A stretch of 64,000 nucleotides of DNA from Akkermansiaceae bacterium (GTDB lineage Bacteria; Verrucomicrobiota; Verrucomicrobiia; Verrucomicrobiales; Akkermansiaceae). The position numbers were made by a program, and so were the translations under genes. Below, piece after piece: positions 1 to 64,000 of this stretch (positions within the stretch are counted from its first letter, which is position 1; each line of letters begins with the position of its first letter). The notes under the pieces are model-generated. The model saw only the letters and a list, made by a program, of their open reading frames with translations. It was not told the origin of the DNA and did no database searches. The DNA is taken from positions 5,880-69,879 of the forward strand of contig JANXMQ010000247.1 of the NCBI GenBank assembly GCA_025354565.1, in the 5' to 3' direction.

Positions 1-980
1 TTGAAAATGTGCTGGTTCACCAATCCGGGGCCATTGCTCCAGAGAAAGGCATCGAGAGAGGTGTCCGGGCTACCTGACCATGAGTAGAGCAGATCGCCGG
101 TGTCGATCATCTGATCCGATCCAAGTTGTTTGTTGGACCATTTGGTTTGTTCGGTGAGGCCGCTTTTGAGTTCGGCAATCTTGATTACGGGGAGTCCGCC
201 CCCGCTTGGGCAAAAGTCTGCGGGCTTGAATGGGGCTCCATTTCGATAGGTTGCCGTTTCATAGAGTGGCATGACTTCCCATCCGGTCGGAATCTCTCCA
301 ATTGCAGAATCTTCAAACGAATCCGGAAACAGCAAATCTTCCGGTCGTGATGCGCCGCCTTCGGAATTTCTTCGAACGGGATCGAAACCAACGAACCAGC
401 TCTGGAAGAGCGCCCGGGCCATCGCCTCCAGCGTGGCGTTCATCCGGCGGTTCAATTCGATCTTGTCGTCCAGCGTGCCGAGGATGTGGGCGATTGCTTC
501 AAGCTCTTTTGGTGGTGGAACCGGTATCTGGAGAGCGCTGATGCTTTTCAAGCTGATAGTTTTTTGTGTAGTCCCTACAGCAACTTGTTCGATCTCGCGT
601 CGAGCCTCAGGGGATTGGAGGAATAGATGCAGGTAGCGCCCGTTGATATTTGGCGAGATTAATGCTGTATTTTGGCCAAGACAGAAAGGGGCGTCTGTTT
701 CCGCATAGCTGAAATTGCCGCATGAACCTACTCGGCTAATTATAATATCGCCACTTTTAGGCGTATAGCGCCGTATGAATTCAAGGAAGACATCTTCGGA
801 CACACGCAGTGTTTCTCTAAGATCCAGAAATCCGCCTTTTATATCTGTTACCCGAACCATTGGCTTGCCGGCGGCTGAATAGGTTGGCGTCTTGTGCAAT
901 GAATCAATGATTGTCGAAACCTCATCAAGCCTACGATACTCCCATGCCACTGATGCCGTTTGAGCAGTTTCAAAAGTCAT
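1..980 (-). CDS. hsdS: Type I restriction-modification specificity subunit HsdS (3' part runs off the left edge)
   Basis: Own translation of the minus strand from ATG at 980: MTFETAQTASVAWEYRRLDEV... It has the central conserved helix LQIPVPPPKELEAIAHILGTLDDKIELNRRMNATLEAMARALFQSWFV, followed by a second target-recognition domain (IPTGWEVMPLYE...). It is absent from the ORF track because no stop lies inside the window. Confidence 0.8.
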   Translation of the reverse strand, partial: MTFETAQTASVAWEYRRLDEVSTIIDSLHKTPTYSAAGKPMVRVTDIKGGFLDLRETLRVSEDVFLEFIRRYTPKSGDIIISRVGSCGNFSYAETDAPFCLGQNTALISPNINGRYLHLFLQSPEARREIEQVAVGTTQKTISLKSISALQIPVPPPKELEAIAHILGTLDDKIELNRRMNATLEAMARALFQSWFVGFDPVRRNSEGGASRPEDLLFPDSFEDSAIGEIPTGWEVMPLYETATYRNGAPFKPADFCPSGGGLPVIKIAELKSGLTEQTKWSNKQLGSDQMIDTGDLLYSWSGSPDTSLDAFLWSNGPGLVNQHIF

Positions 981-1003
981 ACCCCAGCCCTCCTTCGATA
1001 GCC

Positions 1004-1172
1004 CCAACGGGGCGAGATTCGTTAGCCCGGGGCAACGCCCTGGGGACCATAGTTAAAAACCTATCAAGCCCTGAAGGGGCATAACAACGGATATGTCGCC
1101 CCTTCAGGGCTTGATGATATGGGGACGCAAACCCAGGGCGATGCCCTAGGCTGTCGTGAGTTGCACCGTTGG
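1004..1172. repeat. About 170-bp imperfect palindromic element (REP/MITE-like)
   Basis: Perfect 18-bp arms atcaagccctgaaggggc (1063-1080) and gccccttcagggcttgat (1098-1115) with a 17-nt loop. Outer imperfect arms start at ccaacgg (1004) and end at ccgttgg (1172). The 74-aa ORF 970..1194 is a translation artefact of this element. Confidence 0.7.
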
Positions 1173-1318
1173 TGCTGAAGAATTTCCGATTCATCTCCTT
1201 CCTCCACCCTCCGATTTCAAGAACACCACATACTCACCCATCACGTCGAGGGCGAGGGTTTGGCTAGGACGATGTGCCTTGTGAAGACTTGATGCGAAGT
1301 GATTCATGTTAGATCCCA

Positions 1319-1819
1319 TCACTTTTTCTTGGCGGATTTCGCCGTTTTGGGGGCTTTATTCGCGGTTTTCTTCTTAGTTGATAGACTCGCTTGGCGGACC
1401 TGTGCTTTTTCCAGCTCTATATCTCTGACCACCTCCTCCATCATTACGGTGGGCAGGACCATTTTCCGGTGGGGAAAGGAACCTGTGATATTGGACACTT
1501 GTCCACGCAGGATTCCGTAGAGAATCGTGCAGCCGTTGAGGCGCACTAGACTTTGCATGGTTTCCTCTGTGGCATCCTCGGGAAAACGGAAGAAGCCGAC
1601 GATTTCGCAATCCAAGGAATAATCAACCGGCGTTGACGTTTTGGATTTGGATGCCAGCCGGAAAGCGAGACGGAAGCGTTGCTTTTCCGTGGTATGCCTA
1701 GCGACATCGTAGTCGAAGAGATAATCGATATCGATGCTGCCGGGCTGTGTCGGCTCATGCCACGCGACGTTCACGCGCGTCATGAAAAACTCATCAAGAT
1801 GACAAACGGGTTCGCTCAT
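1319..1819 (-). CDS. SecB-like chaperone (third gene of a toxin-antitoxin-chaperone module)
   Basis: The segment SLDCEIVGFFRFPEDATEETMQSLVRLNGCTILYGILRGQVSNITGSFPHRKMVLPTVMMEEV aligns by eye with the E. coli SecB core (CEVQQGGIFSI...[32 protein letters not shown]). It has a Lys-rich tail. It overlaps the upstream antitoxin gene by 26 nt. Confidence 0.6.
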   Translation of the reverse strand: MSEPVCHLDEFFMTRVNVAWHEPTQPGSIDIDYLFDYDVARHTTEKQRFRLAFRLASKSKTSTPVDYSLDCEIVGFFRFPEDATEETMQSLVRLNGCTILYGILRGQVSNITGSFPHRKMVLPTVMMEEVVRDIELEKAQVRQASLSTKKKTANKAPKTAKSAKKK

Positions 1820-2348
1820 GGTGTGGGCTGGGGAATACGGTGATGTTGCTGGATTCGAAGCGGTCTACAAAAACGGAGGCATGTTTTGGCTCCAGTTTCG
1901 GGAAATCCGTGCCGGGCTTCACGTCAGTGGTCACGGTGAGGCCGCGCACGAAGATCATGCGTTCACTCTCGGGGAGCATACGGACGTGGAGTTTTACATC
2001 GAGGGCGGTGGATAACTCGGCGAGGGTATCGATGGTGAAGTTTGCGGGTTGTTCTTCATCGAGAATCTTGCCGATATACTGGCGTGATTTGCCGAGTTTG
2101 GCGGCGAGGGTGTTGCGTTTGAGTCCAGTGGCTTCCATGGCACGGAGAATATCCTCAACAATGAGGCCCTTGGAGATTTCCGCGAGGAAGGCCGGATCGG
2201 CGCGGAGTACCTCCGCAGCTTTGGCCAGTCCGGCCAGTTCCTTGGCGGAGGCTTGGTGTGTGTTCGCAAAGAGCGCGGCGATGTCGTCGGGAAGTGAGGT
2301 TGCGGCAGGCGATTCGGCCACTACTCGTTTTTCAGTTATGCTGCTCAT
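1794..2348 (-). CDS. HTH (XRE-family) antitoxin, HigA-like, with a long C-terminal extension
   Basis: The helix-turn-helix GLKRNTLAAKLGKSRQYIGKILDEEQPANFTIDTLAELSTALDVKLHV is followed by about 55 extra residues. It overlaps the toxin gene by 17 nt and the chaperone gene by 26 nt. Confidence 0.7.
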   Translation of the reverse strand: MSSITEKRVVAESPAATSLPDDIAALFANTHQASAKELAGLAKAAEVLRADPAFLAEISKGLIVEDILRAMEATGLKRNTLAAKLGKSRQYIGKILDEEQPANFTIDTLAELSTALDVKLHVRMLPESERMIFVRGLTVTTDVKPGTDFPKLEPKHASVFVDRFESSNITVFPSPHHERTRLSS

Positions 2349-2748
2349 AGATTTGTTTCAGTTGGTGACAGTTTTCAAAAGCTTGATCCTGCTCTTTCCT
2401 GCTACTCTTGGTTTTCCAGTAGGTGTTGGTGCAAATCACGGCGGCTTGGTTTTTTTCGCAGTAGAAGAACATCAGCCGGGCGCTGCCTTTGTCGGCACGG
2501 ATTTCATAGACTCCGTCGTGTTTCGGGTTGCTGCTCTTCTTGACCTTTTTCTCATCTCGGATCCGATCCACTTGGCCGATGATCGATAGGATTTTCATGA
2601 TTTTCTTGTAGTCGCCCGGTGATTTCCGCTCCCACTCCACCAAGGGACCGAGCACGAAGTTGCGGCCGTTGATCTGAAGAACGCGGATCTGCCAGACGAG
2701 CTGCTGGTGATTCGTGACACCGGGAATCTGGATGAGCTCGACAGCCAT
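2332..2748 (-). CDS. RelE/HigB-superfamily toxin (phage Gp49-like / DUF891-like)
   Basis: The motif GVYEIRADKGSARLMFFYCEKNQAAVICTNTYWKTKSSRKEQDQAFENC matches the pattern of Gp49/HigB-type toxins (xxyElR...yRilyf...ivlthgfxKK). It sits upstream of an HTH antitoxin. Confidence 0.65.
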   Translation of the reverse strand: MAVELIQIPGVTNHQQLVWQIRVLQINGRNFVLGPLVEWERKSPGDYKKIMKILSIIGQVDRIRDEKKVKKSSNPKHDGVYEIRADKGSARLMFFYCEKNQAAVICTNTYWKTKSSRKEQDQAFENCHQLKQIYEQHN

Positions 2749-2918
2749 GTCAACCTATGGGTTTACATTTTATCTCTTGCCTGCTCGCGCAGAATGCAGC
2801 CAATTGATGCCGCTGACCCTGGAATTCCCTCTCCCGCCCTTCGCGACGGTGACTGGAGCCAGGGGTTTCTTTATTTTCGGCCTGTGGCAGAAATCCCTCA
2901 CGAAAACCCTCACCCCGG

Positions 2919-2939
2919 CCCTCTCCCACGGGGAGAGGG
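2919..2939. repeat. Perfect 9-bp hairpin inside a low-complexity intergenic repeat
   Basis: The sequence is ccctctccc-acg-gggagaggg, located 19 nt downstream of the hsdM stop. The surrounding sequence yields the artefact ORF 2750..2968 (PLPVGEGRGEG...). Confidence 0.5.
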
Positions 2940-2957
2940 GGAATTGCCACCAAACAT

Positions 2958-4274
2958 TTAGAGCGCATAGCCGAGTCCTTTCAAGTTGGCTTTGATGGCG
3001 GATTCGAGTTTGGCGGACTCTGCGAATTGGTTGGCTAGCTCAGCGCTGAGACGGGACATTTTCACGTCGAATCCTTCACCGTCGTCTTCGATGTCTTCGG
3101 CTCCGACGTAGCGGCCCGGTGTGAGGACGTGACCGTGTGAGATGATTTCCGTGAGATTTGCGGATTTCGAGAAGCCCGGCGCATCGGAATACGATGCGAA
3201 GTTGCTAGTTTTCAGTTTTGAGTTTTCAGCGGAAGAACGCCATTCGCGGAAAGCTCCGGCGATTTTCTCAACGTCGTCTGGAGCGAAATCACGCAGCACC
3301 CTGTCCTTCATAAAGCCTAGCTTGCGGGCGTCGATGAAGAGCGTTTCGCCGCGGCGGTCGCGTAGGGCGGCGGCACCAGGCCGGGAGCGCTTGGCTTTGT
3401 TTTTTGTGAGGAACCAGATGCAGGCGGGAATCTGGGTATTGGTGAAGAGCTGGCCGGGCAGGGCGACCATGCACTCGACGAGATCTGCCTCGATCAAGGC
3501 GCGGCGGATGTCGCCTTCGCCGCTGGAATTCGAACTCTTCGAGCCATTGGTGAGCAGCAGCGCCATCGAGCCATTCGGCGCGAGGTGGTGGAGCATGTGC
3601 TGGACCCACGCGAAGTTGGCATTCCCCTGCGGCGGCGTGCCGTATTTCCAGCGGGCGTCGCCCTCCAGCTTGCCGTCCCACCATTCTTTAATGTTGAAGG
3701 GCGGGTTTATCCTCCCGTTGGGACGATCTGCGGGGTGGCTTCGCGGGAGTGAACGCGCTGCCGCGCTGGGCAGTGCCATCACGAAGTCGGCGCGGAGGTC
3801 CGGGTGCTGGTCGCGGATGAAGGTGTCCGCCGGTTCCTTGCCGAAGTCGAAGTCGATGCTGCGGATGGCCATGGGAGAGGAAGAATTTTTAACCGCAAAG
3901 GCGCAAAGGTCGCCAAGGGACACAGAGGAAGACTTTGAACGGGAGGTTTTGGGGCCGTGGCCGAGGATGTCCTTCGCGTGAAGGTCCGCGTGCTGGAACG
4001 GGATGTTGGCGATGAGGTCGATGAGCCCCGCGAGGTTCGCCGGATCGATCTGGAGCTGGGTGTAGTTCTTGTTGAGGACGTTCTTGAGCTTCGGGTTCTC
4101 CTTCTCCACCGCTTCCAGCGCGTCGTCGATGAACTTGCCGGTGGAAGTGAATTTGTAAGAGTGGGCGAGACGCCCACGCTCCTTGATCTCCGTCCCCGCC
4201 GGGAGCTTGTCGGCAGCGGTCCAGAGCTTTTTGTCGAGCTCGCGGAGGAAGATCTGGGAATCGGAGGGGGGCAT
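2958..4274 (-). CDS. hsdM: Type I R-M methyltransferase HsdM-like, apparently degenerate (SAM-binding core missing)
   Basis: Clear HsdM blocks are present: LDKKLWTAADKL, EKENPKLKNVL, DILG, AIRSIDFDFGKEPADTF, NPPFN (3696-3707), RWKYGTPPQGNANFAWVQHMLHHLAPNG, GEGDIRRALIEADLVECMVALPGQLFTNTQIP, LFIDARKLG and LTPGRYVG. No DPxCGSGG-type motif I is present. About 100 residues between DILG and AIRSID are replaced by a 29-aa filler (3873-3962). Confidence 0.7.
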   Translation of the reverse strand: MPPSDSQIFLRELDKKLWTAADKLPAGTEIKERGRLAHSYKFTSTGKFIDDALEAVEKENPKLKNVLNKNYTQLQIDPANLAGLIDLIANIPFQHADLHAKDILGHGPKTSRSKSSSVSLGDLCAFAVKNSSSPMAIRSIDFDFGKEPADTFIRDQHPDLRADFVMALPSAAARSLPRSHPADRPNGRINPPFNIKEWWDGKLEGDARWKYGTPPQGNANFAWVQHMLHHLAPNGSMALLLTNGSKSSNSSGEGDIRRALIEADLVECMVALPGQLFTNTQIPACIWFLTKNKAKRSRPGAAALRDRRGETLFIDARKLGFMKDRVLRDFAPDDVEKIAGAFREWRSSAENSKLKTSNFASYSDAPGFSKSANLTEIISHGHVLTPGRYVGAEDIEDDGEGFDVKMSRLSAELANQFAESAKLESAIKANLKGLGYAL

Positions 4275-4553
4275 GGGGTGAAGAAGTGCCGAGTCAGCAG
4301 TGATCAGTGATCAGAAAAGATTTGAGAGTGAGCAGTGAGCAGGAAAAATTCGTCAGGGCTAGGCAGGTGTTTCGCTACCAGAAGCTAACAACATTCGGAG
4401 GGGCGGAAAGGAGAAAATCGTGGTGATTTCCGATGAAAGCCCGTCTATTGAGCCTCACAATCCGCGTTCTTGAGAGTTTAGGAATCCAATGCGAGGCACA
4501 TTTTCCACAAACGCGTTGCACCGACCGAAGATCGGGAGAGAATCCCGCCGTCC

Positions 4554-5600
4554 ATGACTCCTGATTTCATCCGCGAAGCGCTCCGCCAAGTCCGTTACCC
4601 CGGTTTTTCTCGGGACATCATCTCCTTCGGCCTCGTCAAAGAGGTGAAATGCGAGCCCGGCCTCGTCACGGTCCAACTCGAAATCGCGACTCGCGATCCC
4701 AAGGTGCCGGAACAGATTTTCCAAGACTGCCACGCAATCCTCGATCCCCTGCCGGACATCGGCACCGTGAAAATCGAGATCGACGTCAAAGACGCGCCCG
4801 CCGCCGCTGGTGGTCTTGGCTCGACTGTCGGCAAGTCCTCAATTCCCGGCGTCAAGCGCATCCTTGCGGTCGCTTCTGGCAAAGGAGGCGTGGGAAAATC
4901 CACCGTCGCCGCCAATCTCGCCGTCGCCCTCGCCGCCACAGGCGCACAGGTCGGCCTCTGCGACTGCGATCTCTACGGCCCATCGGTCGCCCAAATGTTC
5001 GCCGTGAACGAGCGCCCCATGGCCAACGACCAAGACGAAATCATCCCCCTCGAAGCCCACGGCGTAAAACTCATGTCCATGGGCTTCCTCCTCGAAGACC
5101 GCTCCCCCGTCATCGTTCGCGGTCCCATGGCCACCCGCTACACCCAGCAATTCCTCCGCCAAGTCGCATGGGAAAACCTCGATTACCTCGTGCTCGATCT
5201 CCCGCCCGGCACCGGCGATATCCAGCTCACCATCGTCCAAACCGTCGCCGTCGATGCCGTCGTCATCGTCACCACCCCCCAAGAAGTCGCCCTCATCGAC
5301 GCCCGCAAAGCCGTCTCCATGTTCGCCAAAGTCAACGTCCCCATCCTCGGCCTCATTGAAAACATGGCTTGGTTCGAGGGCGACGACGGTAAAAAATACC
5401 ACCTCTTCGGCAAAGACGGCGGCGTCCGCGAAGCCGCCGAAATGAACGTCCCCCTCCTTGGCCAGATCCCCATCGACATCGAGACCCGCGAGCGCGGCGA
5501 CAGCGGCGCCCCCATCGCCCTCGTCTCACCCGCCCTCAGCAAAATCTCCGCCGCCTTCCATCAAGTCGCCGCCCACATCCGCGCCAAGCTCCCCTTGTAG
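4554..5600 (+). CDS. apbC: Fe-S cluster carrier ATPase Mrp/ApbC (N-terminal DUF59 domain + ParA-type P-loop)
   Basis: It has the sequence ILAVASGKGGVGKSTVAANLAVALA, a CDCDLYGPS motif and the segment LVLDLPPGTGD. This is the typical Mrp/NBP35 architecture. Confidence 0.9.
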   Translation: MTPDFIREALRQVRYPGFSRDIISFGLVKEVKCEPGLVTVQLEIATRDPKVPEQIFQDCHAILDPLPDIGTVKIEIDVKDAPAAAGGLGSTVGKSSIPGVKRILAVASGKGGVGKSTVAANLAVALAATGAQVGLCDCDLYGPSVAQMFAVNERPMANDQDEIIPLEAHGVKLMSMGFLLEDRSPVIVRGPMATRYTQQFLRQVAWENLDYLVLDLPPGTGDIQLTIVQTVAVDAVVIVTTPQEVALIDARKAVSMFAKVNVPILGLIENMAWFEGDDGKKYHLFGKDGGVREAAEMNVPLLGQIPIDIETRERGDSGAPIALVSPALSKISAAFHQVAAHIRAKLPL

Positions 5601-5729
5601 CAGCATCTCCATAAGCCCGGAAGAAATCTCCTTGCGATAGCGTCGTTTGAGAAAGGTTGGTTCGGTGAATGTGAATTCAAGCGCAAGCCCGGCGCTCCTT
5701 TTACACGTATCTGTGTGAATTCGTTCGCC

Positions 5730-6926
5730 TCAGGCCAGCTCCAACGAGGGAATTCCCACCGCCGGATCGGTCTCCGCGCTGTAATCCACGCCTGTTAGTC
5801 CGAAGCCGAACAAGCGCAGGAAGCTGGATTGATAGCCCTCGAAATCGCCGAGTTGGGGGAAATTTTCCGTGTTCACCTCACTCCAGCGCTGACCCACAAG
5901 AGCCTGGACCTGCGGAGTCATTTCCCAATCGTCCACGCGGATGCGCCCGGCGGCGTCGGGCTGGGGATCGCCATTATACAAGCGCTCGCGGAGCAGGCGG
6001 TCCATTTGCTCGATGCAGTCTTCATGGGTGCCCTCCGCTTTCATCACTTTATATAATAGTGAGATGTAAAGCGGGACGACGGGAATGGCGGAACTGGCTT
6101 GGGTGACGAGCGCCTTATTCACGGAAACCCAGGCCTTGCCGCCGAGTGGCGCGAGCTTGACATCGAGTGCCCGCTGGACCCGCTCCAGATCCTCCTTGGC
6201 CTTGCCGATGGTGCCGTTTTTGTAAATCGGCCACGTCACTTCCGGCCCGATGTAGGAGTAGGCCACGGTTTGCACGCCAGCCGCCATCACGCCAGCTTCT
6301 AGCAACGCATCCGTCCACAGTTCCCAATCCTCGCCACCCATGACGGCGATGGTTTGCCGGATGTCGTCGCCCTCTGCGGGTTCGATGGTGATTTCATTGA
6401 CCACGCCGGTGCCGGTGTTGAGATTCTTGTTCGTATAACTCGCGCCCACGGGCTTGAGGACGGATTTATAAACCTCGCCGGACTTCGGATCGGTGCGGCG
6501 CGGCGAGGCGAGGCTGTAAACAACCAGATCCACCTGCCCGAGGTCTGCCTTGATCGCGGCGACGACCTCCGTTTTCACCTCATCGGAAAAAGCGTCGCCA
6601 TTGAAAGAGCGGGCATAAAGACCGGCGGCGGCTGCTTCCTTTTCAAATGCCCTGGTGTTATACCAGCCAGCCGTCGCGGTGCGGTCGGCCTCGCCGGGAC
6701 GCTCGAAGAACACGCCGATGGTCGCTGCATTGGAGCCAAACGCGGCGGCGATTCGTGAGGACAACCCGTAGCCGGTGGACGAGCCAATCACCAGCACGCG
6801 CTGCGGGCCGTTAGTGATCGGCCCACGGCTTTTCACGACGGCGATTTGTTCGGCAACATGTGCGGCACAACCTTCCGGATGGGCGGTCGTGCAGATGAAT
6901 CCACGGATCTTCGGGGCAATAATCAT
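5730..6926 (-). CDS. fabV: Enoyl-[ACP] reductase FabV (trans-2-enoyl-CoA reductase family)
   Basis: The N-terminus MIIAPKIRGFICTTAHPEGCAAHVAEQI matches the canonical FabV N-terminus. The start was moved to the second Met of ORF 5730..6938. Confidence 0.85.
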   Translation of the reverse strand: MIIAPKIRGFICTTAHPEGCAAHVAEQIAVVKSRGPITNGPQRVLVIGSSTGYGLSSRIAAAFGSNAATIGVFFERPGEADRTATAGWYNTRAFEKEAAAAGLYARSFNGDAFSDEVKTEVVAAIKADLGQVDLVVYSLASPRRTDPKSGEVYKSVLKPVGASYTNKNLNTGTGVVNEITIEPAEGDDIRQTIAVMGGEDWELWTDALLEAGVMAAGVQTVAYSYIGPEVTWPIYKNGTIGKAKEDLERVQRALDVKLAPLGGKAWVSVNKALVTQASSAIPVVPLYISLLYKVMKAEGTHEDCIEQMDRLLRERLYNGDPQPDAAGRIRVDDWEMTPQVQALVGQRWSEVNTENFPQLGDFEGYQSSFLRLFGFGLTGVDYSAETDPAVGIPSLELA

Positions 6927-7134
6927 AGCGGCTTGCAAGCTATCGCCAGCCTGCGGCTAGGCAACTGTTTTTGGTGAGGGATGTTTCAAGCTGACGGGTG
7001 ACACCCTTGTTACGCTATTTCCGCTTAGGAGCGTTCTTCTAGCTTGTCAGTTGGCAGGGAATCAGCAGTGTTGCGCAGTATCAAATTGATACGTTAGCTC
7101 ATTATTTTCGAACAAAATCCTGTCAGATCATCTC

Positions 7135-10100
7135 ATGAATCCATTTTTAAAACACGCCCTGTCTGCTTCCTGTCTCGCCTGCCTGCTGGGAATGGCGATG
7201 ACATCCGGCACGGTCCACGCGCAAGCACAAGCCGCTGGCCTGTGGACGGATGTCGTCGAAGCGGATTTGCCAGCAGGAAAAGGTCCGCTGGTCATGCAGC
7301 GGACTGTCGTGCCGCAAATTTACCGGACTATCCGCTTGGACTGGAATGGATTTCGCAAGTCCGTGGCCGGTGCGCCGCTCGAGTCCCGGGCCGGTGCCGA
7401 ACCGCCGCAAGAACTCACGCTGCCGATGCCCGATGGAACGATGGCCCGCTTCGCCATCGAAGAGTCGCCGCTGATGGAATCCAAGCTCGCCGCACGCTTT
7501 CCTGACGTCAAAACCTACATCGGTCGCGGGCTTGACAATCCCCTGCTCTCCGCCCGTCTCGATCAGACGCCGCAAGGATTTCACGCTCTTGTCTTCACCG
7601 GCACCGACACCGTCTATATCGACCCCTATTGGCGGAATGATAACACCACGTATGTTTCCTATCAGCGGCGGGATTATGTCAATGCGGCAAAGTCCATGCA
7701 ATGCCTCCTTCCAGATCTTGGTGTGGCACCAGACAAAGGGCAGCCAGCCGCCCAGGCGGAGCGACCGACGGGTGCCTCCTTGCGCACCTACCGTCTGGCC
7801 ATCGCCTGCACCGGAGAATATGCGGCCGCAGCCGGTGGCGGCACACTCGACGGCGCATTCGGCGCGATCATCACCACCGTCAACCGCGTCAGCGCAGTCT
7901 ATGAACGTGAATTCGCCATCCGGCTGAAACTCATCAACAACGAGGAGCAACTCATTTTCCTCGACCCAGTGACCGATGGCTTCACCGACAATGACGCCAA
8001 TGCCTTGATTGGTGAAAGCCAGACGAAAATCGATGCCGTCATCGGTAATGCGAACTACGACATCGGCCACACTTTCAGCACCGGCGGCGGCGGCTTGGCG
8101 GGACTGGGCGTGGTTGGTGTAACCGGGCAAAAGGCAAACGGTATCACCGGTTCTTCAAATCCAGTGGGCGATCCTTATGACATCGACTACGTGGCTCATG
8201 AAATGGGCCACCAATTCGGTGCCGACCATCCATTTAACGGAACCTCGGGAAGTTGTTCCGGCGGCAACCGTAACGGCCCCACCGCCTACGAACCCGGCAG
8301 TGGCACTACCATCATGGCCTACGCGGGGATTTGCTCACCGCAGGATCTTGCGCCGCATAGCGATGACTATTTCCACACCATCAGTTATGATGAAATCGAT
8401 GCGGTTACGACCACATCTCCCGGCAATGTGGGCGTGATCACCGCCACCGGCAACACACCGCCGACCGTCACCGCTCCCGCCAATCACACAATTCCCCAGC
8501 AGACGCCCTTCGCGCTCACCGCCGTCGGGACGGATTCAGATGCGGGCGATGTGCTCACTTACTGTTGGGAAGAGTTTGATAAAGGCGCGGCCCAAAATCC
8601 GAACGCCGTCCCCCGCGACAACGGGGCTTCCCCCATTTTCCGCTCGTTCGATCCCACTATCAGCCCGACCCGGATCTTTCCCTCGCTCACCTACATTCTG
8701 AACAACGCCAACACCCCGCCCGCCACCGTCGGCGGATTCGCCACGGCGGAATTCCTCCCCATCACGAACCGCACCATGAAATTCCGCGTGACCGTGCGCG
8801 ACAACCATCCCGGCGGAGGTGGTTCGAATTATGCCTCGACGAACGTCACCTCGACAACCACCGCGGGTCCGTTCGTGGTCACTTCGCAGAACTCCGCAGC
8901 CACGCTCGCTGGTGGCTCCGTGGTGCCAGTCACCTGGTCTGTTGCCAATACCACTGCCGCGCCCGTTAGTTGCGCCAACGTGAAAATCACGCTCTCCACC
9001 GACGGCGGCTACACCTATCCCATCGTCCTCGCGGCGAGCACACCCAATGACGGCGCAGAAAATGTGACCCTGCCTAACATCGCGAACGTCGCCACTACCC
9101 AGGGCCGCATCAAGGTCGAGGCCGTGGGAAATATTTTCTTCGATGTTTCAGGGGCCGACCTAACGATCACCAGCAGCAACACTGCGCCCGTGCTCAACAT
9201 CACCGGCAACATGACCGTCACGCGTGGCACCCCCACCGCAACCAACGCGATAGTAGCCACAGCTTCGGATATCAATCAGCCCCTCACGGTGGCGGTTTCC
9301 AATGCGCCAATGGACAGCACCATGACCGCCAGTCTGGTGGGCAATAATGTCACCGTCAGCGCACTGGCCGACAGCTCGCTCGTCACCACCAATACCAGCC
9401 GCACGTACCCGGTCACTTTGACCGTCACTGACAACCTTGGTTCGACCACCTCCGGCACTTTCAATCTCATCGTCCTGCCCAATCCCGCACCCACGCTGGG
9501 CAACTACACGAACCAAAGCGTCGCCCAAAACGCCAACATCACCGCGACCCCCACCGCCGGACCTGCCGATGCTAACAATAATCTTGGCGCTACTCCAGTA
9601 TCCGTTTTTCCCACGACACTCCCCGGCGGCGGCACCGTCACCGTCAACCAACTCACCGGAGCAGTCACCGCCACCACTCTCGCCACCACCGTGGCATCCA
9701 CCTACGTCATCCGCGTGACCGTGCAGGACAACAGCGGCGCAGCCGTGGTGAAATCCTTCAATCTCACGGTCAACGGCGGCCCGCTTGATCCGCTCAATGT
9801 CAGTTTCACCGGACTGGCTGCCACCGGACCGGTGGGCGGACCATTCACTCCTACCTCAGGCACCTTCACCCTGACCAATAACTCCGCGGCTTCCCTCAAT
9901 TGGCACGCGTCAATAACCCAGACATGGGCCACACTCTCGGTCGCCAGCGGCACCCTTGCCGCCGGTGGCTCAACGCCGATCACTTACTCCCTCAATGCCA
10001 CGGCTAATGGACTCGCCGCCGCCATTTTCACCGACACCGTCACCATCACCAATGTCACTTCGGGCGCTCCCCAAATCTTTAACCCCACCTTGACCGTGAC

Positions 10101-11661
10101 AAACGGTATTGCTGGCACCGGTGTCGGTGCGATTCCAGACGGGGGCACCGGCACATTACCGTCATACGGCACCCCTCTGGTGGTCAGTTTCCCGGTTTCT
10201 GGCATCACCAGCAATCTGACCGATGCCGTTGTGGATCTCACGATGATCCACACTTGGGCTGGCGACGTGGATGTCGTATTGGCCTCACCAGGTGGCACCC
10301 GCAGCCTCGTGCTCGTCAGCCGCATTGGTGTCACGACGGCTGCTAGCTTCGGTGATTCGTCAAATTACACGGGCTCATACACCTTCTCGGATGCCGCCAC
10401 AGGCAGTGACATTTGGACGGCTGCCGGGACAGTCGGAGATAACGGAGTCATCCCGCCGGGAACGTATCGGACGACCGGCCCAGGGCAGACCGGACAAACC
10501 AACCCGCCCCCGTTGACCAGCCTTGCCACCGCATTCGGTGGACTTACCCCAGCCCAGGCAAACGGGACTTGGACACTCACCCTCCGCGATGCGGGATCAT
10601 CGGACACGGGCAGTGTCAGCGCGGCCTTGTTGCGACTGACTCAGACCACACTCCCAGACATCCGCATCTTCCGTGGCGTCAACCCCGTAGTCGATGGCGG
10701 CACCAACCGCGTCGGTTCGGTCAACGTCGGCAGCACCTCCGGCCTCTTTACCTACACCGTCAGTAACACCGGTGCCGCCAACCTCACCGGCCTGGTCTTG
10801 TCGGTGAATGGCACCAACAGCACCGACATCCTCACCACCGCCCCCCTGCTGACCACCCTCCTCCCCGGTGCCAGTACTACCTTCACGGTGAAATTCAAGC
10901 CCACCGCCGTCGGCACCCGCACCGCCACCATCCACCTCGCCAGCAATGTCGCCGGGACGAAAAACCCCTACGACATCCATCTCACTGGCACCGGCATCGG
11001 TGTCCCGGTAATCGACCTCACGCGCGGCATTAATGCCGTGGCCGATGGCGGCACTAACACTCTCGGTTCAATCACCGTCGGGAAGACTTCGGGCGACTTC
11101 ACCTACACCGTCAAAAACACTGGCACCGCCAACCTCACCGGCCTCGTCTTATCGGTAAATGGCACCAACAGCGCCGACATCCTCACCACCGCACCGCTGT
11201 TGACCACTCTCACCCCCGGCAGCACCACCACCTTCACGGTCAAATTCGCCCCCACCGCCACCGGTCCCCGCACCGCCGCCATCCACCTCGCCAGCAATGT
11301 CATCGGAACGAAAAACCCCTACGACATCAACCTCACCGGCACCGGCCTCGCGGCAAAAACCGCCCTCGCCGCCAGTACCCTACCCTCGTGGAGTGACCTC
11401 AGCACCGGCAGCCTGCTTGCTGTTCCGCCCAAGCCCGTCGTCTCCGCCGTCATGATCGGCGGTCACAAATACCTATCACTCACCGTCACCAAAGTTGCCG
11501 GCCCTCACCCGCGCCGGATCGTCGAGGTTTCGCCGAACCTGCTCGATTGGTTCAGCGGCCCACTCTACACGACGGTGATGCTAAACGACGCGGAATTCCT
11601 CAAGGTCCGCGACAACACCCCGATCACCCCGGACCACAAGCGCTACATCCGCTTGAAGTAA
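7135..11661 (+). CDS. Secreted reprolysin-like zinc metalloprotease with a proprotein-convertase P-domain and repeated Ig-like / choice-of-anchor-D-like domains
   Basis: It has a signal peptide (CLACLLGMAMTSGTVHAQA) and the metzincin motif HEMGHQFGADHPFNG. A P-domain-like segment GTWTLTLRDAGSSDTGSVSAALLRL is present. Two tandem units of about 115 aa lie near the C-terminus. Confidence 0.8.
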   Translation: MNPFLKHALSASCLACLLGMAMTSGTVHAQAQAAGLWTDVVEADLPAGKGPLVMQRTVVPQIYRTIRLDWNGFRKSVAGAPLESRAGAEPPQELTLPMPDGTMARFAIEESPLMESKLAARFPDVKTYIGRGLDNPLLSARLDQTPQGFHALVFTGTDTVYIDPYWRNDNTTYVSYQRRDYVNAAKSMQCLLPDLGVAPDKGQPAAQAERPTGASLRTYRLAIACTGEYAAAAGGGTLDGAFGAIITTVNRVSAVYEREFAIRLKLINNEEQLIFLDPVTDGFTDNDANALIGESQTKIDAVIGNANYDIGHTFSTGGGGLAGLGVVGVTGQKANGITGSSNPVGDPYDIDYVAHEMGHQFGADHPFNGTSGSCSGGNRNGPTAYEPGSGTTIMAYAGICSPQDLAPHSDDYFHTISYDEIDAVTTTSPGNVGVITATGNTPPTVTAPANHTIPQQTPFALTAVGTDSDAGDVLTYCWEEFDKGAAQNPNAVPRDNGASPIFRSFDPTISPTRIFPSLTYILNNANTPPATVGGFATAEFLPITNRTMKFRVTVRDNHPGGGGSNYASTNVTSTTTAGPFVVTSQNSAATLAGGSVVPVTWSVANTTAAPVSCANVKITLSTDGGYTYPIVLAASTPNDGAENVTLPNIANVATTQGRIKVEAVGNIFFDVSGADLTITSSNTAPVLNITGNMTVTRGTPTATNAIVATASDINQPLTVAVSNAPMDSTMTASLVGNNVTVSALADSSLVTTNTSRTYPVTLTVTDNLGSTTSGTFNLIVLPNPAPTLGNYTNQSVAQNANITATPTAGPADANNNLGATPVSVFPTTLPGGGTVTVNQLTGAVTATTLATTVASTYVIRVTVQDNSGAAVVKSFNLTVNGGPLDPLNVSFTGLAATGPVGGPFTPTSGTFTLTNNSAASLNWHASITQTWATLSVASGTLAAGGSTPITYSLNATANGLAAAIFTDTVTITNVTSGAPQIFNPTLTVTNGIAGTGVGAIPDGGTGTLPSYGTPLVVSFPVSGITSNLTDAVVDLTMIHTWAGDVDVVLASPGGTRSLVLVSRIGVTTAASFGDSSNYTGSYTFSDAATGSDIWTAAGTVGDNGVIPPGTYRTTGPGQTGQTNPPPLTSLATAFGGLTPAQANGTWTLTLRDAGSSDTGSVSAALLRLTQTTLPDIRIFRGVNPVVDGGTNRVGSVNVGSTSGLFTYTVSNTGAANLTGLVLSVNGTNSTDILTTAPLLTTLLPGASTTFTVKFKPTAVGTRTATIHLASNVAGTKNPYDIHLTGTGIGVPVIDLTRGINAVADGGTNTLGSITVGKTSGDFTYTVKNTGTANLTGLVLSVNGTNSADILTTAPLLTTLTPGSTTTFTVKFAPTATGPRTAAIHLASNVIGTKNPYDINLTGTGLAAKTALAASTLPSWSDLSTGSLLAVPPKPVVSAVMIGGHKYLSLTVTKVAGPHPRRIVEVSPNLLDWFSGPLYTTVMLNDAEFLKVRDNTPITPDHKRYIRLK
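10657..11351 (+). repeat. Tandem duplication (2 x about 345 bp) encoding two near-identical Ig-like domains
   Basis: The units FTYTVSNTGAANLTGLVLSVNGTNSTDILTTAPLLTTL...IHLASNVAGTKNPYDIHLTGTG and FTYTVKNTGTANLTGLVLSVNGTNSADILTTAPLLTTL...IHLASNVIGTKNPYDINLTGTG are nearly identical. The DNA is roughly 85-90% identical by eye. Confidence 0.85.
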
Positions 11662-11779
11662 GCCAGTGTCGCAATCAGGTTCCTCACACTGGCCGGACCA
11701 TGGCCAGTGCTTGACATGATCCTGCCACGACGGTTTTTACGATGGTCAGAATTCTCCGAACTGCTATCAACAGCACGGC

Positions 11780-12346
11780 ATGCAATGGTATTACTCGAAA
11801 AACGGCACACAACTTGGCCCGGTCGCAGAAGGAGAATTGCTCGCGAAGCTCGCCTCCGGTGAGGTCACTGCTGCGGACATGGTTTGGAAGGATGGCATGA
11901 AGGACTGGCTGGCTGCAGGCAGGGTGCCTGAGTTAACATCGTTTGCATCGTTGGGTTCCGCCACCACCCCGCTCCAGCCTATGCAAGGACCAGTGCTGAA
12001 TACTCCCTACGCGCCACCCTCGGCCCCCACCACTTACACGCCACCCATGGTAACAGGCAGCACGAGCAAGGCCACCGCGTCGATGGTGCTGGGAATCGTG
12101 GGCATCGTCTTCGGACTATGCGGTTGTTATGGCGTCGTCATTTCCCTGCCATGCAGCATCCTCGCCATTGTATTTGGCGGGCAAATGAAACAAGCCATCG
12201 CGAGTGATCCGTCCTTGGCGGGAATGCTCGGCACCGCAAAAGCCGGAGTCACCATGGGTTGGATCGGCGTCGGCATCATTGCCTTGTTCACGCTGGTAAT
12301 ACTCGGTTTCGGCGTTTTCGCCGCCTTGTCTGCGCCACACCACTGA
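11780..12346 (+). CDS. GYF_2 (DUF4339) domain protein with a C-terminal DUF4190-like membrane domain
   Basis: The N-terminus MQWYYSKNGTQLGPVAEGELLAKLASGEVTAADMVWKDGMKDWLAAGRV is a GYF_2 signature. Two hydrophobic helices lie at the C-terminus. Confidence 0.65.
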   Translation: MQWYYSKNGTQLGPVAEGELLAKLASGEVTAADMVWKDGMKDWLAAGRVPELTSFASLGSATTPLQPMQGPVLNTPYAPPSAPTTYTPPMVTGSTSKATASMVLGIVGIVFGLCGCYGVVISLPCSILAIVFGGQMKQAIASDPSLAGMLGTAKAGVTMGWIGVGIIALFTLVILGFGVFAALSAPHH

Positions 12347-12347
12347 G

Positions 12348-12794
12348 ATGGAGTGGAAATTCCTGGTTACGTGCTGGCACAAAACTCCCTGGATTCTGCG
12401 GGTTGTAGGGGTCATCGCCAGCGCATGGCTTGCCCGGTGCCTCTTGCTCGCGTTTGAGCCGACGATCTACACGGGCGCTCCGGTCTGTTATTTCCACCAA
12501 CTCACCGGCCTGAACTGCGCGGGCTGCGGCGGGACGCGGGCATTTTTCGCCTTCCTCAAGGGCGATCTCGCACTGTCATGGCGGATGAATCCCCTGTTCC
12601 TCACAGGTCTCGCCTGTGGCCTGCTCTTCGGCACGCTTGCCCTGCTGGACCGCAGACCCGGAGGGAGACCCCGGTGCCTAGCCGGCATCCGGCTCAGCGC
12701 CCGGCTCGGCTGGTTCGCCTTGGGCTTCATCCTCTCATTCTGGATTTTGAGAAATCTTCCGTGGTGGCCGTTCACCCAGCTCTCGCCGCCGTGA
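12348..12794 (+). CDS. DUF2752 family membrane protein
   Basis: It has the motif CYFHQLTGLNCAGCGGTRAFFAFLKGDLALSWRMNP. Its start lies 1 nt after the upstream stop. Confidence 0.6.
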   Translation: MEWKFLVTCWHKTPWILRVVGVIASAWLARCLLLAFEPTIYTGAPVCYFHQLTGLNCAGCGGTRAFFAFLKGDLALSWRMNPLFLTGLACGLLFGTLALLDRRPGGRPRCLAGIRLSARLGWFALGFILSFWILRNLPWWPFTQLSPP

Positions 12795-12850
12795 TGCTGG
12801 CCGTGCAAGTGAGCCTTGCCGGAAGCCCTCCATCGCGCTATCTCCCGGCC

Positions 12851-13594
12851 ATGCCTTTGCTTCTTGGAGTCAATATCGACCACATCGCCACCCTTCGTCA
12901 GGCCCGTTATGCGCAAAATCCTAGCGCACCGAATGCCGAGCCCTGCCCCATCCAAGCCAGCCATGATGCCTTGGCCGGTGGCGCAGATGCCCTCACCATC
13001 CATGTCCGCGGCGACCGCCGACACATGCAAGACGCCGATGCCTACCGGATCCGGGCCGAGGTGCCACTGCCCTTGAATCTTGAAATGGCCGTGACCGAGG
13101 AAATGGTCGGCATCGCCCTCAAGCTCAAGCCGGACTTCGTCTGCCTGGTCCCCGAAAACCGCCTCGAAATCACCACCGAGGGTGGCCTCAACGTGCTAGC
13201 CAATTTCGACAAAACCCGCATGGTCATTGCCCGCCTCCAAGACGCTGGCATCCACGTCAGCGTCTTCATCGACCCCGATTTGAAACAAGTCGAAGCCGCC
13301 GGTGAAGCCTGCGCCGACATGATCGAGCTCCACACCGGAGCCTTCGCCAATGCCACCGACGACCACGCCCAAGCCGAGCTCGACCGCCTCATCGCCGCCG
13401 CCAAGGAAGGCCACCCCAGCGTCAAGGTGAACGCAGGTCACGGCATCAACTACACCAACCTCGCCCGCATCCTCACCATCCCTCATCTTTCCGAGCTAAA
13501 CATCGGCCACAGCATCATCGCCCGCTCCACCCGCGTCGGACTGACGACTGCTGTGCGTGAAATGAAGGAGCTGATGGCTGCATACAACTCGTGA
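12851..13594 (+). CDS. pdxJ: Pyridoxine 5'-phosphate synthase
   Basis: The sequence MPLLLGVNIDHIATLRQARY...IHVRGDRRH...VNAGHGINY...ELNIGHSIIA is present. The start was placed at the internal ATG 12851 of ORF 12578..13594. The upstream part of that ORF overlaps the DUF2752 gene. Confidence 0.9.
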   Translation: MPLLLGVNIDHIATLRQARYAQNPSAPNAEPCPIQASHDALAGGADALTIHVRGDRRHMQDADAYRIRAEVPLPLNLEMAVTEEMVGIALKLKPDFVCLVPENRLEITTEGGLNVLANFDKTRMVIARLQDAGIHVSVFIDPDLKQVEAAGEACADMIELHTGAFANATDDHAQAELDRLIAAAKEGHPSVKVNAGHGINYTNLARILTIPHLSELNIGHSIIARSTRVGLTTAVREMKELMAAYNS

Positions 13595-14199
13595 ACATGG
13601 GAAGATGTATCCCAGTTCCCGGCAGCATTTCGGAAAGGTCAAACGAAGCGGAAACGTTGATTGTCTGTCAGTGGGATCGCAACCCCATTATGTTAGGGAT
13701 CTTCACTGTGATTTACATGAACTTCATTGGATTTTTCATTTTCTGGTTCCATAAGATGCTTGGCGATGAATCGTTTCTCGACTGGATTGAACAACCTGAT
13801 TGGATGGCGAAACTAACGCTAGAGAGTCCTCTGCTGTTGTTTGCGATTTGCGGCGCTTACTGTCTGCTCGCCACGTTCTTAAACCACACGAACATTCAGA
13901 TTTCCGGTTCCGATTTAAAAATTAGAATTCGCCCGATCCCGTGGATAGGTGACAAAACCGTCAAAAAGTTGGAAATTACTCAACTCTTCGTCCGCGAAAA
14001 AACCAGCAAGGACTCTTACGGACAGATTACCAAAAGCTACCAAGTGCATTGGATCAATACCCGCGGCCAGCGGCTACCACTCGTCGGGAGACTCCGGGTT
14101 CACGAAGCACTTTATCTCGAAAATCGGCTGGAGGAGATTCTTGGAATTGAAAATCAACCTGTCAGCGGCGCTTACACCGGATACGAATTTTACGTATGA
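13591..14199 (+). CDS. Hypothetical membrane protein (low-GC ORF nested between pdxJ and acpS)
   Basis: A 202-aa ORF with two predicted TM helices (IMLGIFTVIYMNFIGFFIFWF and LLLFAICGAYCLLATFL). A GTGA overlap links it to the pdxJ stop, and an ATGA overlap links it to the acpS start. No family was recognised. Confidence 0.5.
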   Translation: MNMGRCIPVPGSISERSNEAETLIVCQWDRNPIMLGIFTVIYMNFIGFFIFWFHKMLGDESFLDWIEQPDWMAKLTLESPLLLFAICGAYCLLATFLNHTNIQISGSDLKIRIRPIPWIGDKTVKKLEITQLFVREKTSKDSYGQITKSYQVHWINTRGQRLPLVGRLRVHEALYLENRLEEILGIENQPVSGAYTGYEFYV

Positions 14200-14588
14200 A
14201 AATCTTTGGCATCGGTATTGACGTCGTGGAAGTGGAACGCATCGCCTCCGCCATCGAACGCTATGGCGAACCATTTCTTGAAAAACTCTTTACTTCATCC
14301 GAGCGGAGTTATTGCGAGATGCAAAGCAAGCCCGCTCTCCACTACGCCGCCCGCTTCGCAGCGAAAGAGGCGGTTTCCAAGGCTCTCGGCACCGGGATCG
14401 GCAGCCATGCCAGTTGGCTCGAGCTCGAAATTATCCGCGATGCGTCTGGTGCGCCCAAACTCGCGCTCCAGGGAGCCGCTGCGAGTTTCGCCCAGGAAAA
14501 CGCCATCTCCGAAATCCAAATCAGTCTCACCCACGCCCGGGAATATGCCGCCGCGAATGCGATCGCGATCGCGGATAGTGGATTGTAG
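14196..14588 (+). CDS. acpS: Holo-[acyl-carrier-protein] synthase
   Basis: The sequence is MKIFGIGIDVVEVERIASAIERYGEPFLEKLFTSSE...FAAKEAVSKALGTG...ISLTHAREYA. Confidence 0.9.
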   Translation: MKIFGIGIDVVEVERIASAIERYGEPFLEKLFTSSERSYCEMQSKPALHYAARFAAKEAVSKALGTGIGSHASWLELEIIRDASGAPKLALQGAAASFAQENAISEIQISLTHAREYAAANAIAIADSGL

Positions 14589-14646
14589 ATAAGTAATTGT
14601 TGAATTAAAAATTCACGCGAGACTTCCTAATCCCCAATCCTCTAAC

Positions 14647-15621
14647 ATGAACCGCCCCCGCCGCAACCGCCGCACGCCCGCCATCCGCGCCATGGTCCGG
14701 GAAACCACCCTCACCCCTGCGGACTTCATCCTCCCCTTATTTTTCCATGAGGACGCCCAGGACACACCCATCGCCTCCATGCCCGGCGTCACCCGTTGGT
14801 CCTTGGCCAGTCTCGTAAAAGAGGCCGGCGAGGCCCACGCACTCGGCATCCCCGCCGTCGTTCTTTTCCCGAAAATCGAGGAATCCCTCAAAACCCCCCT
14901 CGCCGAGGAATCCCACAACGACACCGGCCTCGTCCCCCGCGCCATCCGCGCCCTCAAAGCCGCCCACCCGACGCTCACCGTCATCACCGATGTCGCGCTC
15001 GATCCCTATAACTCAGAAGGCCACGACGGCATCGTCCACCGCCACGCGACCGGCGCTTTAGAAATCCTCAACGACCAAACCGTCGCCGTCCTCTGCCACC
15101 AAGCCCTCTGCCACGCCCGCGCCGGAGCCGACATCGTCGCCCCATCCGACATGATGGACGGCCGCGTGGCCGCCATTCGTGAGGCCCTCGATGACGAAGG
15201 TTTCACCGCCGTCTCCATCCTCAGCTACACCGCCAAATACGCGTCCGCGTTTTACGGCCCCTTCCGTGGCGCACTCGACTCCGCGCCCAAGGATGGCGAC
15301 AAGAAAACTTACCAAATGGACCCTGCCAACGCCCGCGAAGCCATCCGGGAAACCCTCCTTGATGAAGCCGAAGGCGCCGATATGCTCATGGTCAAACCCG
15401 CCGGACTCTACCTCGACATCATCGCCCGAGTCCGCGAAACCACCACCCTCCCCCTCGCCGCCTACCAAGTCAGCGGCGAATATCTCATGCTCAAGAGCGC
15501 CGCCGCCGGTGGCTGGCTCGACGAAAAAGCCATCGTCCTCGAGTCCCTCACCGCCATCAAACGCGCTGGCGCAGACATGATCCTCACCTACTACGCCAAG
15601 CAAGCCTGCGGCTGGCTGTGA
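14647..15621 (+). CDS. hemB: Porphobilinogen synthase (delta-aminolevulinate dehydratase)
   Basis: The sequence is RPRRNRRTPAIRAMVRETTLTPADFILPLF...APSDMMDGRV...YQVSGEY...ILTYYA. Confidence 0.95.
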   Translation: MNRPRRNRRTPAIRAMVRETTLTPADFILPLFFHEDAQDTPIASMPGVTRWSLASLVKEAGEAHALGIPAVVLFPKIEESLKTPLAEESHNDTGLVPRAIRALKAAHPTLTVITDVALDPYNSEGHDGIVHRHATGALEILNDQTVAVLCHQALCHARAGADIVAPSDMMDGRVAAIREALDDEGFTAVSILSYTAKYASAFYGPFRGALDSAPKDGDKKTYQMDPANAREAIRETLLDEAEGADMLMVKPAGLYLDIIARVRETTTLPLAAYQVSGEYLMLKSAAAGGWLDEKAIVLESLTAIKRAGADMILTYYAKQACGWL

Positions 15622-15851
15622 GTTAGCAGGCATCGTCCTTAGCGAACTTTCTTGAAGAGTCTCAATACTTTGCACGCCGATTGAGCATCTTCCACCCTAA
15701 GCCTGCGCCGATTATGCCAATCAAAGTAGCAAATGTCCAAAACAATGAACTTCCGCCGATTTGAGTCACTTTGCCGCGCCCCAAATAACTGCCATTTCCC
15801 GCTCCCGCCGACACGCTGCCGACGGGGACGAGAACCGGGTGGTGGATTGCA

Positions 15852-18800
15852 TCAAAAAAATGTTACTTCCAGGCGGGCGAATTTCGCGACATCCGGCGCT
15901 TGGGTTAGGGTCAAGGTTACGGTGTCGGTGCCATCGAGGTTGTCGGTAACTGTCACACCTGCAGTGGAAGTGGCGGTGGTGGTGCTAACCGTATAAACGG
16001 ACGGCCAACTGACGAGGGTGGTGCTGACATCGATTTTCACCGTGGTGTCAGCGGCTGTGTTCTGTTTGCGCTGGAAGGTGAAAATAAAGTTACCGCCGCT
16101 GGTGGAGACAGCGGGAAGTTTTCCGAGATCGTTGGTAGAGGACAAACCTCCTAGCACATATTCGATACCATTGGAAACCCCATCCTTGTCGTAGTCGTCA
16201 CTGGCGGTGCCAGTTGGCGCGTTGGCGGAGGCCCAGGTGGAATATCCACCCGCAGGGGCCAGGGTCAGAATGCCGGTGGTTTCGTCGAAGGTATAGATCT
16301 TCGCTCCGTTCGCTTTCGTCCATTTGTTGCCACCGGCATCGACGAAGCCGGAAACACTGAATGCGGCATCGTAAGCACCGGTGAGAGTCGAGACGTTCTC
16401 CAAAGTCCAGGTGCCTGAACTGAGGGAATCTGCGGCGCTGGTGTCGATAACGAAGCTGCCCTTGAGGGTGGCGGTGCCGCTGCCGGTTAGGCTATTGTTG
16501 ACGCCAGATGTGGCCCCGAGAACAAACTTGAGTTGGCCGGTGGTGGCCAGTTCGAGCGTGCCTGCATTGACGATGGTGTTGCCGCTGTAGGTATTTACGC
16601 CGCTAAGTGTTAGCGTGCCAGCACCCTTCTTGGTAAGATTGCCGAAACCGGAAATGATATTCCCATAAGTCCGGGTCCCAACAAGATTATACACAAGATC
16701 CGCATTGTTGGTGATGCCGCCGGAGCTTGCGATCGAGCCATCCGTCGTGCCGTCGCCGATCTGCAGTGTCCCGAAGTCGATCTCGGTCACGCCCGTGTAG
16801 GTATTCACTGCGGTAATTGTCATGGTCCCGAAGCCCGTTTTGGTGAGACCGCCCGAGCCGCCTTCACTTAAATTCCGGTCGATCAGCGGAGCGGAAACCG
16901 TCAGATCGGTGGCGGAGGACGAGGTGGCATCCGTCACGTTGAAGAAGGTGTTCGTGTTGAGGTGGATACCGTTAAACGTGCCGTTCGTGGTGATTGTGGA
17001 TGCGGCAGAACCGCCGGCCGTCACCACCGCGCTTGAATCGAAGCTGTAGGTTTGATAGCCGGTGATCGCACCGCTGACGGAAGTGAGCGTGCCGCCGTTC
17101 AAGGTAACAGAACCCAAGCGGTTGAAGACAACCCCGCCGTTGGTCACGGTGCCGCCGGCATTGATCACAATCGTGGTGGACAAGGACGAAACAGCGCTGC
17201 CCATGGTATCGCCGGAGTTGAACTGGAGCGTGGCTCCGTTGTTCACCGTGACCGTGTGCGCTACTTGGTTGTTACCAAGCGCGCTGGTGACGGCGTTGAG
17301 TATGTTGTTAGACCGATTGACAACAAGTGTTCCATTGTTAACTGTCGTATTCCCGATATAATTACCGACACCCGTTAGAGTCAAGGTGCCGCTGCCGGTC
17401 TTGGTAAATCCCACGGTGCCGGAAGTGTTATTGACAGTGCCAGCGAAAGTGCTGGTCTGGTCGTTGTTTCCGGCCGTGAGGACATAGGACCCGGCTCCGG
17501 TGAGGTTGTCGATGACGGCATTGGCACTGCCAGTCAGGCCGTTGACCTGCGCGTTGTGGCCGTTGAGATCCAAGGTCGGAATGTTGGCGTTGGCGCTGGT
17601 TCCGAAGTTCAGGTTTCCTTTGCCGGTGCCATAAGGCAAGGCATTGTCGATACCCAGCTTCAAGGTTGGATTGGCGGCCACGTTAACATAGTAACCGGGT
17701 CCTGCCGTGCCGATGGTGGTGTTACCCGCATAATTGTTTACAGCAGTCAAGACGACCGAGCCTCCGTCCCAGTTGATTCCCAAACCGCCGACACCGGTAA
17801 TCAAACCATTGACGGTAATCGTTTTCGGAGCCCAGCCCGCTTGAAGATAACCGCCGGTGGCATCCAAGGATATCGTCCGGTTCGCGCTGATCGATGGGGT
17901 GGAATTGTTATTATACAATACTCCACCTTTCAGCGTGATGTTCACTGTCGGCGAGCCGGGAACAGCACCTAACTGGGTGTCATCGGTAATCTGGAGAATG
18001 CCTCCATTGACGGTGGATCCACCGGTGTAGAGGTTGGTGCCGGTCAATGTGGTAAACCCGGTGCCTGAGAAGGTCATGGCACCGCTGCTGTTCGCAGTCG
18101 GAGCCGTTCCGATGATGGTGGCCGCGGTGGTGGCACCGCCTCCGGTGACCGTGAATGTCGGAGGGGCGGTATAGCCCACGCCTGGATTGGTGATCGTGAT
18201 ACCGGTGACCACGCCTCCCGCCACCGTAGCAACTGCCGTCGCACCCACACCAGTGGTATCACCGGGATCATTCACGACCTTGACCAGCGGTGCCCCGATA
18301 TAGCCCGCTCCACCGGTGAAGGACGTGATACCGTTCACGCCATTGCCGGATCCGACCGTAGGTGCAACCAGCGCGGCGGCGATAGTGATATTCGTATTGC
18401 TGTTGTCGATTGTCCCCCCGCCGCCATAGACATAGACGCCGTCCACGTTGGCGGCAGGCATGAAGGCAACTCCCCGGCTCGCGGCGGTGGCCTTGAGTGT
18501 GCCGCCGTTGAAATTGAGAAGTGCGGTCGGATTCGCATTGCCTACCACGACTTCATTGACCGTCAGAGTGCCGTTAGTCAGCAGATTGACGATTCCGGAA
18601 GTGCCCGCTATGTTAGAAAATGACAAATTCAATCCTTTGCCGGCGGTTCCAGTGCTTGGGCCTGTGATGGTTGCCGCTCCGGCACCGCCACCCAGATTGA
18701 TCACCGATGAGGCACCGCTGGTGCCGGCCCAGTTGAGTGCAAGCGGGTTGGCTGTGGTGGCACCAAAGAGTACCGCGCCGCCGGTCACATTCATGGCACC

Positions 18801-21800
18801 GGAGGATGTCGCACCGCCGCGACCGATCACCAACCATCCTTTGTCCGTGACGGTGCCACCGCTGACATCCATGACACCGGTGGTGTCGTTCGCAAGACCT
18901 CCCACACCGATTTCATTGGCAGTCAGAGTGCCGCCGGAAATGTTGTAGTAACCATTGCCCGAAGCGGTTGATCCGATCCGCAGGTTGTCCGCGCTGGCCC
19001 CCTGGGTGAGCGTCACCGCACCGCCGGATTGATAGACTGCGCCGTCAACTCCATAGGTGTCCGCGATGAAGAGGTTAGCCCGGCTAATGGAAACACTTGG
19101 CAGAATGTTAAGGGTGCCGGTGCCGGAACCTTGGCCGACAATAAAGGTATTGTTGACCGTATTGGTGCCGAACGTTCCGTTCAAATTGAGCGTGCCACCG
19201 CCGCCCACAAACAGCCCGCCGGTCATGGCGGCTGTGCCGGTTAGATTGAGTGTGCCTCCGCCCGCCGTGGTGTTTCCGGTGTAGGCGTTTGCGCCGTTGA
19301 GCGTCAGGGTGCCGGTGCCGTATTTCGTGAGACCGAAACCGGTGCCGCTGACGACACCGCCAACGGTTAGAACGGCACTGCCGTTGGTGGTCACGATCTC
19401 GCTGGCAGCGAGCGTCACAGCTCCGGTGCCCAGATTTAAATCATTGCTACCGCCGAAGGTGAAGTTGCCGTTCCAATTCTGTGGATTGTTAGTAGAGAGT
19501 GTTTTTAACGATCCGCTGGTGTTGTTAATCGCGCCACCATTGATCACCAAGGTTCCGGTACCGATTGCGGAGGCGTTATTGATATGGAGCGTGCCCCCGT
19601 TGAGTGTGGTCGCGCCGGAATAACTGTTAGGATTATTGAGAACCAGGCTTCCCGCTCCGTTCTTGGTCAAGGTGCCGGTGTTGATGCCGTTGCTGCCGCC
19701 CAACGTATAGTTCAAAGCCGAGTTGTTGAAGAGAGTGCTGATCGGGCTAACAGTGCCATCGTTGATAGTAATGGTGGTGGTGCCGGTGGCCGTGTCATCG
19801 AAAAGCACCAGATCGTTGGCTAGGAAATCCGTGGCACCACCGCTAGTCAGCATTTTCCAGTTTTTCGATCCGCCAATGATACCGGTGCTCCACTCACCGC
19901 TGAACAATCCCGTCCAGACCGGGGAATCCCCTGCAATGACCAAGGCGACCGCCGTGCCGGTATTCGCAAGTGCCGCACTCTGGCGTCCGCCGAGCCCCGC
20001 AAGTGGACCCAAGGCGAATTTGGAGAATCCGGCACCACCAAGGGTGCCGCTATAGCTGATCAGATCGTAGCTCCCTGTCACCCAAAGGCCAGGATTGGTC
20101 ACGTTCAGAGTAACCATTCCTGCCGTATTGGTGGCCAAGCTGCTCGTTGCGATGGATTTATCCACCAACGTGCCATTTAATCCGAGATTCACCGTGGCCG
20201 CGCCATTGAAGGTGAGCGATCCGATGGCAAGCGAGCCGGAGCTACCGTTACCGACGGCAACCGTGTTGCCGACGGAGTTGCCTACATTCAGTGTGCTGAT
20301 CGTGCCGGTGCCGTCAACGGTGCCTTGCGTGAGGGTCACCGTCGGCGTGAGAGTCGTTGAAGAGATTTGAAGCAATTTCGCACCGCTGCCGTTCACCGTG
20401 ACGCCGCTACTGGCGTTGATGTCAACAAAGCCGTTGAGGCGCAGAGTACCGCTATTCACCGTAGTGGCTCCAGAGTAAGTGCTAGTTCCTGTCAGAGTCG
20501 TCGAGCCAGCACCGGAGAAGGTCACGCCGCCGCTGGTGTTGGCTGCGGTGGAAATCGCTCCGAGCGTCGCACCAGAGCCGCCGCCACCGGTGATGGACAC
20601 CGCGAGACCCGTGGTATTGGAGTAAGTGCCAAGATTGGTGAGCACGATTCCGGTGAGTTTTCCGGTGGTGGAATCGATGGTCGCATAGCCGGTGGCCGCG
20701 CTGCCTGCGCCGCCCGTGACGGTTCCGCCCGAGAAGGTGACTTGTGGCGGGGTGATGTATCCTGACCCTGCGACGGTGACTGGAACCGCACTCACACCGG
20801 TTCCGGTTGCCGCGAGGAAGGGCTGTGCGATTTCAATCACCTGGCCGTTGTTGTCGATCGATGCGTTTCCGCTATAAACATTCACGGATCCCAAACCTGA
20901 GAGGAACGACGCGTTTCCGGCGCTGCCGGCTTTGAGCGTGCCACCATTGAAGTTGATGCTAACATTGGTGGCGGTGCCGGTCAAAAATCCGAGGGTTTGC
21001 AACAGACCGCCGGACCCTAGGTTAAGTGACGTCACGTTGGCGCTGTTTCCGGTAAGCCCGTTGAAGTTCACTCCTTCGTTCAGTTTGACCCGGACAGTCG
21101 GAGAGACGAACTGGCCGATGCCTTTGATCGTAATCACGGCGGTCTGCGCGGCACCCGTGCTCTGCCAATTTGCGGAAAGGCCATTGAAAGCGTTATCCAC
21201 CACAGTCGATGGAATGGTGAACGTGCCACCGGTGATGTTAGTCACACTGGACGATCCGGCGGCACCACGGTTAGGAAGTAGATAATCACCGCCACCGACC
21301 GAACCACCGACCATGTCGAACTGGCCAAATGTTCCCGCACCCGCAGCGTTGCCAGCGGGATCGACTTCGCCGCCTACAGGCAGGGTGAGGGCTCCGCTTG
21401 AAAGTTTGTAATAGCCGAATGCGCCGGCAGTCTGGCCGATGCGAAGGCCGCCCCCACCAGTGGTGACGGTGCCTGCTTGATACATCGCAGCAGGTGTGCC
21501 GCTGATATTTCCAACCGCAAGACTGGATCCAGTGATACTGCCTGAGAGCAAACTATTTCCACCGGAAATGAATGTCGTACCTGTGTGGGTATTGGCACCG
21601 GTCAGGGACATGGTTCCCAAACCGGTCTTGGTGACATTGGACGCGCCCGTGATGGCTGCCGAGACAAGCAAGTCGGTAGCCGCCGTGCCGTCGGCGACAT
21701 TGAGTGTCGTGTTGTTATCACGAAGCGCAGCCCGGCCAGCGATGGTCGATGTGGCGTCGCTGGCAAGCACATTGACGGTGCTCGTTCCACCGAAGACCAA
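15852..21800 (-). CDS. Autotransporter-associated beta-strand-repeat (PATR) giant surface protein, distal 1982-aa part
   Basis: It contains dozens of G-x-G-T-L-T-L-(S/T)-G-x-N-T-Y-(S/T)-G-x-T-x-(V/I)-N-x-G-T-L repeats. It is in frame with ORF 21804..23534 and separated from it only by a TAG. The first codon in the track is TTG. Confidence 0.75.
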   Translation of the reverse strand: MVFGGTSTVNVLASDATSTIAGRAALRDNNTTLNVADGTAATDLLVSAAITGASNVTKTGLGTMSLTGANTHTGTTFISGGNSLLSGSITGSSLAVGNISGTPAAMYQAGTVTTGGGGLRIGQTAGAFGYYKLSSGALTLPVGGEVDPAGNAAGAGTFGQFDMVGGSVGGGDYLLPNRGAAGSSSVTNITGGTFTIPSTVVDNAFNGLSANWQSTGAAQTAVITIKGIGQFVSPTVRVKLNEGVNFNGLTGNSANVTSLNLGSGGLLQTLGFLTGTATNVSINFNGGTLKAGSAGNASFLSGLGSVNVYSGNASIDNNGQVIEIAQPFLAATGTGVSAVPVTVAGSGYITPPQVTFSGGTVTGGAGSAATGYATIDSTTGKLTGIVLTNLGTYSNTTGLAVSITGGGGSGATLGAISTAANTSGGVTFSGAGSTTLTGTSTYSGATTVNSGTLRLNGFVDINASSGVTVNGSGAKLLQISSTTLTPTVTLTQGTVDGTGTISTLNVGNSVGNTVAVGNGSSGSLAIGSLTFNGAATVNLGLNGTLVDKSIATSSLATNTAGMVTLNVTNPGLWVTGSYDLISYSGTLGGAGFSKFALGPLAGLGGRQSAALANTGTAVALVIAGDSPVWTGLFSGEWSTGIIGGSKNWKMLTSGGATDFLANDLVLFDDTATGTTTITINDGTVSPISTLFNNSALNYTLGGSNGINTGTLTKNGAGSLVLNNPNSYSGATTLNGGTLHINNASAIGTGTLVINGGAINNTSGSLKTLSTNNPQNWNGNFTFGGSNDLNLGTGAVTLAASEIVTTNGSAVLTVGGVVSGTGFGLTKYGTGTLTLNGANAYTGNTTAGGGTLNLTGTAAMTGGLFVGGGGTLNLNGTFGTNTVNNTFIVGQGSGTGTLNILPSVSISRANLFIADTYGVDGAVYQSGGAVTLTQGASADNLRIGSTASGNGYYNISGGTLTANEIGVGGLANDTTGVMDVSGGTVTDKGWLVIGRGGATSSGAMNVTGGAVLFGATTANPLALNWAGTSGASSVINLGGGAGAATITGPSTGTAGKGLNLSFSNIAGTSGIVNLLTNGTLTVNEVVVGNANPTALLNFNGGTLKATAASRGVAFMPAANVDGVYVYGGGGTIDNSNTNITIAAALVAPTVGSGNGVNGITSFTGGAGYIGAPLVKVVNDPGDTTGVGATAVATVAGGVVTGITITNPGVGYTAPPTFTVTGGGATTAATIIGTAPTANSSGAMTFSGTGFTTLTGTNLYTGGSTVNGGILQITDDTQLGAVPGSPTVNITLKGGVLYNNNSTPSISANRTISLDATGGYLQAGWAPKTITVNGLITGVGGLGINWDGGSVVLTAVNNYAGNTTIGTAGPGYYVNVAANPTLKLGIDNALPYGTGKGNLNFGTSANANIPTLDLNGHNAQVNGLTGSANAVIDNLTGAGSYVLTAGNNDQTSTFAGTVNNTSGTVGFTKTGSGTLTLTGVGNYIGNTTVNNGTLVVNRSNNILNAVTSALGNNQVAHTVTVNNGATLQFNSGDTMGSAVSSLSTTIVINAGGTVTNGGVVFNRLGSVTLNGGTLTSVSGAITGYQTYSFDSSAVVTAGGSAASTITTNGTFNGIHLNTNTFFNVTDATSSSATDLTVSAPLIDRNLSEGGSGGLTKTGFGTMTITAVNTYTGVTEIDFGTLQIGDGTTDGSIASSGGITNNADLVYNLVGTRTYGNIISGFGNLTKKGAGTLTLSGVNTYSGNTIVNAGTLELATTGQLKFVLGATSGVNNSLTGSGTATLKGSFVIDTSAADSLSSGTWTLENVSTLTGAYDAAFSVSGFVDAGGNKWTKANGAKIYTFDETTGILTLAPAGGYSTWASANAPTGTASDDYDKDGVSNGIEYVLGGLSSTNDLGKLPAVSTSGGNFIFTFQRKQNTAADTTVKIDVSTTLVSWPSVYTVSTTTATSTAGVTVTDNLDGTDTVTLTLTQAPDVAKFARLEVTFF

Positions 21801-21803
21801 AAC

Positions 21804-23429
21804 CTAGGTGGTGGAGTTGCTGCTGGTGCCGCTGTTGCTCTGAATGGTGCCGCCCTTCAGGTTGTAGGTGATGGCGTAGCCTTGATCGCCAACAACGATG
21901 CTGCTGAACAAGCCGCCATTGACGTTCATCACGTTGACATACTTGGTAGCCGTGTAACCAAGGGAGTTCGCAGTGCCGGCACCAATGACCGTCCCGGCGG
22001 CATTGATGGTCAGCGTACCACGAATCACCCCGATTCCATCGGTGTCGGCGGCGGTGTGTTCCAAACGCAGGGTTCCGCCATTGACGATAGTTCCACCGGT
22101 GTAGGTGTTTTGGTTTCTCAGATACACCAAACCGGGACCATCCTTGATGAGTTGGTTGAGAGTGACTCCATTGTCAGTGATTGTCGGCCAGATGGACCAG
22201 TCGATGGCATCGCTTTTTGGGACGTGAACGAACAATTCCCCTGAGGCCAATCCCGAAGTGATTTTCCCGGTTCCGGTGATGGTGCCAGCGCCGTTGTTGG
22301 TGAGCCACCTTTGCACTCCTCGCATCATGAGCCCGCCGCTGTTGATGGTCAGCGTCGCACCACTGGCGACGGAGAAATCATTCTGCATGTTGAGCGAGTT
22401 GATCGTCGTATTGGCGGCAATACTGGTAGTGTTGGTGGTCTTCCAGTTCTGGGCGGCCGGTCCGGTCCCAGTGGTCGCGACTCCTGTCACGCTGGTGTAG
22501 CCGGCATAGGTGATGATCGTGCCGCTGCCATTGTTGGCGACCCAGTCACCATTGGTGTTTCCGACGCCAGTATTGTTGATAGTCGCCCATCCGCCGAGAA
22601 TACCGCTGACATTCGCAGTCGAGGTGGTGGTAGTCCCGGTGGTGCCGAAATCCACCGTTCCGCCGACGGCTTGGGTGATGGCACCCAAGGCAAGTGTATC
22701 TCCCGCGACAGTGATGACTGCGGATGTCCCGGCGTTGACAGAGGTGCTGGCAAAGGTCTGCGTGGTGCTGCCAGTGCGGGTATAGCTCAAGCTGCCGCCG
22801 CCGAGCGCGAGGATAATGGTAGAGTTGATCGAACCGCTTGCCGTGCCACCGCCGAGGTTGAGCGTGCCAAGATTGATGGTGGTGGTGCCTGTAAAAGTGT
22901 TGGCACCAGTAAGCGTGAGTAAGCCAGAGCCTGTCTTGGTCAATCCAAAGGTGGAGCCGCCTATCGGATTATTCACCGTCATGCCGCCTGCGCCGATATT
23001 CCAGGTTTGGCTCGCACCCAAAGCGATGTTCACCGCTTGGTTCGCAACCGCCGAGCCGATGGTTACCGCACCCGCGCCGGTGGTCAGACCGGTTACGGCT
23101 CCACCGAGTGAGAGGGTTTGATTCGAGCCGCTGGTCGTATTGCTCAAGACCACGGCTGCCGTGTCGGTAATATTCAAGCTGCCGACCGCCGAGGCAGAGT
23201 CAACATTGATGGTCAGCGCACCTGCCGCGTTGGCCGGCCCGAGAATCGTCAAGGCATCAGCCGTGGTGGGAGCTTGATTGGGGGTCCAGTTGGTTGTCGT
23301 GTTCCACGTTCCGTTTGTCGCACCTCCCCAAGTCAGCGAGGCCGCCTGAGTGGACGGTGAAAAGCCCACCGCAGCAAAGGCGACGACGATGAGACCGAAA
23401 TTCTGAAGCGTGCGATTTTTGACTTTCAT
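21804..23429 (-). CDS. Autotransporter-associated beta-strand-repeat protein, N-terminal part with signal peptide (ends at an in-frame TAG)
   Basis: The signal peptide is MKVKNRTLQNFGLIVVAFAAVGFSPSTQAASLTWGG, with the start moved to ATG 23429. It has the same repeat type as the downstream ORF. Confidence 0.75.
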   Translation of the reverse strand: MKVKNRTLQNFGLIVVAFAAVGFSPSTQAASLTWGGATNGTWNTTTNWTPNQAPTTADALTILGPANAAGALTINVDSASAVGSLNITDTAAVVLSNTTSGSNQTLSLGGAVTGLTTGAGAVTIGSAVANQAVNIALGASQTWNIGAGGMTVNNPIGGSTFGLTKTGSGLLTLTGANTFTGTTTINLGTLNLGGGTASGSINSTIILALGGGSLSYTRTGSTTQTFASTSVNAGTSAVITVAGDTLALGAITQAVGGTVDFGTTGTTTTSTANVSGILGGWATINNTGVGNTNGDWVANNGSGTIITYAGYTSVTGVATTGTGPAAQNWKTTNTTSIAANTTINSLNMQNDFSVASGATLTINSGGLMMRGVQRWLTNNGAGTITGTGKITSGLASGELFVHVPKSDAIDWSIWPTITDNGVTLNQLIKDGPGLVYLRNQNTYTGGTIVNGGTLRLEHTAADTDGIGVIRGTLTINAAGTVIGAGTANSLGYTATKYVNVMNVNGGLFSSIVVGDQGYAITYNLKGGTIQSNSGTSSNSTT

Positions 23430-23670
23430 GGGTTCTGGAGCTATGGGTTGCGGCAAGGGTTGGAATAGGCCGAAAAACGGGTTTCCGAGGCCGCCATATT
23501 TTGAAACGCGAGATCCAGTTCCCAAAGCCGCCAAAAACTGAAAAAAATCCGCCGACTATTTTCTCCCGCGTCGGATGGCGGGGTAATGGCCATCTGGGAT
23601 GCGTTCGCCAAGCTTGGTTCCGTCGATACGGACCGACATGTAATTCATGAACGGCGATTCCCGCAGCAGA

Positions 23671-24234
23671 TCACATTTCATTGCGGATCATGTCAAAGAG
23701 ACAGGTCCTGGCAAACGCCCATTGACGCTCGATGGTGCGCTCCCCCACGCCTTCCATTTCGGCAACTTCCTTGTTGGTGAGGCCGCCAAAGAACTTCAGC
23801 GTGATGATCCGGGCGCTCACCGGGTCCTCCACTTCCAGCCGCTGGAGCATTTCGTCGATCAAAAGGATGCGGTCATCGGGCTGAGTATCCGCCAGTTCGA
23901 TGTCCTCAATGTCGATGCGCTGCTGATCCCGACCGCCGCGTTTTAGGCAGGATTTCCGCCTCGCATTTTCCACCAGAATCCGCCGCATTTCCAATGCCGC
24001 CACGTTGAAAAAATGGGAGCGATCATTCCAAGTGCGTCCGCCATTTCCAGAAACCCGGAGCCAAGCCTCATGCACAAGTGCTGTCGCCTGAAGGGTCTGG
24101 CCCTGAGCCTCCCCACTCATTCGCATGGACGCGAGACTTCGCAACTCGTCGTACACCAGCGGCAAAAGATCTTCCGAGGGCAGACGCCCGTCCGCGCCCA
24201 CAGCCTTCAGAATTCTCGTGACATCACCGTCCAT
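23671..24234 (-). CDS. ECF-type RNA polymerase sigma factor (Sigma70_ECF family, kinase-associated group)
   Basis: The sequence is DVTRILKAVGADGRLPSEDLLPLVYDELRSLASMRMSGEAQGQTLQATALVHEAWLRV...IITLKFFGGLTNKEVAEMEGVGERTIERQW. The start was set to MDGDVTR (24234). Confidence 0.8.
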   Translation of the reverse strand: MDGDVTRILKAVGADGRLPSEDLLPLVYDELRSLASMRMSGEAQGQTLQATALVHEAWLRVSGNGGRTWNDRSHFFNVAALEMRRILVENARRKSCLKRGGRDQQRIDIEDIELADTQPDDRILLIDEMLQRLEVEDPVSARIITLKFFGGLTNKEVAEMEGVGERTIERQWAFARTCLFDMIRNEM

Positions 24235-24305
24235 GACTTCGTGGATTCTAGTCCCTCCATCCGTGAATGCGAACGAAAACCGATGCCGGAAAAACGGTAG
24301 TTCTC

Positions 24306-26552
24306 CTAGCTGTCCGCATGCCCCTGGATCTGGCTCTGAGCTTCCCGATAAAGGATCCGGGCGAGCACCCAGTCCCACCAGTATCCTTGGCCATGCCCCA
24401 AGGGTTCATAGGATGGCGACAGTTCTGGCGTGAAGGCGGTATCAATCAGTTTTCCCGATGTTTTCAATTCAGCCAAGGCGCAGTCGGTGTGTCCCATGCG
24501 ATGCTGTGCCATGGCCAGAACCGGATGGATGACAGCGGCGATGTACGGGTTTGGATCCTTGAAATCCAGAGCTACTGTGCACCATGCAATCGACTCTTCG
24601 AAATTTTCCCTGCGGTATTCAAGAAGCGCAATTGACCACGCCTTCCAGATCACGGATTGGGTTTCCCAGCCTGGCTTGAGTTGCTTGTTTTCAAAACTAC
24701 TGCGCTTGAGCATTTCGCCCAAGGGTTCCAGACGTCGGAGATATTCTTTGTCCGCAGGTAGCAGCAGAGTGGACTGTATGACCTGCTGGGCGGCCAAGGT
24801 TTCCGAAGTGTTTCCGAAGTGAATCAGCGCCCACTCCCTGAATTTCTTGTAAAGTTCGAGGTTCCCATTTTCAACCAAAGCTGGGCCCGGCGAAACCAAG
24901 TCGTTGTTAGAGACGATTTTTTCCGCACTGGACGTGCGATTGGCCTGAGTGAGCAGGATGAAACATTCGGAGGCTTGGGACCAGCGTCCACGCATTGCAT
25001 TCCAACCACCCAGCGAGCGGAGGACATTTGCCGCCTCCAACGAGGGTTCGATCAATGACAGCGGAGTGTTCCGGAGTTGGGTGTCAGCCGCTTCAGTTTT
25101 ACCTTCGCTGATCATCACCGCGACTTGCGAGATATTTTCCCGCACCATCGCGTTCTGGCGCAGTTTCTCCTCGTTGACGCGAGCGGTTTCCGCGACCTGA
25201 CGAAGCCGTCCCTGCTCCATTCTGGCCCCGCGTTCCCGTAAATAGGAGACATAGGCCAAGCCAAGACCAAGAACCAGCGCTGCGGCAATCCCCGTCGTGG
25301 ATCCAACCACCAGACGATTGCGCCTCACGAATTTTTGAAACAAATAGAGCTGGCCCGGTGGCCGCGCCAAAACCGGTTCGCAGTTGAGATAACGGTTGAC
25401 ATCGGCGGCAAGTGAATCGGCCGTTCCGTAACGACGCTGGCGGTCCTTGGCCATGGCTTTCATGACGATCCGATCGAGATCCCCCCTCAGCATTCCAACA
25501 AGTTTCTGCGGTTCGCAACCGCGCTGGGCGGCGGTTTCCCTGAGTTCTGCGGGGTTGAGAGTCGAGACGGCGACAGACGGTTCGGGTGGCTCCACCTCCC
25601 GCAGGATGTGGCGGATTTCATCCACTCCGGCTTTTTGAAGCCTTTTGGGATCAATGGGCGGACGCCCCGCCAAAAGCTCATATAACAATGCGCCGAGACT
25701 GAAAATGTCGCTGCGAGTGTCCACATCCATCCCGTTTCCCGAAGCCTGTTCGGGACTCATGTAGGCGGGAGTGCCGACAAACTGGCCAGCGGCGGTGAAA
25801 GTCGCATTGGCATCGATTCCGGCGGCAGTGGCTTTGGCGATACCGAAGTCAATCACCTTGGGAACAGCCTCCCCGTCGTTTTCCCACACGATAATGTTAG
25901 ATGGCTTGATATCGCGGTGAATCACCCCCTTCTGGTGCGCATGCTGGATCGCCTGGCAAATCCGGATGAACAACGTTAAGCGCTGGGGAATTCCTAACAT
26001 TTTCACGTTGCAGTAGTGGGTGATTTTCTCGCCATCCACTAACTGCATCACGAAAAACGGTCGCCCCGTGCGCGTGGCACCGACATCGAAAACCCGCGCG
26101 ATGTTCGGGTGGTCCATCATCGCCAATGCCTGCCGTTCCATTTCGAAGCGGGCGATGACGTTTTCCGTATCCATCCCAAGGCGGATGATTTTCAGTGCCA
26201 CACGCCGCTTCACCGGCTCCTGCTGTTCGGCAAGATAAACCACGCCGCAGCCCCCTTCCCCCAGTCTCTCCACCAACCGGTAGCGGCCGATCTTCGCCCC
26301 TACCCCCTCCGTGACGTTCTCCACCTCTGGCAGATCGCTTGGGACAGATTCTTCGTGGGAGGTCACGGGAGCGGTTTCGATGTCGAAAAAGTCATCCGCC
26401 GCGCCTTGGAGCGATAGTAGTCGTTCGAGACGTGTCCGCAGCGCAGGATCGTCGCGACAGGTGTGCGTGAGAAATGCCTCCCTCTCTTCAAGCCCTTCCA
26501 GAGAGGTGAGCGAGTCGAATAAAATTTTCAGTAACCTTGCAGGTTCGCTCAT
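24306..26552 (-). CDS. Serine/threonine protein kinase with a TM segment and a C-terminal helical-repeat domain
   Basis: Hanks kinase motifs are present: GEGGCGVVYLA, VALKII, HRDIKPSNI, DFGIAK and GTPAYMSPEQ. The start was set to MSEPARLLK (26552). Confidence 0.9.
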   Translation of the reverse strand: MSEPARLLKILFDSLTSLEGLEEREAFLTHTCRDDPALRTRLERLLSLQGAADDFFDIETAPVTSHEESVPSDLPEVENVTEGVGAKIGRYRLVERLGEGGCGVVYLAEQQEPVKRRVALKIIRLGMDTENVIARFEMERQALAMMDHPNIARVFDVGATRTGRPFFVMQLVDGEKITHYCNVKMLGIPQRLTLFIRICQAIQHAHQKGVIHRDIKPSNIIVWENDGEAVPKVIDFGIAKATAAGIDANATFTAAGQFVGTPAYMSPEQASGNGMDVDTRSDIFSLGALLYELLAGRPPIDPKRLQKAGVDEIRHILREVEPPEPSVAVSTLNPAELRETAAQRGCEPQKLVGMLRGDLDRIVMKAMAKDRQRRYGTADSLAADVNRYLNCEPVLARPPGQLYLFQKFVRRNRLVVGSTTGIAAALVLGLGLAYVSYLRERGARMEQGRLRQVAETARVNEEKLRQNAMVRENISQVAVMISEGKTEAADTQLRNTPLSLIEPSLEAANVLRSLGGWNAMRGRWSQASECFILLTQANRTSSAEKIVSNNDLVSPGPALVENGNLELYKKFREWALIHFGNTSETLAAQQVIQSTLLLPADKEYLRRLEPLGEMLKRSSFENKQLKPGWETQSVIWKAWSIALLEYRRENFEESIAWCTVALDFKDPNPYIAAVIHPVLAMAQHRMGHTDCALAELKTSGKLIDTAFTPELSPSYEPLGHGQGYWWDWVLARILYREAQSQIQGHADS

Positions 26553-26753
26553 TGTGGGTCTTGAGTGCGTGAGAAAAGGTGAACGGACGAAAACAGGCTG
26601 CATTCACATTTCAAAGCGGACCCTATCATGGAGAGTGGTTTAGGCAAACTCCCATTCTGGGCCGCAGCTCGCGGAACTTGACCGGACCGTCGGGACAAAG
26701 GCAACTGATCGTAGTTTGGGATTTTCAATCCACGCGGATCAAGCGGTAGATTC

Positions 26754-27356
26754 CTATTTCTCAGGCGGCGCGGGTGGTGCGGGTGGCGCTGGCGGGGTCG
26801 CGAGGTGAGTCTTGATCGCATCGAGCAGCGAAGTCCCGGTTTCCTTCTGATGACGAATCGCAAGACCCGCGCAAACCGCAGCGATGGCGAGAATTAGAAA
26901 AAGGAGCGTCGAGCCACAGCCGCCATCGGTGCGGCGAGCGGGGTAGGCGGAGGCGGAGGCCGACATTTGCGGCGATGGTTTGCTATCGACCGGGACTTCC
27001 GCCTCGCGGGTGATCGGGGAGGATTCAATCGGCTTTTCACGGGCGAGAGCACTGATTTCCTCATCCGTTAGCATGAAATCAAATGAGACGTCGCCAATTT
27101 TCACCGTGGCCCCGCTGCGTAGCGGAATCAGATCGAGACGGACGCCATCGAGCTTGATGCCATTGGTCGAGCCGATGTCGCGCAGCTCGTAGCCACCTTC
27201 GATCCGGCGCATTTCCGCATGATGCACCGAGACTGAGGCGGACTCGATGGCAATGTCATTCTCGCTGCCTCGCCCGAGGGTGACCACTTGGCGGTCCAGT
27301 TGGAAACGGTAAGGCTGGGCATTTTTCTCAGGAACGGTGATCGTGACGCGAGGCAT
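26754..27356 (-). CDS. FHA domain protein with a C-terminal TM anchor
   Basis: The FHA core is VVTLGRGSENDIAIESASVSVHHAEMRRIEGGYELRDIGSTNGIKLDGVRL. The TM helix is LLFLILAIAAVCAGLAI. The tail is Pro-Ala-rich. Confidence 0.85.
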   Translation of the reverse strand: MPRVTITVPEKNAQPYRFQLDRQVVTLGRGSENDIAIESASVSVHHAEMRRIEGGYELRDIGSTNGIKLDGVRLDLIPLRSGATVKIGDVSFDFMLTDEEISALAREKPIESSPITREAEVPVDSKPSPQMSASASAYPARRTDGGCGSTLLFLILAIAAVCAGLAIRHQKETGTSLLDAIKTHLATPPAPPAPPAPPEK

Positions 27357-27438
27357 AATGATGTAAACGATTAGGTTGCAAAGTTTCTACCGTTAAACTC
27401 GCCCGCAATGCACGATTTTTTCTCCGCCAGGAAAAAAT

Positions 27439-28242
27439 CTAAAGCGCGAAGGTGATATTGACGATGACTGCAATCGTCTTCCCGCCCACGAGCGATGGGG
27501 TAGGAGAAAATGTCCAAGCGTGGGCGGCGTCCACGGCAGCTTGGTCGAGCGCTGCGTTGCCGCTGCCATGATAAAGACGGGTCGAAGCGGCGGAACCATT
27601 GCCTCGGACCATGACCAGCACGGCGACTTTGCCGGATATTTTCGCTGCCTTAGCGGCGGCAGGATAGCGCGGTGGCGGTGCGTGGAGTAGCTTCGGCGGC
27701 GGGATTGGCGTGTCACGTTTCGCGGGCCGGTCAGGGTTGGATGATTTCCCACTTCCGGCTTTCACGGCGGGGCGACCGGGTGAAACGGAGCGTGCGGAAG
27801 AACCCGTCGGCGCAGCGGTAGGCGCGGCTTCTGGCCCAGCATCCTGAGTAACTACTGGTGTTAGAATGGGCGTGCTCGCGGGTAGATCCAGATCCATGTG
27901 GATCACGTTCAATGGCATCGTCACACGAAGCGGAGCGGCGGCGAAAGCAGGCCGTGATTGAGCTTGTGAAGAGGGCTGCGGTTCGCTCACACGCGGGCTG
28001 CGGACTGGCGTGGACTCGAAATCCGCAGACGCCTCTGTGGCAACTGGGCTTGTCGCCCCCCCCCCCTTCAAATTCACAAAAGGTAACCAGAAGGCGGCGG
28101 CGATCAAACAGGCGTGGATGCCGAGCGAAACCAATAGACCAGCCCTGCCAGTATGGGATTTCTTCGCCAGCAAGCGCAAGAGCTCCGGGCTGGGGGGCAC
28201 CGGAGTTCGCGGGACGTCAGGCTTTTTCAGCAAAGAATTCAC
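27439..28242 (-). CDS. tonB: TonB-family energy transducer (C-terminal TonB domain)
   Basis: It has an N-terminal TM helix (LLVSLGIHACLIAAAFWLPF), a Pro-rich linker, and the C-terminal segment PPPRYPAAAKAAKISGKVAVLVMVRGNGSA...AAVDAAHAWTFSP. Confidence 0.75.
   Translation of the reverse strand: MNSLLKKPDVPRTPVPPSPELLRLLAKKSHTGRAGLLVSLGIHACLIAAAFWLPFVNLKGGGATSPVATEASADFESTPVRSPRVSEPQPSSQAQSRPAFAAAPLRVTMPLNVIHMDLDLPASTPILTPVVTQDAGPEAAPTAAPTGSSARSVSPGRPAVKAGSGKSSNPDRPAKRDTPIPPPKLLHAPPPRYPAAAKAAKISGKVAVLVMVRGNGSAASTRLYHGSGNAALDQAAVDAAHAWTFSPTPSLVGGKTIAVIVNITFAL
28056..28066. repeat. Homopolymer tract C11 (G11 on the coding strand of the tonB-like gene)
   Basis: The plus strand reads tgtcg-ccccccccccc-ttcaa. 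On the minus strand it reads aat ttg aag ggg ggg ggg gcg (NLKGGGA). Confidence 0.95.
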
Positions 28243-28252
28243 CGGGGAAATT

Positions 28253-29128
28253 TCAGCGCCCGCCTAATGAGGTGGGCTTGTAGCCCTTAGTCTCGGATGT
28301 GCCCTTGCCGAAGTCGAAGCCAAATATCAGCCAGCACTCCGCATGTGGCGAGGTGTCGGTGAGTCCGGCCATGGTCACAAGGTCGAGATGAGTGTTCGCG
28401 GTGGGCCGCCATTGGACCGTTGGCCCGAGAATTCCCTCGGATTTCTCACCCACGGCATGGGTGAACTGGCCTTCGATGCCGACGGATAGACAACTGTCCA
28501 CCAGCGTCTTTGAAATACCGGCCGCCAGCCGCCATTCGGCTTCCGCAGCACCCCAGACCCGTCGTTCATGGATGAAGTTCACCCCCCAATGCCAGCCCTG
28601 GCCGAAATCATCGCCGAAGAGTAACTTCGGCTCACTGCCGTCTGCGCCTTCGTGGCAAAAAGCGTATTCAAAATAGAGCGTCGGATTCAACGGAATCACT
28701 CCCCAGTCTGCAAACGCATAGCGCAATTCAAACGCCACCTCCTCTTGTTGCCAGCCCTTGCCATCTGCGTTGTTGTGAATGGCGTTTTCGTAAATATCGA
28801 GCTGCATCCGGTGGGGCAAACCCACTTCCACTTCCGTCTGCGAGCGCTGCGTGACCCTCCCGCCATCGAGCGTTCGGACGCGATACCATTCCTCAAGCCC
28901 CACTTCCCAAGGATCTTTCTGGATGTAAATCCGCGTGGTGCTGAACCGGCGCTGTTGCACCCACTCGGGCTCGGCGTTCACGCCTGTCAGCTTATCCTCG
29001 CTCAGCTCCGAGCCGCTCACTACCACGTCACCGACGACCGGCGGGCTGGACGATTGTTCGGCGTGGACAAATCCTGCCAGGACCAGAGACGCGGCAAGAA
29101 CCAAAGTGGTTGTTAGTTTCTCAAACAT
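28253..29128 (-). CDS. Hypothetical secreted / outer-membrane protein
   Basis: The signal peptide is MFEKLTTTLVLAASLVLAGFVHAEQ, with the start moved to ATG 29128. Alternating aromatic/polar strands suggest a beta-barrel. Its stop lies 10 nt upstream of the tonB-like gene. Confidence 0.5.
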   Translation of the reverse strand: MFEKLTTTLVLAASLVLAGFVHAEQSSSPPVVGDVVVSGSELSEDKLTGVNAEPEWVQQRRFSTTRIYIQKDPWEVGLEEWYRVRTLDGGRVTQRSQTEVEVGLPHRMQLDIYENAIHNNADGKGWQQEEVAFELRYAFADWGVIPLNPTLYFEYAFCHEGADGSEPKLLFGDDFGQGWHWGVNFIHERRVWGAAEAEWRLAAGISKTLVDSCLSVGIEGQFTHAVGEKSEGILGPTVQWRPTANTHLDLVTMAGLTDTSPHAECWLIFGFDFGKGTSETKGYKPTSLGGR

Positions 29129-29223
29129 GTAGCTAAGAAACGCATCGCCTCGGAAACTACTTAGAAGAAAATACCATCGGGAAATGTTCCCAGCGAAATC
29201 TATCAACAGACCGGCGGCGGATT

Positions 29224-29841
29224 TCAACAACCCGAAGAAACCCACGGTGCCGGGATCTCGATCACCTGCATGCCGGCCCGTTGAGCCGCGAGGATACCGG
29301 CTGGCGCGTCTTCCAAGGCCAGGCACTTCGACGGTGCCACACCTAACAATTTTGCCGCCCGCAGGAAAATGTCCGGGGCCGGCTTCCCATCAGTCACGTC
29401 ATCTGCCGTCACCACTTCATCGAACCAGTCGGAAATCCCGACGATCTTCAGCGTTTTTTCAATCACCATCCGCGAGCCACCCGTCGCGATCGCCATCGGC
29501 ACCTTGCCCCGGAGACTTTCCGCGAACGCGGCCACTTCCTCGATCAGCGTCACCGTATGCATGCGCCGCAGAAAGGCCTCCCGCTTGGCGAGCGCCACCT
29601 CCGCCGGATCCAGCTTCAAATTGTACTTATCATTGAGCTCCACCACGATGTCCATGGTCGGCCTCCCACCCATCGCGAAAAATACGTCTTCCTTGAAAAC
29701 GCCGCCCGCCCCGTAAAGTCCGAGCGCCTCACACCAAGCGTCGAAATGCGCCGGCATCGAGTCCACGAGCGTGCCATCACAATCGAAAATCACGGCGTCA
29801 AAACCACTGGTAGGGAAGGAGAAGGGACCGATATTTGCCAT
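29224..29841 (-). CDS. HAD-superfamily hydrolase (beta-phosphoglucomutase-like subfamily)
   Basis: It has the motifs FDAVIFDCDGTLVDS, IATGG and ALEDAPAGILAAQRAGM. Confidence 0.8.
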   Translation of the reverse strand: MANIGPFSFPTSGFDAVIFDCDGTLVDSMPAHFDAWCEALGLYGAGGVFKEDVFFAMGGRPTMDIVVELNDKYNLKLDPAEVALAKREAFLRRMHTVTLIEEVAAFAESLRGKVPMAIATGGSRMVIEKTLKIVGISDWFDEVVTADDVTDGKPAPDIFLRAAKLLGVAPSKCLALEDAPAGILAAQRAGMQVIEIPAPWVSSGC

Positions 29842-30087
29842 TTCGCCGCACGGCTTATGCGGATGATTCGCGGTTGGCAAGAGCGGTTAGTGAGAAATTT
29901 CGTGGATTGGGCCGGGCAATGAATGAAGGAGAAGCGGCGCTTTCAAGCCATCCACCGCATAAGGATTCGCGAACGCTCTCATTTTCCAGCCAAGGTGTCT
30001 AAATCGTAACCATAGGCAGGTTGTTGCTCTGTTGTAGGCCATGAAGGGTCACGAAGTCCGTTGAAGAAATCCCAACAGCAAACCTTC

Positions 30088-33000
30088 ATGAATTCGCTCT
30101 CCCATCCTTCCTGCCTGATTCGTCCATACAAGCTTTTATCATCCACTCTAGCAGCTTGCGCGGTCGGCGTGGTCGCTTTTTCCGCTGCCGTGCATGCGGC
30201 GGCGTTCACCAATGGCAATCTCGCCGTTTTGCAGGTGGACGCATCTTCAGCCAACACGACGGGATCGGTTGTCGAACTCAGTCCGACTGCCGCAGGTCAG
30301 ACGCCTACCAACGTCATCACACTTGACGGCACCACCTCAGCAGTCGCGTTACGCTTCAGCGGATCTGCGACCAGCACCGGCTACGTGGCAAACTCAGCGG
30401 ACGGTACGCTACTGACTTTCACTGGTGCAAACAACACCAACACGTCGGCCAATGTCAATACGCTCAACCCACGCGCTGTCGGTACGCTCAACAACTTAGG
30501 CTCCTTCAATCTCGCCACTACCTACACCGGCGTGAGCAACAACCAAACCCGCGGGGCGACCACTTTAAACAAGACCACTTGGTATATCGGCGATCAAAAC
30601 GGTATCTATACGAATGCTTCTACTTCAGCGAGTCCAAGTGGAAACTTCCGCAGTATAAAAGCGTTCGGCAGCACCGTGTATGGCTTTACGTCCTCGGCGA
30701 GTCTCGCGCCAGTTGCCACCATCTCAGCGGCCTCGGGCGGCACTGCGACTTCGTTGCCAGGTTTGGCCGTCGGTGCGACCAGCCGCCAAGACTTTTATCT
30801 CATATCCTCGGGCAGCAATGGCACCACTTTTGACACACTTTATGTGCTTGACGCCACGTCTGGCAGCGCAGGTACCATTTTTAAATATTCACTTGTCGCT
30901 GGCTCATGGACTGCAAACGGCAGCTACACCACGGCCTTCGGCGGCTTTGGTCTTGCAGCAACGAAGAGCGGCACGGGTGCGGCGCTCTTCGTTTCCACCG
31001 GCACTGGCGCGACTATTACAAACAGTGTAATCCGCGTCACTGACACTGCTGGCTTTAATAGCAACATTGCCGTGACCACTGCAAACAATGTTACCCTCTA
31101 CACCGCTGCGACTGGCAAGATCATCAAAGGTGTCGCCTTCGCGCCAACAGCCGCTGCCGTCACCAACTACACCCTCACCTACACCGCCGGTGCGAACGGC
31201 TCCATCACCGGCACCACTCCGCAGACCGTCGCCTCCGGTGGCAACGGCACGGCCGTGACCGCCGTGGCGAACACGGGCTACCATTTCACCCAGTGGAGTG
31301 ACGGTTCGACCACCAATCCCCGCACCGAGTCCAATGTCACTGCCAATCTGAGCATTTCAGCGTCCTTTGCCATCAACACTTACACCCTCACCTACACCGC
31401 CAACGCCAACGGTTCTATCACCGGCACCAGCCCGCAAACAGTGAACTATAATACGAGTGGTTCCGCCGTGACCGCCGTGCCCAGCGCAGGTTACAGCTTC
31501 ACCCAGTGGAGCGACGGTTCTACCGCCAATCCTCGCACCGACGCCAACGTCGTCGCCAACCTGAGCGTGTCCGCCTCCTTCGCCCTCAACTCTTACTCCT
31601 TGACCTACACTGCCAACGCCAACGGCTCGATCAGTGGCATCACTCCGCAGACAGTCGGCTCTGGTAACAATGGCACCGCCGTGACCGCCCTGCCAAACAC
31701 CGGCTACCACTTCACCCAGTGGAGTGACGCGTCCACCGCCAATCCCCGCACCGATTCCAACGTGACCGCCAATCTGAGCGTGTCCGCGTCCTTCGCCATC
31801 AACACCTACACCCTGACCTACGACGGCAATGGCAATACAGGTGGCTCCGCTCCTGTCGATGCCAGTGGACCTTACAATTACAACTCAACGGTGACGGTGC
31901 TGGATAACACCGGTTCGCTGATCAAGACGGGCTACGCCCTCAGCGGCTGGAACACCGCCGCCAACGGCAGCGGCACGGACTACAGCGCAGGCAGCACCTT
32001 TAGCATTTCCGCCAATACCACGCTTTACGCGAAGTGGTTGGTGAGTTTGCCTTCGGTGGTGATCACAGAAGTCGCACCGTGGTCCAGCGGCACCGCCGCA
32101 GTGGGAGCGGATTGGTTTGAACTTACTAACACCGGTTCCACGACCGTCAATATCACCGGCTGGACGATGGATGACAATTCCAACAGTTTCGCCGCATCAG
32201 TAGCCCTTAGTGGAATCACCTCCATCGCGCCAGGTGAGTCTGTTATTTTCATTGAAACAACGACAGCCACTGGTGCTGTGAACGCATTGAAGACGGCTTG
32301 GTTCGGAAGCAATCCGCCGCCTAGCTTGCAAATCGGCACTTACTCCGGTTCGGGCGTCGGTCTCAGCGGCAGCGGTGATGCGGTAAACATCTTTGATGGT
32401 AGCGGCAATCGCGTAACCGGCGTCGCCTTCGGCGCATCACCGACAGTGGCACCTCTGGCCACCTTCGACAACAAGGCAAGTCTCGGGAGCAGCACACTGC
32501 CGCTTCCTATCATCTCGACACTCAGCGTCACGGGGACAAACGGCGCATTTGTCGCAGCCAACGATTCTTCTGAAATCGGCTCTCCAGGCACGACGAATAC
32601 AGTGGTAGGACCAGACCTCACCGTAAACGTCACGGCCCCGGCCACAGCCACATCAGGCGTGAACTTTGATTATACAATCACGGTTTCTAACATCGGTACA
32701 GTCAGCGCGACAGGCGTGGCATTGAATTTCACACTTCCTGACGGATTAAACTTCGTTTCCGCAAGCGGAACCAACAGCTTCACTGGCACGAATAACCTAG
32801 GTGTCATCAATTTCATTGGTGGTAGTATCAACGCCGCCAGCTTCGCAACGCTGACCGTAAGTGCAAACGCAGCAAGCACTGGCACATATGCAGCCGCCGT
32901 GGGCGCGGCAATCGTCGATCCTGCGAATGCAATCACCGAGGCAAATGAGTACAACAACACTAGCACGACTGCAACTAGCACCGTCATCTCTGGCCCCACA

Positions 33001-36000
33001 ATCCCAAGCATTACGACTCAGCCAGCCAGCATTTCGATCACCACGGGTAGCATAACCACGCTCAACGTCGCTGCCAATGGCTCCCCTGCTCCGTCCTTTC
33101 AATGGTATGCTGGCACGAGCGGCACGACAACGACTCCGGTCGGCACGAACGATTCCAGCTTCACAACGCCCTCGTTACTCACCAGCACCAACTACTGGGT
33201 TCGCGTCACGAACTCCGCTGGCAGTGTGGACAGCACCACGGCCACGGTCACGGTGAGTGGCTACTTGGCCGCTTACACATCGAGCAATCTGCAAATCAAA
33301 ACACCTGATACTAACACATGGAACCCCGCTGGAGTCACTGTCAATGGCACGAACTTCATCAATCTCGGTCTGCAGGGCGTTGGCCGCATCCCCGCCGGTC
33401 TAACGGACACCACTGCAAACGCTGGTGGCAAACAAACAGCCAACACGGGTGAGTCCGTCGGCTCTGTTTCCGATATGCAAATCAGCGATTGGAAAAAGAA
33501 CTCCAATGGCACCTACAGCGGCACGTTCAACACCCTTCCTGACCGTGGCTATAACAGCGGCACGATCTACTCCAACTTTGCTGCGCGCGTGAACAAGTTC
33601 GACTTCACCTTCACTCCCTACACTAGCAATACCCCAACCACCGCGCAGAACCAAATTAACGTCAACTTCTCTGGTTCCGAGCGCTTTACCTATGATCGTG
33701 GTGGCAATACTCCTACCTTTACGACCGGCTTACTTGCTGATGCTACCACAAACTTGTTCGGCGTTCTTGCTCCGGCCGCTAACACCAGCACAACACAGAG
33801 CGACGGAACCGTCTCAAACCGCCTCAGCGTAGATGCGGAAGGCTTCGTGCTCGACCGCCGGGCTGGCAAATCAGGCGCAGGCTGGGTCAGTGATGAATAC
33901 GGTCCCTACATCTATCACTTCAACTCCAGCAAGCAACTCGATGGTCAGCTTCAGCTTCCTGCGGCACTTCTGCCTCACAAGCCAGTCGGCACACTCAGCT
34001 TCGTGGACACCAATGTGAATGGCCGACGCACAAACCAAGGTCTGGAAGGTCTCTCCCAAAGTCCCGACGGACGCAAACTCTTCGGCCTCATGCAAAGCGC
34101 CACGTTGCAAGACTCCGGCTCCACCAACCAAAGCCGATACAACACCCGCCTCCTCGTTTATGATGTATCTGCCTCCGACGTGCCGAACGATCCCGTTGCC
34201 CAGTATGTAATCCAGCTCCCACAAATCACCTCATCAGGCAATGGCAGTAGCCCAGACCGTAACGGCGCTCAAAGCAGTATCCTCTCCCTAAATGATCATC
34301 AGATCCTCATCCTCTCTCGTGATGGCAACGGCCGCGGTGCCAGCGGTTCACCGGTCTTCAAGTCCATCCTCCTCGCGGATCTCTCCACCGGCACGAATAT
34401 CGACGGCCTCTATGATGCCGAAGGTGCCGCCGTCGCTCCCGGTGCGGTCCTTTCCCCCAGCGTGACCCCTCTTACTTGGTCAGAAGCTCTGAACATGATT
34501 GGAAAACTCGGGGCTTCGTCCAGCGCAGAGGTTGCCAAATTCGGGCTTAACCTGAATACCGCACCCGGCGATATCAATACCATCTGTGAGAAATGGGAGG
34601 CTCTCGCACTCGTTTCCGCGAACGATTCGGCGAATCCTAACGACTACTTCCTCTTCGTCTCTAACGACAATGACTTCATCTCCGGCACTGGGAAATACAT
34701 GGCCACAGACGGCACCATCACCAGTTACGATGCAGGCCTGGAAAACGACACGCTCTTTCTCGCCTGGCGCATACGCATGACTGGCCCGGACAACCAAGCA
34801 CCCTTCGTCGCGAACACGATTCCAAATCAATCAGCTTTCACAGGTTCAACACTCACCTACCAATTTCCAAGCTCCACATTCACAGATCCAGAAAGTGGCA
34901 CTCTCAACTACAGCGCCACAATGTCGGATGGCACCTCGCTTCCTTCATGGCTATCATTCAATCCTGCCACCCGCACCTTTACTGGCACACCGAGCACGAC
35001 GGACATTGGCACATTGGTCGTAATGGTCACCACCACGGACAATGGCACGCCTAGCTTGTCTGCAAGCACATCATTCACCATCACCATCTCACCTCTGACT
35101 TTTCTCGGTGTAGCCTCCGGTGATGCGGACAGCAGCAGTGCAATTCTCTGGACTCGGACGAACGAGGGCGTCGCGGCCAACTTGACCGCGCAAGTCGCCA
35201 CCGATCTGGCATTTAGCACCCGAGTGGCGTTCAACACCGTGGTGGACCCAACGAAGGACTGCACCGCCAAAGTCAGTGCCACCGGCCTCGCCTACGGCAC
35301 GAAGTTTTACTACCGCTTCGTTGTCACTGGCTCCAGCGAGACCAGCGGCATCGGCACATTCAAGACCGCACCCGCAGCGAATACCTCGTCCCCTCTCCAC
35401 TTCGCTTTCAGCGGTGACAACGACGGACTCATCCGCCCCTACGCCCTGGCCAGTCTGATCCCCGCGCAGAACCTCGACTTCTATATCAATCTCGGCGACG
35501 TGATTTACGAAAACGCAAGCAACCTCACCACCAGCGGTGCCCATAATGGCGCGTCATGGCTTAACTCACCATCCGTCACCCTCTCTAACGACTCTCTGTC
35601 ATTCAACGGCGTCCCTCGCGCCTTCATCCCCGCCGGTACTCCCTTTGCCACGGGGGCTCAGTTGAAGGCGGATTACGAAAAGAAATATCGTGAGAATTTC
35701 CTCCCCGTGAACACCGGCGGCCAAAACAGTCTCCAAGTCCTCTACGCCTCACAAGGCAACTACACCACGTGGGACAACCATGAGCTGGGCAACCGGAAAT
35801 ACATCGACGGTGGCGCACCTGCGGGTGGCTCCGTCGGCGGCACCGCCGGCACGGACATGGCCTCCGGTCGTGGCGCGGACGCACGCGATAACGTCGGCGG
35901 CAACGTCAACGACGTGAACACCTCCGCCACCGATATCATGAACCGTGCACCAGGTTGGCAAATACTCCGCGATACCTTCCTGAGCTACCAGCCCATGGCT

Positions 36001-37413
36001 GACCGAGGTACGGTTTCCGCCCCGAACGATCCGCGCACCAACGGCACCAAGCAGCTCTACTCCTCCCAGAAGTGGGGTAAAAATGCCATCTACATCAATA
36101 CTGACGCCCGTTCCTACCGCGACATCCGCTTGAAGTCGGCCAACGCCAGTGCCGATGACACTGGCGTCCGTGCTAACAATCCCAATCGCACCTATCTCGG
36201 CGCCACCCAGCTTGCTTGGCTCCAGCAAAACCTGCTCGATGCTCAAAACAGTGGTGCGACTTGGAAATTTGTTTCCATCTCTGATCCGATCGACCAAATA
36301 GGACCTATCAGTAGTGCACTCGGCTTGCAGAACCTCCCGAGCTTCGGCGCTGGCAGCACTTACAGTCCCGTGAACTCGGACGGTGGTAAATCCTTCATTG
36401 GCGGCTACCGCGCGGAACGCAACAACCTGCTCAAGTTCATCGCTGACAACCATATCACTAATGTCGTATTCATGGCGACCGACGATCACCAGAACCGCAT
36501 CAACGAAGTGACCTACTCGCCCTCCGGTCAACTGAGCACCCAGTCCAGCTATGTGAAGGTTCCATACTGTTTCTCCATTGTTTGCGGACCGCTGGGAGCA
36601 ACTGGGCCCGACCTCATCACAAATCATACCTTTTCCATGGCCCAGCAATACGCCAACAGCATCGCCGCCGCGCAACAAGCCGCGGGTGTGGAGACACTCG
36701 GATTGATCGGCTACCCCGGCTTGAAAAACCTCGTGCGGGATGGTCACCCAGCAGCCAGCACCAGCCCGGAACCCGTGGACTTTTACAGCCCGGACACCTT
36801 CAACTTCACCACACTTGATGTCAGTGCCGATGGGAAAACACTGTCAGTCAGCAGCATCGGCATGGATGCCACAGCACAAAACGCCGGCATAGAATACGCC
36901 AACGGCCCACAAGCCAAAACCGTATTCAGCTTCCAGATCGACGCCCCGAGTCCTGTTGATACTTGGCGCCTGGCCAAATTCGGCACCACCTCCACCACTG
37001 GCAATCTCGCCAATAACGCGGACTTTGATAACGATGGCATCCAAAACCTCGTCGAATACGGCCTTGGCACCGAACCCACAAGCGGCAGCGGTGCCAACGG
37101 CCCAGCAGCTTTGCCAATGCCCTCAATTGGCGATGCGAACTCCTTGTTAAGCGACCGCCTCGCCCTGTCATTCACCCTCACCAATCCCAATCCCGAGGAT
37201 CTAACTTACACCGTCCAAGCCTCCGATGACCTCGGCACATGGAGCGATGTGGCCCGTAAAACCGGCACCGCCGCCTGGACTTGGCTCGGTGGCGGCAGCT
37301 CCCGCGTCGTAACTTCGGGCACCGGACCCGTCACCGTAAAAATCGGCGATTCCGTCCCCTCCGACGCGGCCCACCCCCGCCGCATGATGAGACTGAAGAT
37401 CACAAACCCGTGA
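30088..37413 (+). CDS. Giant modular secreted protein. Module order: shared N-terminal domain, 3 InlB-B-like repeats + Listeria-Bacteroides repeat, lamin-tail domain, DUF11/CARDB-like, Ig, phytase-like esterase domain, cadherin-like (He_PIG/dystroglycan-type), PhoD-like phosphatase, shared C-terminal module
   Basis: Signal peptide: LAACAVGVVAFSAAVHAAA. Repeats: YTLTYTA(G/N)ANGSITGT.PQTV...GY.FTQWSDGST.NPRT. Lamin-tail: VVITEVAPWSSG...DWFELTNTGSTTVNITGW. Phytase-like: SDEYGPYIYHFN...NQGLEGLSQSPDGRKLF. PhoD-like: GVASGDADSSSAILWTR...FYYRFV...FAFSGDND...WDNHE. Confidence 0.8.
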   Translation: MNSLSHPSCLIRPYKLLSSTLAACAVGVVAFSAAVHAAAFTNGNLAVLQVDASSANTTGSVVELSPTAAGQTPTNVITLDGTTSAVALRFSGSATSTGYVANSADGTLLTFTGANNTNTSANVNTLNPRAVGTLNNLGSFNLATTYTGVSNNQTRGATTLNKTTWYIGDQNGIYTNASTSASPSGNFRSIKAFGSTVYGFTSSASLAPVATISAASGGTATSLPGLAVGATSRQDFYLISSGSNGTTFDTLYVLDATSGSAGTIFKYSLVAGSWTANGSYTTAFGGFGLAATKSGTGAALFVSTGTGATITNSVIRVTDTAGFNSNIAVTTANNVTLYTAATGKIIKGVAFAPTAAAVTNYTLTYTAGANGSITGTTPQTVASGGNGTAVTAVANTGYHFTQWSDGSTTNPRTESNVTANLSISASFAINTYTLTYTANANGSITGTSPQTVNYNTSGSAVTAVPSAGYSFTQWSDGSTANPRTDANVVANLSVSASFALNSYSLTYTANANGSISGITPQTVGSGNNGTAVTALPNTGYHFTQWSDASTANPRTDSNVTANLSVSASFAINTYTLTYDGNGNTGGSAPVDASGPYNYNSTVTVLDNTGSLIKTGYALSGWNTAANGSGTDYSAGSTFSISANTTLYAKWLVSLPSVVITEVAPWSSGTAAVGADWFELTNTGSTTVNITGWTMDDNSNSFAASVALSGITSIAPGESVIFIETTTATGAVNALKTAWFGSNPPPSLQIGTYSGSGVGLSGSGDAVNIFDGSGNRVTGVAFGASPTVAPLATFDNKASLGSSTLPLPIISTLSVTGTNGAFVAANDSSEIGSPGTTNTVVGPDLTVNVTAPATATSGVNFDYTITVSNIGTVSATGVALNFTLPDGLNFVSASGTNSFTGTNNLGVINFIGGSINAASFATLTVSANAASTGTYAAAVGAAIVDPANAITEANEYNNTSTTATSTVISGPTIPSITTQPASISITTGSITTLNVAANGSPAPSFQWYAGTSGTTTTPVGTNDSSFTTPSLLTSTNYWVRVTNSAGSVDSTTATVTVSGYLAAYTSSNLQIKTPDTNTWNPAGVTVNGTNFINLGLQGVGRIPAGLTDTTANAGGKQTANTGESVGSVSDMQISDWKKNSNGTYSGTFNTLPDRGYNSGTIYSNFAARVNKFDFTFTPYTSNTPTTAQNQINVNFSGSERFTYDRGGNTPTFTTGLLADATTNLFGVLAPAANTSTTQSDGTVSNRLSVDAEGFVLDRRAGKSGAGWVSDEYGPYIYHFNSSKQLDGQLQLPAALLPHKPVGTLSFVDTNVNGRRTNQGLEGLSQSPDGRKLFGLMQSATLQDSGSTNQSRYNTRLLVYDVSASDVPNDPVAQYVIQLPQITSSGNGSSPDRNGAQSSILSLNDHQILILSRDGNGRGASGSPVFKSILLADLSTGTNIDGLYDAEGAAVAPGAVLSPSVTPLTWSEALNMIGKLGASSSAEVAKFGLNLNTAPGDINTICEKWEALALVSANDSANPNDYFLFVSNDNDFISGTGKYMATDGTITSYDAGLENDTLFLAWRIRMTGPDNQAPFVANTIPNQSAFTGSTLTYQFPSSTFTDPESGTLNYSATMSDGTSLPSWLSFNPATRTFTGTPSTTDIGTLVVMVTTTDNGTPSLSASTSFTITISPLTFLGVASGDADSSSAILWTRTNEGVAANLTAQVATDLAFSTRVAFNTVVDPTKDCTAKVSATGLAYGTKFYYRFVVTGSSETSGIGTFKTAPAANTSSPLHFAFSGDNDGLIRPYALASLIPAQNLDFYINLGDVIYENASNLTTSGAHNGASWLNSPSVTLSNDSLSFNGVPRAFIPAGTPFATGAQLKADYEKKYRENFLPVNTGGQNSLQVLYASQGNYTTWDNHELGNRKYIDGGAPAGGSVGGTAGTDMASGRGADARDNVGGNVNDVNTSATDIMNRAPGWQILRDTFLSYQPMADRGTVSAPNDPRTNGTKQLYSSQKWGKNAIYINTDARSYRDIRLKSANASADDTGVRANNPNRTYLGATQLAWLQQNLLDAQNSGATWKFVSISDPIDQIGPISSALGLQNLPSFGAGSTYSPVNSDGGKSFIGGYRAERNNLLKFIADNHITNVVFMATDDHQNRINEVTYSPSGQLSTQSSYVKVPYCFSIVCGPLGATGPDLITNHTFSMAQQYANSIAAAQQAAGVETLGLIGYPGLKNLVRDGHPAASTSPEPVDFYSPDTFNFTTLDVSADGKTLSVSSIGMDATAQNAGIEYANGPQAKTVFSFQIDAPSPVDTWRLAKFGTTSTTGNLANNADFDNDGIQNLVEYGLGTEPTSGSGANGPAALPMPSIGDANSLLSDRLALSFTLTNPNPEDLTYTVQASDDLGTWSDVARKTGTAAWTWLGGGSSRVVTSGTGPVTVKIGDSVPSDAAHPRRMMRLKITNP
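31164..31800 (+). repeat. Three tandem copies of about 210 bp encoding InlB-B-like repeats
   Basis: Units begin near 31164, 31371 and 31584 (aac/act tac acc ctc acc tac acc gcc...). The protein units are about 70 aa and highly similar. A fourth, different Listeria-Bacteroides-type repeat follows to about 32040. Confidence 0.8.
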
Positions 37414-37698
37414 TCAGAATGAATGCCTTGCATGATTTTGCCGGTATCTTCGGGCCCCGACTCTGGAAGTTTGCGTATTTTGCACATCGGATACACTAAC
37501 ATCAAAAAGGCGTGGATACCGTCGCCGCTAGGAAATCCCAATCCACCGGGTTTTCCAAATGGGCACTGCGGATTGATAGTTACGGATTTGGCACATTCTA
37601 AGCATTAATTAAAAATGCGATTTGTACTACAATCTCTCTATTCCGTGGCAGACGAAACCCCGCTTGGCCGCACGATATTCAGAAAGACCGCACCGACC

Positions 37699-40600
37699 AT
37701 GATCCGAAACCTACTCCTTCGCTCCGGTATTCTCCTATCACTATCAATTTTCGCCACACTGCAAGCTGGGTCATTTACAGCGGGCAATCTCGCGGTGTTG
37801 CAAACAGATGCTTCAGCCATCAACACCACCGCCTCAATTATTGAACTTGTTCCATCCACCGCCAACCAAACGCCAACGAATAGCATTGCCATTCTTGGCA
37901 CTGGCGCGACCGCCATGCGTTTCAGCGGCTCGGGAACCAGCACTGGTTACCTTGCCACGAGCGATGATCGTTCGCTGTTGAGTTTCACAGGCGCGAACAG
38001 CACGGATACCACCACCAACGTCAACGCACTCAATCCGCGTGGCGTGGCAACGCTTAGCCCATCAGGCAGTATTGCAATCGCCACCAACTACACCGGCAGC
38101 GGTACCAACCAAACCCGTGGGGCAACCAGCGTGAACAATACAAATTGGTTCATCGGCGATGCCGGAGGTCTCTACACCAATGGTACGAGTGCCCCGAGTC
38201 CGGCAGGAAACTTGCGCGGCATGAAAAGTTTTGGCGGCACGGTCTATGGAGGTTCATCCACACTGACCCAAGTCGTTACAAGCAATGCGCTCACCGGTGG
38301 CACGCTCACCGGTCTGCCGGGGCTTTCCAGCACTGCCAACGTTAACTTTCAAGATTTCTACTTAATCTCCTCGGGCGATAATGGTTCAACATACGATGTT
38401 CTTTATATAGTATCCGCCACAGCCACCGCTGCTGGCACGATCAACAAGTATTCATTAGTTACCGGCACTTGGACGGCCAATGGCAGTTACACTACCAATT
38501 TTGGCGGCTTCGGACTGGCTGCTGCCGACAATGGAAACGGGGCGTTGCTTTATGTTTCGACGGGCAATGGTGCCACCACTGCCAACAAAGTCATAAAACT
38601 GGCTGACACCGCTGGCTACAACGCGACGATCGCGATCACTACCGCCAGCAACGTTACACTTTACACCGCGCCGACTGGGAAAAGCGTTAAAGGTGTTGCC
38701 TTCACCCCTGTTACGAATCCAGTTCCTGATCTGGCAGTAACCGTGACGGCTCCAGCGAATGGGACCGTCGGCACAAATTTCGATTACACCATCACCGCAA
38801 CCAACAATGGAAGTGTTAGCGCGACCGGGGTGTCCGTGCAATTCACGATTCCTTCCGGCTTGAACTATGTTTCCACATCAGGCAGTGGCTTCGCGGCAGC
38901 CCAAGCCTCAGGTGTTGTCACTTTTACCGGTGGAACTCTGGCTGGGAGTGCGAGCGCCGTGCTTACCGTCACCGTCACTCCGACGTCCGCCGCCACCTAC
39001 TCCGCGCCGATCGGGGCCGCAATCATCGATCCCGGAAATACGATTGTCGAAAGTAACGAAACTAACAATAATTCACCCGTTGCCGCTTCCACCGTCGTCG
39101 TCCTGCCGAATTCCCCGCCAATCTTCACGGCCCAGCCTACTGCAACTCAACCGGTCAACTACGGCGCCACCACCACCCTCACCATTACCGTCACTGGCAA
39201 TCCCACCCCGACTTTGCAATGGTATCAGGGTCTCAGTGGGGATACCAGCACCCCAGTGTCAGGAGCCACTTCAGCCAGTTTCACCACCCCGGCCGTCACC
39301 GCCAATATCAACTACTGGGCGAGAGCGACAAATAGCGTTGCCTCCACAGACAGTAATACCGCCGCTATCACGGTGGTCCTATCCACGAATGCTAATCTAT
39401 CCGCGCTCGTTCCTAACAGCGGATCACTATCCCCAACTTTCGCCTCCGGAACTACCAGTTACAAAGTGGCAGCCTTAAACACCACCACTAGCATCACTTT
39501 CACTCCCACCTCGTCGAACGCCAATTCAACTCTCCAAATCCGCATTAACAGCGGCGCATATAGCCCCATCACTTCCGGGACTGCCAGCAGTGCGCTTGCG
39601 CTCAATGAGGGGGCAAATTTGGTTGAAATTCTCATCACTGCACAAGATGGCTCCACCACTCGTTTCTACAGCATCAACGTGACTCGCTACGCGCCATTGC
39701 TGGCGACCGGCTCAATTGCCTTCGTCGGCTATAATGCAGATGGTAATGACGACATCGCCTTCGTCGCACTAACAAATATCCCCGAAAACTCGGCGATTTA
39801 TTTCACTGACAATGAATGGAACGGACAAGCCATCGGCTCCGGCGGGGCCTTCAATGACTTCAATGAAAGCGAGTGGCTCTGGACCCCGCCAACTGGCGGT
39901 ATTACCGCAGGCACTGTCGTCACGATCAACTCGATCAGCACCGGCACCACGACCACTACCGTCGGCACCGTGGCGTTCACGGATTCCGCGAGCCGTGGCC
40001 TCAGCACCTCGTCCGATGCGGTCTATGCGTTCCAAGGATTATCCCACCTGCCACAGGTATTTTTAACTGAAATCAGCTCCGACACGGGATCTTCCATTGC
40101 TAATACAGGCCTCACCTTGGGATCGACTGCGATCGCGCTCGCCGCGAGTTCGGACGGTGCCGTTTACACCGGCTCGCGCTCGAACCAATCGACCTTCGCC
40201 GCCTATCTGCCGATCGTTAACAACATCGCAAACTGGAATGATGTCGGAGATGGCGATGGCACCACCCTGCTGCCCTTCAGTCCCACCGCTTTCACTCTCG
40301 CCAGCGCTCTTTCCCCAATCAACACTTGGCGCTTGGCCAAATTCGGCTCCACCTCCACCGACGGAAACCTCGCCAGCAATGCTGACTACGACAATGACAG
40401 CATCCAAAACCTTGTCGAATACGGCCTCGGCACCGAACCCACCATCGGCAGCGGCACCAATGGTCCGAGCGCTCTTCCCCAGTTGATTCTCAGTGATGCG
40501 AACGCCCTATTGACCGACCGCCTCGCCTTGAGCTTCGCCCTCGCCAATCCCAATCCGAGTGACCTCACTTACATCGTCCAAGCCTCTGACGACCTCGGTA

Positions 40601-40776
40601 TATGGAGCGATGTCGCTAGCAAAACCGGCACCGCCGCCTGGACTTGGCTGGCTGGTGGTACCTCGCGCATCGTGACCTCCGGCACCGGAACCATCACCGT
40701 GAAAATCGGCGATTCCGTACCCGCCGACGCCGCTCACCCGCGCCGCTTGATGCGCCTGAAAGTGACGAATCCATAA
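37699..40776 (+). CDS. Modular secreted paralog. Module order: shared N-terminal domain, DUF11/CARDB-like, Ig, cadherin-like beta-sandwich, unknown domain, shared C-terminal module
   Basis: Signal peptide: MIRNLLLRSGILLSLSIFATLQAGS (start at ATG 37699). The N-terminal region of about 330 aa and the C-terminal region of about 155 aa are collinear with the previous gene. The middle carries NANLSALVPNSGSLSPTFASGTTSYKV (cadherin-like domain). Confidence 0.8.
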   Translation: MIRNLLLRSGILLSLSIFATLQAGSFTAGNLAVLQTDASAINTTASIIELVPSTANQTPTNSIAILGTGATAMRFSGSGTSTGYLATSDDRSLLSFTGANSTDTTTNVNALNPRGVATLSPSGSIAIATNYTGSGTNQTRGATSVNNTNWFIGDAGGLYTNGTSAPSPAGNLRGMKSFGGTVYGGSSTLTQVVTSNALTGGTLTGLPGLSSTANVNFQDFYLISSGDNGSTYDVLYIVSATATAAGTINKYSLVTGTWTANGSYTTNFGGFGLAAADNGNGALLYVSTGNGATTANKVIKLADTAGYNATIAITTASNVTLYTAPTGKSVKGVAFTPVTNPVPDLAVTVTAPANGTVGTNFDYTITATNNGSVSATGVSVQFTIPSGLNYVSTSGSGFAAAQASGVVTFTGGTLAGSASAVLTVTVTPTSAATYSAPIGAAIIDPGNTIVESNETNNNSPVAASTVVVLPNSPPIFTAQPTATQPVNYGATTTLTITVTGNPTPTLQWYQGLSGDTSTPVSGATSASFTTPAVTANINYWARATNSVASTDSNTAAITVVLSTNANLSALVPNSGSLSPTFASGTTSYKVAALNTTTSITFTPTSSNANSTLQIRINSGAYSPITSGTASSALALNEGANLVEILITAQDGSTTRFYSINVTRYAPLLATGSIAFVGYNADGNDDIAFVALTNIPENSAIYFTDNEWNGQAIGSGGAFNDFNESEWLWTPPTGGITAGTVVTINSISTGTTTTTVGTVAFTDSASRGLSTSSDAVYAFQGLSHLPQVFLTEISSDTGSSIANTGLTLGSTAIALAASSDGAVYTGSRSNQSTFAAYLPIVNNIANWNDVGDGDGTTLLPFSPTAFTLASALSPINTWRLAKFGSTSTDGNLASNADYDNDSIQNLVEYGLGTEPTIGSGTNGPSALPQLILSDANALLTDRLALSFALANPNPSDLTYIVQASDDLGIWSDVASKTGTAAWTWLAGGTSRIVTSGTGTITVKIGDSVPADAAHPRRLMRLKVTNP

Positions 40777-41025
40777 ATTTTAAAGCGCTGCGACCCTACC
40801 CTGGTTTTCTCCGCAATATCTCGGTCTGGAAAAAGACTCGATACGATTTCTGCGATCAACTTCGATAGCTGCAGCCACTTGCATTTCCGCATCTTTTTGG
40901 AATTGAGATAGAGGCTAGAATTTCTACACTAGCGAAATCTTTGGCAAAAAAATCCCCTTGCCGACTATCCAAGAAACCGATAATTCCATCCTGTTACTAA
41001 ACAAAATATTGTAACCCATTTTTCG

Positions 41026-42078
41026 ATGAAAACCTTCACTCTGCGTATCTCCATCAGATTTCTAACTACTCTACTTTGCCTCGCTGGCGTCTTCACGTTC
41101 CCGGCCCATGCAGCAGCTCCTAACAACCAGATCGGCATCAATCTCTGGCTGTTCAATGACTTCAACAACACCTTCACGTTCACGGATTTAGTGAAACGTT
41201 CCCGGCCCTGGGGTTCCGTCGCGCAATCATTCGTGCCGATCACGAATGTCGATACCCTGGGCTGGCCGAAGCAGGACGCAGGCCTGTTTCTGCATGTCAG
41301 CCAACAGCAGGATGCGCTGGGAAATACCGTCAACGGTCCCGCTCCCCTACCCGCCGGCACCTATAAAATCATCTTCAAAGGCAGTGCCAATGCCATCGCG
41401 CCCTCTGTTGGTGTCATCACTAACAAACGCTATAACTCCTCCACTAACACGACCCGCGCGGACTGGACGCTTGCCGCTCCCGCCTTTGAGAACACCTCCA
41501 TCAGCTTCACTGGCACCCACCGGACCACCACCGCCGCCCTGAACACCGGCCTCACAAATCTGCGCATTTTCCTCCCTGGCTTCCCGGATGACGGTTCGGT
41601 CGTGTTCACCCCAGACTTCCTCGCGCTGGGGGAAAAATTTCAAATCATCCGCTTCATGGACTGGATGGACATCAACTTGAACCCAATCCAAACCTTTGCG
41701 GAACGCACCCTGCCGACGCACGCCACCCAGGCTCGACGCGTCCCGCTGGCAGACCGGCCCGATCTCGATTTCCCCGACACCTCATCGGGGGTGGCCTTCG
41801 AGCACATGATCCAACTCTGTAATGCGACGGGAACCGACATGTGGATCAACGTCCCGGCGCGCGCCGACGACGACTTCGTCCGCAAAATGCTGCAACTGAT
41901 CCGCGATGGCAACCCAACGCTCGGCTTCAGCGGCTTGAATGCCGACCGCAAACTCTACGTGGAATTCGCCAATGAAATTTGGAATGGTTCAGCCGGTTTC
42001 CTGAGCTTTTCCCGCGTCAAGGCCCAGTCGGACGCCGCCCTGCTCGATCCGTCCCACCCAATGCCGATCCTCGCATGA
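41026..42078 (+). CDS. Secreted hypothetical protein, possibly a clan GH-A glycoside-hydrolase-like N-terminal fragment
   Basis: The signal peptide is LLCLAGVFTFPAHAAAP. YVEFANEIWN resembles the acid/base NE strand of TIM-barrel glycosidases. The functional call is weak. Confidence 0.4.
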   Translation: MKTFTLRISIRFLTTLLCLAGVFTFPAHAAAPNNQIGINLWLFNDFNNTFTFTDLVKRSRPWGSVAQSFVPITNVDTLGWPKQDAGLFLHVSQQQDALGNTVNGPAPLPAGTYKIIFKGSANAIAPSVGVITNKRYNSSTNTTRADWTLAAPAFENTSISFTGTHRTTTAALNTGLTNLRIFLPGFPDDGSVVFTPDFLALGEKFQIIRFMDWMDINLNPIQTFAERTLPTHATQARRVPLADRPDLDFPDTSSGVAFEHMIQLCNATGTDMWINVPARADDDFVRKMLQLIRDGNPTLGFSGLNADRKLYVEFANEIWNGSAGFLSFSRVKAQSDAALLDPSHPMPILA

Positions 42079-42644
42079 AAACCGCACTCATCGACTCTCA
42101 CAACCAGTGGTCTCGGGCCGGTGGCGACATCTTCGTGTATTACGCCACCACCGGCGATTCGGCCTTTGAATTCACCCCCACCGAGAAGCAACTGACCACG
42201 CCGAAGTTGCAGGCGGTCGATGCCCTGCGTGCACGGGCAACGGTCTCCACCTCCACCGGGAAATTGGTTCCATCGACATTCCTCGCTATCAGTAATCCCC
42301 AACTCATCAACGAGGGGAATTTCCTGAACCTGCCGGAAAATACCGCCGTCCTCCGCGCCGCGACCTTTGCGGGTCAGGGCCAGCTTTTCCTCCCGGTCCA
42401 CACGATCAGCCCCGATCCAGTTGCTCTAACTGTCCGCCTTGAAACGCTCGGCAGTGCGACTGGCGGCACCATCGACATCTTCTTCAACGGGGTGAAACTC
42501 AAACGCATAAGCATCCCCACGGCGGCTGTCGCGCCAGCCTTCGTATTCCGCAGCGCGGGCGCGGTCACCTCACGCTTCGGCCTCAATGTCCTGCGCATCG
42601 TGTGCGTGAAGGGCGAGGTTCAGTTGAGAAACGTTAGATTCTAA
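42076..42644 (+). CDS. Hypothetical protein, or the continuation of the preceding gene after a frameshift
   Basis: ATG 42076 overlaps the upstream TGA (ATGA). The ORF frame is already open from 41979. The C-terminal part looks like a beta-sandwich (TIDIFFNGVKLKRISIP...). Confidence 0.4.
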
Positions 42645-42662
42645 CTATCTCCGCCCGCAAAG

Positions 42663-43898
42663 TCAGCGGGCCTTGAGATGCTTGTCGCAGAATTCGAGAT
42701 ACTGCTGCCAGTCGAAGTCGGTCACGTCATGCTTGCCCGGTCGGACGTGGTAGGCGATGCCACCTTGCGCGGAGATTCCCGCTGCCGGCCAAGTGTCTGC
42801 GGGCAAGCCCTCGGCACCTAGCAGTTTGAACACCGGTTCGGCGGCCTTGGCTGCGGTAAACTCGCCCTCTGGATCCGAACCTTTATCGCCCGTCGCGCTG
42901 GCCACATAGATCGGCCTGGGGGCGACCAGCGAGATCACGAGATGCTGGTCAAAGGGCAGTTCGATATCCTTGTCATTGTATTTCCGAAAACTCCGCGCAA
43001 ACCAATGAGGAAATACCGTGTTCAACCGCGTGATGTTCTCCCCCACCCCACGCCGGAAAAGTTTCGCCCCGCCTGCGCCAGACTCGTTGCTGATGACCAT
43101 GGCGAACCGCTCGTCAGTCGCCCCCGCCCACAAGGCGGCCTTGCCAAGGCGGGAAAACCCGAAAACGGCCACTCTCTTGGCATCGATGGTCGGCTCTTTT
43201 TCCAGCACGTCCAAGGCCCGGCTGAGGCTCCAGGCCCAGGCGGCGATGCAGCCGAAGTTATCCTCACTCTGCTGGAGTTCGGGAAATGCCGACTGCGCAC
43301 CGCTCGCAAAGTAGGGCGTGTGATCCGCACACACATCCTCGCGATACATCGTAGCCAGTGCGTAACCTCTTGCTAACATCTCATCCACCGGCCACATCTT
43401 CGCGTTGGTGCCACGACTTTCCTCGGTGGCATGGTGATCCTTCACACCCGCTTGTTCCACCGAATTCTTAGGCTCCTCCACCCAGCTATCGGTCATGCGG
43501 ATGCCGCGATCCGCATGGATCGTGTGGTTGCCCGAGAAATTGAGCCCAAGAATCGTCGGCACCGGTCCCTTTGTTTGGTTGGGCAAATACACCAGTAAGT
43601 CCATTCGCGGGCCGGGTTTGCCGCCCGGATAGATCGCGATCTGGATGCGCGTCGCCTTGCCGTCGAGAGCCTTATCGTCACGGTCGAAAACCTCGGAAAC
43701 CAGCTTTTGCGGCCGTCCGGGAGAACGCCCATACATTTCCCGGCTAAACAATTCCAACAGCTCAGGACGGCGTTTTTCCCGCCATTGCTCCGGGGTCGTG
43801 ATCTTGGTGCCATCCAGCGCCACCAGCGGATCCGGCAGCCCATCGGCCCGCGCCCATGCGCCAACTAACAAAAAAAACGTAGCAATGATTCGTAGCAT
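42663..43898 (-). CDS. Glucuronoyl esterase, carbohydrate esterase family 15
   Basis: It has a signal peptide. The catalytic-serine block is VAVFGFSRLGKAALWAGATDERFAMVISNESGAGGAKL, followed by FDQHLVISLVAPRP. This is the bacterial CE15 pattern (G-x-S-R-x-G-K). Confidence 0.7.
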   Translation of the reverse strand: MLRIIATFFLLVGAWARADGLPDPLVALDGTKITTPEQWREKRRPELLELFSREMYGRSPGRPQKLVSEVFDRDDKALDGKATRIQIAIYPGGKPGPRMDLLVYLPNQTKGPVPTILGLNFSGNHTIHADRGIRMTDSWVEEPKNSVEQAGVKDHHATEESRGTNAKMWPVDEMLARGYALATMYREDVCADHTPYFASGAQSAFPELQQSEDNFGCIAAWAWSLSRALDVLEKEPTIDAKRVAVFGFSRLGKAALWAGATDERFAMVISNESGAGGAKLFRRGVGENITRLNTVFPHWFARSFRKYNDKDIELPFDQHLVISLVAPRPIYVASATGDKGSDPEGEFTAAKAAEPVFKLLGAEGLPADTWPAAGISAQGGIAYHVRPGKHDVTDFDWQQYLEFCDKHLKAR

Positions 43899-44019
43899 GA
43901 ATTTCAGTGGTCTTATGACAGATCTCGAAAACGAAGTGACTCTTTGATTGGAACGCGAAATTGATTCCGCACTCCATTTGATCGTCCCGCAAGCGTCATT
44001 ATATTGGTGAGAAATGGTA

Positions 44020-44727
44020 TTATTTCACAGCCGGCTCGGGAGCAGGGCTGCCGGTCAACACTTTGAACGCGGCCTTGGCCATCTCTCCGGCACCTTCAGT
44101 GTTTGGATGAACGCGGTCTGGCAGGAGTTGCGGGCGTTCCACCAGCGCAGCGTGCATGTCGATGCCGCCGAGCTTCATGTCTGCGGCGAGCTGATCCACG
44201 CGCTTGATCTCCTCCTTCACGTTGGTCTCATTGATACCATAATTTCCCGGTTCCGGCACCGGGCATGGGCGGCAGACATACACCTGCGGATGGCTCGCGA
44301 GGGCTTGGAAGGATTTCACGAGTTCGGTGTAATCTGCCACGAACTCGGACTCGAATTTCCAGTTCTGCGCCTTGGTGTCATTGGTCCCGAGCATGATGAT
44401 GACGACATCGGGCTCCGCCTTGAGCGCCTCCTGATAGGCTTTCTCAATCCAATACGGGTGATCGCCTTTTTTCAAGAGCGTGCGGCCGCTAACGCCGAAA
44501 TTGTCCACCTTCCACGAATCGCCTAACAGCGCCTGGAGTTGCGAGGGATAGGATTTGCCCTTACCCGCACCGGCCCCTTGGGTAATGCTGTCGCCGATGC
44601 AGGCAACACGGACCGGAGCCTTGTAGGCAGCGGGTTTGATGGGTGCCATCGGCTCCGCAGCGAATGCGTGCATGGACAGTATCGCGATGAGATTGAGGAT
44701 TCGAATTTTCATGGATGGGTAAGTCAA
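44020..44727 (-). CDS. SGNH/GDSL-family hydrolase (acetyl-esterase-like)
   Basis: It has a signal peptide. Block I is VACIGDSITQG, block III is MLGTNDT, and the end motif is DRVHPN. Confidence 0.75.
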   Translation of the reverse strand: MTYPSMKIRILNLIAILSMHAFAAEPMAPIKPAAYKAPVRVACIGDSITQGAGAGKGKSYPSQLQALLGDSWKVDNFGVSGRTLLKKGDHPYWIEKAYQEALKAEPDVVIIMLGTNDTKAQNWKFESEFVADYTELVKSFQALASHPQVYVCRPCPVPEPGNYGINETNVKEEIKRVDQLAADMKLGGIDMHAALVERPQLLPDRVHPNTEGAGEMAKAAFKVLTGSPAPEPAVK

Positions 44728-44890
44728 TGGGTTACTACGCTGTGATCTATACGGTTTATCAGCAAAACAGCCCGAGATTAGGAAAAGGGGCGCGGGCGCG
44801 TGGCCTGCATGTAAATCACCTATTCATCCACTCACTGGGGGGGCATGACTGAAGGATCATGACTAAACACCCGTCCCTCAGTCATGTCAC

Positions 44891-44922
44891 AAATCATAAA
44901 AAGCCCCGAAGCAATTCGTGGC
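44891..44922 (-). terminator. Rho-independent terminator downstream of the PEP-CTERM gene
   Basis: The minus strand reads GCCACGAA-TTGC-TTCGGGGC (7 of 8 bp paired), followed by TTTTTATGATTT. Confidence 0.6.
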
Positions 44923-44968
44923 TTTTCATGATTAAGGGTTTGGCCTGCTATCTTGCGAGGGCAAAAAC

Positions 44969-45697
44969 TTATGCACACGCATGCCGGCGACGGCGGAGAA
45001 ACAAGGTGGATGCACCAAGGCCGAGCAACGCCAAACTGCTTGGTTCGGGAATGACGGTGAGACTTGCCGCATCGACGAATCCAGCATTAGTTCCCATTTG
45101 ACCCGTGTTATCTCTGTAAACTACTTGCGATAGAAAATACCTTGTACCGATAGGAACGGTTCCAGTTTTTTGGATATTTTCCCAAGTAGCCGGGTCGCCA
45201 TCGAGGACCAGAGCTGCATTATCGGTTCTGATTAGGCCGGTCAACGCTGGCCCTGAATAGAACGAGAGGATGACTTGACCCGTTAAGGTTCCGGTAGCAC
45301 CCTTGCCAGTCGTGAAAAAGGCATTCAGGTCGTAAGTTTCTAAGCCGGTATCAATAGCAGTAGCTCCGCCAGGTATTGACGACAGGTCAGTGAGTTGGAC
45401 TGTTTGCCAAGCACTTCCGGTGCCTGTGATTCTGAGCATCTTTGTACTCCCCAAGTAAGGAATAACACCAGCAGAATCTGGTGCGCCACCCGTGGTAATA
45501 TTCGCAGCTTCATCCGCCCATACGCCTAGTGTCCCACTATTCAGGGTGGGGATATATGCACCAAGCGGATTGGATTCAAAGCCGCCATCAACCAACAGGT
45601 TCGTCTGAGCTTGAGCTGGCAACGCGGCACCGAAGACTGCCAAAATGCTGGCGGTAATAAGTGTTATAAACAGTGTGTTCAATTTGAGGGATTTCAT
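44969..45697 (-). CDS. PEP-CTERM sorting-domain protein
   Basis: It has an N-terminal signal peptide and the C-terminal motif VIPEPSSLALLGLGASTLFLRRRR. Its GC content is lower than that of the flanks. Confidence 0.85.
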   Translation of the reverse strand: MKSLKLNTLFITLITASILAVFGAALPAQAQTNLLVDGGFESNPLGAYIPTLNSGTLGVWADEAANITTGGAPDSAGVIPYLGSTKMLRITGTGSAWQTVQLTDLSSIPGGATAIDTGLETYDLNAFFTTGKGATGTLTGQVILSFYSGPALTGLIRTDNAALVLDGDPATWENIQKTGTVPIGTRYFLSQVVYRDNTGQMGTNAGFVDAASLTVIPEPSSLALLGLGASTLFLRRRRHACA

Positions 45698-45817
45698 AGA
45701 ATTTTAATTTCGGATTGCAACATTTTATAGACTCATAGCTATATTTTCCCACTTCGTCATCAACGAAGTTAATTACGTGTCTATTTCGAATACCGAGATA
45801 TTGCTAGATTAAAAAAA

Positions 45818-45869
45818 TAAATTAGATTTCAGGGTCTTGACACCGACTCAACCTGAAATTCTCAGCAGA
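45818..45869 (-). terminator. Rho-independent terminator downstream of ORF 45900..46847
   Basis: The minus strand has 8-bp stems ATTTCAGG and CCTGAAAT (45836-45843 and 45862-45869) with an 18-nt loop, followed by CTAATTTATTTTTTT. Confidence 0.6.
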
Positions 45870-45899
45870 GCGATTTTGGCAACCACGCCTTATCTTTCC

Positions 45900-46847
45900 T
45901 CATTTGAAGCCTTCCTCAAAAGGCGTGGAGTCCATTACCCAGTCTTCGGCAAGCACTCTCGAAATTTCGAATTGGCGGGATTCCGCCCCTTCGACCCGCC
46001 GGATCTCCAAAGTCGTGCGGGTGATCTTAGCGCCCTTGGACAACATCCAAGCGATGGCCCCGGCCTGCGGGGATCCGATCTTGCAATAGGCTTCCAGAGT
46101 CTCCTTCGAATCAGTCGAGCCGATCGCGTAACAAAGCCACTTTTTATCGTCGCTGAAGGGTCCGTTGTAATAGGCGTCCTTCTTGATGAAAACCCTCACG
46201 GTGCCGATCGCCGCCTGCTTTTCGAGCAAGTCAGTCCATGAGGGAGTCACCGTGCGGGCAAAGGCATCGAAGTCGATCCGCCATTTTCCCGCCGCATCGG
46301 GTGTCAGTAGGGCGATGCGACTGCCAGGCTTTTCCAAGCCTTTAAATTTCACATCCACACCCTCAAGGGGAATCGCAGTGCTGTTGATGCTGCTAAGCCA
46401 CTGCAGTCGGTCCAGCGCCCCATCTCTGGCATCCATCCCTTGCAAGAAATCAATGATCTCCTGCGGGCTCGCACGATCTTGGCGGAAATAATCGGCGACA
46501 TGGCTCGGATCGCGAAGTGCCAGCGCTTGTTTCACCAAGGCGAGAGCCTCAGCAGAAGATGGGGCAGGGAATCGGGAAATCACCTTGGTTTTGACTTCTG
46601 CTTTGGGCGCAATTTTCGGAGAACTCGTAGTCACCAGTTCCGGCGGCTTTTCATGGCGAAACATCCACACCACACAACAGATCCCGAACACCAACATCGC
46701 CATTCCAATCAACACCAGCGACCGGATCTTGATGATTCGATTTTGCTCTTTCCGCGACTTCGCCAAGCGGCTGCTCTCACTTCTCTGTTTTTTTCGTCGG
46801 GGTCCCTTGGGCGCTCCCACCCCCGGCATTTTCCTGAAACTTTTCAT
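45900..46847 (-). CDS. Hypothetical single-pass membrane protein
   Basis: A 315-aa ORF with a basic N-terminus and a TM helix (SLVLIGMAMLVFGICCVVWMF). No family was recognised. Confidence 0.5.
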   Translation of the reverse strand: MKSFRKMPGVGAPKGPRRKKQRSESSRLAKSRKEQNRIIKIRSLVLIGMAMLVFGICCVVWMFRHEKPPELVTTSSPKIAPKAEVKTKVISRFPAPSSAEALALVKQALALRDPSHVADYFRQDRASPQEIIDFLQGMDARDGALDRLQWLSSINSTAIPLEGVDVKFKGLEKPGSRIALLTPDAAGKWRIDFDAFARTVTPSWTDLLEKQAAIGTVRVFIKKDAYYNGPFSDDKKWLCYAIGSTDSKETLEAYCKIGSPQAGAIAWMLSKGAKITRTTLEIRRVEGAESRQFEISRVLAEDWVMDSTPFEEGFK

Positions 46848-47312
46848 GAGGATTGGCCTGTCCCGCGGTCATCGTTTTTCGGGACGGCCTCAAGCTAACG
46901 ACCCAGCTAGCGGATGGGAAAGACAAAAAAGCCTCCAGCGCGGTGGGCGAAGTTGATGAGGTTGCGGTTGGTCTGAAGAGAGGAAGGCTGATGGTAGAAG
47001 AGGCAAGGGCGAAAAGGATCGCATGACGACGGAAATTTACCCGTATGTGGCGACGGGGGCGGATGGATTGGAATGGTGAGTCCGCTGGATCGGGTGGATT
47101 GACGATGGTTGATTTGGGAGAACATGAAACCGCAACAGTGGATTTTCTAGTGCCTGAGCGATGCCGCCTCGTCAGATAATCAAAAATCAAAGTTCCTCAA
47201 TCCTCAATCGAACTGAGGCCACCACTTTCAACTACACCACCCCCAACCTTGCAACCCGGCCCACCATCTGCTGTTCTCAGCCAATGGAATATGCCATCAA
47301 ATCCACCACTCC

Positions 47313-48593
47313 ATGAGCGACCACGATCTCATCGTCCGCAGCAGCCACGGCGCACTTGCGATCCGTGATGGCGTCATCACTGCGGCAAGCTCCGACATTT
47401 CCGGGTCGTCCCGTGAGGAAATCGACATCGGCGACGCCCTGATCCTGCCCGGTTGGATCGACGCCCATGTCCATTTCAACGAACCCGGCCGCGCCGACTG
47501 GGAAGGCTTCACCACCGGCTCCCGCGCCCTCGCTGCTGGTGGCGGCACCACGTTTTTCGACATGCCGCTGAACTCCAGCCCGCCCGTCATCTCCCGTGCC
47601 GCCTTCGAGGAAAAGCGCCGCCTCGGTGAGGAAAAATCCTGCCTCGACTTCGCGCTCTGGGGCGGCCTGACCCCGGATTCCCTCGACCATCTGGAAGCCA
47701 TGGCCGCCGCCGGTGCCATCGGCTTTAAAGCCTTCATGTGCCCCTCTGGACTCGATGAATTCCAGGACGCAAATCCATCCACTCTCCGTCAGGGCATGGA
47801 AATCGCAGCCCGCCTTGGACTCCCCGTCGCCGTCCATGCGGAAGATCCGTTAGTCATTCAAAAACATCAACTCGCCCACCCACCCGCCGCCACGGACATG
47901 CGAGCCTGGCTCGACTCCCGGCCCATCGCCGGCGAACTCTCCGCAATCCGCATCGCCATCGACTTCGCAGGTGAAACCGACTGCGATCTCCACATCGTCC
48001 ATGTCACTTGTCCCGAAGGCATCGATCTCGTCACCGCCGCGAAAAAGCAAGGCGTCCGCGTCACCGTCGAGATCTGCCCGCACTATCTGTTACTCGATGA
48101 TGAAATGGCCATCGCCATCGGCCCCACCGCCAAGTGCGCCCCGCCGCTCCGCTCGCGAGCCACCGTCGAAGCGCTCTGGCAGAAACTTCTAACTGGAGAA
48201 ATCGACACCCTCGGCTCCGACCACTCACCCGCCCCGCCCGAGTTGAAACAAGGCACCGACATCTTCGCCATCTGGGGCGGCATCGCAGGCATCCAGCACG
48301 CACTTCCACTCTTGCTCAGTCACGATATGAGCTATATTCCCCAATTCTCTTCCAACGTCGCCGCCCGTTTCCATCTCCCCAAAAAAGGCTGCCTAACACC
48401 CGGCCATGACGCCGATTTCATCATCCTCGAAAAATCCCCAAACACCGTCACCCACGATCAACTTCTCACCCGCCACCCGCTTTCCCCCTACCTCGGAATG
48501 ACCGCCGCCCACACCATCGCCGCCACCTACCTGCGCGGAAAAAAAGTCACTTCCGCCACCCGTGGAAAATTCATCGCTCCACAAAGAGGTTGA
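47313..48593 (+). CDS. allB: Allantoinase (cyclic amidohydrolase family)
   Basis: It has the motifs LPGWIDAHVHFNEPGR, FKAFM, VHAED and GSDHSP. Its context, next to ureidoglycine aminohydrolase and xanthine dehydrogenase, favours allantoinase over dihydroorotase. Confidence 0.65.
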   Translation: MSDHDLIVRSSHGALAIRDGVITAASSDISGSSREEIDIGDALILPGWIDAHVHFNEPGRADWEGFTTGSRALAAGGGTTFFDMPLNSSPPVISRAAFEEKRRLGEEKSCLDFALWGGLTPDSLDHLEAMAAAGAIGFKAFMCPSGLDEFQDANPSTLRQGMEIAARLGLPVAVHAEDPLVIQKHQLAHPPAATDMRAWLDSRPIAGELSAIRIAIDFAGETDCDLHIVHVTCPEGIDLVTAAKKQGVRVTVEICPHYLLLDDEMAIAIGPTAKCAPPLRSRATVEALWQKLLTGEIDTLGSDHSPAPPELKQGTDIFAIWGGIAGIQHALPLLLSHDMSYIPQFSSNVAARFHLPKKGCLTPGHDADFIILEKSPNTVTHDQLLTRHPLSPYLGMTAAHTIAATYLRGKKVTSATRGKFIAPQRG

Positions 48594-48649
48594 GAGTAAA
48601 GACCACGGACCTTCAATTGCTATCCTCTATCCCCTATCCCACAAAATCC

Positions 48650-49387
48650 ATGCCCCTCTTCGGTCACACCCGCACCACCATCGCCCGCCGCCACGCCCTC
48701 ATCGCGCCCGATGGCCACGTCCCATCCACCTTCCCAGGTTGGAAAAACGCCACCGCCTTTGTCCTCATTTCCCCAGCGATGGGCGCGGATTTTTCACAAC
48801 TCCGCGTCACCTTCGATCTCGCCGGTGGCTGTGCCATTTTCCCCAAGGACGAACACGAGCACGTCGTCTATGTGGAAGCCGGAGAATGCGAAATCGAACT
48901 TGCTGACGAGTCGATCTCACTCACCGATGGCGGCTACATTTTCATCCCCTGGTACACGGCTTTTAGCATCGTCGGCAACGAGGAAACCCGCGTCACCCTG
49001 TTTCGGAAAATTTATGAACTTCAGGCCGGTTTTGAACCACCCCCACTCGTCTTTGGCACCGCCTCTAACATCCCCGGCGAGCCATTCTTCGGCAATCCCC
49101 GCGCCCTGCTCCAGACCTTGCTGCCGATTGATCCGCGCTACGACATGGCGGTGAATATCTTCACTTATCAGCCCGGTGCCACCCTGCCGTTTGTCGAGAC
49201 CCACATCATGGAACACGGCCTGCTCATGCTCTCCGGCCAAGGGATTTATCGCTTGGAAGAAAATTACTATCCGGTCACTGCAGGCGATGCAATCTGGATG
49301 GCTCCCTATTGCCCGCAATGGTTCGTCGCCATGGGTGATGAACCCGCCAGCTACCTCTATTACAAAGATGTCCACCGCCTGCCCTAA
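48650..49387 (+). CDS. allE: (S)-ureidoglycine aminohydrolase-like bicupin
   Basis: The N-terminus MPLFGHTRTTIARRHALIAPDGHVPS resembles AllE/YlbA N-termini, and two cupin halves are present. The start was moved to ATG 48650. Confidence 0.6.
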   Translation: MPLFGHTRTTIARRHALIAPDGHVPSTFPGWKNATAFVLISPAMGADFSQLRVTFDLAGGCAIFPKDEHEHVVYVEAGECEIELADESISLTDGGYIFIPWYTAFSIVGNEETRVTLFRKIYELQAGFEPPPLVFGTASNIPGEPFFGNPRALLQTLLPIDPRYDMAVNIFTYQPGATLPFVETHIMEHGLLMLSGQGIYRLEENYYPVTAGDAIWMAPYCPQWFVAMGDEPASYLYYKDVHRLP

Positions 49388-52300
49388 CATCATCGTTGTC
49401 AACGGGACAGCCATCGACGTTTCCGGCGTGCCAATCCACACCAGCATTCTGGATTTTCTGCGATCTTCCGGCCATACCGGCTCGAAAATCGGTTGCAACG
49501 AGGGCGACTGCGGAGCCTGCACGTTGTTATTATTAGAAAATGAAAGCCCGCCCCGCGCCATCAACGGCTGCCTCGCGCTGGTTGCATCGGTCGTCGGCAA
49601 GGAAATCATCACCGCCGAGGGACTCTCTAACAATGGCACGCTCCATCCCGTGCAAGCGGCCATGATCTCATGCAACGGCTCCCAGTGCGGCTACTGCACG
49701 CCCGGCTTCATCTGCTCGATGGCCGAGGCCCACGCCCGCCATGAAGCCGACCGCGCCGCCATCGCCAACCAACTCTGCGGCAACCTCTGCCGCTGCACCG
49801 GCTACCGCCCGATCCGCGAGGCGATGCTCCATTCGCTAACAGAAGCCGCGCCACCCATTAAAACCACCCCGGTCCCACCCGCTCCCGCCGTTTCAGCGGA
49901 CGCCACCAGCACTTGGCATCGCCCCTCCAACATCGCCGACGCACTGCGACTCAAGGCCGAAAATCCCGATTCCCAATTCATCGCCGGGGCCACGGAACTC
50001 GCCGTCCTCATCAACAAGCGCCACACGCGGATCACCACCTACATCGCCCTCGACGGCATCGCGGAACTTCATCAGTTAGAGAAATCCGAAAGCTCATGGA
50101 GAATCGGTGCCGCCGCCCCGCTCACCGATGTCGAGGCCGCTCTAGCAGGCGAGTTTCCTGCCATCGACCACATGCTCCGACTCTTCGCCTCCCGCCAGAT
50201 CCGCCACCGTGCGACACTTGGCGGAAATCTCGTCACCGCCTCCCCTATCGCCGATTCGCCGCCGGTCCTGTTAGCTTTGGACGCCGCCGTAGTGCTGGCC
50301 TCTCTAACGGGCGAACGGACCGTTCCCCTCGTGGATTTTTTCACCGGCTACCGCCAGACCGTCATGCGGCCCGACGAGATCATGACCGCCATCGTCCTGC
50401 CGCGCGGTCTGCCGGGACGTTGCGAATTTTTCAAAGTCTCGAAACGCCGGGAAATGGACATCTCCACCGTTTCCGCCGCATTCCGCATCGCCACCGATGC
50501 CCACGGGATCGTCACCCAAGCCCGGCTGGCCTACGGTGGAGTCGCCGCCACTCCGGCCCGCGCGGTCAAAACGGAAGCCGCCCTGCTTGGCCAACCGCTC
50601 GCCGCCACAGCCGAAATCCTGGCCCTGCTAGATTCCGAATTTTCTCCTCTAACGGATCTGCGCGGCACAGCGATCTATCGGCAATCCCTCATCCGCGATC
50701 TTTTCCGGAAATTCATCGCCGCAGACTCCGACGACCGCATCGCCCCGTTCGCTGACACCACATTTCCCAACCATTCCAGCCACGACATGCCTCATGAAAG
50801 CGCCGTCGGCCACGTCACCGGGAAGGCGCTTTATGTCGATGACACGGCGATCCGCCAAGGCGCTCTATCAGTTTTTCCGGTGCGTTCCACCCACGCCCAT
50901 GCCACTCTGACTCGCGTCGATGTCTCGGCAGCCCTCGCCGCCCCCGGAGTCCATACTATTCTAACCGCCGCCGATATTCCCGGCCTCAACAACACCGGCC
51001 CCGCCCGTCACGACGAGCCGCTTTTCGCTACGGATACGGTCGAGTTCCACGGCCAAGTGATCGCCGCCGTGATCGGCGATTCGCCGGAAGCCTGCCGTCT
51101 TGCTGCCGACCTCATCGTCATCGAATACGCCCCTCTAACACCCATCCTCGGCATCCCCGCCGCCATCGCCGCCGATTCATTCCACACCGAGCCACATTTC
51201 CTGGTCAGGGGGGAAATCGAAACCGCCTTGCGAGAAAGCCCAAGGCTGCTAGACGGCGAATTCCACATCGGTGGCCAAGAGCATTTCTACCTCGAAACCC
51301 AAGCCGCATGGGCCGCACCTGATGGCGAGGGCGGTGTCCACATCAGCAGTTCCACCCAACATCCGTCGGAAATCCAAACCATCGTCGCCGAAGTCCTCGG
51401 TCTGCCGCGCCACCGCGTCGTCGTCGAGGCCCCGCGCATGGGCGGTGGCTTTGGTGGCAAGGAAACGCAAGGCAATGCTTGGGCCGCCATTTGCGCCCTC
51501 GCCGCCCTCGTCACCGGAAAAGCCGTGGGCCATCAGCTCGACCGCGATCACGACATGGAATCCACCGGCAAGCGCCATCCGTTTTTCGCGAAATACCGCG
51601 TCGGCTATCACCCGGATGGCCGCCTCCACGCCGCCGACATTCAGCTAGTTTCCGATGGCGGCTGGTCGCTCGATCTCTCGCTTCCCGTTACCGACCGCGC
51701 GCTCTTCCACCTCGATAACTGTTATCACATCCCCCACGTCCGCTTTCAGGGCCGCGTCGCGAAAACCCACGTCACCTCGCACACCGCCTTCCGTGGTTTC
51801 GGCGGACCGCAGGGGATGTTAGTGATCGAGGAAATCATCGGTCGCATCGCCAGCCAGCTCTCGCTCCCGCCCGAGGAAGTCCGTGAACGCAATTTCTATC
51901 AGGGCAATGGTGAAACTAACACCACCCACTACGGTCAGGAAATCGTCGGCAACCGCATCGCCCGCATCTGGCAGGAATTACTAACATCCTCAGATTTTTC
52001 CAAGCGCCGCGCCGCCATCGCCACTTGGAACGCCGCCCACGCTAACACCAAGCGCGGCCTCGCCATCACGCCGGTAAAATTCGGCATCAGTTTCACTCTC
52101 AAACACTACAACCAAGCCGGAGCGCTTGTCCTCATTTATGCCGATGGCTCGGTGCAAGTGAACCACGGCGGCACCGAGATGGGCCAAGGGCTTCACACCA
52201 AGATCCTCGGCATCGCCATGCGCGAGCTCGGCCTGCCCGCCGCCCGCATCCGGCTCATGCACACCCGCACCGACAAGGTGCCTAACACCTCCGCCACCGC

Positions 52301-53114
52301 CGCCAGTTCCGGCTCGGACTTGAATGGCATGGCTGTTGCCGATGCCTGCTGCCAGCTTCGCGACCGCCTGGTCACCCTCGCTGCGGAAATGCTTCAATGC
52401 GCCGAGTCCGCCATCCGCTTCGAAGCAGGGCTGGTCCAGGGGGCTGCAGGAAATTCTATCCCCTTTGAAAAACTAGCAGCTTTCGCTTACACTCGCCGCC
52501 TGCAACTTTCCGCCGCGGGCTTCTACGCCACACCGGATCTCGAATGGGACTGGGCCGTCGGCAAGGGCAAGCCCTTCCACTATTTCGCCTTTGGCGCGGC
52601 TGTGAGTGAGGTGGAAATCGACGGCTACACCGGCAACCATCACGTCCGTCGGGTCGATATTCTTCACGATGTCGGCGATTCCCTGAACCCCGCCATCGAC
52701 CGCGGTCAGATCGAGGGCGGCTTCGTCCAAGGCATGGGTTGGCTCACCACCGAGGAGTTGAAATGGAATCCCGCAGGCAAGCTCCTCACCCACAGCGCAA
52801 GCACCTACGCCATCCCCGCCTTCAGCGACGCCCCGCCGGACTTCCGCATCGCGCTCCTCACTGGAGCCACCCAAGCCAACACCATCCACGGCAGCAAAGC
52901 CGTCGGCGAACCCCCGCTGATGCTCGCCATCTCCGTCCGCGAGGCCATCCGCGACGCGCTGGCAGCCTTTGAAATCGACCGCAATTTTCTCCTCCCCTCA
53001 CCCTGCACCGGCGAGGCGGTTAAAAACGTGCTGGAACATCCACTAGCGAGCGCAGATCCCAAATCCTTATGGCTACGCCCGTTGGCGCAGTCGGCTCCAC
53101 AGAGATACCGGTGA
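49368..53114 (+). CDS. xdh: Xanthine dehydrogenase with 2Fe-2S, FAD and molybdopterin domains fused in one polypeptide
   Basis: The two [2Fe-2S] motifs are CNEGDCGACTLLL and CNGSQCGYCTPGFICSM. The FAD domain carries FIAGATELAVLINK and LGGNLVTASPIADS. The Mo-cofactor domain carries GGGFGGKETQ and EPPLMLA. The start at 49368 is tentative. Confidence 0.85.
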   Translation: MSTACPNIIVVNGTAIDVSGVPIHTSILDFLRSSGHTGSKIGCNEGDCGACTLLLLENESPPRAINGCLALVASVVGKEIITAEGLSNNGTLHPVQAAMISCNGSQCGYCTPGFICSMAEAHARHEADRAAIANQLCGNLCRCTGYRPIREAMLHSLTEAAPPIKTTPVPPAPAVSADATSTWHRPSNIADALRLKAENPDSQFIAGATELAVLINKRHTRITTYIALDGIAELHQLEKSESSWRIGAAAPLTDVEAALAGEFPAIDHMLRLFASRQIRHRATLGGNLVTASPIADSPPVLLALDAAVVLASLTGERTVPLVDFFTGYRQTVMRPDEIMTAIVLPRGLPGRCEFFKVSKRREMDISTVSAAFRIATDAHGIVTQARLAYGGVAATPARAVKTEAALLGQPLAATAEILALLDSEFSPLTDLRGTAIYRQSLIRDLFRKFIAADSDDRIAPFADTTFPNHSSHDMPHESAVGHVTGKALYVDDTAIRQGALSVFPVRSTHAHATLTRVDVSAALAAPGVHTILTAADIPGLNNTGPARHDEPLFATDTVEFHGQVIAAVIGDSPEACRLAADLIVIEYAPLTPILGIPAAIAADSFHTEPHFLVRGEIETALRESPRLLDGEFHIGGQEHFYLETQAAWAAPDGEGGVHISSSTQHPSEIQTIVAEVLGLPRHRVVVEAPRMGGGFGGKETQGNAWAAICALAALVTGKAVGHQLDRDHDMESTGKRHPFFAKYRVGYHPDGRLHAADIQLVSDGGWSLDLSLPVTDRALFHLDNCYHIPHVRFQGRVAKTHVTSHTAFRGFGGPQGMLVIEEIIGRIASQLSLPPEEVRERNFYQGNGETNTTHYGQEIVGNRIARIWQELLTSSDFSKRRAAIATWNAAHANTKRGLAITPVKFGISFTLKHYNQAGALVLIYADGSVQVNHGGTEMGQGLHTKILGIAMRELGLPAARIRLMHTRTDKVPNTSATAASSGSDLNGMAVADACCQLRDRLVTLAAEMLQCAESAIRFEAGLVQGAAGNSIPFEKLAAFAYTRRLQLSAAGFYATPDLEWDWAVGKGKPFHYFAFGAAVSEVEIDGYTGNHHVRRVDILHDVGDSLNPAIDRGQIEGGFVQGMGWLTTEELKWNPAGKLLTHSASTYAIPAFSDAPPDFRIALLTGATQANTIHGSKAVGEPPLMLAISVREAIRDALAAFEIDRNFLLPSPCTGEAVKNVLEHPLASADPKSLWLRPLAQSAPQRYR

Positions 53115-54191
53115 GAGCGATTTGCAGGCCAGCGCCGGTTTTTCGATCAGGTGCCAACTCAGCAATGCGGCGGTAATGGAAACGACGTAAACCAGCACCG
53201 CGGAACCAAGCGACGTGAGCATGCCAAGCTGCATAAAGACATTGATCACCACTGCGTGATAGATATAGATGCCATAGGAAATGTCAGTCCCACCCAGCAG
53301 GCGATTCGATAGTGGGCGGAAGCTGAATGCACCGGCGATGGTGGCGAGGGCCAGGATCGTTCGCGACGGCAGATAGGCGAGGTAAAACGGCAGCGAGCGG
53401 TCCGCCACAAGGAAATGCTGCAAGGCCATGAAAACGACGTAGCCTGCGAAGTAGTGCAGGAATTTCCCCTCGATCCATGGCTTGAGATTCTCGAAATGCC
53501 GGTGGATCAGGATACCTAGCAGGAACATCCACAGGTGCGGCACAAGCGTGACTTGAAGCAGCTTAAAAACCATCGGCGCGCCCGTGAACCCGCCTGGTCC
53601 GTTCACCTGACTGTCCAAGATACAGTAGAGCACGAACGACACGAAAAACAGTGAAGGCGTGATGATTTTATTCAAACTCCTCCGGTCCGTTAGGTAACAG
53701 AACATTGGAATAAACAGATAGAACTGGAGCTCCACCGTGATCGTCCACAACGCGCCGTTCGCCACGCCATTACCGAAACCGCGAAAATGCTCGGGATTGT
53801 AGAACTGGAAAAAACTCACCTGCCCGGCCAGCCACGCCATGAACACGGGCGAGGACACAAAGCCAGATTCCAGAAATCCGAAGATCCCCAGCGCCGCCAC
53901 GGTCACCGCCAGACAAACCCAAAGCGCGGGAAAGATCCGCAGGCCGCGTCGCCAGAAGTAGCCCTTGAGATCGTCCGGATTTTTCTTGTAGGATTTTGTG
54001 ATCAGAAACCCGCTGATCACAAAAAAAATCGGCACACCCGGCAGCAGCATCAGCGCGTCGAAAAGCTGTTTTCCCCAAATGGGCAAGGTCTTCACCAGCG
54101 GCGTATGCCCAATCACATGCGCCACTACGACCTGTGCCGCTGCGAGAAGGCGGATAAGATCAAAGTTATTTTGTCGGTGGGGGGAGATCAT
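53073..54191 (-). CDS. Acyltransferase family 3 (integral-membrane O-acyltransferase)
   Basis: The N-terminus is MISPHRQNNFDLIRLLAAAQVVVAHV, and it has about 10 TM helices. Its 3' end overlaps the convergent xdh gene by 42 nt. Confidence 0.8.
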   Translation of the reverse strand: MISPHRQNNFDLIRLLAAAQVVVAHVIGHTPLVKTLPIWGKQLFDALMLLPGVPIFFVISGFLITKSYKKNPDDLKGYFWRRGLRIFPALWVCLAVTVAALGIFGFLESGFVSSPVFMAWLAGQVSFFQFYNPEHFRGFGNGVANGALWTITVELQFYLFIPMFCYLTDRRSLNKIITPSLFFVSFVLYCILDSQVNGPGGFTGAPMVFKLLQVTLVPHLWMFLLGILIHRHFENLKPWIEGKFLHYFAGYVVFMALQHFLVADRSLPFYLAYLPSRTILALATIAGAFSFRPLSNRLLGGTDISYGIYIYHAVVINVFMQLGMLTSLGSAVLVYVVSITAALLSWHLIEKPALACKSLSPVSLWSRLRQRA

Positions 54192-54710
54192 GGAAAAACG
54201 ACAAATACTTAGATTAGGAAGCCCCTGAGAGCGAGTCAAAACCCGCCGGTTACACGATCGCGTTATCTACTAGGCATAACTCGCTGTTGAAAACCGCTCA
54301 CGCCAAAAAGGCGGGGAGTCCGCAGTGACAAGATGATGGAAAGATAATCCGAAAAATCAGGCTTGCCGGAAGCAGGACTCTCGGGTATTAAATCGCCTCA
54401 GACGTTATTACGACTTCGGTGAAATTTTTTCCCCGTCCGTAAGAGCGCCACGATTTCGGCCCCCAGCCGCCCAATGATTTTTTTGGAACGATACACGCTG
54501 CCCCTCCTAACCGATCACATTCCGGATCGGTCACCATTCGCTGTTCCCGATCTATGATCCGGCGCTTGGTCCATCGTTCCGCATCCCTCTTCGCACCGGA
54601 TTTGTGCGGCGGCTTTGTCCGTCCGTGCGCTGGCGCGTCGCATCTACCCACTGGAGGACAATACCATCGCTAAGCCACAAAGAGACCAAAACAGGGGTCG
54701 TTTCCGCGAT

Positions 54711-55379
54711 ATGACGCGGATCAACGACCGCATCCGCGCCCCGAAAGTCCGTGTCGTCCTCGCCACCGGCGAGCAACTCGGCGTCATGAGTTCCCGCGAG
54801 GCGCTCGCCAAAGCCCAGTCGCTGGGACTCGACCTCGTCGAGATCGCGGGTCAAGTGGACCCACCGGTCTGCAAGATCGTCGATTACGGGAAATACAAGT
54901 ATGAGCAGGCCAAGCTGAAAAAGCAAAAATCGAAAAGCGCCACCCGCATGAAGGAAGTGAAATTCCGCGTCGGCACTGGCCAGCACGACTATAACATCAA
55001 GCTCGGTCGTGCCGAAGGATTCCTCGACACGAATCACAAGTGCCGCTTTGTCTTGCAGTTCCGGGGGCGGGAAAACGCCCACAAGGATCTCGGCTTCGTC
55101 GTGCTCAACCGCATCATTGAAGATCTCAAATCCATGGCTCAAGTCGATCAGGCTCCGCGTCTCAACGGACGTGCCGTCGCCATGATTCTCTCGCCCCTGC
55201 CCGCCCACCAGCGCAAGCGCAAGTTCCACCTCTTCCACGGCGAACTGATGGAGGAAGACGACTTCGAGGAAGAGGAAATCCACGATGAAGACATCCCGGA
55301 CGAGGTGCCAGATGAGGCTCCAGACGCAGCAGCAACTGCGGCTACTGCCGAAGAAAAAGCAGAGACTCCCCAAGCGTGA
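54711..55379 (+). CDS. infC: Translation initiation factor IF-3 with an acidic C-terminal extension
   Basis: The sequence is RINDRIRAPKVRVVLATGEQLGVMSSREALAKAQSLGLDLVEIAGQVDPPVCKIVDYGKYKYE. The true start may be a non-canonical codon upstream of ATG 54711, as is usual for infC. Confidence 0.9.
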   Translation: MTRINDRIRAPKVRVVLATGEQLGVMSSREALAKAQSLGLDLVEIAGQVDPPVCKIVDYGKYKYEQAKLKKQKSKSATRMKEVKFRVGTGQHDYNIKLGRAEGFLDTNHKCRFVLQFRGRENAHKDLGFVVLNRIIEDLKSMAQVDQAPRLNGRAVAMILSPLPAHQRKRKFHLFHGELMEEDDFEEEEIHDEDIPDEVPDEAPDAAATAATAEEKAETPQA

Positions 55380-55390
55380 TTTCCTATCGG

Positions 55391-55459
55391 GCGTGGCGGC
55401 GGTTTCAACCGCCATGCCTTGATCGCACATCGGCTTGGCGGTTGAAAACCACCGCCACG
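55391..55459. repeat. Nested inverted repeat (double hairpin) in the infC-HAD spacer
   Basis: The arms are cgtggcggcggtttcaaccgcc (55391-55412) and ggcggttgaaaaccaccgccacg (55437-55459). Each arm also contains the small palindrome ggcggtt..aaccgcc. Confidence 0.7.
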
Positions 55460-55463
55460 ATCC

Positions 55464-56123
55464 ATGCTCTATCTATTCGACATCGACGGCACGCTGGTTG
55501 ACACCGGCGGTGCTGGGATGGCGGCTTTGATTGAGGCGACCCGGGAAGTCTTCGGCCATGATGGCCCGGCGCTCGACCTCGCAGGCAGCACGGATCTTGG
55601 TATCATCGCGAACATCCATGCCCATTTTGAAATCGAACCGACGCCGGCACGCATCGCCGGTTACTTCGAAGTTTATCAAGCCCGGCTGGACTGGAATCTG
55701 GCAAACGGCAATTTTCCCGGCCGGGTTCATGCAGGCGTGATTGAAATGTTAGAAGAACTTACCACGCGTCCCGACGCCACGCTTGGCTTGCTAACAGGCA
55801 ACACGGCGGGCGGCGCGGCGAGCAAAATGCGCCACTTCGGCCTTGCCACCTATTTTCCCTTCGGTGCCTACGGCTGCGATCATGCCGACCGAAACCGCCT
55901 CGGTCCCATCGCCCTGAAACGTGCCGCCGCCCATACGGGGCGGGCTTTTGGCGCGGAGGAAACCCTGGTCATCGGCGACACGCCAAAAGACATCGCCTGC
56001 GCCCACGCCATCGGCGCTCGCTGCCTCGCGGTCGCCACCGGCCAATTCAGCACCACCGCACTAACCACCCACGGCGCGGATCATGTCGTCGGGACGCTGG
56101 CTGAGGCGCTGGTTTGGATCTAG
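55464..56123 (+). CDS. HAD-superfamily hydrolase (phosphoglycolate-phosphatase-like)
   Basis: It has the motifs MLYLFDIDGTLVDTGG, LLTGN and VIGDTPKDIACAHAIGA. Confidence 0.8.
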   Translation: MLYLFDIDGTLVDTGGAGMAALIEATREVFGHDGPALDLAGSTDLGIIANIHAHFEIEPTPARIAGYFEVYQARLDWNLANGNFPGRVHAGVIEMLEELTTRPDATLGLLTGNTAGGAASKMRHFGLATYFPFGAYGCDHADRNRLGPIALKRAAAHTGRAFGAEETLVIGDTPKDIACAHAIGARCLAVATGQFSTTALTTHGADHVVGTLAEALVWI

Positions 56124-56140
56124 CCCATCCCTGCGTTGGG

Positions 56141-56893
56141 TCACACTAACTGCTCGACGAGCACCGCCTTGGCATAATCCCGGTTCATACGGGCGATGTG
56201 ATCGACGCTGATTTCCTTTGGACAGGCAGCCTCGCATTCATACTGGTTGGTGCAATTTCCAAACCCTTCCGCATCCATCTGCCGAACCATGGCGAGCACG
56301 CGTTTTGAACGCTCTGGCTGGCCTTGCGGCAGATGACCGAGGTGGGAAACCTTGGCTGCGACGAACAACATGGCGGAGGCGTTTTTACAAGACGCCACGC
56401 AGGCCCCGCAACCGATGCAGGCAGCAGCATCGAAGGCGGCATCCGCATCTTTCTTGGGAATCGGGATCGCGTTGGCATCGACGCTGGAGCCGGTGCGGAC
56501 GTCGATGTAGCCACCCGCTGCGACGATGCGGTCGAAGGCACCTCGGTCCACGATCAAGTCGCGGATGACCGGAAAAGGGTTCGCCCGGAACGGCTCGATC
56601 CAGATCGTGTCGCCATCGGAAAATTTCCGCATGTGAACTTGGCAGGTCGTGATCCCCCGCTCCCTGCCGTGCGGGATGCCGTTGATGGTCAGCGAGCAAG
56701 TGCCGCAAATCCCCTCGCGGCAATCATGGTCGAACTGGATCGGCTCGCCGCCGCTGACGATCAAGCCCTCGTTGACGATGTCCAGCATCTCTAGGAACGA
56801 CGCCTCGGCGGGGATGTCCTTCGCAGCGTAAGTTTCGATTTTCCCTTTGGCCTTGGGTCCGGACTGCCGCCATACTTTGAGTGTCAGATTCAT
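56141..56893 (-). CDS. sdhB: Succinate dehydrogenase / fumarate reductase iron-sulfur subunit
   Basis: The three Fe-S cluster motifs are [21 protein letters not shown] and [13 protein letters not shown]. Confidence 0.85.
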
Positions 56894-57144
56894 GGGGATT
56901 GCGCAGCGTTTCTCACGCCGCGGCAGAGTAGATGGGTTTCCGCCACGGGCTAGGAGAAAAATCCGGTTTTATGGACGATTTTTCTGAGTTTCCGACGGCT
57001 AGGATTTTTCCGGGAAAATCGTTTGACCGGAGTCATGGGCAGTGCTTTTTCCGGCGTCGCGATACAACAGGCGGCCCGATTGAGCTTCCCTCTGGGTTTT
57101 AGGGTTTTTTCCCGGGGATCATCAATCGGACAGCTTTCTCATGA

Positions 57145-57330
57145 GAGCCTCAAAATTCGAGCGCATCCGTCGTCGATGCTAGGGAGAAATCCAATCGCTG
57201 TCTGTCCCACGGAAGGGCGATGAGCAGGGCAGCTACATTGGAAATCGCTAACAATCAAAGCACCCTCCATGCAGAAGTCCGGGCATTCTTCGAGGACGCG
57301 GCCAACCTCCCCTACGCCCGCAAAAAAGGC
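57145..57330 (+). pseudogene. Decayed ISAs1-family transposase remnant
   Basis: The frame-1 translation reads ...VVDAREKSNRCLSHGRAMSRAATLEIANNQSTLHAEVRAFFEDA. It retains the EKSNE- and KxNQxTLhxxvxxFF-like blocks of ISAs1 (H-repeat) transposases, but the sequence between them is deleted. No intact DDE domain is present. Confidence 0.4.
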
Positions 57331-57902
57331 GGCACCGTCGCTCACTATCTGGAGGATGAACCTCACAGCGATGAAACGCCGAATGCGGTCGAACTCTCGC
57401 CCGCGCAGGTGGAGGCCTTTGCCATCCGGTTTTGTCCCGCCACGAGAGACGAGGCGATGTGCGCCGAGACCAATCCCGAGACCTCCATGGAAATCGCTCA
57501 CCTTCCCCACGAACTGGGAATCAACATGGTTGATGCTTCTAATTTTGAGGAGGTCAAGAAAGCCATCACGATGGCCCCCCGGTGAAATTTGATGTCGTGC
57601 GCCAAGTCCGGGTGTTCGAGCCCTATCTTCAGTAGGTGGAAATGAAGCTCACCGGTCCCGCCAGCAAGTGGTCGAATACTACCTACCCCTTGCATGTCTT
57701 GGAAAGCGTGTTCCCCAGCACCGACAAGCTGATCCGCGGGATGTCCTTGGAGGTCACCTACAAGGAGGCAACTTTCGAAACTTTGAATCGCCCGGACTTT
57801 CTTGAATCTGTCAAAAAGGCCTATCCAAGAGTCATTTGGAACAAGGCATACCAAGAATTCCGAGCAGCGGGAGAAAAGAAATCCCGTCACGCCTGACCAC
57901 TA

Positions 57903-58778
57903 TCAAGCCAGCTTCAAATCCGGTGCTTCCGGCAGGCGGGCGAAATCCACCACCTTGTCGGTTTCAAACTCGCCGACAAAGACGAAGTCATCGTTGAGTA
58001 GCTCCTTCTGGATCTGAAGGAATGCGTTCCGCCGGAGTCCGGCTTCCTCATTCGGTTCACGGGCGGTGACGAGGCAGCGGTCGGGACGGAAACCTAGCTG
58101 CCTAAGCCGTTTTATCTTCTGAGTCCACTCGTCGCCGTGGTTGAAGATGTCGGTGGAAGTGGGAAGGTCGAAGTTCAACGGACGGAGGGCACGGTCTGCG
58201 CGGCGGTCGCCGGTGAGATGGGCCAGCGTGAAAATGACGTGGTATTCCTCCGGCCCGATTTTCACATCCTTGGCGTACGCCGGGAGTATTTTGGCATCTT
58301 CGAGTACGCGACGCAGGGCTTTTGCCATTTGCTGTTCGGCAGCCTGATGAATTGTAAAGCCGTCTTGGTCGATGAATCGCGCCTTCAGCTTCTCCAGCAC
58401 CGTTTTCATGTCCTCAGCCATTCTCCGGCCCTTCACAGGAAAGCAGAAAACCCCCTCACGCGGGCTGGTGATCGCGGCGAAGAGACCATTCTCTTTTTCA
58501 CGGAAGGGCGGGAAAAGCGGCACTTCCACGCCGAGACCGTTCACCGCTTGGCGAATTCCATCGAATTCCGCTTCAAGCTTGTTTCTCGCCTCGCGATAGA
58601 GCGTCTTTTCGATGGCCGGAAACATCCCGAGCACGCGCCCGGTTTTCTGGGCTTTTTGAAGGATGAAATCAAAGTGCCGTGCGGCAACGTCCAGCGCGAC
58701 CACACCAATAGTCACGAATTCCTCCGTCTCCGCGTAGGGACGGAAGCCAATCGTGGCAAAATCGTAGGTGCGTTTCAT
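57903..58778 (-). CDS. DUF3037-domain protein with a C-terminal extension of about 165 aa
   Basis: The N-terminus MKRTYDFATIGFRPYAETEEFVTIGVVALDVAARHFDFIL matches the DUF3037 N-terminal pattern as I remember it (Y.ysv.rf.P....eEf.NiGvvl). ATG 58778 forms an ATGA overlap with the kinase stop. Confidence 0.6.
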   Translation of the reverse strand: MKRTYDFATIGFRPYAETEEFVTIGVVALDVAARHFDFILQKAQKTGRVLGMFPAIEKTLYREARNKLEAEFDGIRQAVNGLGVEVPLFPPFREKENGLFAAITSPREGVFCFPVKGRRMAEDMKTVLEKLKARFIDQDGFTIHQAAEQQMAKALRRVLEDAKILPAYAKDVKIGPEEYHVIFTLAHLTGDRRADRALRPLNFDLPTSTDIFNHGDEWTQKIKRLRQLGFRPDRCLVTAREPNEEAGLRRNAFLQIQKELLNDDFVFVGEFETDKVVDFARLPEAPDLKLA

Positions 58779-59530
58779 GGTGCGGTTAAAGTGGGAAGGG
58801 ACCAGAAGTCCGGGTCGGTTTGATGGGAAGATAGCACAGCCTTCAAGCCGTCTTTGTCCAGCGTGCAACGTGGATCTCCGTAAGAATCGATCAACCATTC
58901 CTCGGGGAGTTCATTCCAAAGCCGGTCGATCCACGCTTCGCCGGTTGCCAGCCACGCGGTCATTTCCACCCGCTTGTCGGTGTCCCATGCGCTCAAATGC
59001 CCCCGGAGGGCGTGGAACCGCCAGAAATGAGTCGCACCGAAGTCATCGTCGAAAGCATTGTCGTGGTCGAAAACCACCACCCGCCCCGGATCGAGTTCCC
59101 AAAGCAGATTGGGGTTTCCTCCGGTTTCCGTGAGAACGCGGTCGCAATTCCGAATCCACCAGTCGAAAAGCAGAATCAGGGAAAGCACACCGTCGGGATC
59201 TTCCCGGACGAACGCCAACGCCAGTCGCTCCGCCGGTTCCACCCGCCGCGAGCCGAATGCGATGCCATCACCGAGTTCCCGCTCGAACTCCTCGTTTCCC
59301 GCCACCAGATCCTTGGAGATGCGAACCTGCCGAATCTCCGCCGCTTGCAGCCCCATCTCCTGAGCCAGCCTTCCTGCGATCCACTCTTTCACCAGTTGCG
59401 TGTATCCGGCATTCTTGAGTTTCACAAAATAGCGAGCGTCATCGTCGCCGAGGCAACGGAAAGGGCGGCTGATGCCGTTCCCTTCGTCGGTGCGGCCTTC
59501 AATGGCAATGATGTCGATCATGTCTGGCAC
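58775..59530 (-). CDS. HipA-like (PI3/4-kinase-fold) protein kinase, short stand-alone form
   Basis: It has the Lys motif ARYFVKLKN and the catalytic/Mg block LFDWWIRNCDRVLTETGGNPNLLWELDPGRVVVFDHDNAF (N-x-DR ... N-x-N ... DHD). The start is GTG 59530 or ATG 59521. Confidence 0.6.
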   Translation of the reverse strand: MPDMIDIIAIEGRTDEGNGISRPFRCLGDDDARYFVKLKNAGYTQLVKEWIAGRLAQEMGLQAAEIRQVRISKDLVAGNEEFERELGDGIAFGSRRVEPAERLALAFVREDPDGVLSLILLFDWWIRNCDRVLTETGGNPNLLWELDPGRVVVFDHDNAFDDDFGATHFWRFHALRGHLSAWDTDKRVEMTAWLATGEAWIDRLWNELPEEWLIDSYGDPRCTLDKDGLKAVLSSHQTDPDFWSLPTLTAP

Positions 59531-59543
59531 ATTTCAAAAACTG

Positions 59544-60836
59544 CTATCGATTTCCCTTGGACGAATTGCATGACTGACACATTAACGCAGCGTTATCGAG
59601 TCGAGACTTTCCGCCTTTGCTGTGAGGATCGATATGGTCGATGGTGAAGTCGTCCCAAGAAAGTTTTCGGGAGCAATCCTTGCATTTTCTCTCAGCAGAA
59701 GTGCCCCAGATGACCCGCCGCTGTTCCGCAGAAAATCCGCGTTGCGAATCTTTCGTTGCAAAGAGGCTTCCGAGGATCTCCCGCAAGTGACCTTCCCGTT
59801 TGCGGCGTTGGCTCACGTCATCGCTGGCCTGTGATGTCGTCAGGAGGTAATCTCGATAGATTTCCTCATCGGGTTGGCTAGCGTTCATTTTCTTTCGGTT
59901 CTCACGAACTTGGTCCACGTTGACCGCGAACGCTTCAAGAAGATCCCAAGCAAGTTTGTTGCGACGAGGGTTAGTCAGAATCAAGCCCTCCAACTCGAAC
60001 TTGCCGACCAGAACAGCTAACGAATAGAAATCCGCAAGGTTCCGAAGCCTTGTTGTTTTCAGATTTGGGAACATCTTATGCACGCGGTTCAGGCTGGTCG
60101 TCACCTGAGCGGATAGCTTTGTTGTCACGGCAGGCGTGAACGAATTACTCACCATGACGCGGTCGAGCGCTGTCTTCCTGTTGATGACATCCCCTTGATG
60201 CGCCGACAGCATCAACTCGCACATCAGCTCAACGTGTTTCATGCGGCTGACTTGGGTGCTGCTCATGACACCCATGCTGATCAGCAGCTTCTCAAACTTT
60301 TTAGCCATCCTGTTGGCCGCTTTGAGAAAGTTGCTATTGAAGTATTTCGCGTTTTTCTTTTCCTGAGGGGTCAACGCCTTTCCGGTCGAATTGATTCGCA
60401 CAAAGACATCGATAATATCTCCAATATCGCCATCGACTTCGATAACCGAAAGCCGGTAACCGGAAATGAGATGCTGTTGCTGCTTTTTCTTTAATTTCCG
60501 CCAGTCGATCAATTCGACCTGATCACTTCCCGGCATTTGGCCCTTCAACTCGAAGCGTCCTTTCATCTCGCCCGTAAACATCAGAATCGATTCAATCCGT
60601 TGCTTTCCGTCGATCACATCGTAATAGATGTGCCCCTCATGCTCCCGCCGATAGAAGAACACTGCGGGAAGCGGATAATTGCGTAGGATGCTCTCAATGA
60701 GTTTTTGTCGGTCGCCAACTTTCCAAACAGACTGCCTCTGGAAACCAGGATTCAAATTCAGAAACCCGCTCTTATGCAGGTTGATGAGATCCGTTACAGT
60801 TCGGGTTTCGGGGCGGTGTGTCAGTGACGTTTTCAT
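59544..60836 (-). CDS. DUF262 (ParB/GmrSD N-terminal-like) + C-terminal HNH nuclease protein
   Basis: The N-terminal block is FLNLNPGFQRQSVWKVGDRQKLIESILRNYPLPAVFFY...YYDVIDGKQRIESI (DGQQR-type motif). The C-terminal block is CKDCSRKLSWDDFTIDHIDPHSKGGKSRLDNAALMCQSCNSSKGN. The start was set to MKTSL (60836). The upstream 108 codons of ORF 59544..61160 overlap hsdS. Confidence 0.8.
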   Translation of the reverse strand: MKTSLTHRPETRTVTDLINLHKSGFLNLNPGFQRQSVWKVGDRQKLIESILRNYPLPAVFFYRREHEGHIYYDVIDGKQRIESILMFTGEMKGRFELKGQMPGSDQVELIDWRKLKKKQQQHLISGYRLSVIEVDGDIGDIIDVFVRINSTGKALTPQEKKNAKYFNSNFLKAANRMAKKFEKLLISMGVMSSTQVSRMKHVELMCELMLSAHQGDVINRKTALDRVMVSNSFTPAVTTKLSAQVTTSLNRVHKMFPNLKTTRLRNLADFYSLAVLVGKFELEGLILTNPRRNKLAWDLLEAFAVNVDQVRENRKKMNASQPDEEIYRDYLLTTSQASDDVSQRRKREGHLREILGSLFATKDSQRGFSAEQRRVIWGTSAERKCKDCSRKLSWDDFTIDHIDPHSKGGKSRLDNAALMCQSCNSSKGNR

Positions 60837-60843
60837 CTTTGGC

Positions 60844-62250
60844 TTATCGTTTTCCTGCTTTGGATTTGCGGCTACTTCCCCCCCCCTCGGGGACACCTGA
60901 GCGAAGGCGTTCCAACATCGCCGCCGCCGGTTCGTCGTTGGGGTCTTGGGGGACGAGTTCGCCGCGGAAGGCTTTGGTGAGAGTGGCCGGGGTGAGGCGC
61001 TCGACGGTCTTTCGCGCGGTGGCGAGGCGGGCTTCGATCCGGTCGGCGAAGGCGAACAGGTCTTCGACCCGGCGGACGATTTCTTGTTGCTCGGATAGAG
61101 GTGGGAGAAAAACGGGAGATTCGCGAAGCAACCCAAGCGAAGCGAATTTTTGATTTCCACCCCGAAGTCTCGGGTCCAACCATTGGCTAAACAGCGGCCC
61201 TTGTAGCCAGTAAAACATATATTGAGGCAAGACTGTCCCTGGGTTATTCTTAAACAGTCCCACGTTTTTAATGCTGAACTCCCGCCTGGTTTCCACTATG
61301 CATATATGCCCCACGCTACCGATCATGGAGAATAGAACGTCACCAATGTCAACCTTTGATCGTTTTGAAATTTCACGGTGATCATCTTGGGAAATTTGTT
61401 GAGCGCCTTCAAAGTCAATGCCTGCTGGGCGTATGTTCTTTGAAGTAACCAACGGTATTCCAGATTTCACATACTTTGGTGTGTCATGCGTGCCATCTCG
61501 GACTGATGAGCAAACTGCATCAGCACGAGTTACTTTCCATGTAGACGGAAGCGTGAGTGTTGCGTCTTCAAATTCAATTTCGACATTATGCAACTCGTCA
61601 TTCGCCCCATTCGTCATTCTCCATTCCTCCGTTAGGCGGCCACTCGTGGCGGCGGCGAGGACGGATTGGCGGAAGCGTTTGAGGAGGGCGGGGACGCGGT
61701 CGAGGCGGGCGCGGCAGGCGTCCACCCGACCCAGCAGCACCTCCAGCTTGTCCGCGATCCGCTTTTGCTCGGCGAGGGGGGCGAGGATGAAGGGCGCCGC
61801 TCTTCCTGCTTCGGTGCCAAGGCGTGGCATATTCAGACCGTGACTGACGGCTGTGACGTAGTCGAGAAAAGTCGGGTGTTTCAACCAGTAGAAGAGATAA
61901 CGGTTTTCAAGCGTGCCGTTACCTCGAAGCGGGATGATTTCAGTTGTGCAATAGCCGGGTTGGTCAGCGATGAGGATCTTGTTCAGGTAGGGACGGAGCT
62001 TTCCATAGAGGACATCCCCAGTTTCAAAGCGGTTCTTTGTGCTCTTCGATTTTCTTTCCGCAAATGTAACACGAGAAAGCAACTGGGATGTGTCTTTCTC
62101 GATGTCCTCAAGCTCTAGAATCCACGACTTGGCTGAGATTTTGCTGGGTTCGGCTTTCCGGGTCTTTCCGTAATCAACGACATCGCCGAGTGCGCATGAC
62201 TGCCACCCCTCCGGCAATTCGTCATTCGTCATTCGGATCTCGCCATTCAT
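60844..62250 (-). CDS. hsdS: Type I R-M specificity subunit HsdS
   Basis: The N-terminus is ELPEGWQSCALGDVVDYGKT. The central helix is PLAEQKRIADKLEVLLGRVDACRARLDRVPALLKRFRQSVLAAATSG. The distal helix is PPLSEQQEIVRRVEDLFAFADRIEARLATARKTVERLTPATLTKAFRGELV. Both target-recognition domains have low GC. Confidence 0.9.
   Translation of the reverse strand: MNGEIRMTNDELPEGWQSCALGDVVDYGKTRKAEPSKISAKSWILELEDIEKDTSQLLSRVTFAERKSKSTKNRFETGDVLYGKLRPYLNKILIADQPGYCTTEIIPLRGNGTLENRYLFYWLKHPTFLDYVTAVSHGLNMPRLGTEAGRAAPFILAPLAEQKRIADKLEVLLGRVDACRARLDRVPALLKRFRQSVLAAATSGRLTEEWRMTNGANDELHNVEIEFEDATLTLPSTWKVTRADAVCSSVRDGTHDTPKYVKSGIPLVTSKNIRPAGIDFEGAQQISQDDHREISKRSKVDIGDVLFSMIGSVGHICIVETRREFSIKNVGLFKNNPGTVLPQYMFYWLQGPLFSQWLDPRLRGGNQKFASLGLLRESPVFLPPLSEQQEIVRRVEDLFAFADRIEARLATARKTVERLTPATLTKAFRGELVPQDPNDEPAAAMLERLRSGVPEGGGSSRKSKAGKR
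60878..60886. repeat. Homopolymer tract C9 (G9 on the coding strand) 11 codons before the hsdS stop
   Basis: The minus strand reads gtc ccc gag ggg ggg gga agt (VPEGGGS). The tract lies 42 nt upstream of the DUF262/HNH start codon. Confidence 0.95.
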
Positions 62251-62846
62251 TACCTTTTCAGCTTTTGGATCACGGAATCGAGTTCAAAGGACGCCCAGCA
62301 GACTTTGGCGAGTTCGTGGCCGTGGCCGCGCCAGGTGGCGTTGAGGACTTTGAAGTTCTTGGACTGGAGTCGGTCCACGGCTGGGATGAAATCGCGGTCG
62401 CTGCTGAGGAGGAGGGCGATATCGTAGGCACCTTCCCAAGAGAGGCTGAGCATATCCGTGACGATCCGGGAATCGACGGTTTTCTCAGCAGCTCGGCCGA
62501 GGTCGGCCCTACAACTCGGGCAGGTGGCGAAATCCGTTCCGCAGGCGCGGCAGTGGATGGTGTGTTTCTTCCAATGACGTTCGACAGCGAAGACACGGAT
62601 ACCAGGTTGCTTGTCGAGAAAGTTGTGGCGCCAGCCTTTGAGTTTGGCTTCGCGACCGGGCTCGTAGGAGGCATAGACGCGGGTTTCTTCCAGTGACAGG
62701 TTTCCCAAACCGGCGTTGCCAAGCAAGGTTTGAGCCTCCTGTGCGAGAACGAGCGGAAGTCGTGACCAATCGCATTGCGCGCCACCGGAGCGGTCGTTCC
62801 AGTTGAGAGAGAAGTTCCAGAAGTCGATGAAGAGGCGGAGTTTCAT
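62250..62846 (-). CDS. NYN-domain (LabA/PIN-like RNase fold) protein with an inserted Cys4 zinc ribbon
   Basis: The NYN blocks are MKLRLFIDFWNF and VDSRIVTDMLSLSWEGAYDIALLLSSDRDFIPAVDRLQSKNFKV. The zinc-ribbon insert is HCRACGTDFATCPSCRADL. Its TAA stop overlaps the hsdS ATG by 1 nt (TAATG). Confidence 0.75.
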   Translation of the reverse strand: MKLRLFIDFWNFSLNWNDRSGGAQCDWSRLPLVLAQEAQTLLGNAGLGNLSLEETRVYASYEPGREAKLKGWRHNFLDKQPGIRVFAVERHWKKHTIHCRACGTDFATCPSCRADLGRAAEKTVDSRIVTDMLSLSWEGAYDIALLLSSDRDFIPAVDRLQSKNFKVLNATWRGHGHELAKVCWASFELDSVIQKLKR

Positions 62847-62849
62847 GAG

Positions 62850-62885
62850 GGTAAAAAATACGGGGAGCACCTTGCAGTGCTCCCC
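62850..62885 (-). terminator. Terminator-like hairpin between hsdM and the NYN gene
   Basis: The minus strand reads GGGGAGCAC-TGCAAG-GTGCTCCCC (perfect 9-bp stem, 62862-62885), followed by GTATTTTTTACCCTC and then the NYN ATG. Confidence 0.6.
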
Positions 62886-63000
62886 GGGAAGTTCATACGT
62901 GCCGCAAATTGCGACACGGGAATGTCATGGACAAAGAATGCCACGGGAGCCCAGATGGTCAAGGAGGATTTTGGAGGATTGGCCATTCGGATTTCGTCAT

Positions 63001-64000
63001 TCACACTCCCACCTCCTCCACTTCCTCCTCTAGTTCTGTCAGAATTCCCCGCAGATCTTCCATGATGGATTCCATTTCCTCCATGGCGCTGGCGGCGAGG
63101 ATGGCGGGTTCCGGGAGGTCGGCGCTGGATTCGGCGCTGTCGTCCTTGAGCCAGGAGATGTCGAGGGAGTCGTCGCGTCCGGCGATCCACTCGCGGGTGA
63201 ACTTGCGGAAGCGGCCGGATTCGCCGGTGTCCTTGCGTTTTTTGAGGGCGGCGGGGCCACCTAACGGATCGTTGCCGTAGGCTTTCTCGAAATCGGAAAA
63301 ATGCTCGCGGGTGAGCGGGGTGCGTTTGCCGAATTGCGGCATGTTGGCGCGGAGGTCATAGACCCAGACTTCCTTGGTGTTGCCCTTCTCGGTCTTGCCA
63401 CGGGTGAAGAAGAGGACGTTGGTTTTCACGCCTTGGGCGTAGAAGATGCCGGTGGGCAGGCGGAGGATGGTGTGAAGGTTGCACTTGTTCATCAGGTCGC
63501 GGCGGATGTCCTTGCCAACGCCGGATTCGAACAGGACATTGTCCGGCAGCACGACAGCGGCGCGGCCACCGGGCAGGAGGTAGCGATAGATGTGCTGGAC
63601 GAAGCAGAATTGCTTGTTGCTGGTGGGATAGGTGAAGTCGGTGCGGGTGGGCAGTCCGCCGCCCTTCTTGGTGCCGAAGGGTGGATTGGTGAGGATGAGC
63701 GTGGCCTTGGGCAGGGCAGCGCCGTCTTCGGATAGAGTGTCGCCATAACGGACGCCGTTCTCGATGCCGTGGAGCATGAGGTTCATGAGCGCGAGGCGGT
63801 GGGTGTCCTGCACGTGTTCCATGCCGCAGAAGGTGCCGCTGCGGTATTTCTTCTGCTTGGCTTCGGTGAGGGAATCGAAGTCGTTGTGGGTCCGGAGGTA
63901 GTGGTTCGCCGCGATGTGGAAACCGCAAGTGCCGGCGGCGGGGTCCTGGATGATGTCGTCGAGCGTGGGCTTCATCACGTGGACCATGCTGTCGATGAGG
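63001..64000 (-). CDS. hsdM: Type I R-M methyltransferase HsdM (5' end beyond the right edge)
   Basis: Motif I is IQDPAAGTCGF and motif IV is LTNPPFG. The blocks FVQHIYRYLLPGGRAAVVLPDNVLF and ILRLPTGIFYAQGVKTNVLFF are also present. The frame stays open to position 64000 (...LIDSMVHVMKPTL). Confidence 0.9.
   Translation of the reverse strand, partial: LIDSMVHVMKPTLDDIIQDPAAGTCGFHIAANHYLRTHNDFDSLTEAKQKKYRSGTFCGMEHVQDTHRLALMNLMLHGIENGVRYGDTLSEDGAALPKATLILTNPPFGTKKGGGLPTRTDFTYPTSNKQFCFVQHIYRYLLPGGRAAVVLPDNVLFESGVGKDIRRDLMNKCNLHTILRLPTGIFYAQGVKTNVLFFTRGKTEKGNTKEVWVYDLRANMPQFGKRTPLTREHFSDFEKAYGNDPLGGPAALKKRKDTGESGRFRKFTREWIAGRDDSLDISWLKDDSAESSADLPEPAILAASAMEEMESIMEDLRGILTELEEEVEEVGV

Follow-up and report, generated by a model that had tools for sequence, protein, structure and literature searches.

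What is the role of two overlapping genes, one for a compact HipA-like kinase and one for a DUF3037 protein, that lie at the end of a type I restriction-modification (R-M) operon? Both open reading frames are located on the minus strand of the window, i.e. the whole 64,000-nt stretch of DNA analysed here, and together they span positions 57903-59530. The original prediction described them as a two-gene defence or toxin module, in which the kinase could be the toxin and the DUF3037 protein an antitoxin, sensor or substrate, and held that no experimental function was known for such a pair. The latter statement is out of date: the pair corresponds to PDC-M66, DS-6 and HipAD, and has been validated in E. 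coli. The proposed roles are supported by the literature on homologues (PMC13092281, PMC12548924). The system is already known, and the window pair is a distant verrucomicrobial copy of it. As to its function, we consider it likely that this member of the HipAD (DS-6, PDC-M66) family functions as an anti-phage module of two genes with toxin-antitoxin-like character.

The pair is the last element of a dense gene cluster on the same strand, in the order hsdM, NYN, hsdS, GmrSD_N-HNH, kinase and partner (Table 1). The 5′ end of hsdM lies beyond the window and its reading frame is open up to the window end. The boundaries of the GmrSD_N-HNH, hsdS and NYN genes are backed by gene calls on an identical contig. 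Immediately upstream of the kinase, 13-22 nt from its start, the GmrSD_N-HNH gene scores 85.6 bits with Pfam GmrSD_N and 49 bits with HNH. Among the PADLOC models, it matches NsnA (115.7 bits), PD-T4-2_A and HEC-05/06, and the NYN protein matches HEC-09 (38 bits). Over the length of the operon, GC is slightly reduced. A conflict role had been argued from the position of the pair at an R-M tail beside a DUF262-HNH gene. This context is correct, and it is also how the combination of HipA_2 and DUF3037 was first flagged, by guilt-by-embedding, as the PADLOC candidate PDC-M66 (Payne et al. 2024).

Table 1. Features of the window at the gene pair and in the preceding operon
Feature	Position	Strand	Details
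hsdM, type I R-M methyltransferase	63001..64000	(-)	Pfam N6_Mtase 201.8 bits
NYN-domain protein, between hsdM and hsdS	62250..62846	(-)	198 aa; Pfam NYN 45 bits
hsdS, type I R-M specificity subunit	60844..62250	(-)	468 aa; Pfam Methylase_S, two stretches
GmrSD_N (DUF262) + HNH nuclease, type IV restriction-like	59544..60836	(-)	430 aa
hipA-like gene, HipA_2 kinase, putative toxin	58775..59530	(-)	251 aa; GTG start at 59530
ATGA junction	58775..58778	(-)	partner ATG overlapped 4 nt by kinase TGA
hipD-like gene, DUF3037 partner	57903-58778	(-)	291 aa
DUF3037 N-terminal domain (aa 1-140), putative kinase-neutralising module	58359..58778	(-)	PF11236
Partner C-terminal domain (aa 141-291) plus stop codon	57903..58358	(-)	no Pfam model

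An alternative kinase start, the ATG at 59521, would yield 248 amino acids and is the one called on identical public contigs. At the junction the plus strand reads TCAT, i.e. ATGA on the minus strand, just as predicted; this overlap of TGA and ATG implies translational coupling of the two genes. The window copy of the pair is intact and the same sequence is present on several independent contigs. A sigma-70 promoter scan returned a single weak site over the kinase start, no more than chance gives. An NCBIfam search yielded no model for either protein, and sequence searches of the PDB, run singly and as profiles, found no solved relative of either.

The kinase and its two-domain partner

Both proteins match the families to which they had been assigned. 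The Pfam model HipA_2 (PF20613) covers residues 8-244 of the 251-residue kinase at 198.8 bits. As predicted, the Pfam scan found no HipA N-terminal domain, nor any domain besides HipA_2, and all four proposed motifs (FVKLK, WIRNCDR, GNPNLL and FDHDNAF) are present in the translation. The catalytic residues are K37, E49, D130-R131, N139, N141 and D155-H156. The signature K37/E49/N128/D130/R131/N139/N141/D155/H156 is complete in the window kinase and in 146 of the 160 family kinases. In BLASTP, the protein is 29% identical to the validated DS-6A/HipA over 236 amino acids (E 2e-30) and its D130 aligns with D139 of DS-6A, which means that the catalytic aspartate is conserved. The window kinase clusters with verrucomicrobial kinases, apart from DS-6A, whose cluster is purely prophage.

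A profile of the kinase gave no significant match to PDB HipA (E 0.8). Structural comparison was made with an AF2 model (pLDDT 90), for which Foldseek retrieved CtkA (E 1.7e-4, TM 0.54), PI4KIIa (1.3e-3), HipA 3tpt (E 5e-3, probability 0.97) and HipT 8ezs (E 7e-3); Rio was matched as well. As modelled, the core of the kinase thus adopts a HipA/CtkA/PI3-4K-type fold.

The N-terminal part of the partner is a DUF3037 domain, in agreement with the prediction: PF11236 matches residues 7-135 at 33.2 bits (cut-off 22.6), and an HMM made from non-verrucomicrobial partners gives the domain 91 bits. Identity to DS-6B/HipD is 23% (BLASTP, E 8e-14), with an alignment that comprises residues 7-224. The remainder had been presented as an unassigned C-terminal extension. 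It is true that residues 136-291 belong to no Pfam family and that a scan of the C-terminal half against Pfam with permissive settings was also empty. This region is, however, no peculiarity of the window protein, as the C-terminal half of a family HMM, built only from partners of unrelated, non-verrucomicrobial lineages, matches residues 141-291 at 90.5 bits (E 2e-29). Judged from sequence, partners throughout the family carry it as their regular second domain, which the Pfam DUF3037 model misses.

The AF2 model of the C-terminal domain (pLDDT above 90) displays an alpha-beta-beta-beta-alpha-beta topology which is restriction-endonuclease-like. Its Foldseek matches are weak and mostly to such folds, with E 0.02 for the best PDB entry and about 1e-3 or weaker for nucleases in BFVD. 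Across 111 family sequences the conserved residues are E148, R199 (a lysine in the majority of members), P200, H214 and W218. In the same sequences strand 2 has no conserved acidic residue, nor is there one at the second position ahead of the Lys/Arg; on this family-wide conservation we rejected a canonical PD-(D/E)xK active site. The domain has been labelled DUF1829 in the DefensePredictor paper (HHpred probability 0.78). With hmmscan, DUF1829 matched neither the window C-domain nor HipD itself at E values up to 10; the label stems from a profile-profile match of low probability and is not a defining mark of the family.

Pairing, decay and habitats of the family

Stand-alone HipA-family kinases and DUF3037 proteins had been described as frequent neighbours in bacterial genomes. 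The association is obligate for the kinases in our sample: in 156 of 156 kinase-anchored loci, which comprise all kinases with room downstream, the next gene codes for a DUF3037-family protein, and no kinase in these loci lacks its partner. The overlap is 4 nt long in 142 of them. Given about 80 full-length homologue clusters for each protein and pairing in every kinase-anchored locus, the pair lies far beyond chance. Paired matches were also obtained with PHROG, namely phrog_3162 for the kinase and phrog_5137 for the partner (full length, residues 1-280). The PADLOC profiles of PDC-M66 match weakly: the kinase aligns with about half of the PDC-M66A profile (positions 42-174 of 270; 42 bits, E 1.4e-11) and the partner with positions 2-219 of 281 of PDC-M66B (30 bits, E 6.9e-8). 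These matches were scored irrespective of the calling thresholds of PADLOC, which might itself not call the locus.

Decay of the module is frequent in the verrucomicrobial clade, hence the activity of any single copy, that in the window included, is not guaranteed. Intact partners are found next to deleted kinases (L011, L015/L002), and orphan partners that lack any kinase also occur (L007, L009/L010). Unfiltered HMM searches of L007 and L009 detected no kinase remnants. The decay is one-sided, with the kinase lost first, and supports toxin and antitoxin roles independently of experiments, the asymmetry being drawn from two differently anchored samples of which the partner-anchored one is small (15 loci, all Verrucomicrobiota). 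Partners can also be reduced to the N-terminal domain beside catalytically intact kinases (L027, L028, L061, L064). Such coexistence suggests that it is the DUF3037 domain that neutralises the kinase.

Members of the family live in two settings, type I R-M operons and the immunity regions of prophages. The pair has type I R-M-like neighbours in 14 of 41 metagenomic loci and in 11 of 16 verrucomicrobial ones, but in none of the 73 viral (prophage) loci. R-M families head the neighbour counts, and the R-M genes are mostly co-directional with the pair and adjacent to it. The pair stands straight after hsdS or before hsdM in 11 of the 14 R-M-linked metagenomic loci, in the loci L001 (order HsdR-HsdS-GmrSD-HipA_2-DUF3037-HsdM) and L014, and in the window. 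Within the verrucomicrobial clade, four of the five clustered kinases are R-M-linked. We rejected a single co-evolving lineage of R-M-linked pairs, which are intermixed with other chromosomal contexts: the nearest neighbour of an R-M-linked kinase is from another context in 11 cases and R-M-linked in 10.

Proposed mode of action and its alternatives

Experimental information comes from two homologous systems. DS-6, which is HipAD (DefensePredictor paper, Science 2026), shields E. coli against phage, and the kinase-dead variant D139A is devoid of defence (PMC13092281). An A-B complex was predicted for it by AlphaFold3 with an ipTM of 0.76-0.79; abortive infection, direct binding of kinase and partner, and DNA binding have the status of hypotheses or AlphaFold predictions in that work (PMC13092281). 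In the Retron-Sda1 operon, deletion of the HipA-like kinase abolishes defence and deletion of the DUF3037 gene is toxic (PMC12548924, PLoS Biol 2025). By analogy, phage defence, a requirement for the kinase and toxicity on loss of the partner may be expected of the window pair.

We propose that the first gene encodes the toxin, a compact HipA_2 atypical kinase of the Ser/Thr type. In uninfected cells it would be held inactive by the translationally coupled, two-domain HipD-like partner, most likely through direct binding by the N-terminal DUF3037 domain. The C-terminal domain, with its predicted restriction-endonuclease-like fold and no canonical nuclease site, would probably serve DNA binding or sensing of the trigger. 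Phage infection would relieve the inhibition, upon which the kinase would phosphorylate an essential target, the cell would arrest and the infection would be aborted. At this locus the module would be carried as a 3′-terminal passenger of the type I R-M operon, alongside the NYN and GmrSD-HNH genes, so that several defences may be layered in one place.

Could the pair instead be a selfish toxin-antitoxin cassette that stabilizes the R-M and defence island by post-segregational killing, with no phage sensing here? The orphan antitoxin-like partners and deleted kinases amount to a toxin-antitoxin-like decay, and the cassette, as a mobile unit, turns up again in different R-M operons and in prophages, R-M-linked and other chromosomal loci being intermixed. 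The mildly lower GC content of the operon would also be in line with this idea. We nevertheless consider it unlikely, since kinase-dependent phage defence has been measured for homologues and the module occupies dedicated defence slots, next to cI in lambdoid phage and inside R-M operons. Moreover, addiction and abortive infection are compatible rather than mutually exclusive.

Two further possibilities give the R-M context a functional meaning. In R-M-embedded lineages, including the verrucomicrobial clade, the HipD-like C-terminal domain might have turned into a sensor for the state of DNA or of the co-encoded type I R-M/GmrSD machinery, with the kinase firing as a second line of abortive defence once a phage escapes or blocks restriction. 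We give this little chance; if true, the module would be functionally analogous to PrrC but based on a kinase. Alternatively, and with a slightly smaller chance still, the pair in these lineages could be a guard that monitors the type I R-M complex, its kinase being released once a phage anti-restriction protein disables the enzyme. What would speak for a guard is that the linkage recurs, with the genes in one direction and often directly side by side (the 11 of 14 metagenomic loci, L001, L014 and the window), and PrrC offers a precedent. Yet DS-6/HipAD defends when cloned alone, its natural prophage copies are devoid of R-M genes, and R-M-linked kinases are scattered instead of forming one lineage, for which repeated insertion into a permissive operon is a better explanation than co-evolution.

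Lastly, the topology of the C-terminal domain, its mostly REase/PD-(D/E)xK-type Foldseek matches and the family-wide conservation of E148, K/R199 and H214 could be taken to mean that the partner is the effector, a nuclease switched on by phosphorylation with the kinase as sensor or activator, but this is scarcely credible given that a conserved D...(D/E)xK-type acidic pair is missing from the family, that every PDB fold match has an E value of 0.02 or worse, that DUF3037 deletion is toxic rather than neutral while kinase deletion abolishes defence (PMC12548924), and that truncated partners coexist with intact kinases and orphan partners persist when kinases are gone.

Relation to known systems

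The present locus extends HipAD/DS-6/PDC-M66, an experimentally validated family, to Verrucomicrobiota and opens no new category. What is added are facts at the level of the family: a universal second domain of the partner which escapes Pfam, a near-invariant junction, one-sided decay, N-domain-only partners with intact kinases, and two habitats. Any tractable HipAD member could help to solve the mechanism, and the window copy gives no special advantage in this respect.

HipAD is the closest known system. It is reportedly due to Brenes & Laub 2025, and occurs in Escherichia phage PhiR5_1 and in E. coli prophages. The GenBank record of PhiR5_1, a lambdoid phage in which HipAD adjoins cI, annotates a 'HipA toxin' and a 'HipD antitoxin', to which DS-6A and DS-6B, respectively, show 100% identity; the 4-nt overlap is found both there and in E. 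coli DS-6. Like the window pair, the system consists of a kinase of about 250 amino acids followed by a two-domain DUF3037 protein of about 275-290, in identical order and with the same overlap. Both proteins are significantly similar to their counterparts, the catalytic aspartate is kept and the C-terminal domain is common to the two. On the other hand, identity to the window pair is as low as 29% for the kinase and 23% for the partner, and the cI-adjacent slot in a lambdoid prophage differs from a place behind type I R-M genes at the end of their operon. In this last respect the window pair resembles PDC-M66, being likewise embedded in, or attached to, such an operon.

The pair of Retron-Sda1 shares the two-gene HipA-like/DUF3037 architecture, but the window pair has neither a retron reverse transcriptase nor an ncRNA associated with it. 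The C-terminus of the Sda1 partner has been reported to be similar to a type III-A1 retron accessory protein (PMC12548924). The sole echo of this resemblance in our data is a sub-threshold match to TRSP (PF12500, E 0.019) in L014, a relative from the verrucomicrobial clade.

HipBA and HipBST have in common with the window pair the HipA-type kinase core fold, here as modelled, and the logic of a toxin kinase with a protein antitoxin. Among their targets, GltX is phosphorylated by HipA and TrpS by HipT. The architecture is different: canonical HipA has about 440 amino acids and carries N-terminal domains and HipA_C, whereas the window kinase comprises HipA_2 only. Furthermore, the HTH/Xre protein HipB, or HipS, is encoded upstream of those toxins, whereas the antitoxin candidate of the window is a DUF3037 protein encoded downstream, and the gene upstream of the window kinase codes for the GmrSD_N-HNH protein and not for HipB.

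A parallel of another kind is provided by PrrC of EcoprrI. This anticodon nuclease, cited as almost exclusively embedded in type I R-M (Payne et al. 2024), is, as the window module would be, a toxic effector inside a type I R-M operon. The proteins are unrelated to the window pair, and HipAD, as distinct from PrrC, works on its own when no R-M system is present.

Identity of the pair and its operon

The window kinase and its DUF3037 partner very probably belong to the HipAD family (DS-6, PDC-M66). In PADLOC-DB they match the two components of a single candidate system, PDC-M66A and PDC-M66B, and in PHROGs they fall into phrog_3162 (kinase) and phrog_5137 (partner), the latter match spanning the entire partner. 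BLASTP aligns the window kinase with DS-6A/HipA over 236 aa (29% identity, E 2e-30). HipA_2 (PF20613, 198.8 bits) spans nearly the entire kinase, and no HipA N-terminal domain was found in the Pfam scan. The original prediction had anticipated this architecture and four motifs (FVKLK, WIRNCDR, GNPNLL, FDHDNAF), all of which occur in the translation. The GTG start is favoured because close homologues begin with M-P-D-L-I-D; an in-frame ATG at 59521, picked by gene callers on identical public contigs, gives a 248-aa protein.

Across 25-37 aligned kinases, down to 29% identity, K37, E49, F122-D123, W125, N128, D130-R131, G137-G138-N139, N141 and D155 are invariant; H156 varies only in the second alignment, and little there. 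D130 aligns with D139 of DS-6A, an experimentally required residue. The AlphaFold model is confident (pLDDT 90, pTM 0.89) and its closest structures in Foldseek are CtkA (E 1.7e-4), PI4KIIalpha, Rio kinases, HipA (E 5e-3) and HipT. The predicted PI3/4-kinase/HipA relationship is therefore valid at the fold level, whereas the sequence-level match to canonical HipA is not significant.

As predicted, the pair closes an R-M operon beside a DUF262-HNH nuclease. The four genes upstream of the kinase are separated by gaps of -1 to 22 nt, except for 154 nt between hsdM and the NYN gene. A strong terminator-like hairpin in this larger gap would separate or attenuate NYN-hsdS-GmrSD-hipA-hipD transcription relative to hsdM. 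In the nuclease, HNH replaces the usual GmrSD_C/DUF1524, and PADLOC matches it best to NsnA (115.7 bits) and PD-T4-2_A. In L001 (order HsdR-HsdS-GmrSD-HipA_2-DUF3037-HsdM), the closest of the well-assembled relatives, this slot holds a GmrSD_N+GmrSD_C+DUF5655 protein, which indicates that the nuclease module has been swapped between relatives. The NYN protein matches PADLOC HEC-09 (38 bits), which gave no defence against any phage tested (Payne et al. 2024). Two small ORFs convergent with the partner have no Pfam, PADLOC or NCBIfam match; they are present on identical public contigs but not beside the pair in relatives. GC content is slightly lower over the operon (0.52-0.57) than in flanking housekeeping genes (0.60-0.63).

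Features of the window and of related loci (L numbers; coordinates within each locus)
Feature	Location	Strand	Remarks
Small ORFs	57220-57585; 57642-57896	plus	121 and 84 aa; end 7 nt from partner stop
Partner (hipD-like)	57903-58778	minus	291 aa; Pfam DUF3037
Kinase (hipA-like)	58775-59530	minus	251 aa; GTG start; Pfam HipA_2
GmrSD_N(DUF262)-HNH	59544-60836	minus	430 aa; embedded after hsdS; Pfam
hsdS	60844-62250	minus	
NYN protein	62250-62846	minus	198 aa; between hsdM and hsdS
Terminator-like hairpin	62861-62886	minus	11 pairs, 8 G-C, then TATTTTTT; between hsdM stop and NYN start
hsdM	63001 to past window end	minus	
N-domain-only partners	L027 3468-3852; L028 725-1259; L061 6728-7193; L064 3963-4428		127-154 aa
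Kinase, 5'-deleted	L002/L003/L015 9783-10004		last ~50 codons left; partner intact; Akkermansiaceae MAG
Kinase, internally deleted	L011 8479-8615		residues 22-220 missing; partner intact; Luteolibacter MAG
Orphan intact partners	L007 7972-8853 (metagenome-assembled genome); L009/L010 10001-10879		72-73% identical to window partner
hipA + hipD of lambdoid phage PhiR5_1 (PV340545.1)	L185 3093-5544	same as cI	directly downstream of cI

The two domains of the partner

The coding strand reads ATGA at 58775-58778 (TCAT on the plus strand), so that the kinase TGA overlaps the partner ATG by 4 nt, as had been claimed. The N-terminus fits DUF3037 (PF11236, 33.2 bits, residues 7-135), also as expected. 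Residues 136-291 match no Pfam family, even in a permissive scan, and to this extent the original description of an extended, unassigned C-terminus stands. Against an HMM built solely from 109 partners of non-verrucomicrobial metagenomic and viral loci, however, the C-terminal stretch (141-291) scores 90.5 bits (E 2e-29) and the N-terminal one (1-140) 91.5 bits, and the median length of partners in the family is 277 aa. The supposed extension is thus the normal second domain of the family, left out of the Pfam model. Close homologues are all ~293 aa and conserved over their full length, and the alignment with DS-6B/HipD (23% identity, 220 aa, E 8e-14, residues 7-224) extends far into this half.

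The C-terminal domain is modelled with pLDDT > 90 as alpha-beta-beta-beta-alpha-beta-alpha. Foldseek finds weak matches to it (best PDB E 0.02), and in the PDB and a viral library alike these are mostly of restriction-endonuclease or PD-(D/E)xK type: BstEII, Card1, MUS81, XPF, R.BspD6I, phage restriction enzymes, RecB-like and Cas4-like proteins. Family-wide conservation comprises E148, K/R199-P200, H214 and W218, and does not include the canonical acidic pair of a nuclease site. Fold and conservation together would fit a nuclease-derived domain for binding or sensing that is no active nuclease; a partner acting as nuclease effector is much less likely. A published DUF1829 label for this domain is not reproduced by hmmscan, even with HipD. 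In one relative (L014, partner at 10001-10876), residues 147-192, at the start of the domain, give a sub-threshold TRSP match (PF12500, 'C terminus to PRTase_2', E 0.019), echoing the similarity published for the Sda1 DUF3037 C-terminus and the type III-A1 retron accessory protein.

Co-occurrence, decay and genomic setting

Kinase-anchored scans yielded 451 confirmed metagenome matches and 212 from IMG/VR, and the best 80 of each were analysed. Of these 160 kinases, 146 retain the complete catalytic signature. Downstream room was available for 156, and in every case the next ORF on the same strand is of the DUF3037 family, with a 4-nt overlap at 142 junctions; the expected co-occurrence is thus confirmed. 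Four partners consist of the DUF3037 N-domain only and lie downstream of kinases with a full catalytic signature, which suggests that this domain may be enough for neutralisation, the C-terminal domain being dispensable for it.

The partner-anchored scan of species-representative genomes returned Verrucomicrobiota only (Luteolibacter, Akkermansiaceae). These loci form a decay series with three intact pairs, two independent kinase deletions beside intact partners, intact orphan partners and many partner fragments; one of the deletions (L002/L003/L015) lies within an island that also carries MmeI, a large helicase, T5orf172 and DUF4357. At the orphan-partner loci (L007, L009/L010) an unfiltered HMM search, run on L007 and L009, found no kinase trace; upstream of these partners lie unannotated genes (224 aa and 135 aa) that might be replacement toxins. 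Partners without kinase therefore occur, whereas no kinase without partner was seen among the 156 kinase loci, as would be expected of a toxin kinase, in a comparison of samples that differ in anchoring, the partner-anchored one being small.

The predicted defence-gene context recurs at part of the metagenomic and verrucomicrobial loci. Among metagenomic loci spanning 8 kb or more (from L025-L104), 14 of 41 are flanked by type I R-M-like genes, as are 11 of 16 verrucomicrobial loci, versus none of 73 viral or prophage loci (from L105-L184). As a rough guide, a genome has a handful of hsd genes among several thousand, and a type I system should thus lie beside no more than a few percent of 10-kb neighbourhoods taken at random. 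In 11 of the 14 R-M-linked metagenomic loci the hsd genes are co-directional and the pair directly follows hsdS or precedes hsdM. The commonest Pfam families among 147 crude neighbour ORFs of 17 diverse loci are N6_Mtase, ResIII, SWI2_SNF2, HSDR_N, HsdM_N and Methylase_S. A role of the pair as R-M guard is much less likely than the toxin model proposed below.

Prophage kinases cluster apart, DS-6A in a purely prophage cluster, and the window clade forms a separate one (four R-M-linked loci and one other). Since R-M-linked kinases are intermixed with those of other chromosomal contexts, a single co-evolving R-M lineage does not fit; this intermixing and the separate clusters would fit a mobile cassette that has repeatedly entered R-M operons and the immunity regions of prophages.

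Proposed mechanism and relation to HipAD

We propose that the DUF3037 partner keeps a HipAD-type kinase toxin in check, that phage infection would free the kinase, and that the freed kinase would phosphorylate an essential target and so abort the infection; the module would add one layer to an R-M island that combines several systems. This statement as a whole is the best supported and is probably correct, its grade reflecting that trigger, target and abortive outcome are proposals even for the model system HipAD.

The originally proposed kinase toxin and DUF3037 antitoxin find support in homologue genetics. In Retron-Sda1, kinase deletion abolished defence against phage Bas51, deletion of the DUF3037 gene was toxic, and neither the retron RT nor the ncRNA was required; the same study strongly associates DUF3037 with HipA-like kinases and equates the pair with PDC-M66 (PMC12548924). 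In the E. coli pair DS-6, which DefensePredictor validated and which took the name HipAD once Brenes & Laub 2025 had discovered it independently, the kinase mutant D139A lost defence; AlphaFold3 predicts an A-B complex (ipTM 0.76-0.79) and weaker partner-DNA binding (PMC13092281). A pure addiction module is much less likely.

The DS-6 sequences (PMC13092281 supplement) match, with 100% identity, the genes annotated "HipA toxin" and "HipD antitoxin" in phage PhiR5_1. These overlap by 4 nt as in the window pair, and their slot next to cI implies that they are expressed in the lysogen from the transcript of the repressor. In phage lambda, the matching slot is filled by rexAB. PDC models themselves stem from "guilt-by-embedding" in BREX, DISARM and type I R-M systems (Payne et al. 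2024). Contrary to the earlier remark that no experimental function was known, the HipAD-type system is already described and validated; the window pair adds a member to it and is of modest interest.

What the first reader, a model, noticed from the sequence alone, without database searches (positions are those of the whole stretch)
60834..60890. G9 tract at the 3' end of hsdS: loss of one G would fuse HsdS in frame to the DUF262-HNH nuclease
The coding strand reads gtc ccc gag ggg ggg gga agt agc ... cga taa. Eight nt after the stop codon comes the atg (60836) of the nuclease gene. The nuclease reading frame is open for 108 codons upstream of its ATG and runs straight through the G tract (..SPRGGEVAANPKQENDKPK-M..). 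I checked codon by codon. Deleting one G gives V P E G G E V A A N P K Q E N D K P K M K T S L ... with no stop. That would be an HsdS-DUF262-HNH fusion of about 900 aa. Homopolymer slippage is a known route to phase variation of type I hsd genes in other bacteria. Here it would toggle between separate proteins and a specificity-subunit-tethered nuclease.
Basis: partly seen in the sequence, partly recalled or inferred. Interest (0 to 1): 0.65.

Follow-up and report, generated by a model that had tools for sequence, protein, structure and literature searches.

The report
G9 run in hsdS tail
A run of nine G's sits near the end of a restriction-system specificity gene, and losing one G would fuse it to the next nuclease gene, but nothing I could test shows the cell uses this as a switch, so it looks like an ordinary two-gene junction.

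Summary
A G9 run (window 60878-60886, minus strand) lies 40 nt before the hsdS stop. A GmrSD-like DUF262-HNH nuclease gene starts 7 nt after that stop in the +1 frame. G8 or G11 would give a 901/902-aa HsdS-nuclease fusion. G7 or G10 only trims the HsdS tail.

The idea that this is a working phase-variation switch is not supported.
- All four metagenome runs holding the locus have G9 in their contigs.
- Only the G9 protein exists in a 15-billion-protein collection.
- None of 160 related nuclease loci has a run of 8 or more at the junction.
- The nuclease is a stand-alone ~430-aa protein in all 120 closest homologues listed, and its two nearest relatives (92%, 77%) are not next to hsdS.
- The tract lies after both target-recognition domains, unlike known phase-variable hsdS genes.
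- The G9 frame encodes the Lys/Arg-rich tail typical of this HsdS family.
- The long open upstream frame comes from a GC-rich, stop-poor stretch.

Some doubt remains. Long G/C runs are otherwise depleted in this window, G9 meets the published length criterion, and natural HsdS-ATPase fusions exist in this HsdS family. Read-level data were not available.

The parts
60878..60886 (-). G9 homopolymer (C9 on the + strand). It encodes Gly-Gly-Gly (gaG GGG GGG GGa) in the C-terminal tail of HsdS, 40 nt before the hsdS stop.
60844..62250 (-). hsdS, the type I R-M specificity subunit, 468 aa. It has two target-recognition domains, the conserved C-terminal region ...AFRGELVPQDPNDEPA..., and a basic tail ...GGGSSRKSKAGKR*.
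   Evidence: Pfam PF01420 with 2 stretches; PADLOC Specificity_I at 1.8e-100; tail comparison
60837..60843 (-). 7-nt spacer (gccaaag) between the hsdS TAA and the nuclease ATG. There is no terminator or promoter-like site here.
59544..60836 (-). GmrSD-like nuclease, 430 aa: an N-terminal DUF262/GmrSD_N domain (motifs FQRQ, DGKQR, FVRIN) plus a C-terminal HNH domain with four Cys. The start MKTSLTHRPET matches the N-termini of homologues.
   Evidence: Pfam PF03235 3.3e-24, PF01844 5e-13; PADLOC NsnA and PD-T4-2_A; alignment A1
60837..60881 (-). Last ~45 nt of hsdS plus the spacer. This stretch is also present, at 80-90% identity, upstream of the 92%-identical nuclease in L162, where there is no hsdS. 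Homology ends at the position of the G run.
60844..61160 (-). GC-rich (61%) 3' part of hsdS that is stop-poor in four of six frames. This is the source of the long open frame upstream of the nuclease ATG.
62250..62870 (-). NYN/LabA-like gene inserted between hsdM and hsdS. Its stop overlaps the hsdS start (ATGA).
   Evidence: Pfam PF01936 2.1e-11
63001..64000 (-). hsdM (type I methyltransferase), cut by the window end. A strong terminator-like hairpin follows it at 62886-62861.
   Evidence: Pfam PF02384 2.2e-59; PADLOC MTase_I 3.9e-136
57903..59530 (-). HipA_2 kinase-like gene (58775..59530) and DUF3037 gene (57903..58898) downstream of the nuclease. The same pair follows the 77%-identical nuclease in L163.

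Best explanation
This is an ordinary type I restriction-modification operon in a Verrucomicrobiota metagenome-assembled genome. A stand-alone GmrSD-like (DUF262-HNH) nuclease gene is embedded directly downstream of hsdS. The two genes are tightly packed, with a TAA, 7 nt, then ATG, and they make two separate proteins. The G9 run encodes three glycines in the flexible, Lys/Arg-rich C-terminal tail of HsdS, after everything needed for DNA recognition and assembly. That is a place where a homopolymer is easily tolerated. The run is real, and like any G9 it will occasionally slip. A -1 slip would give a 901-aa fusion and a +1 slip a slightly shorter HsdS. These are by-products of tight gene packing and a GC-rich, stop-poor sequence, not an evolved switch. 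Shown here: the anatomy, the frames, the domain identities, the lack of conservation, and G9 in all assemblies. Inferred: that the tail is disordered and tolerant, and that slippage products have no selected role.
For: (1) G9 is the only allele seen. Contigs of all four runs carry it without indels at word depth 15-64x. Only the 468-aa G9 product is in the 15-billion-protein collection, and the G6, G7, G8, G10, G11 and G12 products are absent.

(2) The nuclease family is free-standing. More than 2,000 homologues were found, and the best 120 are 418-508 aa, none with a Methylase_S domain. Their N-termini coincide with the ATG at 60836.

(3) The two closest nuclease relatives (92%, 77%) follow an Mrr_cat gene or a small ORF, not hsdS.

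(4) In 160 related loci no junction has a homopolymer of 8 or more. Where the nuclease does follow hsdS (L007, L021/L140, L083, L039, L155) the ORFs are separate, and two of them (L007, L021) have clear Shine-Dalgarno sequences of their own.

(5) HsdS homologues lack the run. The only other GGG in a tail (P0219) is encoded ggc ggc ggc.

(6) The G9 frame gives ...SSRKSKAGKR*. This matches the family's basic tail and specifically P0205 ...KGRKAKAGKR*, with mostly synonymous codon differences. The G8 frame gives an acidic-containing, atypical sequence.

(7) TAA plus spacer plus ATG is conserved in the remnant upstream of the L162 nuclease.

(8) The open upstream frame is compositional. The last 317 nt of hsdS are 61% GC and stop-poor in 4 of 6 frames. 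An off-frame stays open for the 17 codons needed with probability about 0.6.

(9) The tract lies after both target-recognition domains. Published SSRs in hsdS lie between the target-recognition domains (PMC7383803).

(10) GmrSD-like genes embedded in type I loci are a known arrangement, for example TgvAB and RloF (PMC11411939).
Against: - G/C runs of 7-8 are almost absent from the window (1 and 0), yet runs of 9 and 11 exist.
- The window holds 2 runs of 9 or more, against about 0.1-0.3 expected from 1.16 Mb of other loci.
- GGG is the rarest Gly codon.
- G9 meets the length criterion used to call hsd genes phase-variable (PMC7383803).
- About a quarter of HsdS homologues carry extra C-terminal domains. 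Two natural fusions of HsdS to the downstream defence ATPase exist. So a C-terminal fusion is not implausible as a working protein.
- Only assembled contigs were available, and these hide minority alleles. The longer G11 run also looked invariant, so the data may simply be blind to variation.
Confidence: 0.75

Rival explanations
1. The run is a true contingency locus. Slipped-strand mispairing toggles the cell between separate HsdS plus nuclease (G9) and an HsdS-nuclease fusion (G8/G11). The fusion would tether a GmrSD-like nuclease to the sequence-specific M2S methyltransferase core. This would be a nuclease version of the NgoAV and M. haemolytica 'extended HsdS' switches.
For: Frame arithmetic. 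Tract length of 9 or more. Long G runs are outliers in this genome and rare elsewhere. Precedents for one-G fusions at the 3' end of hsdS. HsdS tolerates C-terminal domains, and natural HsdS-ATPase fusions exist. An engineered EcoKI M-S fusion is functional (PMC3510504).
Against: No length variant in any assembly or protein collection. The tract is absent from all relatives. The nuclease is always stand-alone, and its nearest relatives are unlinked to hsdS. No HsdS-DUF262 fusion was found with the fusion as query. The tract is not between target-recognition domains. The G9 tail is conserved at the protein level. The organism is an environmental Verrucomicrobiota, not a host-adapted pathogen of the kind where such switches are documented.
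Confidence: 0.1
2. The run tunes expression rather than creating a useful fusion. In G9, ribosomes terminate 7 nt before the nuclease ATG, which has no well-placed Shine-Dalgarno sequence, and so allows termination-reinitiation coupling. In G10 or G7 they stop about 27 nt earlier, which would lower nuclease translation. Slippage would then modulate nuclease dosage.
For: Stop positions in the simulated alleles. The only AGGA lies about 17-20 nt upstream of the ATG, whereas L007 and L021 have canonical SDs. No promoter or terminator-like site lies between the genes.
Against: Purely inferential. No variant alleles were seen. SD usage in this phylum was not examined. The same leader precedes the L162 nuclease without any upstream hsdS, so coupling is not required.
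Confidence: 0.05
3. The tract length is an assembly or sequencing artefact, and the true sequence is G8 (a genuine fusion gene) or G10.
For: Homopolymers are error-prone. All the data come from one study, and runs X1/X3 and X2/X4 look like duplicates.
Against: Independent assemblies at 16x and 64x word depth, plus the deposited genome, all agree on G9. The G9 frame gives a family-typical tail ending at a conserved TAA. No fused homologue exists.
Confidence: 0.03

Closest known systems
NgoAV type I system of Neisseria gonorrhoeae (poly-G in hsdS1)
   Same: A poly-G run lies at the 3' end of an hsdS ORF, and loss of one G fuses it in frame to the next ORF (PMC9577141).
   Different: In NgoAV the downstream ORF is the second half of hsdS, so the switch changes methylation specificity. 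Tract length varies among sequenced strains. Here the downstream ORF is an unrelated nuclease with its own conserved start, HsdS is already complete, and no variation is seen.
Mannheimia haemolytica / Fusobacterium nucleatum 'extended' phase-variable hsdS
   Same: A repeat tract follows a full-length two-domain HsdS and toggles a C-terminal extension (PMC7383803).
   Different: In those species the extension is a third target-recognition domain. The tract is conserved in the species with G10-G12 alleles, and methylation specificities have been determined for both the standard and the extended HsdS form. None of this is shown here.
Type I-embedded GmrSD-like restriction genes (TgvAB of Vibrio cholerae VPI-2; RloF of Campylobacter jejuni)
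   Same: A DUF262-family nuclease gene sits inside a type I hsd operon. The proposed role is complementary defence against modified and unmodified DNA (PMC11411939, PMC4619093). About 10% of the 160 related loci here also carry hsd genes.
   Different: TgvAB is a two-protein system with a DUF1524 nuclease domain. The window protein is a single chain with a classical PF01844 HNH domain, and its function is untested.
Natural HsdS-AAA_15/AAA_21 ATPase fusions found here (P0274, P0348)
   Same: They belong to the same HsdS family. The defence gene that elsewhere lies just downstream of hsdS (L165-L167) is fused to the HsdS C-terminus through the basic tail.
   Different: These are fixed fusions without a homopolymer at the junction, and the partner is an ATPase, not DUF262-HNH.
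PrrC anticodon nuclease held latent by EcoprrI (from my own knowledge, not checked here)
   Same: A nuclease encoded inside a type I hsd operon is physically associated with the R-M complex.
   Different: The association is non-covalent, the target is tRNA, and no homopolymer or fusion is involved.
Engineered EcoKI HsdM-HsdS fusion
   Same: Removing a frameshift between adjacent type I genes gives a functional fused subunit (PMC3510504).
   Different: It is a laboratory construct that fuses M to S, not S to an accessory nuclease.

Membership tests
Phase-variable hsdS (simple-sequence-repeat type, as defined in PMC7383803) | Mononucleotide tract of at least 9 inside the ORF | tested here: met
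   G9 at 60878-60886 inside hsdS; criterion quoted
Phase-variable hsdS (simple-sequence-repeat type, as defined in PMC7383803) | Tract lies between target-recognition domains, so that a frameshift changes the TRD content or specificity | tested here: not met
   The tract lies after both Methylase_S domains and 27 residues past the conserved AFRGEL motif; literature statement
Phase-variable hsdS (simple-sequence-repeat type, as defined in PMC7383803) | Tract length differs among strains, samples or reads | tested here: inconclusive
   G9 in the contigs of four runs, and only the G9 protein on record. Only assembled contigs from one study were available, with no raw reads.
Phase-variable hsdS (simple-sequence-repeat type, as defined in PMC7383803) | Tract conserved in orthologous loci | tested here: not met
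   No run of 8 or more at the junction in 160 nuclease loci. HsdS homologue tails lack it, and the P0219 GGG is encoded ggcggcggc.
Type I restriction-modification system | HsdM methyltransferase and a two-TRD HsdS encoded together | tested here: met
   PF02384 2.2e-59; PF01420 with two stretches; PADLOC MTase_I and Specificity_I
Type I restriction-modification system | HsdR helicase-nuclease subunit | not testable with these tools
   No hsdR between 56,000 and 64,000. The window ends inside hsdM. Related operons of this HsdS family run hsdR-hsdM-hsdS, so hsdR would lie beyond the window end.
[quoted passage not shown] | N-terminal DUF262 (ParB/Srx-like) domain with QR, DGQQR and FxxxN motifs | tested here: met
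   PF03235 3.3e-24. Invariant Q33-R34, D76-G77-K78-Q79-R80 (a DGKQR variant) and F145..N149 in alignment A1. Motif definitions.
[quoted passage not shown] | C-terminal DUF1524 (GmrD) His-Me finger domain | tested here: not met
   The C-terminus matches PF01844 HNH / PF14279 HNH_5 instead. It belongs to the same superfamily but a different family.
[quoted passage not shown] | Modification-dependent DNA cleavage | not testable with these tools
   Needs biochemistry or phage assays
Defence genes embedded in type I hsd operons (TgvAB/RloF-like arrangement) | Gene lies within or immediately after the hsd genes on the same strand, and the association recurs | tested here: met
   Order hsdM-NYN-hsdS-nuclease. 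17 of 160 related loci have hsdS or hsdM within 4 kb, and 6 of them (five distinct arrangements; L140 duplicates L021) have the nuclease directly after hsdS.

The most novel reading that the evidence does not exclude
The G9 run is a working contingency locus in an environmental Verrucomicrobiota. Slippage to G8 would covalently attach a GmrSD-like HNH nuclease to the HsdS specificity subunit. A subpopulation would then have a nuclease delivered to the type I recognition sequence, or silenced by the methyltransferase core. That would be a reversible gene-fusion switch between two defence systems.
Probability: 0.07. Interest if true: 0.75.

Novelty: new member of a known kind. Interest (0 to 1): 0.28.

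Why it matters
If the switch were real, it would be the first case of homopolymer slippage reversibly fusing a type I specificity subunit to an unrelated defence nuclease. It would also extend phase variation of R-M systems from host-adapted pathogens to free-living Verrucomicrobiota.

As the evidence stands, the locus is one more example of a GmrSD-like nuclease embedded in a type I operon. The practical lesson is that 'one indel would fuse two genes' is the expected state for tightly packed genes in GC-rich DNA, and is not evidence of function by itself.

The side observation may be the more useful lead. Downstream defence genes are sometimes truly fused to HsdS in this family (the HsdS-ATPase fusions), which bears on functional coupling between type I systems and their embedded genes.

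Tried and rejected
(1) Read-level tract variation. Only Logan contigs exist for the four runs that hold the locus. They show G9 with no indel contig, and the same holds for the G11 run used as a control. The test therefore has little power.

(2) RNA evidence. No metatranscriptome holds the locus. RNA runs share only 8-12% of words, from conserved hsdS regions of other organisms.

(3) Exact look-up of the simulated G6-G12 products: none is on record.

(4) Search with the 901-aa fusion for natural HsdS-DUF262 fusions: none found, only HsdS-ATPase fusions. That search listed only proteins of about 495 aa or longer, so it did not re-list the nuclease-only hits.

(5) A family-wide poly-G in HsdS tails. 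The one other GGG tail is encoded ggcggcggc.

(6) Reading the last 45 nt of hsdS as merely the nuclease's own leader, with the tract as an insertion scar. I considered this because L162 shares the stretch without having an hsdS. I think it less likely than the reverse, that L162 keeps a remnant of an hsdS tail. The encoded RKSKAGKR* matches the P0205 tail with mostly synonymous differences. This is not settled.

(7) Classical -1 ribosomal frameshifting on G GGG GGG. That leads to the G10-like frame (truncation), not to the fusion, which needs the +1 frame.

(8) Rfam: no RNA family in 57,000-64,000.

(9) Cluster look-up of the TonB-like ORF to see tract variation in relatives failed, because my ORF start is not the called one.
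Full report
**1. What is in the sequence**

On the minus strand, hsdS runs from 62250 to 60844 and encodes 468 aa. It ends ...gtc ccc gag ggg ggg gga agt agc cgc aaa tcc aaa gca gga aaa cga taa. Seven nucleotides (gccaaag) follow, then the ATG (60836) of a 430-aa ORF that runs to 59544.

The homopolymer is C9 on the + strand at 60878-60886. Pfam and PADLOC confirm the identities:
- hsdS matches Methylase_S with two stretches, and Specificity_I at 1.8e-100.
- The downstream protein has GmrSD_N/DUF262 (3.3e-24) plus HNH (5e-13).

Simulating tract lengths gives the following:
- G8: a 901-aa fusion with the junction VPEGGEVAANPKQENDKPKMKTSL.
- G11: 902 aa.
- G10: HsdS ends at 459 aa (...GGGK*).
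- G7: HsdS ends at 458 aa.
- G6: 467 aa.

Two details need adjusting. The stop-free stretch upstream of the ATG is 153 codons, and 108 is the distance to the first GTG. The fusion frame is the +1 frame of hsdS.

**2. Context**

The gene order on the minus strand is:
- hsdM (63001 to beyond the window end)
- a terminator-like hairpin (62886-62861)
- an NYN gene (62870-62250, whose stop overlaps the hsdS start)
- hsdS
- the nuclease
- a HipA_2 kinase-like gene (59530-58775)
- a DUF3037 gene (58898-57903)
- sdhB and other housekeeping genes

No hsdR lies in the last 8 kb of the window. Related operons of this HsdS family run hsdR-hsdM-hsdS, so hsdR is expected beyond the window end. That is an inference.

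Housekeeping proteins cluster at 90% identity or more with Verrucomicrobiota/Akkermansiaceae genome proteins. The locus is held by four rock/sediment metagenome runs of one study.

**3. Is the tract more than chance?**

Dinucleotide shuffles say no. They expect 1.5 +/- 1.6 nine-G words against 4 seen, and 11 of 100 shuffles reach 4.

Shuffles ignore the fact that real coding DNA avoids long runs. In the window, G/C runs of length 5, 6, 7 and 8 occur 54, 12, 1 and 0 times. After that come single runs of 9 and 11. In 1.16 Mb of other bacterial loci fetched here, only five G/C runs reach 9, which is about 0.28 per 64 kb. GGG is the rarest Gly codon, at 10%.

So the run is an outlier. Both long runs in the window encode Gly-Gly-Gly in segments that look like flexible linkers: the HsdS tail, and a TonB-family protein just after its membrane anchor. 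These are places where in-frame slippage is harmless. That offers a neutral explanation, but it is an inference.

**4. Is the fusability more than chance?**

No. Only 17 codons separate the tract from the ATG. Off-frame stop frequency in this genome is 2.7-3.3%, so an off-frame stays open that far with probability about 0.6. Empirically, 61% of off-frame runs at gene 3' ends reach 17 codons.

The much longer open stretch reflects the last 317 nt of hsdS. These are 61% GC, against 49-55% for the rest of the gene, and they are stop-poor in four of six frames. It is not specific to the nuclease frame.

**5. Variation**

Contigs from all four runs (word depth about 16x and 64x) carry G9 with no indel contig and no break at the tract. 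X1/X3 and X2/X4 look like duplicates.

The 15-billion-protein collection holds the G9 product only. The exact G6, G7, G8, G10, G11 and G12 products are absent, and the 90% cluster has a single member.

Contigs drop minority alleles, and the G11 control also looked fixed. So this is weak negative evidence. No RNA data exist.

**6. Comparative evidence on the nuclease side**

The nuclease belongs to a large family, with more than 2,000 hits at E<=1e-10. The best 120 are 418-508 aa and none carries Methylase_S. Their N-termini align with MKTSLTHRPET.

In 160 related loci from genomes and metagenomes:
- Upstream neighbours are highly diverse.
- The median open stretch upstream of the start is 10.5 codons.
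- No junction has a homopolymer longer than 7.
- About 10% of loci carry hsd genes. In L007, L021/L140, L083, L039 and L155 the nuclease directly follows an hsdS, always as a separate ORF. Two of them (L007, L021) have a canonical Shine-Dalgarno sequence, and in L083 the ORFs overlap in an ATGA.

The two closest relatives are not beside hsdS at all. The 92% relative (L162) follows a 172-aa ORF that is itself preceded by an Mrr_cat gene, and the 77% relative (L163) directly follows an Mrr_cat gene. L163 is also followed by HipA_2-DUF3037.

**7. Comparative evidence on the HsdS side**

After the conserved AFRGELVPQDPNDEPA motif, homologues have a 25-50-residue Lys/Arg/Ala/Pro-rich tail. The window's G9 frame gives such a tail, with 36 residues after the AFRGEL motif.

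P0205 ends KGRKAKAGKR*, against SSRKSKAGKR* in the window. The codon differences are mostly synonymous: aag/aaa, gcg/gca, ggg/gga, cgc/cga. This argues that this frame has been under protein-level constraint.

The only other tail with GGG (P0219) is encoded ggc ggc ggc, and the closest HsdS homologue (69%) has no run.

**8. The junction with L162**

The window and L162 share about 1.36 kb at roughly 90% identity. The shared block runs from about 45 nt upstream of the nuclease ATG, including cgaTAAgccaa..ATG, to 18 nt past the stop. Upstream homology stops at the position of the G run, where L162 reads ggatagg.

Two readings are possible. L162 may retain a remnant of an hsdS tail; I favour this because of the P0205 match. 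Alternatively, the window's HsdS tail may be read from the nuclease's leader. In both readings the stop codon and spacer are conserved, meaning two ORFs, and the tract itself is not.

**9. Comparison with known systems**

Poly-G phase variation of hsdS is real. In NgoAV, loss of one G at the 3' end of hsdS1 fuses it to hsdS2 and changes specificity, and tract length varies among strains. In M. haemolytica a G[n] run toggles a two-domain and a three-domain HsdS.

The survey that defined the class requires a mononucleotide run of 9 or more, which is met here. It reports that SSRs in hsdS lie between target-recognition domains, which is not met here.

GmrSD-like genes embedded in type I operons are also known: TgvAB and RloF. 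The window nuclease has the QR, DG(K)QR and FxxxN motifs of DUF262. It carries a PF01844 HNH domain instead of DUF1524, so it is a relative of canonical GmrSD rather than a member.

**10. What keeps the door open**

About a quarter of the 120 HsdS homologues have extra C-terminal domains of 75-190 aa. A search with the simulated fusion found two natural proteins in which HsdS is fused through its basic tail to an AAA_15/AAA_21 ATPase. These are P0274 (1037 aa, in an hsdR-hsdM-hsdS operon on a 329-kb contig) and P0348 (1118 aa). Neither has a homopolymer at the junction. The same kind of ATPase is a separate gene just downstream of hsdS in L165-L167.

So C-terminal fusion of HsdS to its downstream defence partner does occur in nature, though not for DUF262-HNH and not through a repeat tract. 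An engineered EcoKI M-S fusion is also functional.

**11. Verdict**

The tract and the frame arithmetic are real. The proposed switch is not supported by any line of evidence that could be tested, and most comparative tests go against it. Read-level variation remains untested.

I put about 0.75 on an incidental homopolymer in a tolerant tail of an ordinary two-gene junction. I put about 0.1 on a true phase-variable fusion, and small probabilities on expression tuning or a length artefact. Interest is low to moderate.

Noticed in passing
window 28056-28066 (within ORF 27439..28242, minus strand): There is a second and longer homopolymer: G11 on the coding strand of a TonB-family protein (TIGR01352 C-terminal domain), at codons 59-63 (..NLKGGGATS..). 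A -1 slip stops the protein at aa 84 and a +1 slip at aa 170. By position it is a more classical on/off phase-variation candidate than the hsdS run. It is invariant in the contigs of all four runs.
   Followed up: partly
L168 4001-7114 (P0274) and L169 2733-6089 (P0348); compare L165 3385-4329, L166 3706-4650 and L167 1942-3183: Natural fusions of an HsdS of this family to an AAA_15/AAA_21 (OLD/SMC-like) ATPase, joined through the basic HsdS tail. In other operons the same kind of ATPase is a separate gene immediately downstream of hsdS, with a 4-nt overlap in L165 and L166. This fusion/fission pattern suggests a physical link between type I complexes and this embedded ATPase.
   Followed up: partly
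HsdS homologues P0122, P0130, P0144, P0163, P0180, P0192 and others: Roughly a quarter of the 120 closest HsdS homologues carry an extra C-terminal domain of about 75-190 aa after the basic tail. At least two recurring sequence types appear...SFxELRExxxxDYExLxxxxFxLL... and ...KSRxDDDVKGxPYL...FYKQLAWEV.... Their function is unknown.
   Followed up: no
window 59526-60881 versus L162 about 1880-3237: A nuclease block of about 1.36 kb is shared at roughly 90% identity between two different contexts. Its sharp homology ends lie about 45 nt before the ATG and 18 nt after the stop. In L162 a C7 run sits a few nt past the right-hand break, and in the window the G9 run sits at the left-hand break. 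This may be coincidence or a trace of how the block moves.
   Followed up: partly
window 57903-59530; L163 5355-6982: A HipA_2 kinase-like gene and a DUF3037 gene (PADLOC candidates PDC-M66A/B) follow the nuclease both here and next to the 77%-identical nuclease in L163. In L163 a primase-like gene (D5_N/DUF5906) and an HTH_17 gene lie nearby, which suggests a mobile defence island.
   Followed up: no
window 62861-62886 (minus strand) and 62250-62870: A strong terminator-like hairpin (11-bp stem with 8 GC pairs, then a T-run) lies between hsdM and an NYN/LabA-like gene. That gene is inserted between hsdM and hsdS, and its stop overlaps the hsdS start. In relatives other small genes occupy the same slot, for example a PIN gene in L169 and a 110-aa ORF in L165.
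   Followed up: no
window 2958-4274 (minus strand): A 438-aa ORF has a weak hsdM-like match (TIGR00497, 8.3e-15, well below the cutoff). It may be a second DNA methyltransferase in the window.
   Followed up: no
runs X1-X4: X1/X3 and X2/X4 give contigs of identical or near-identical lengths and depths although they are labelled rock and sediment metagenomes. They are probably the same libraries deposited twice, so the four runs amount to two independent samples.
   Followed up: no
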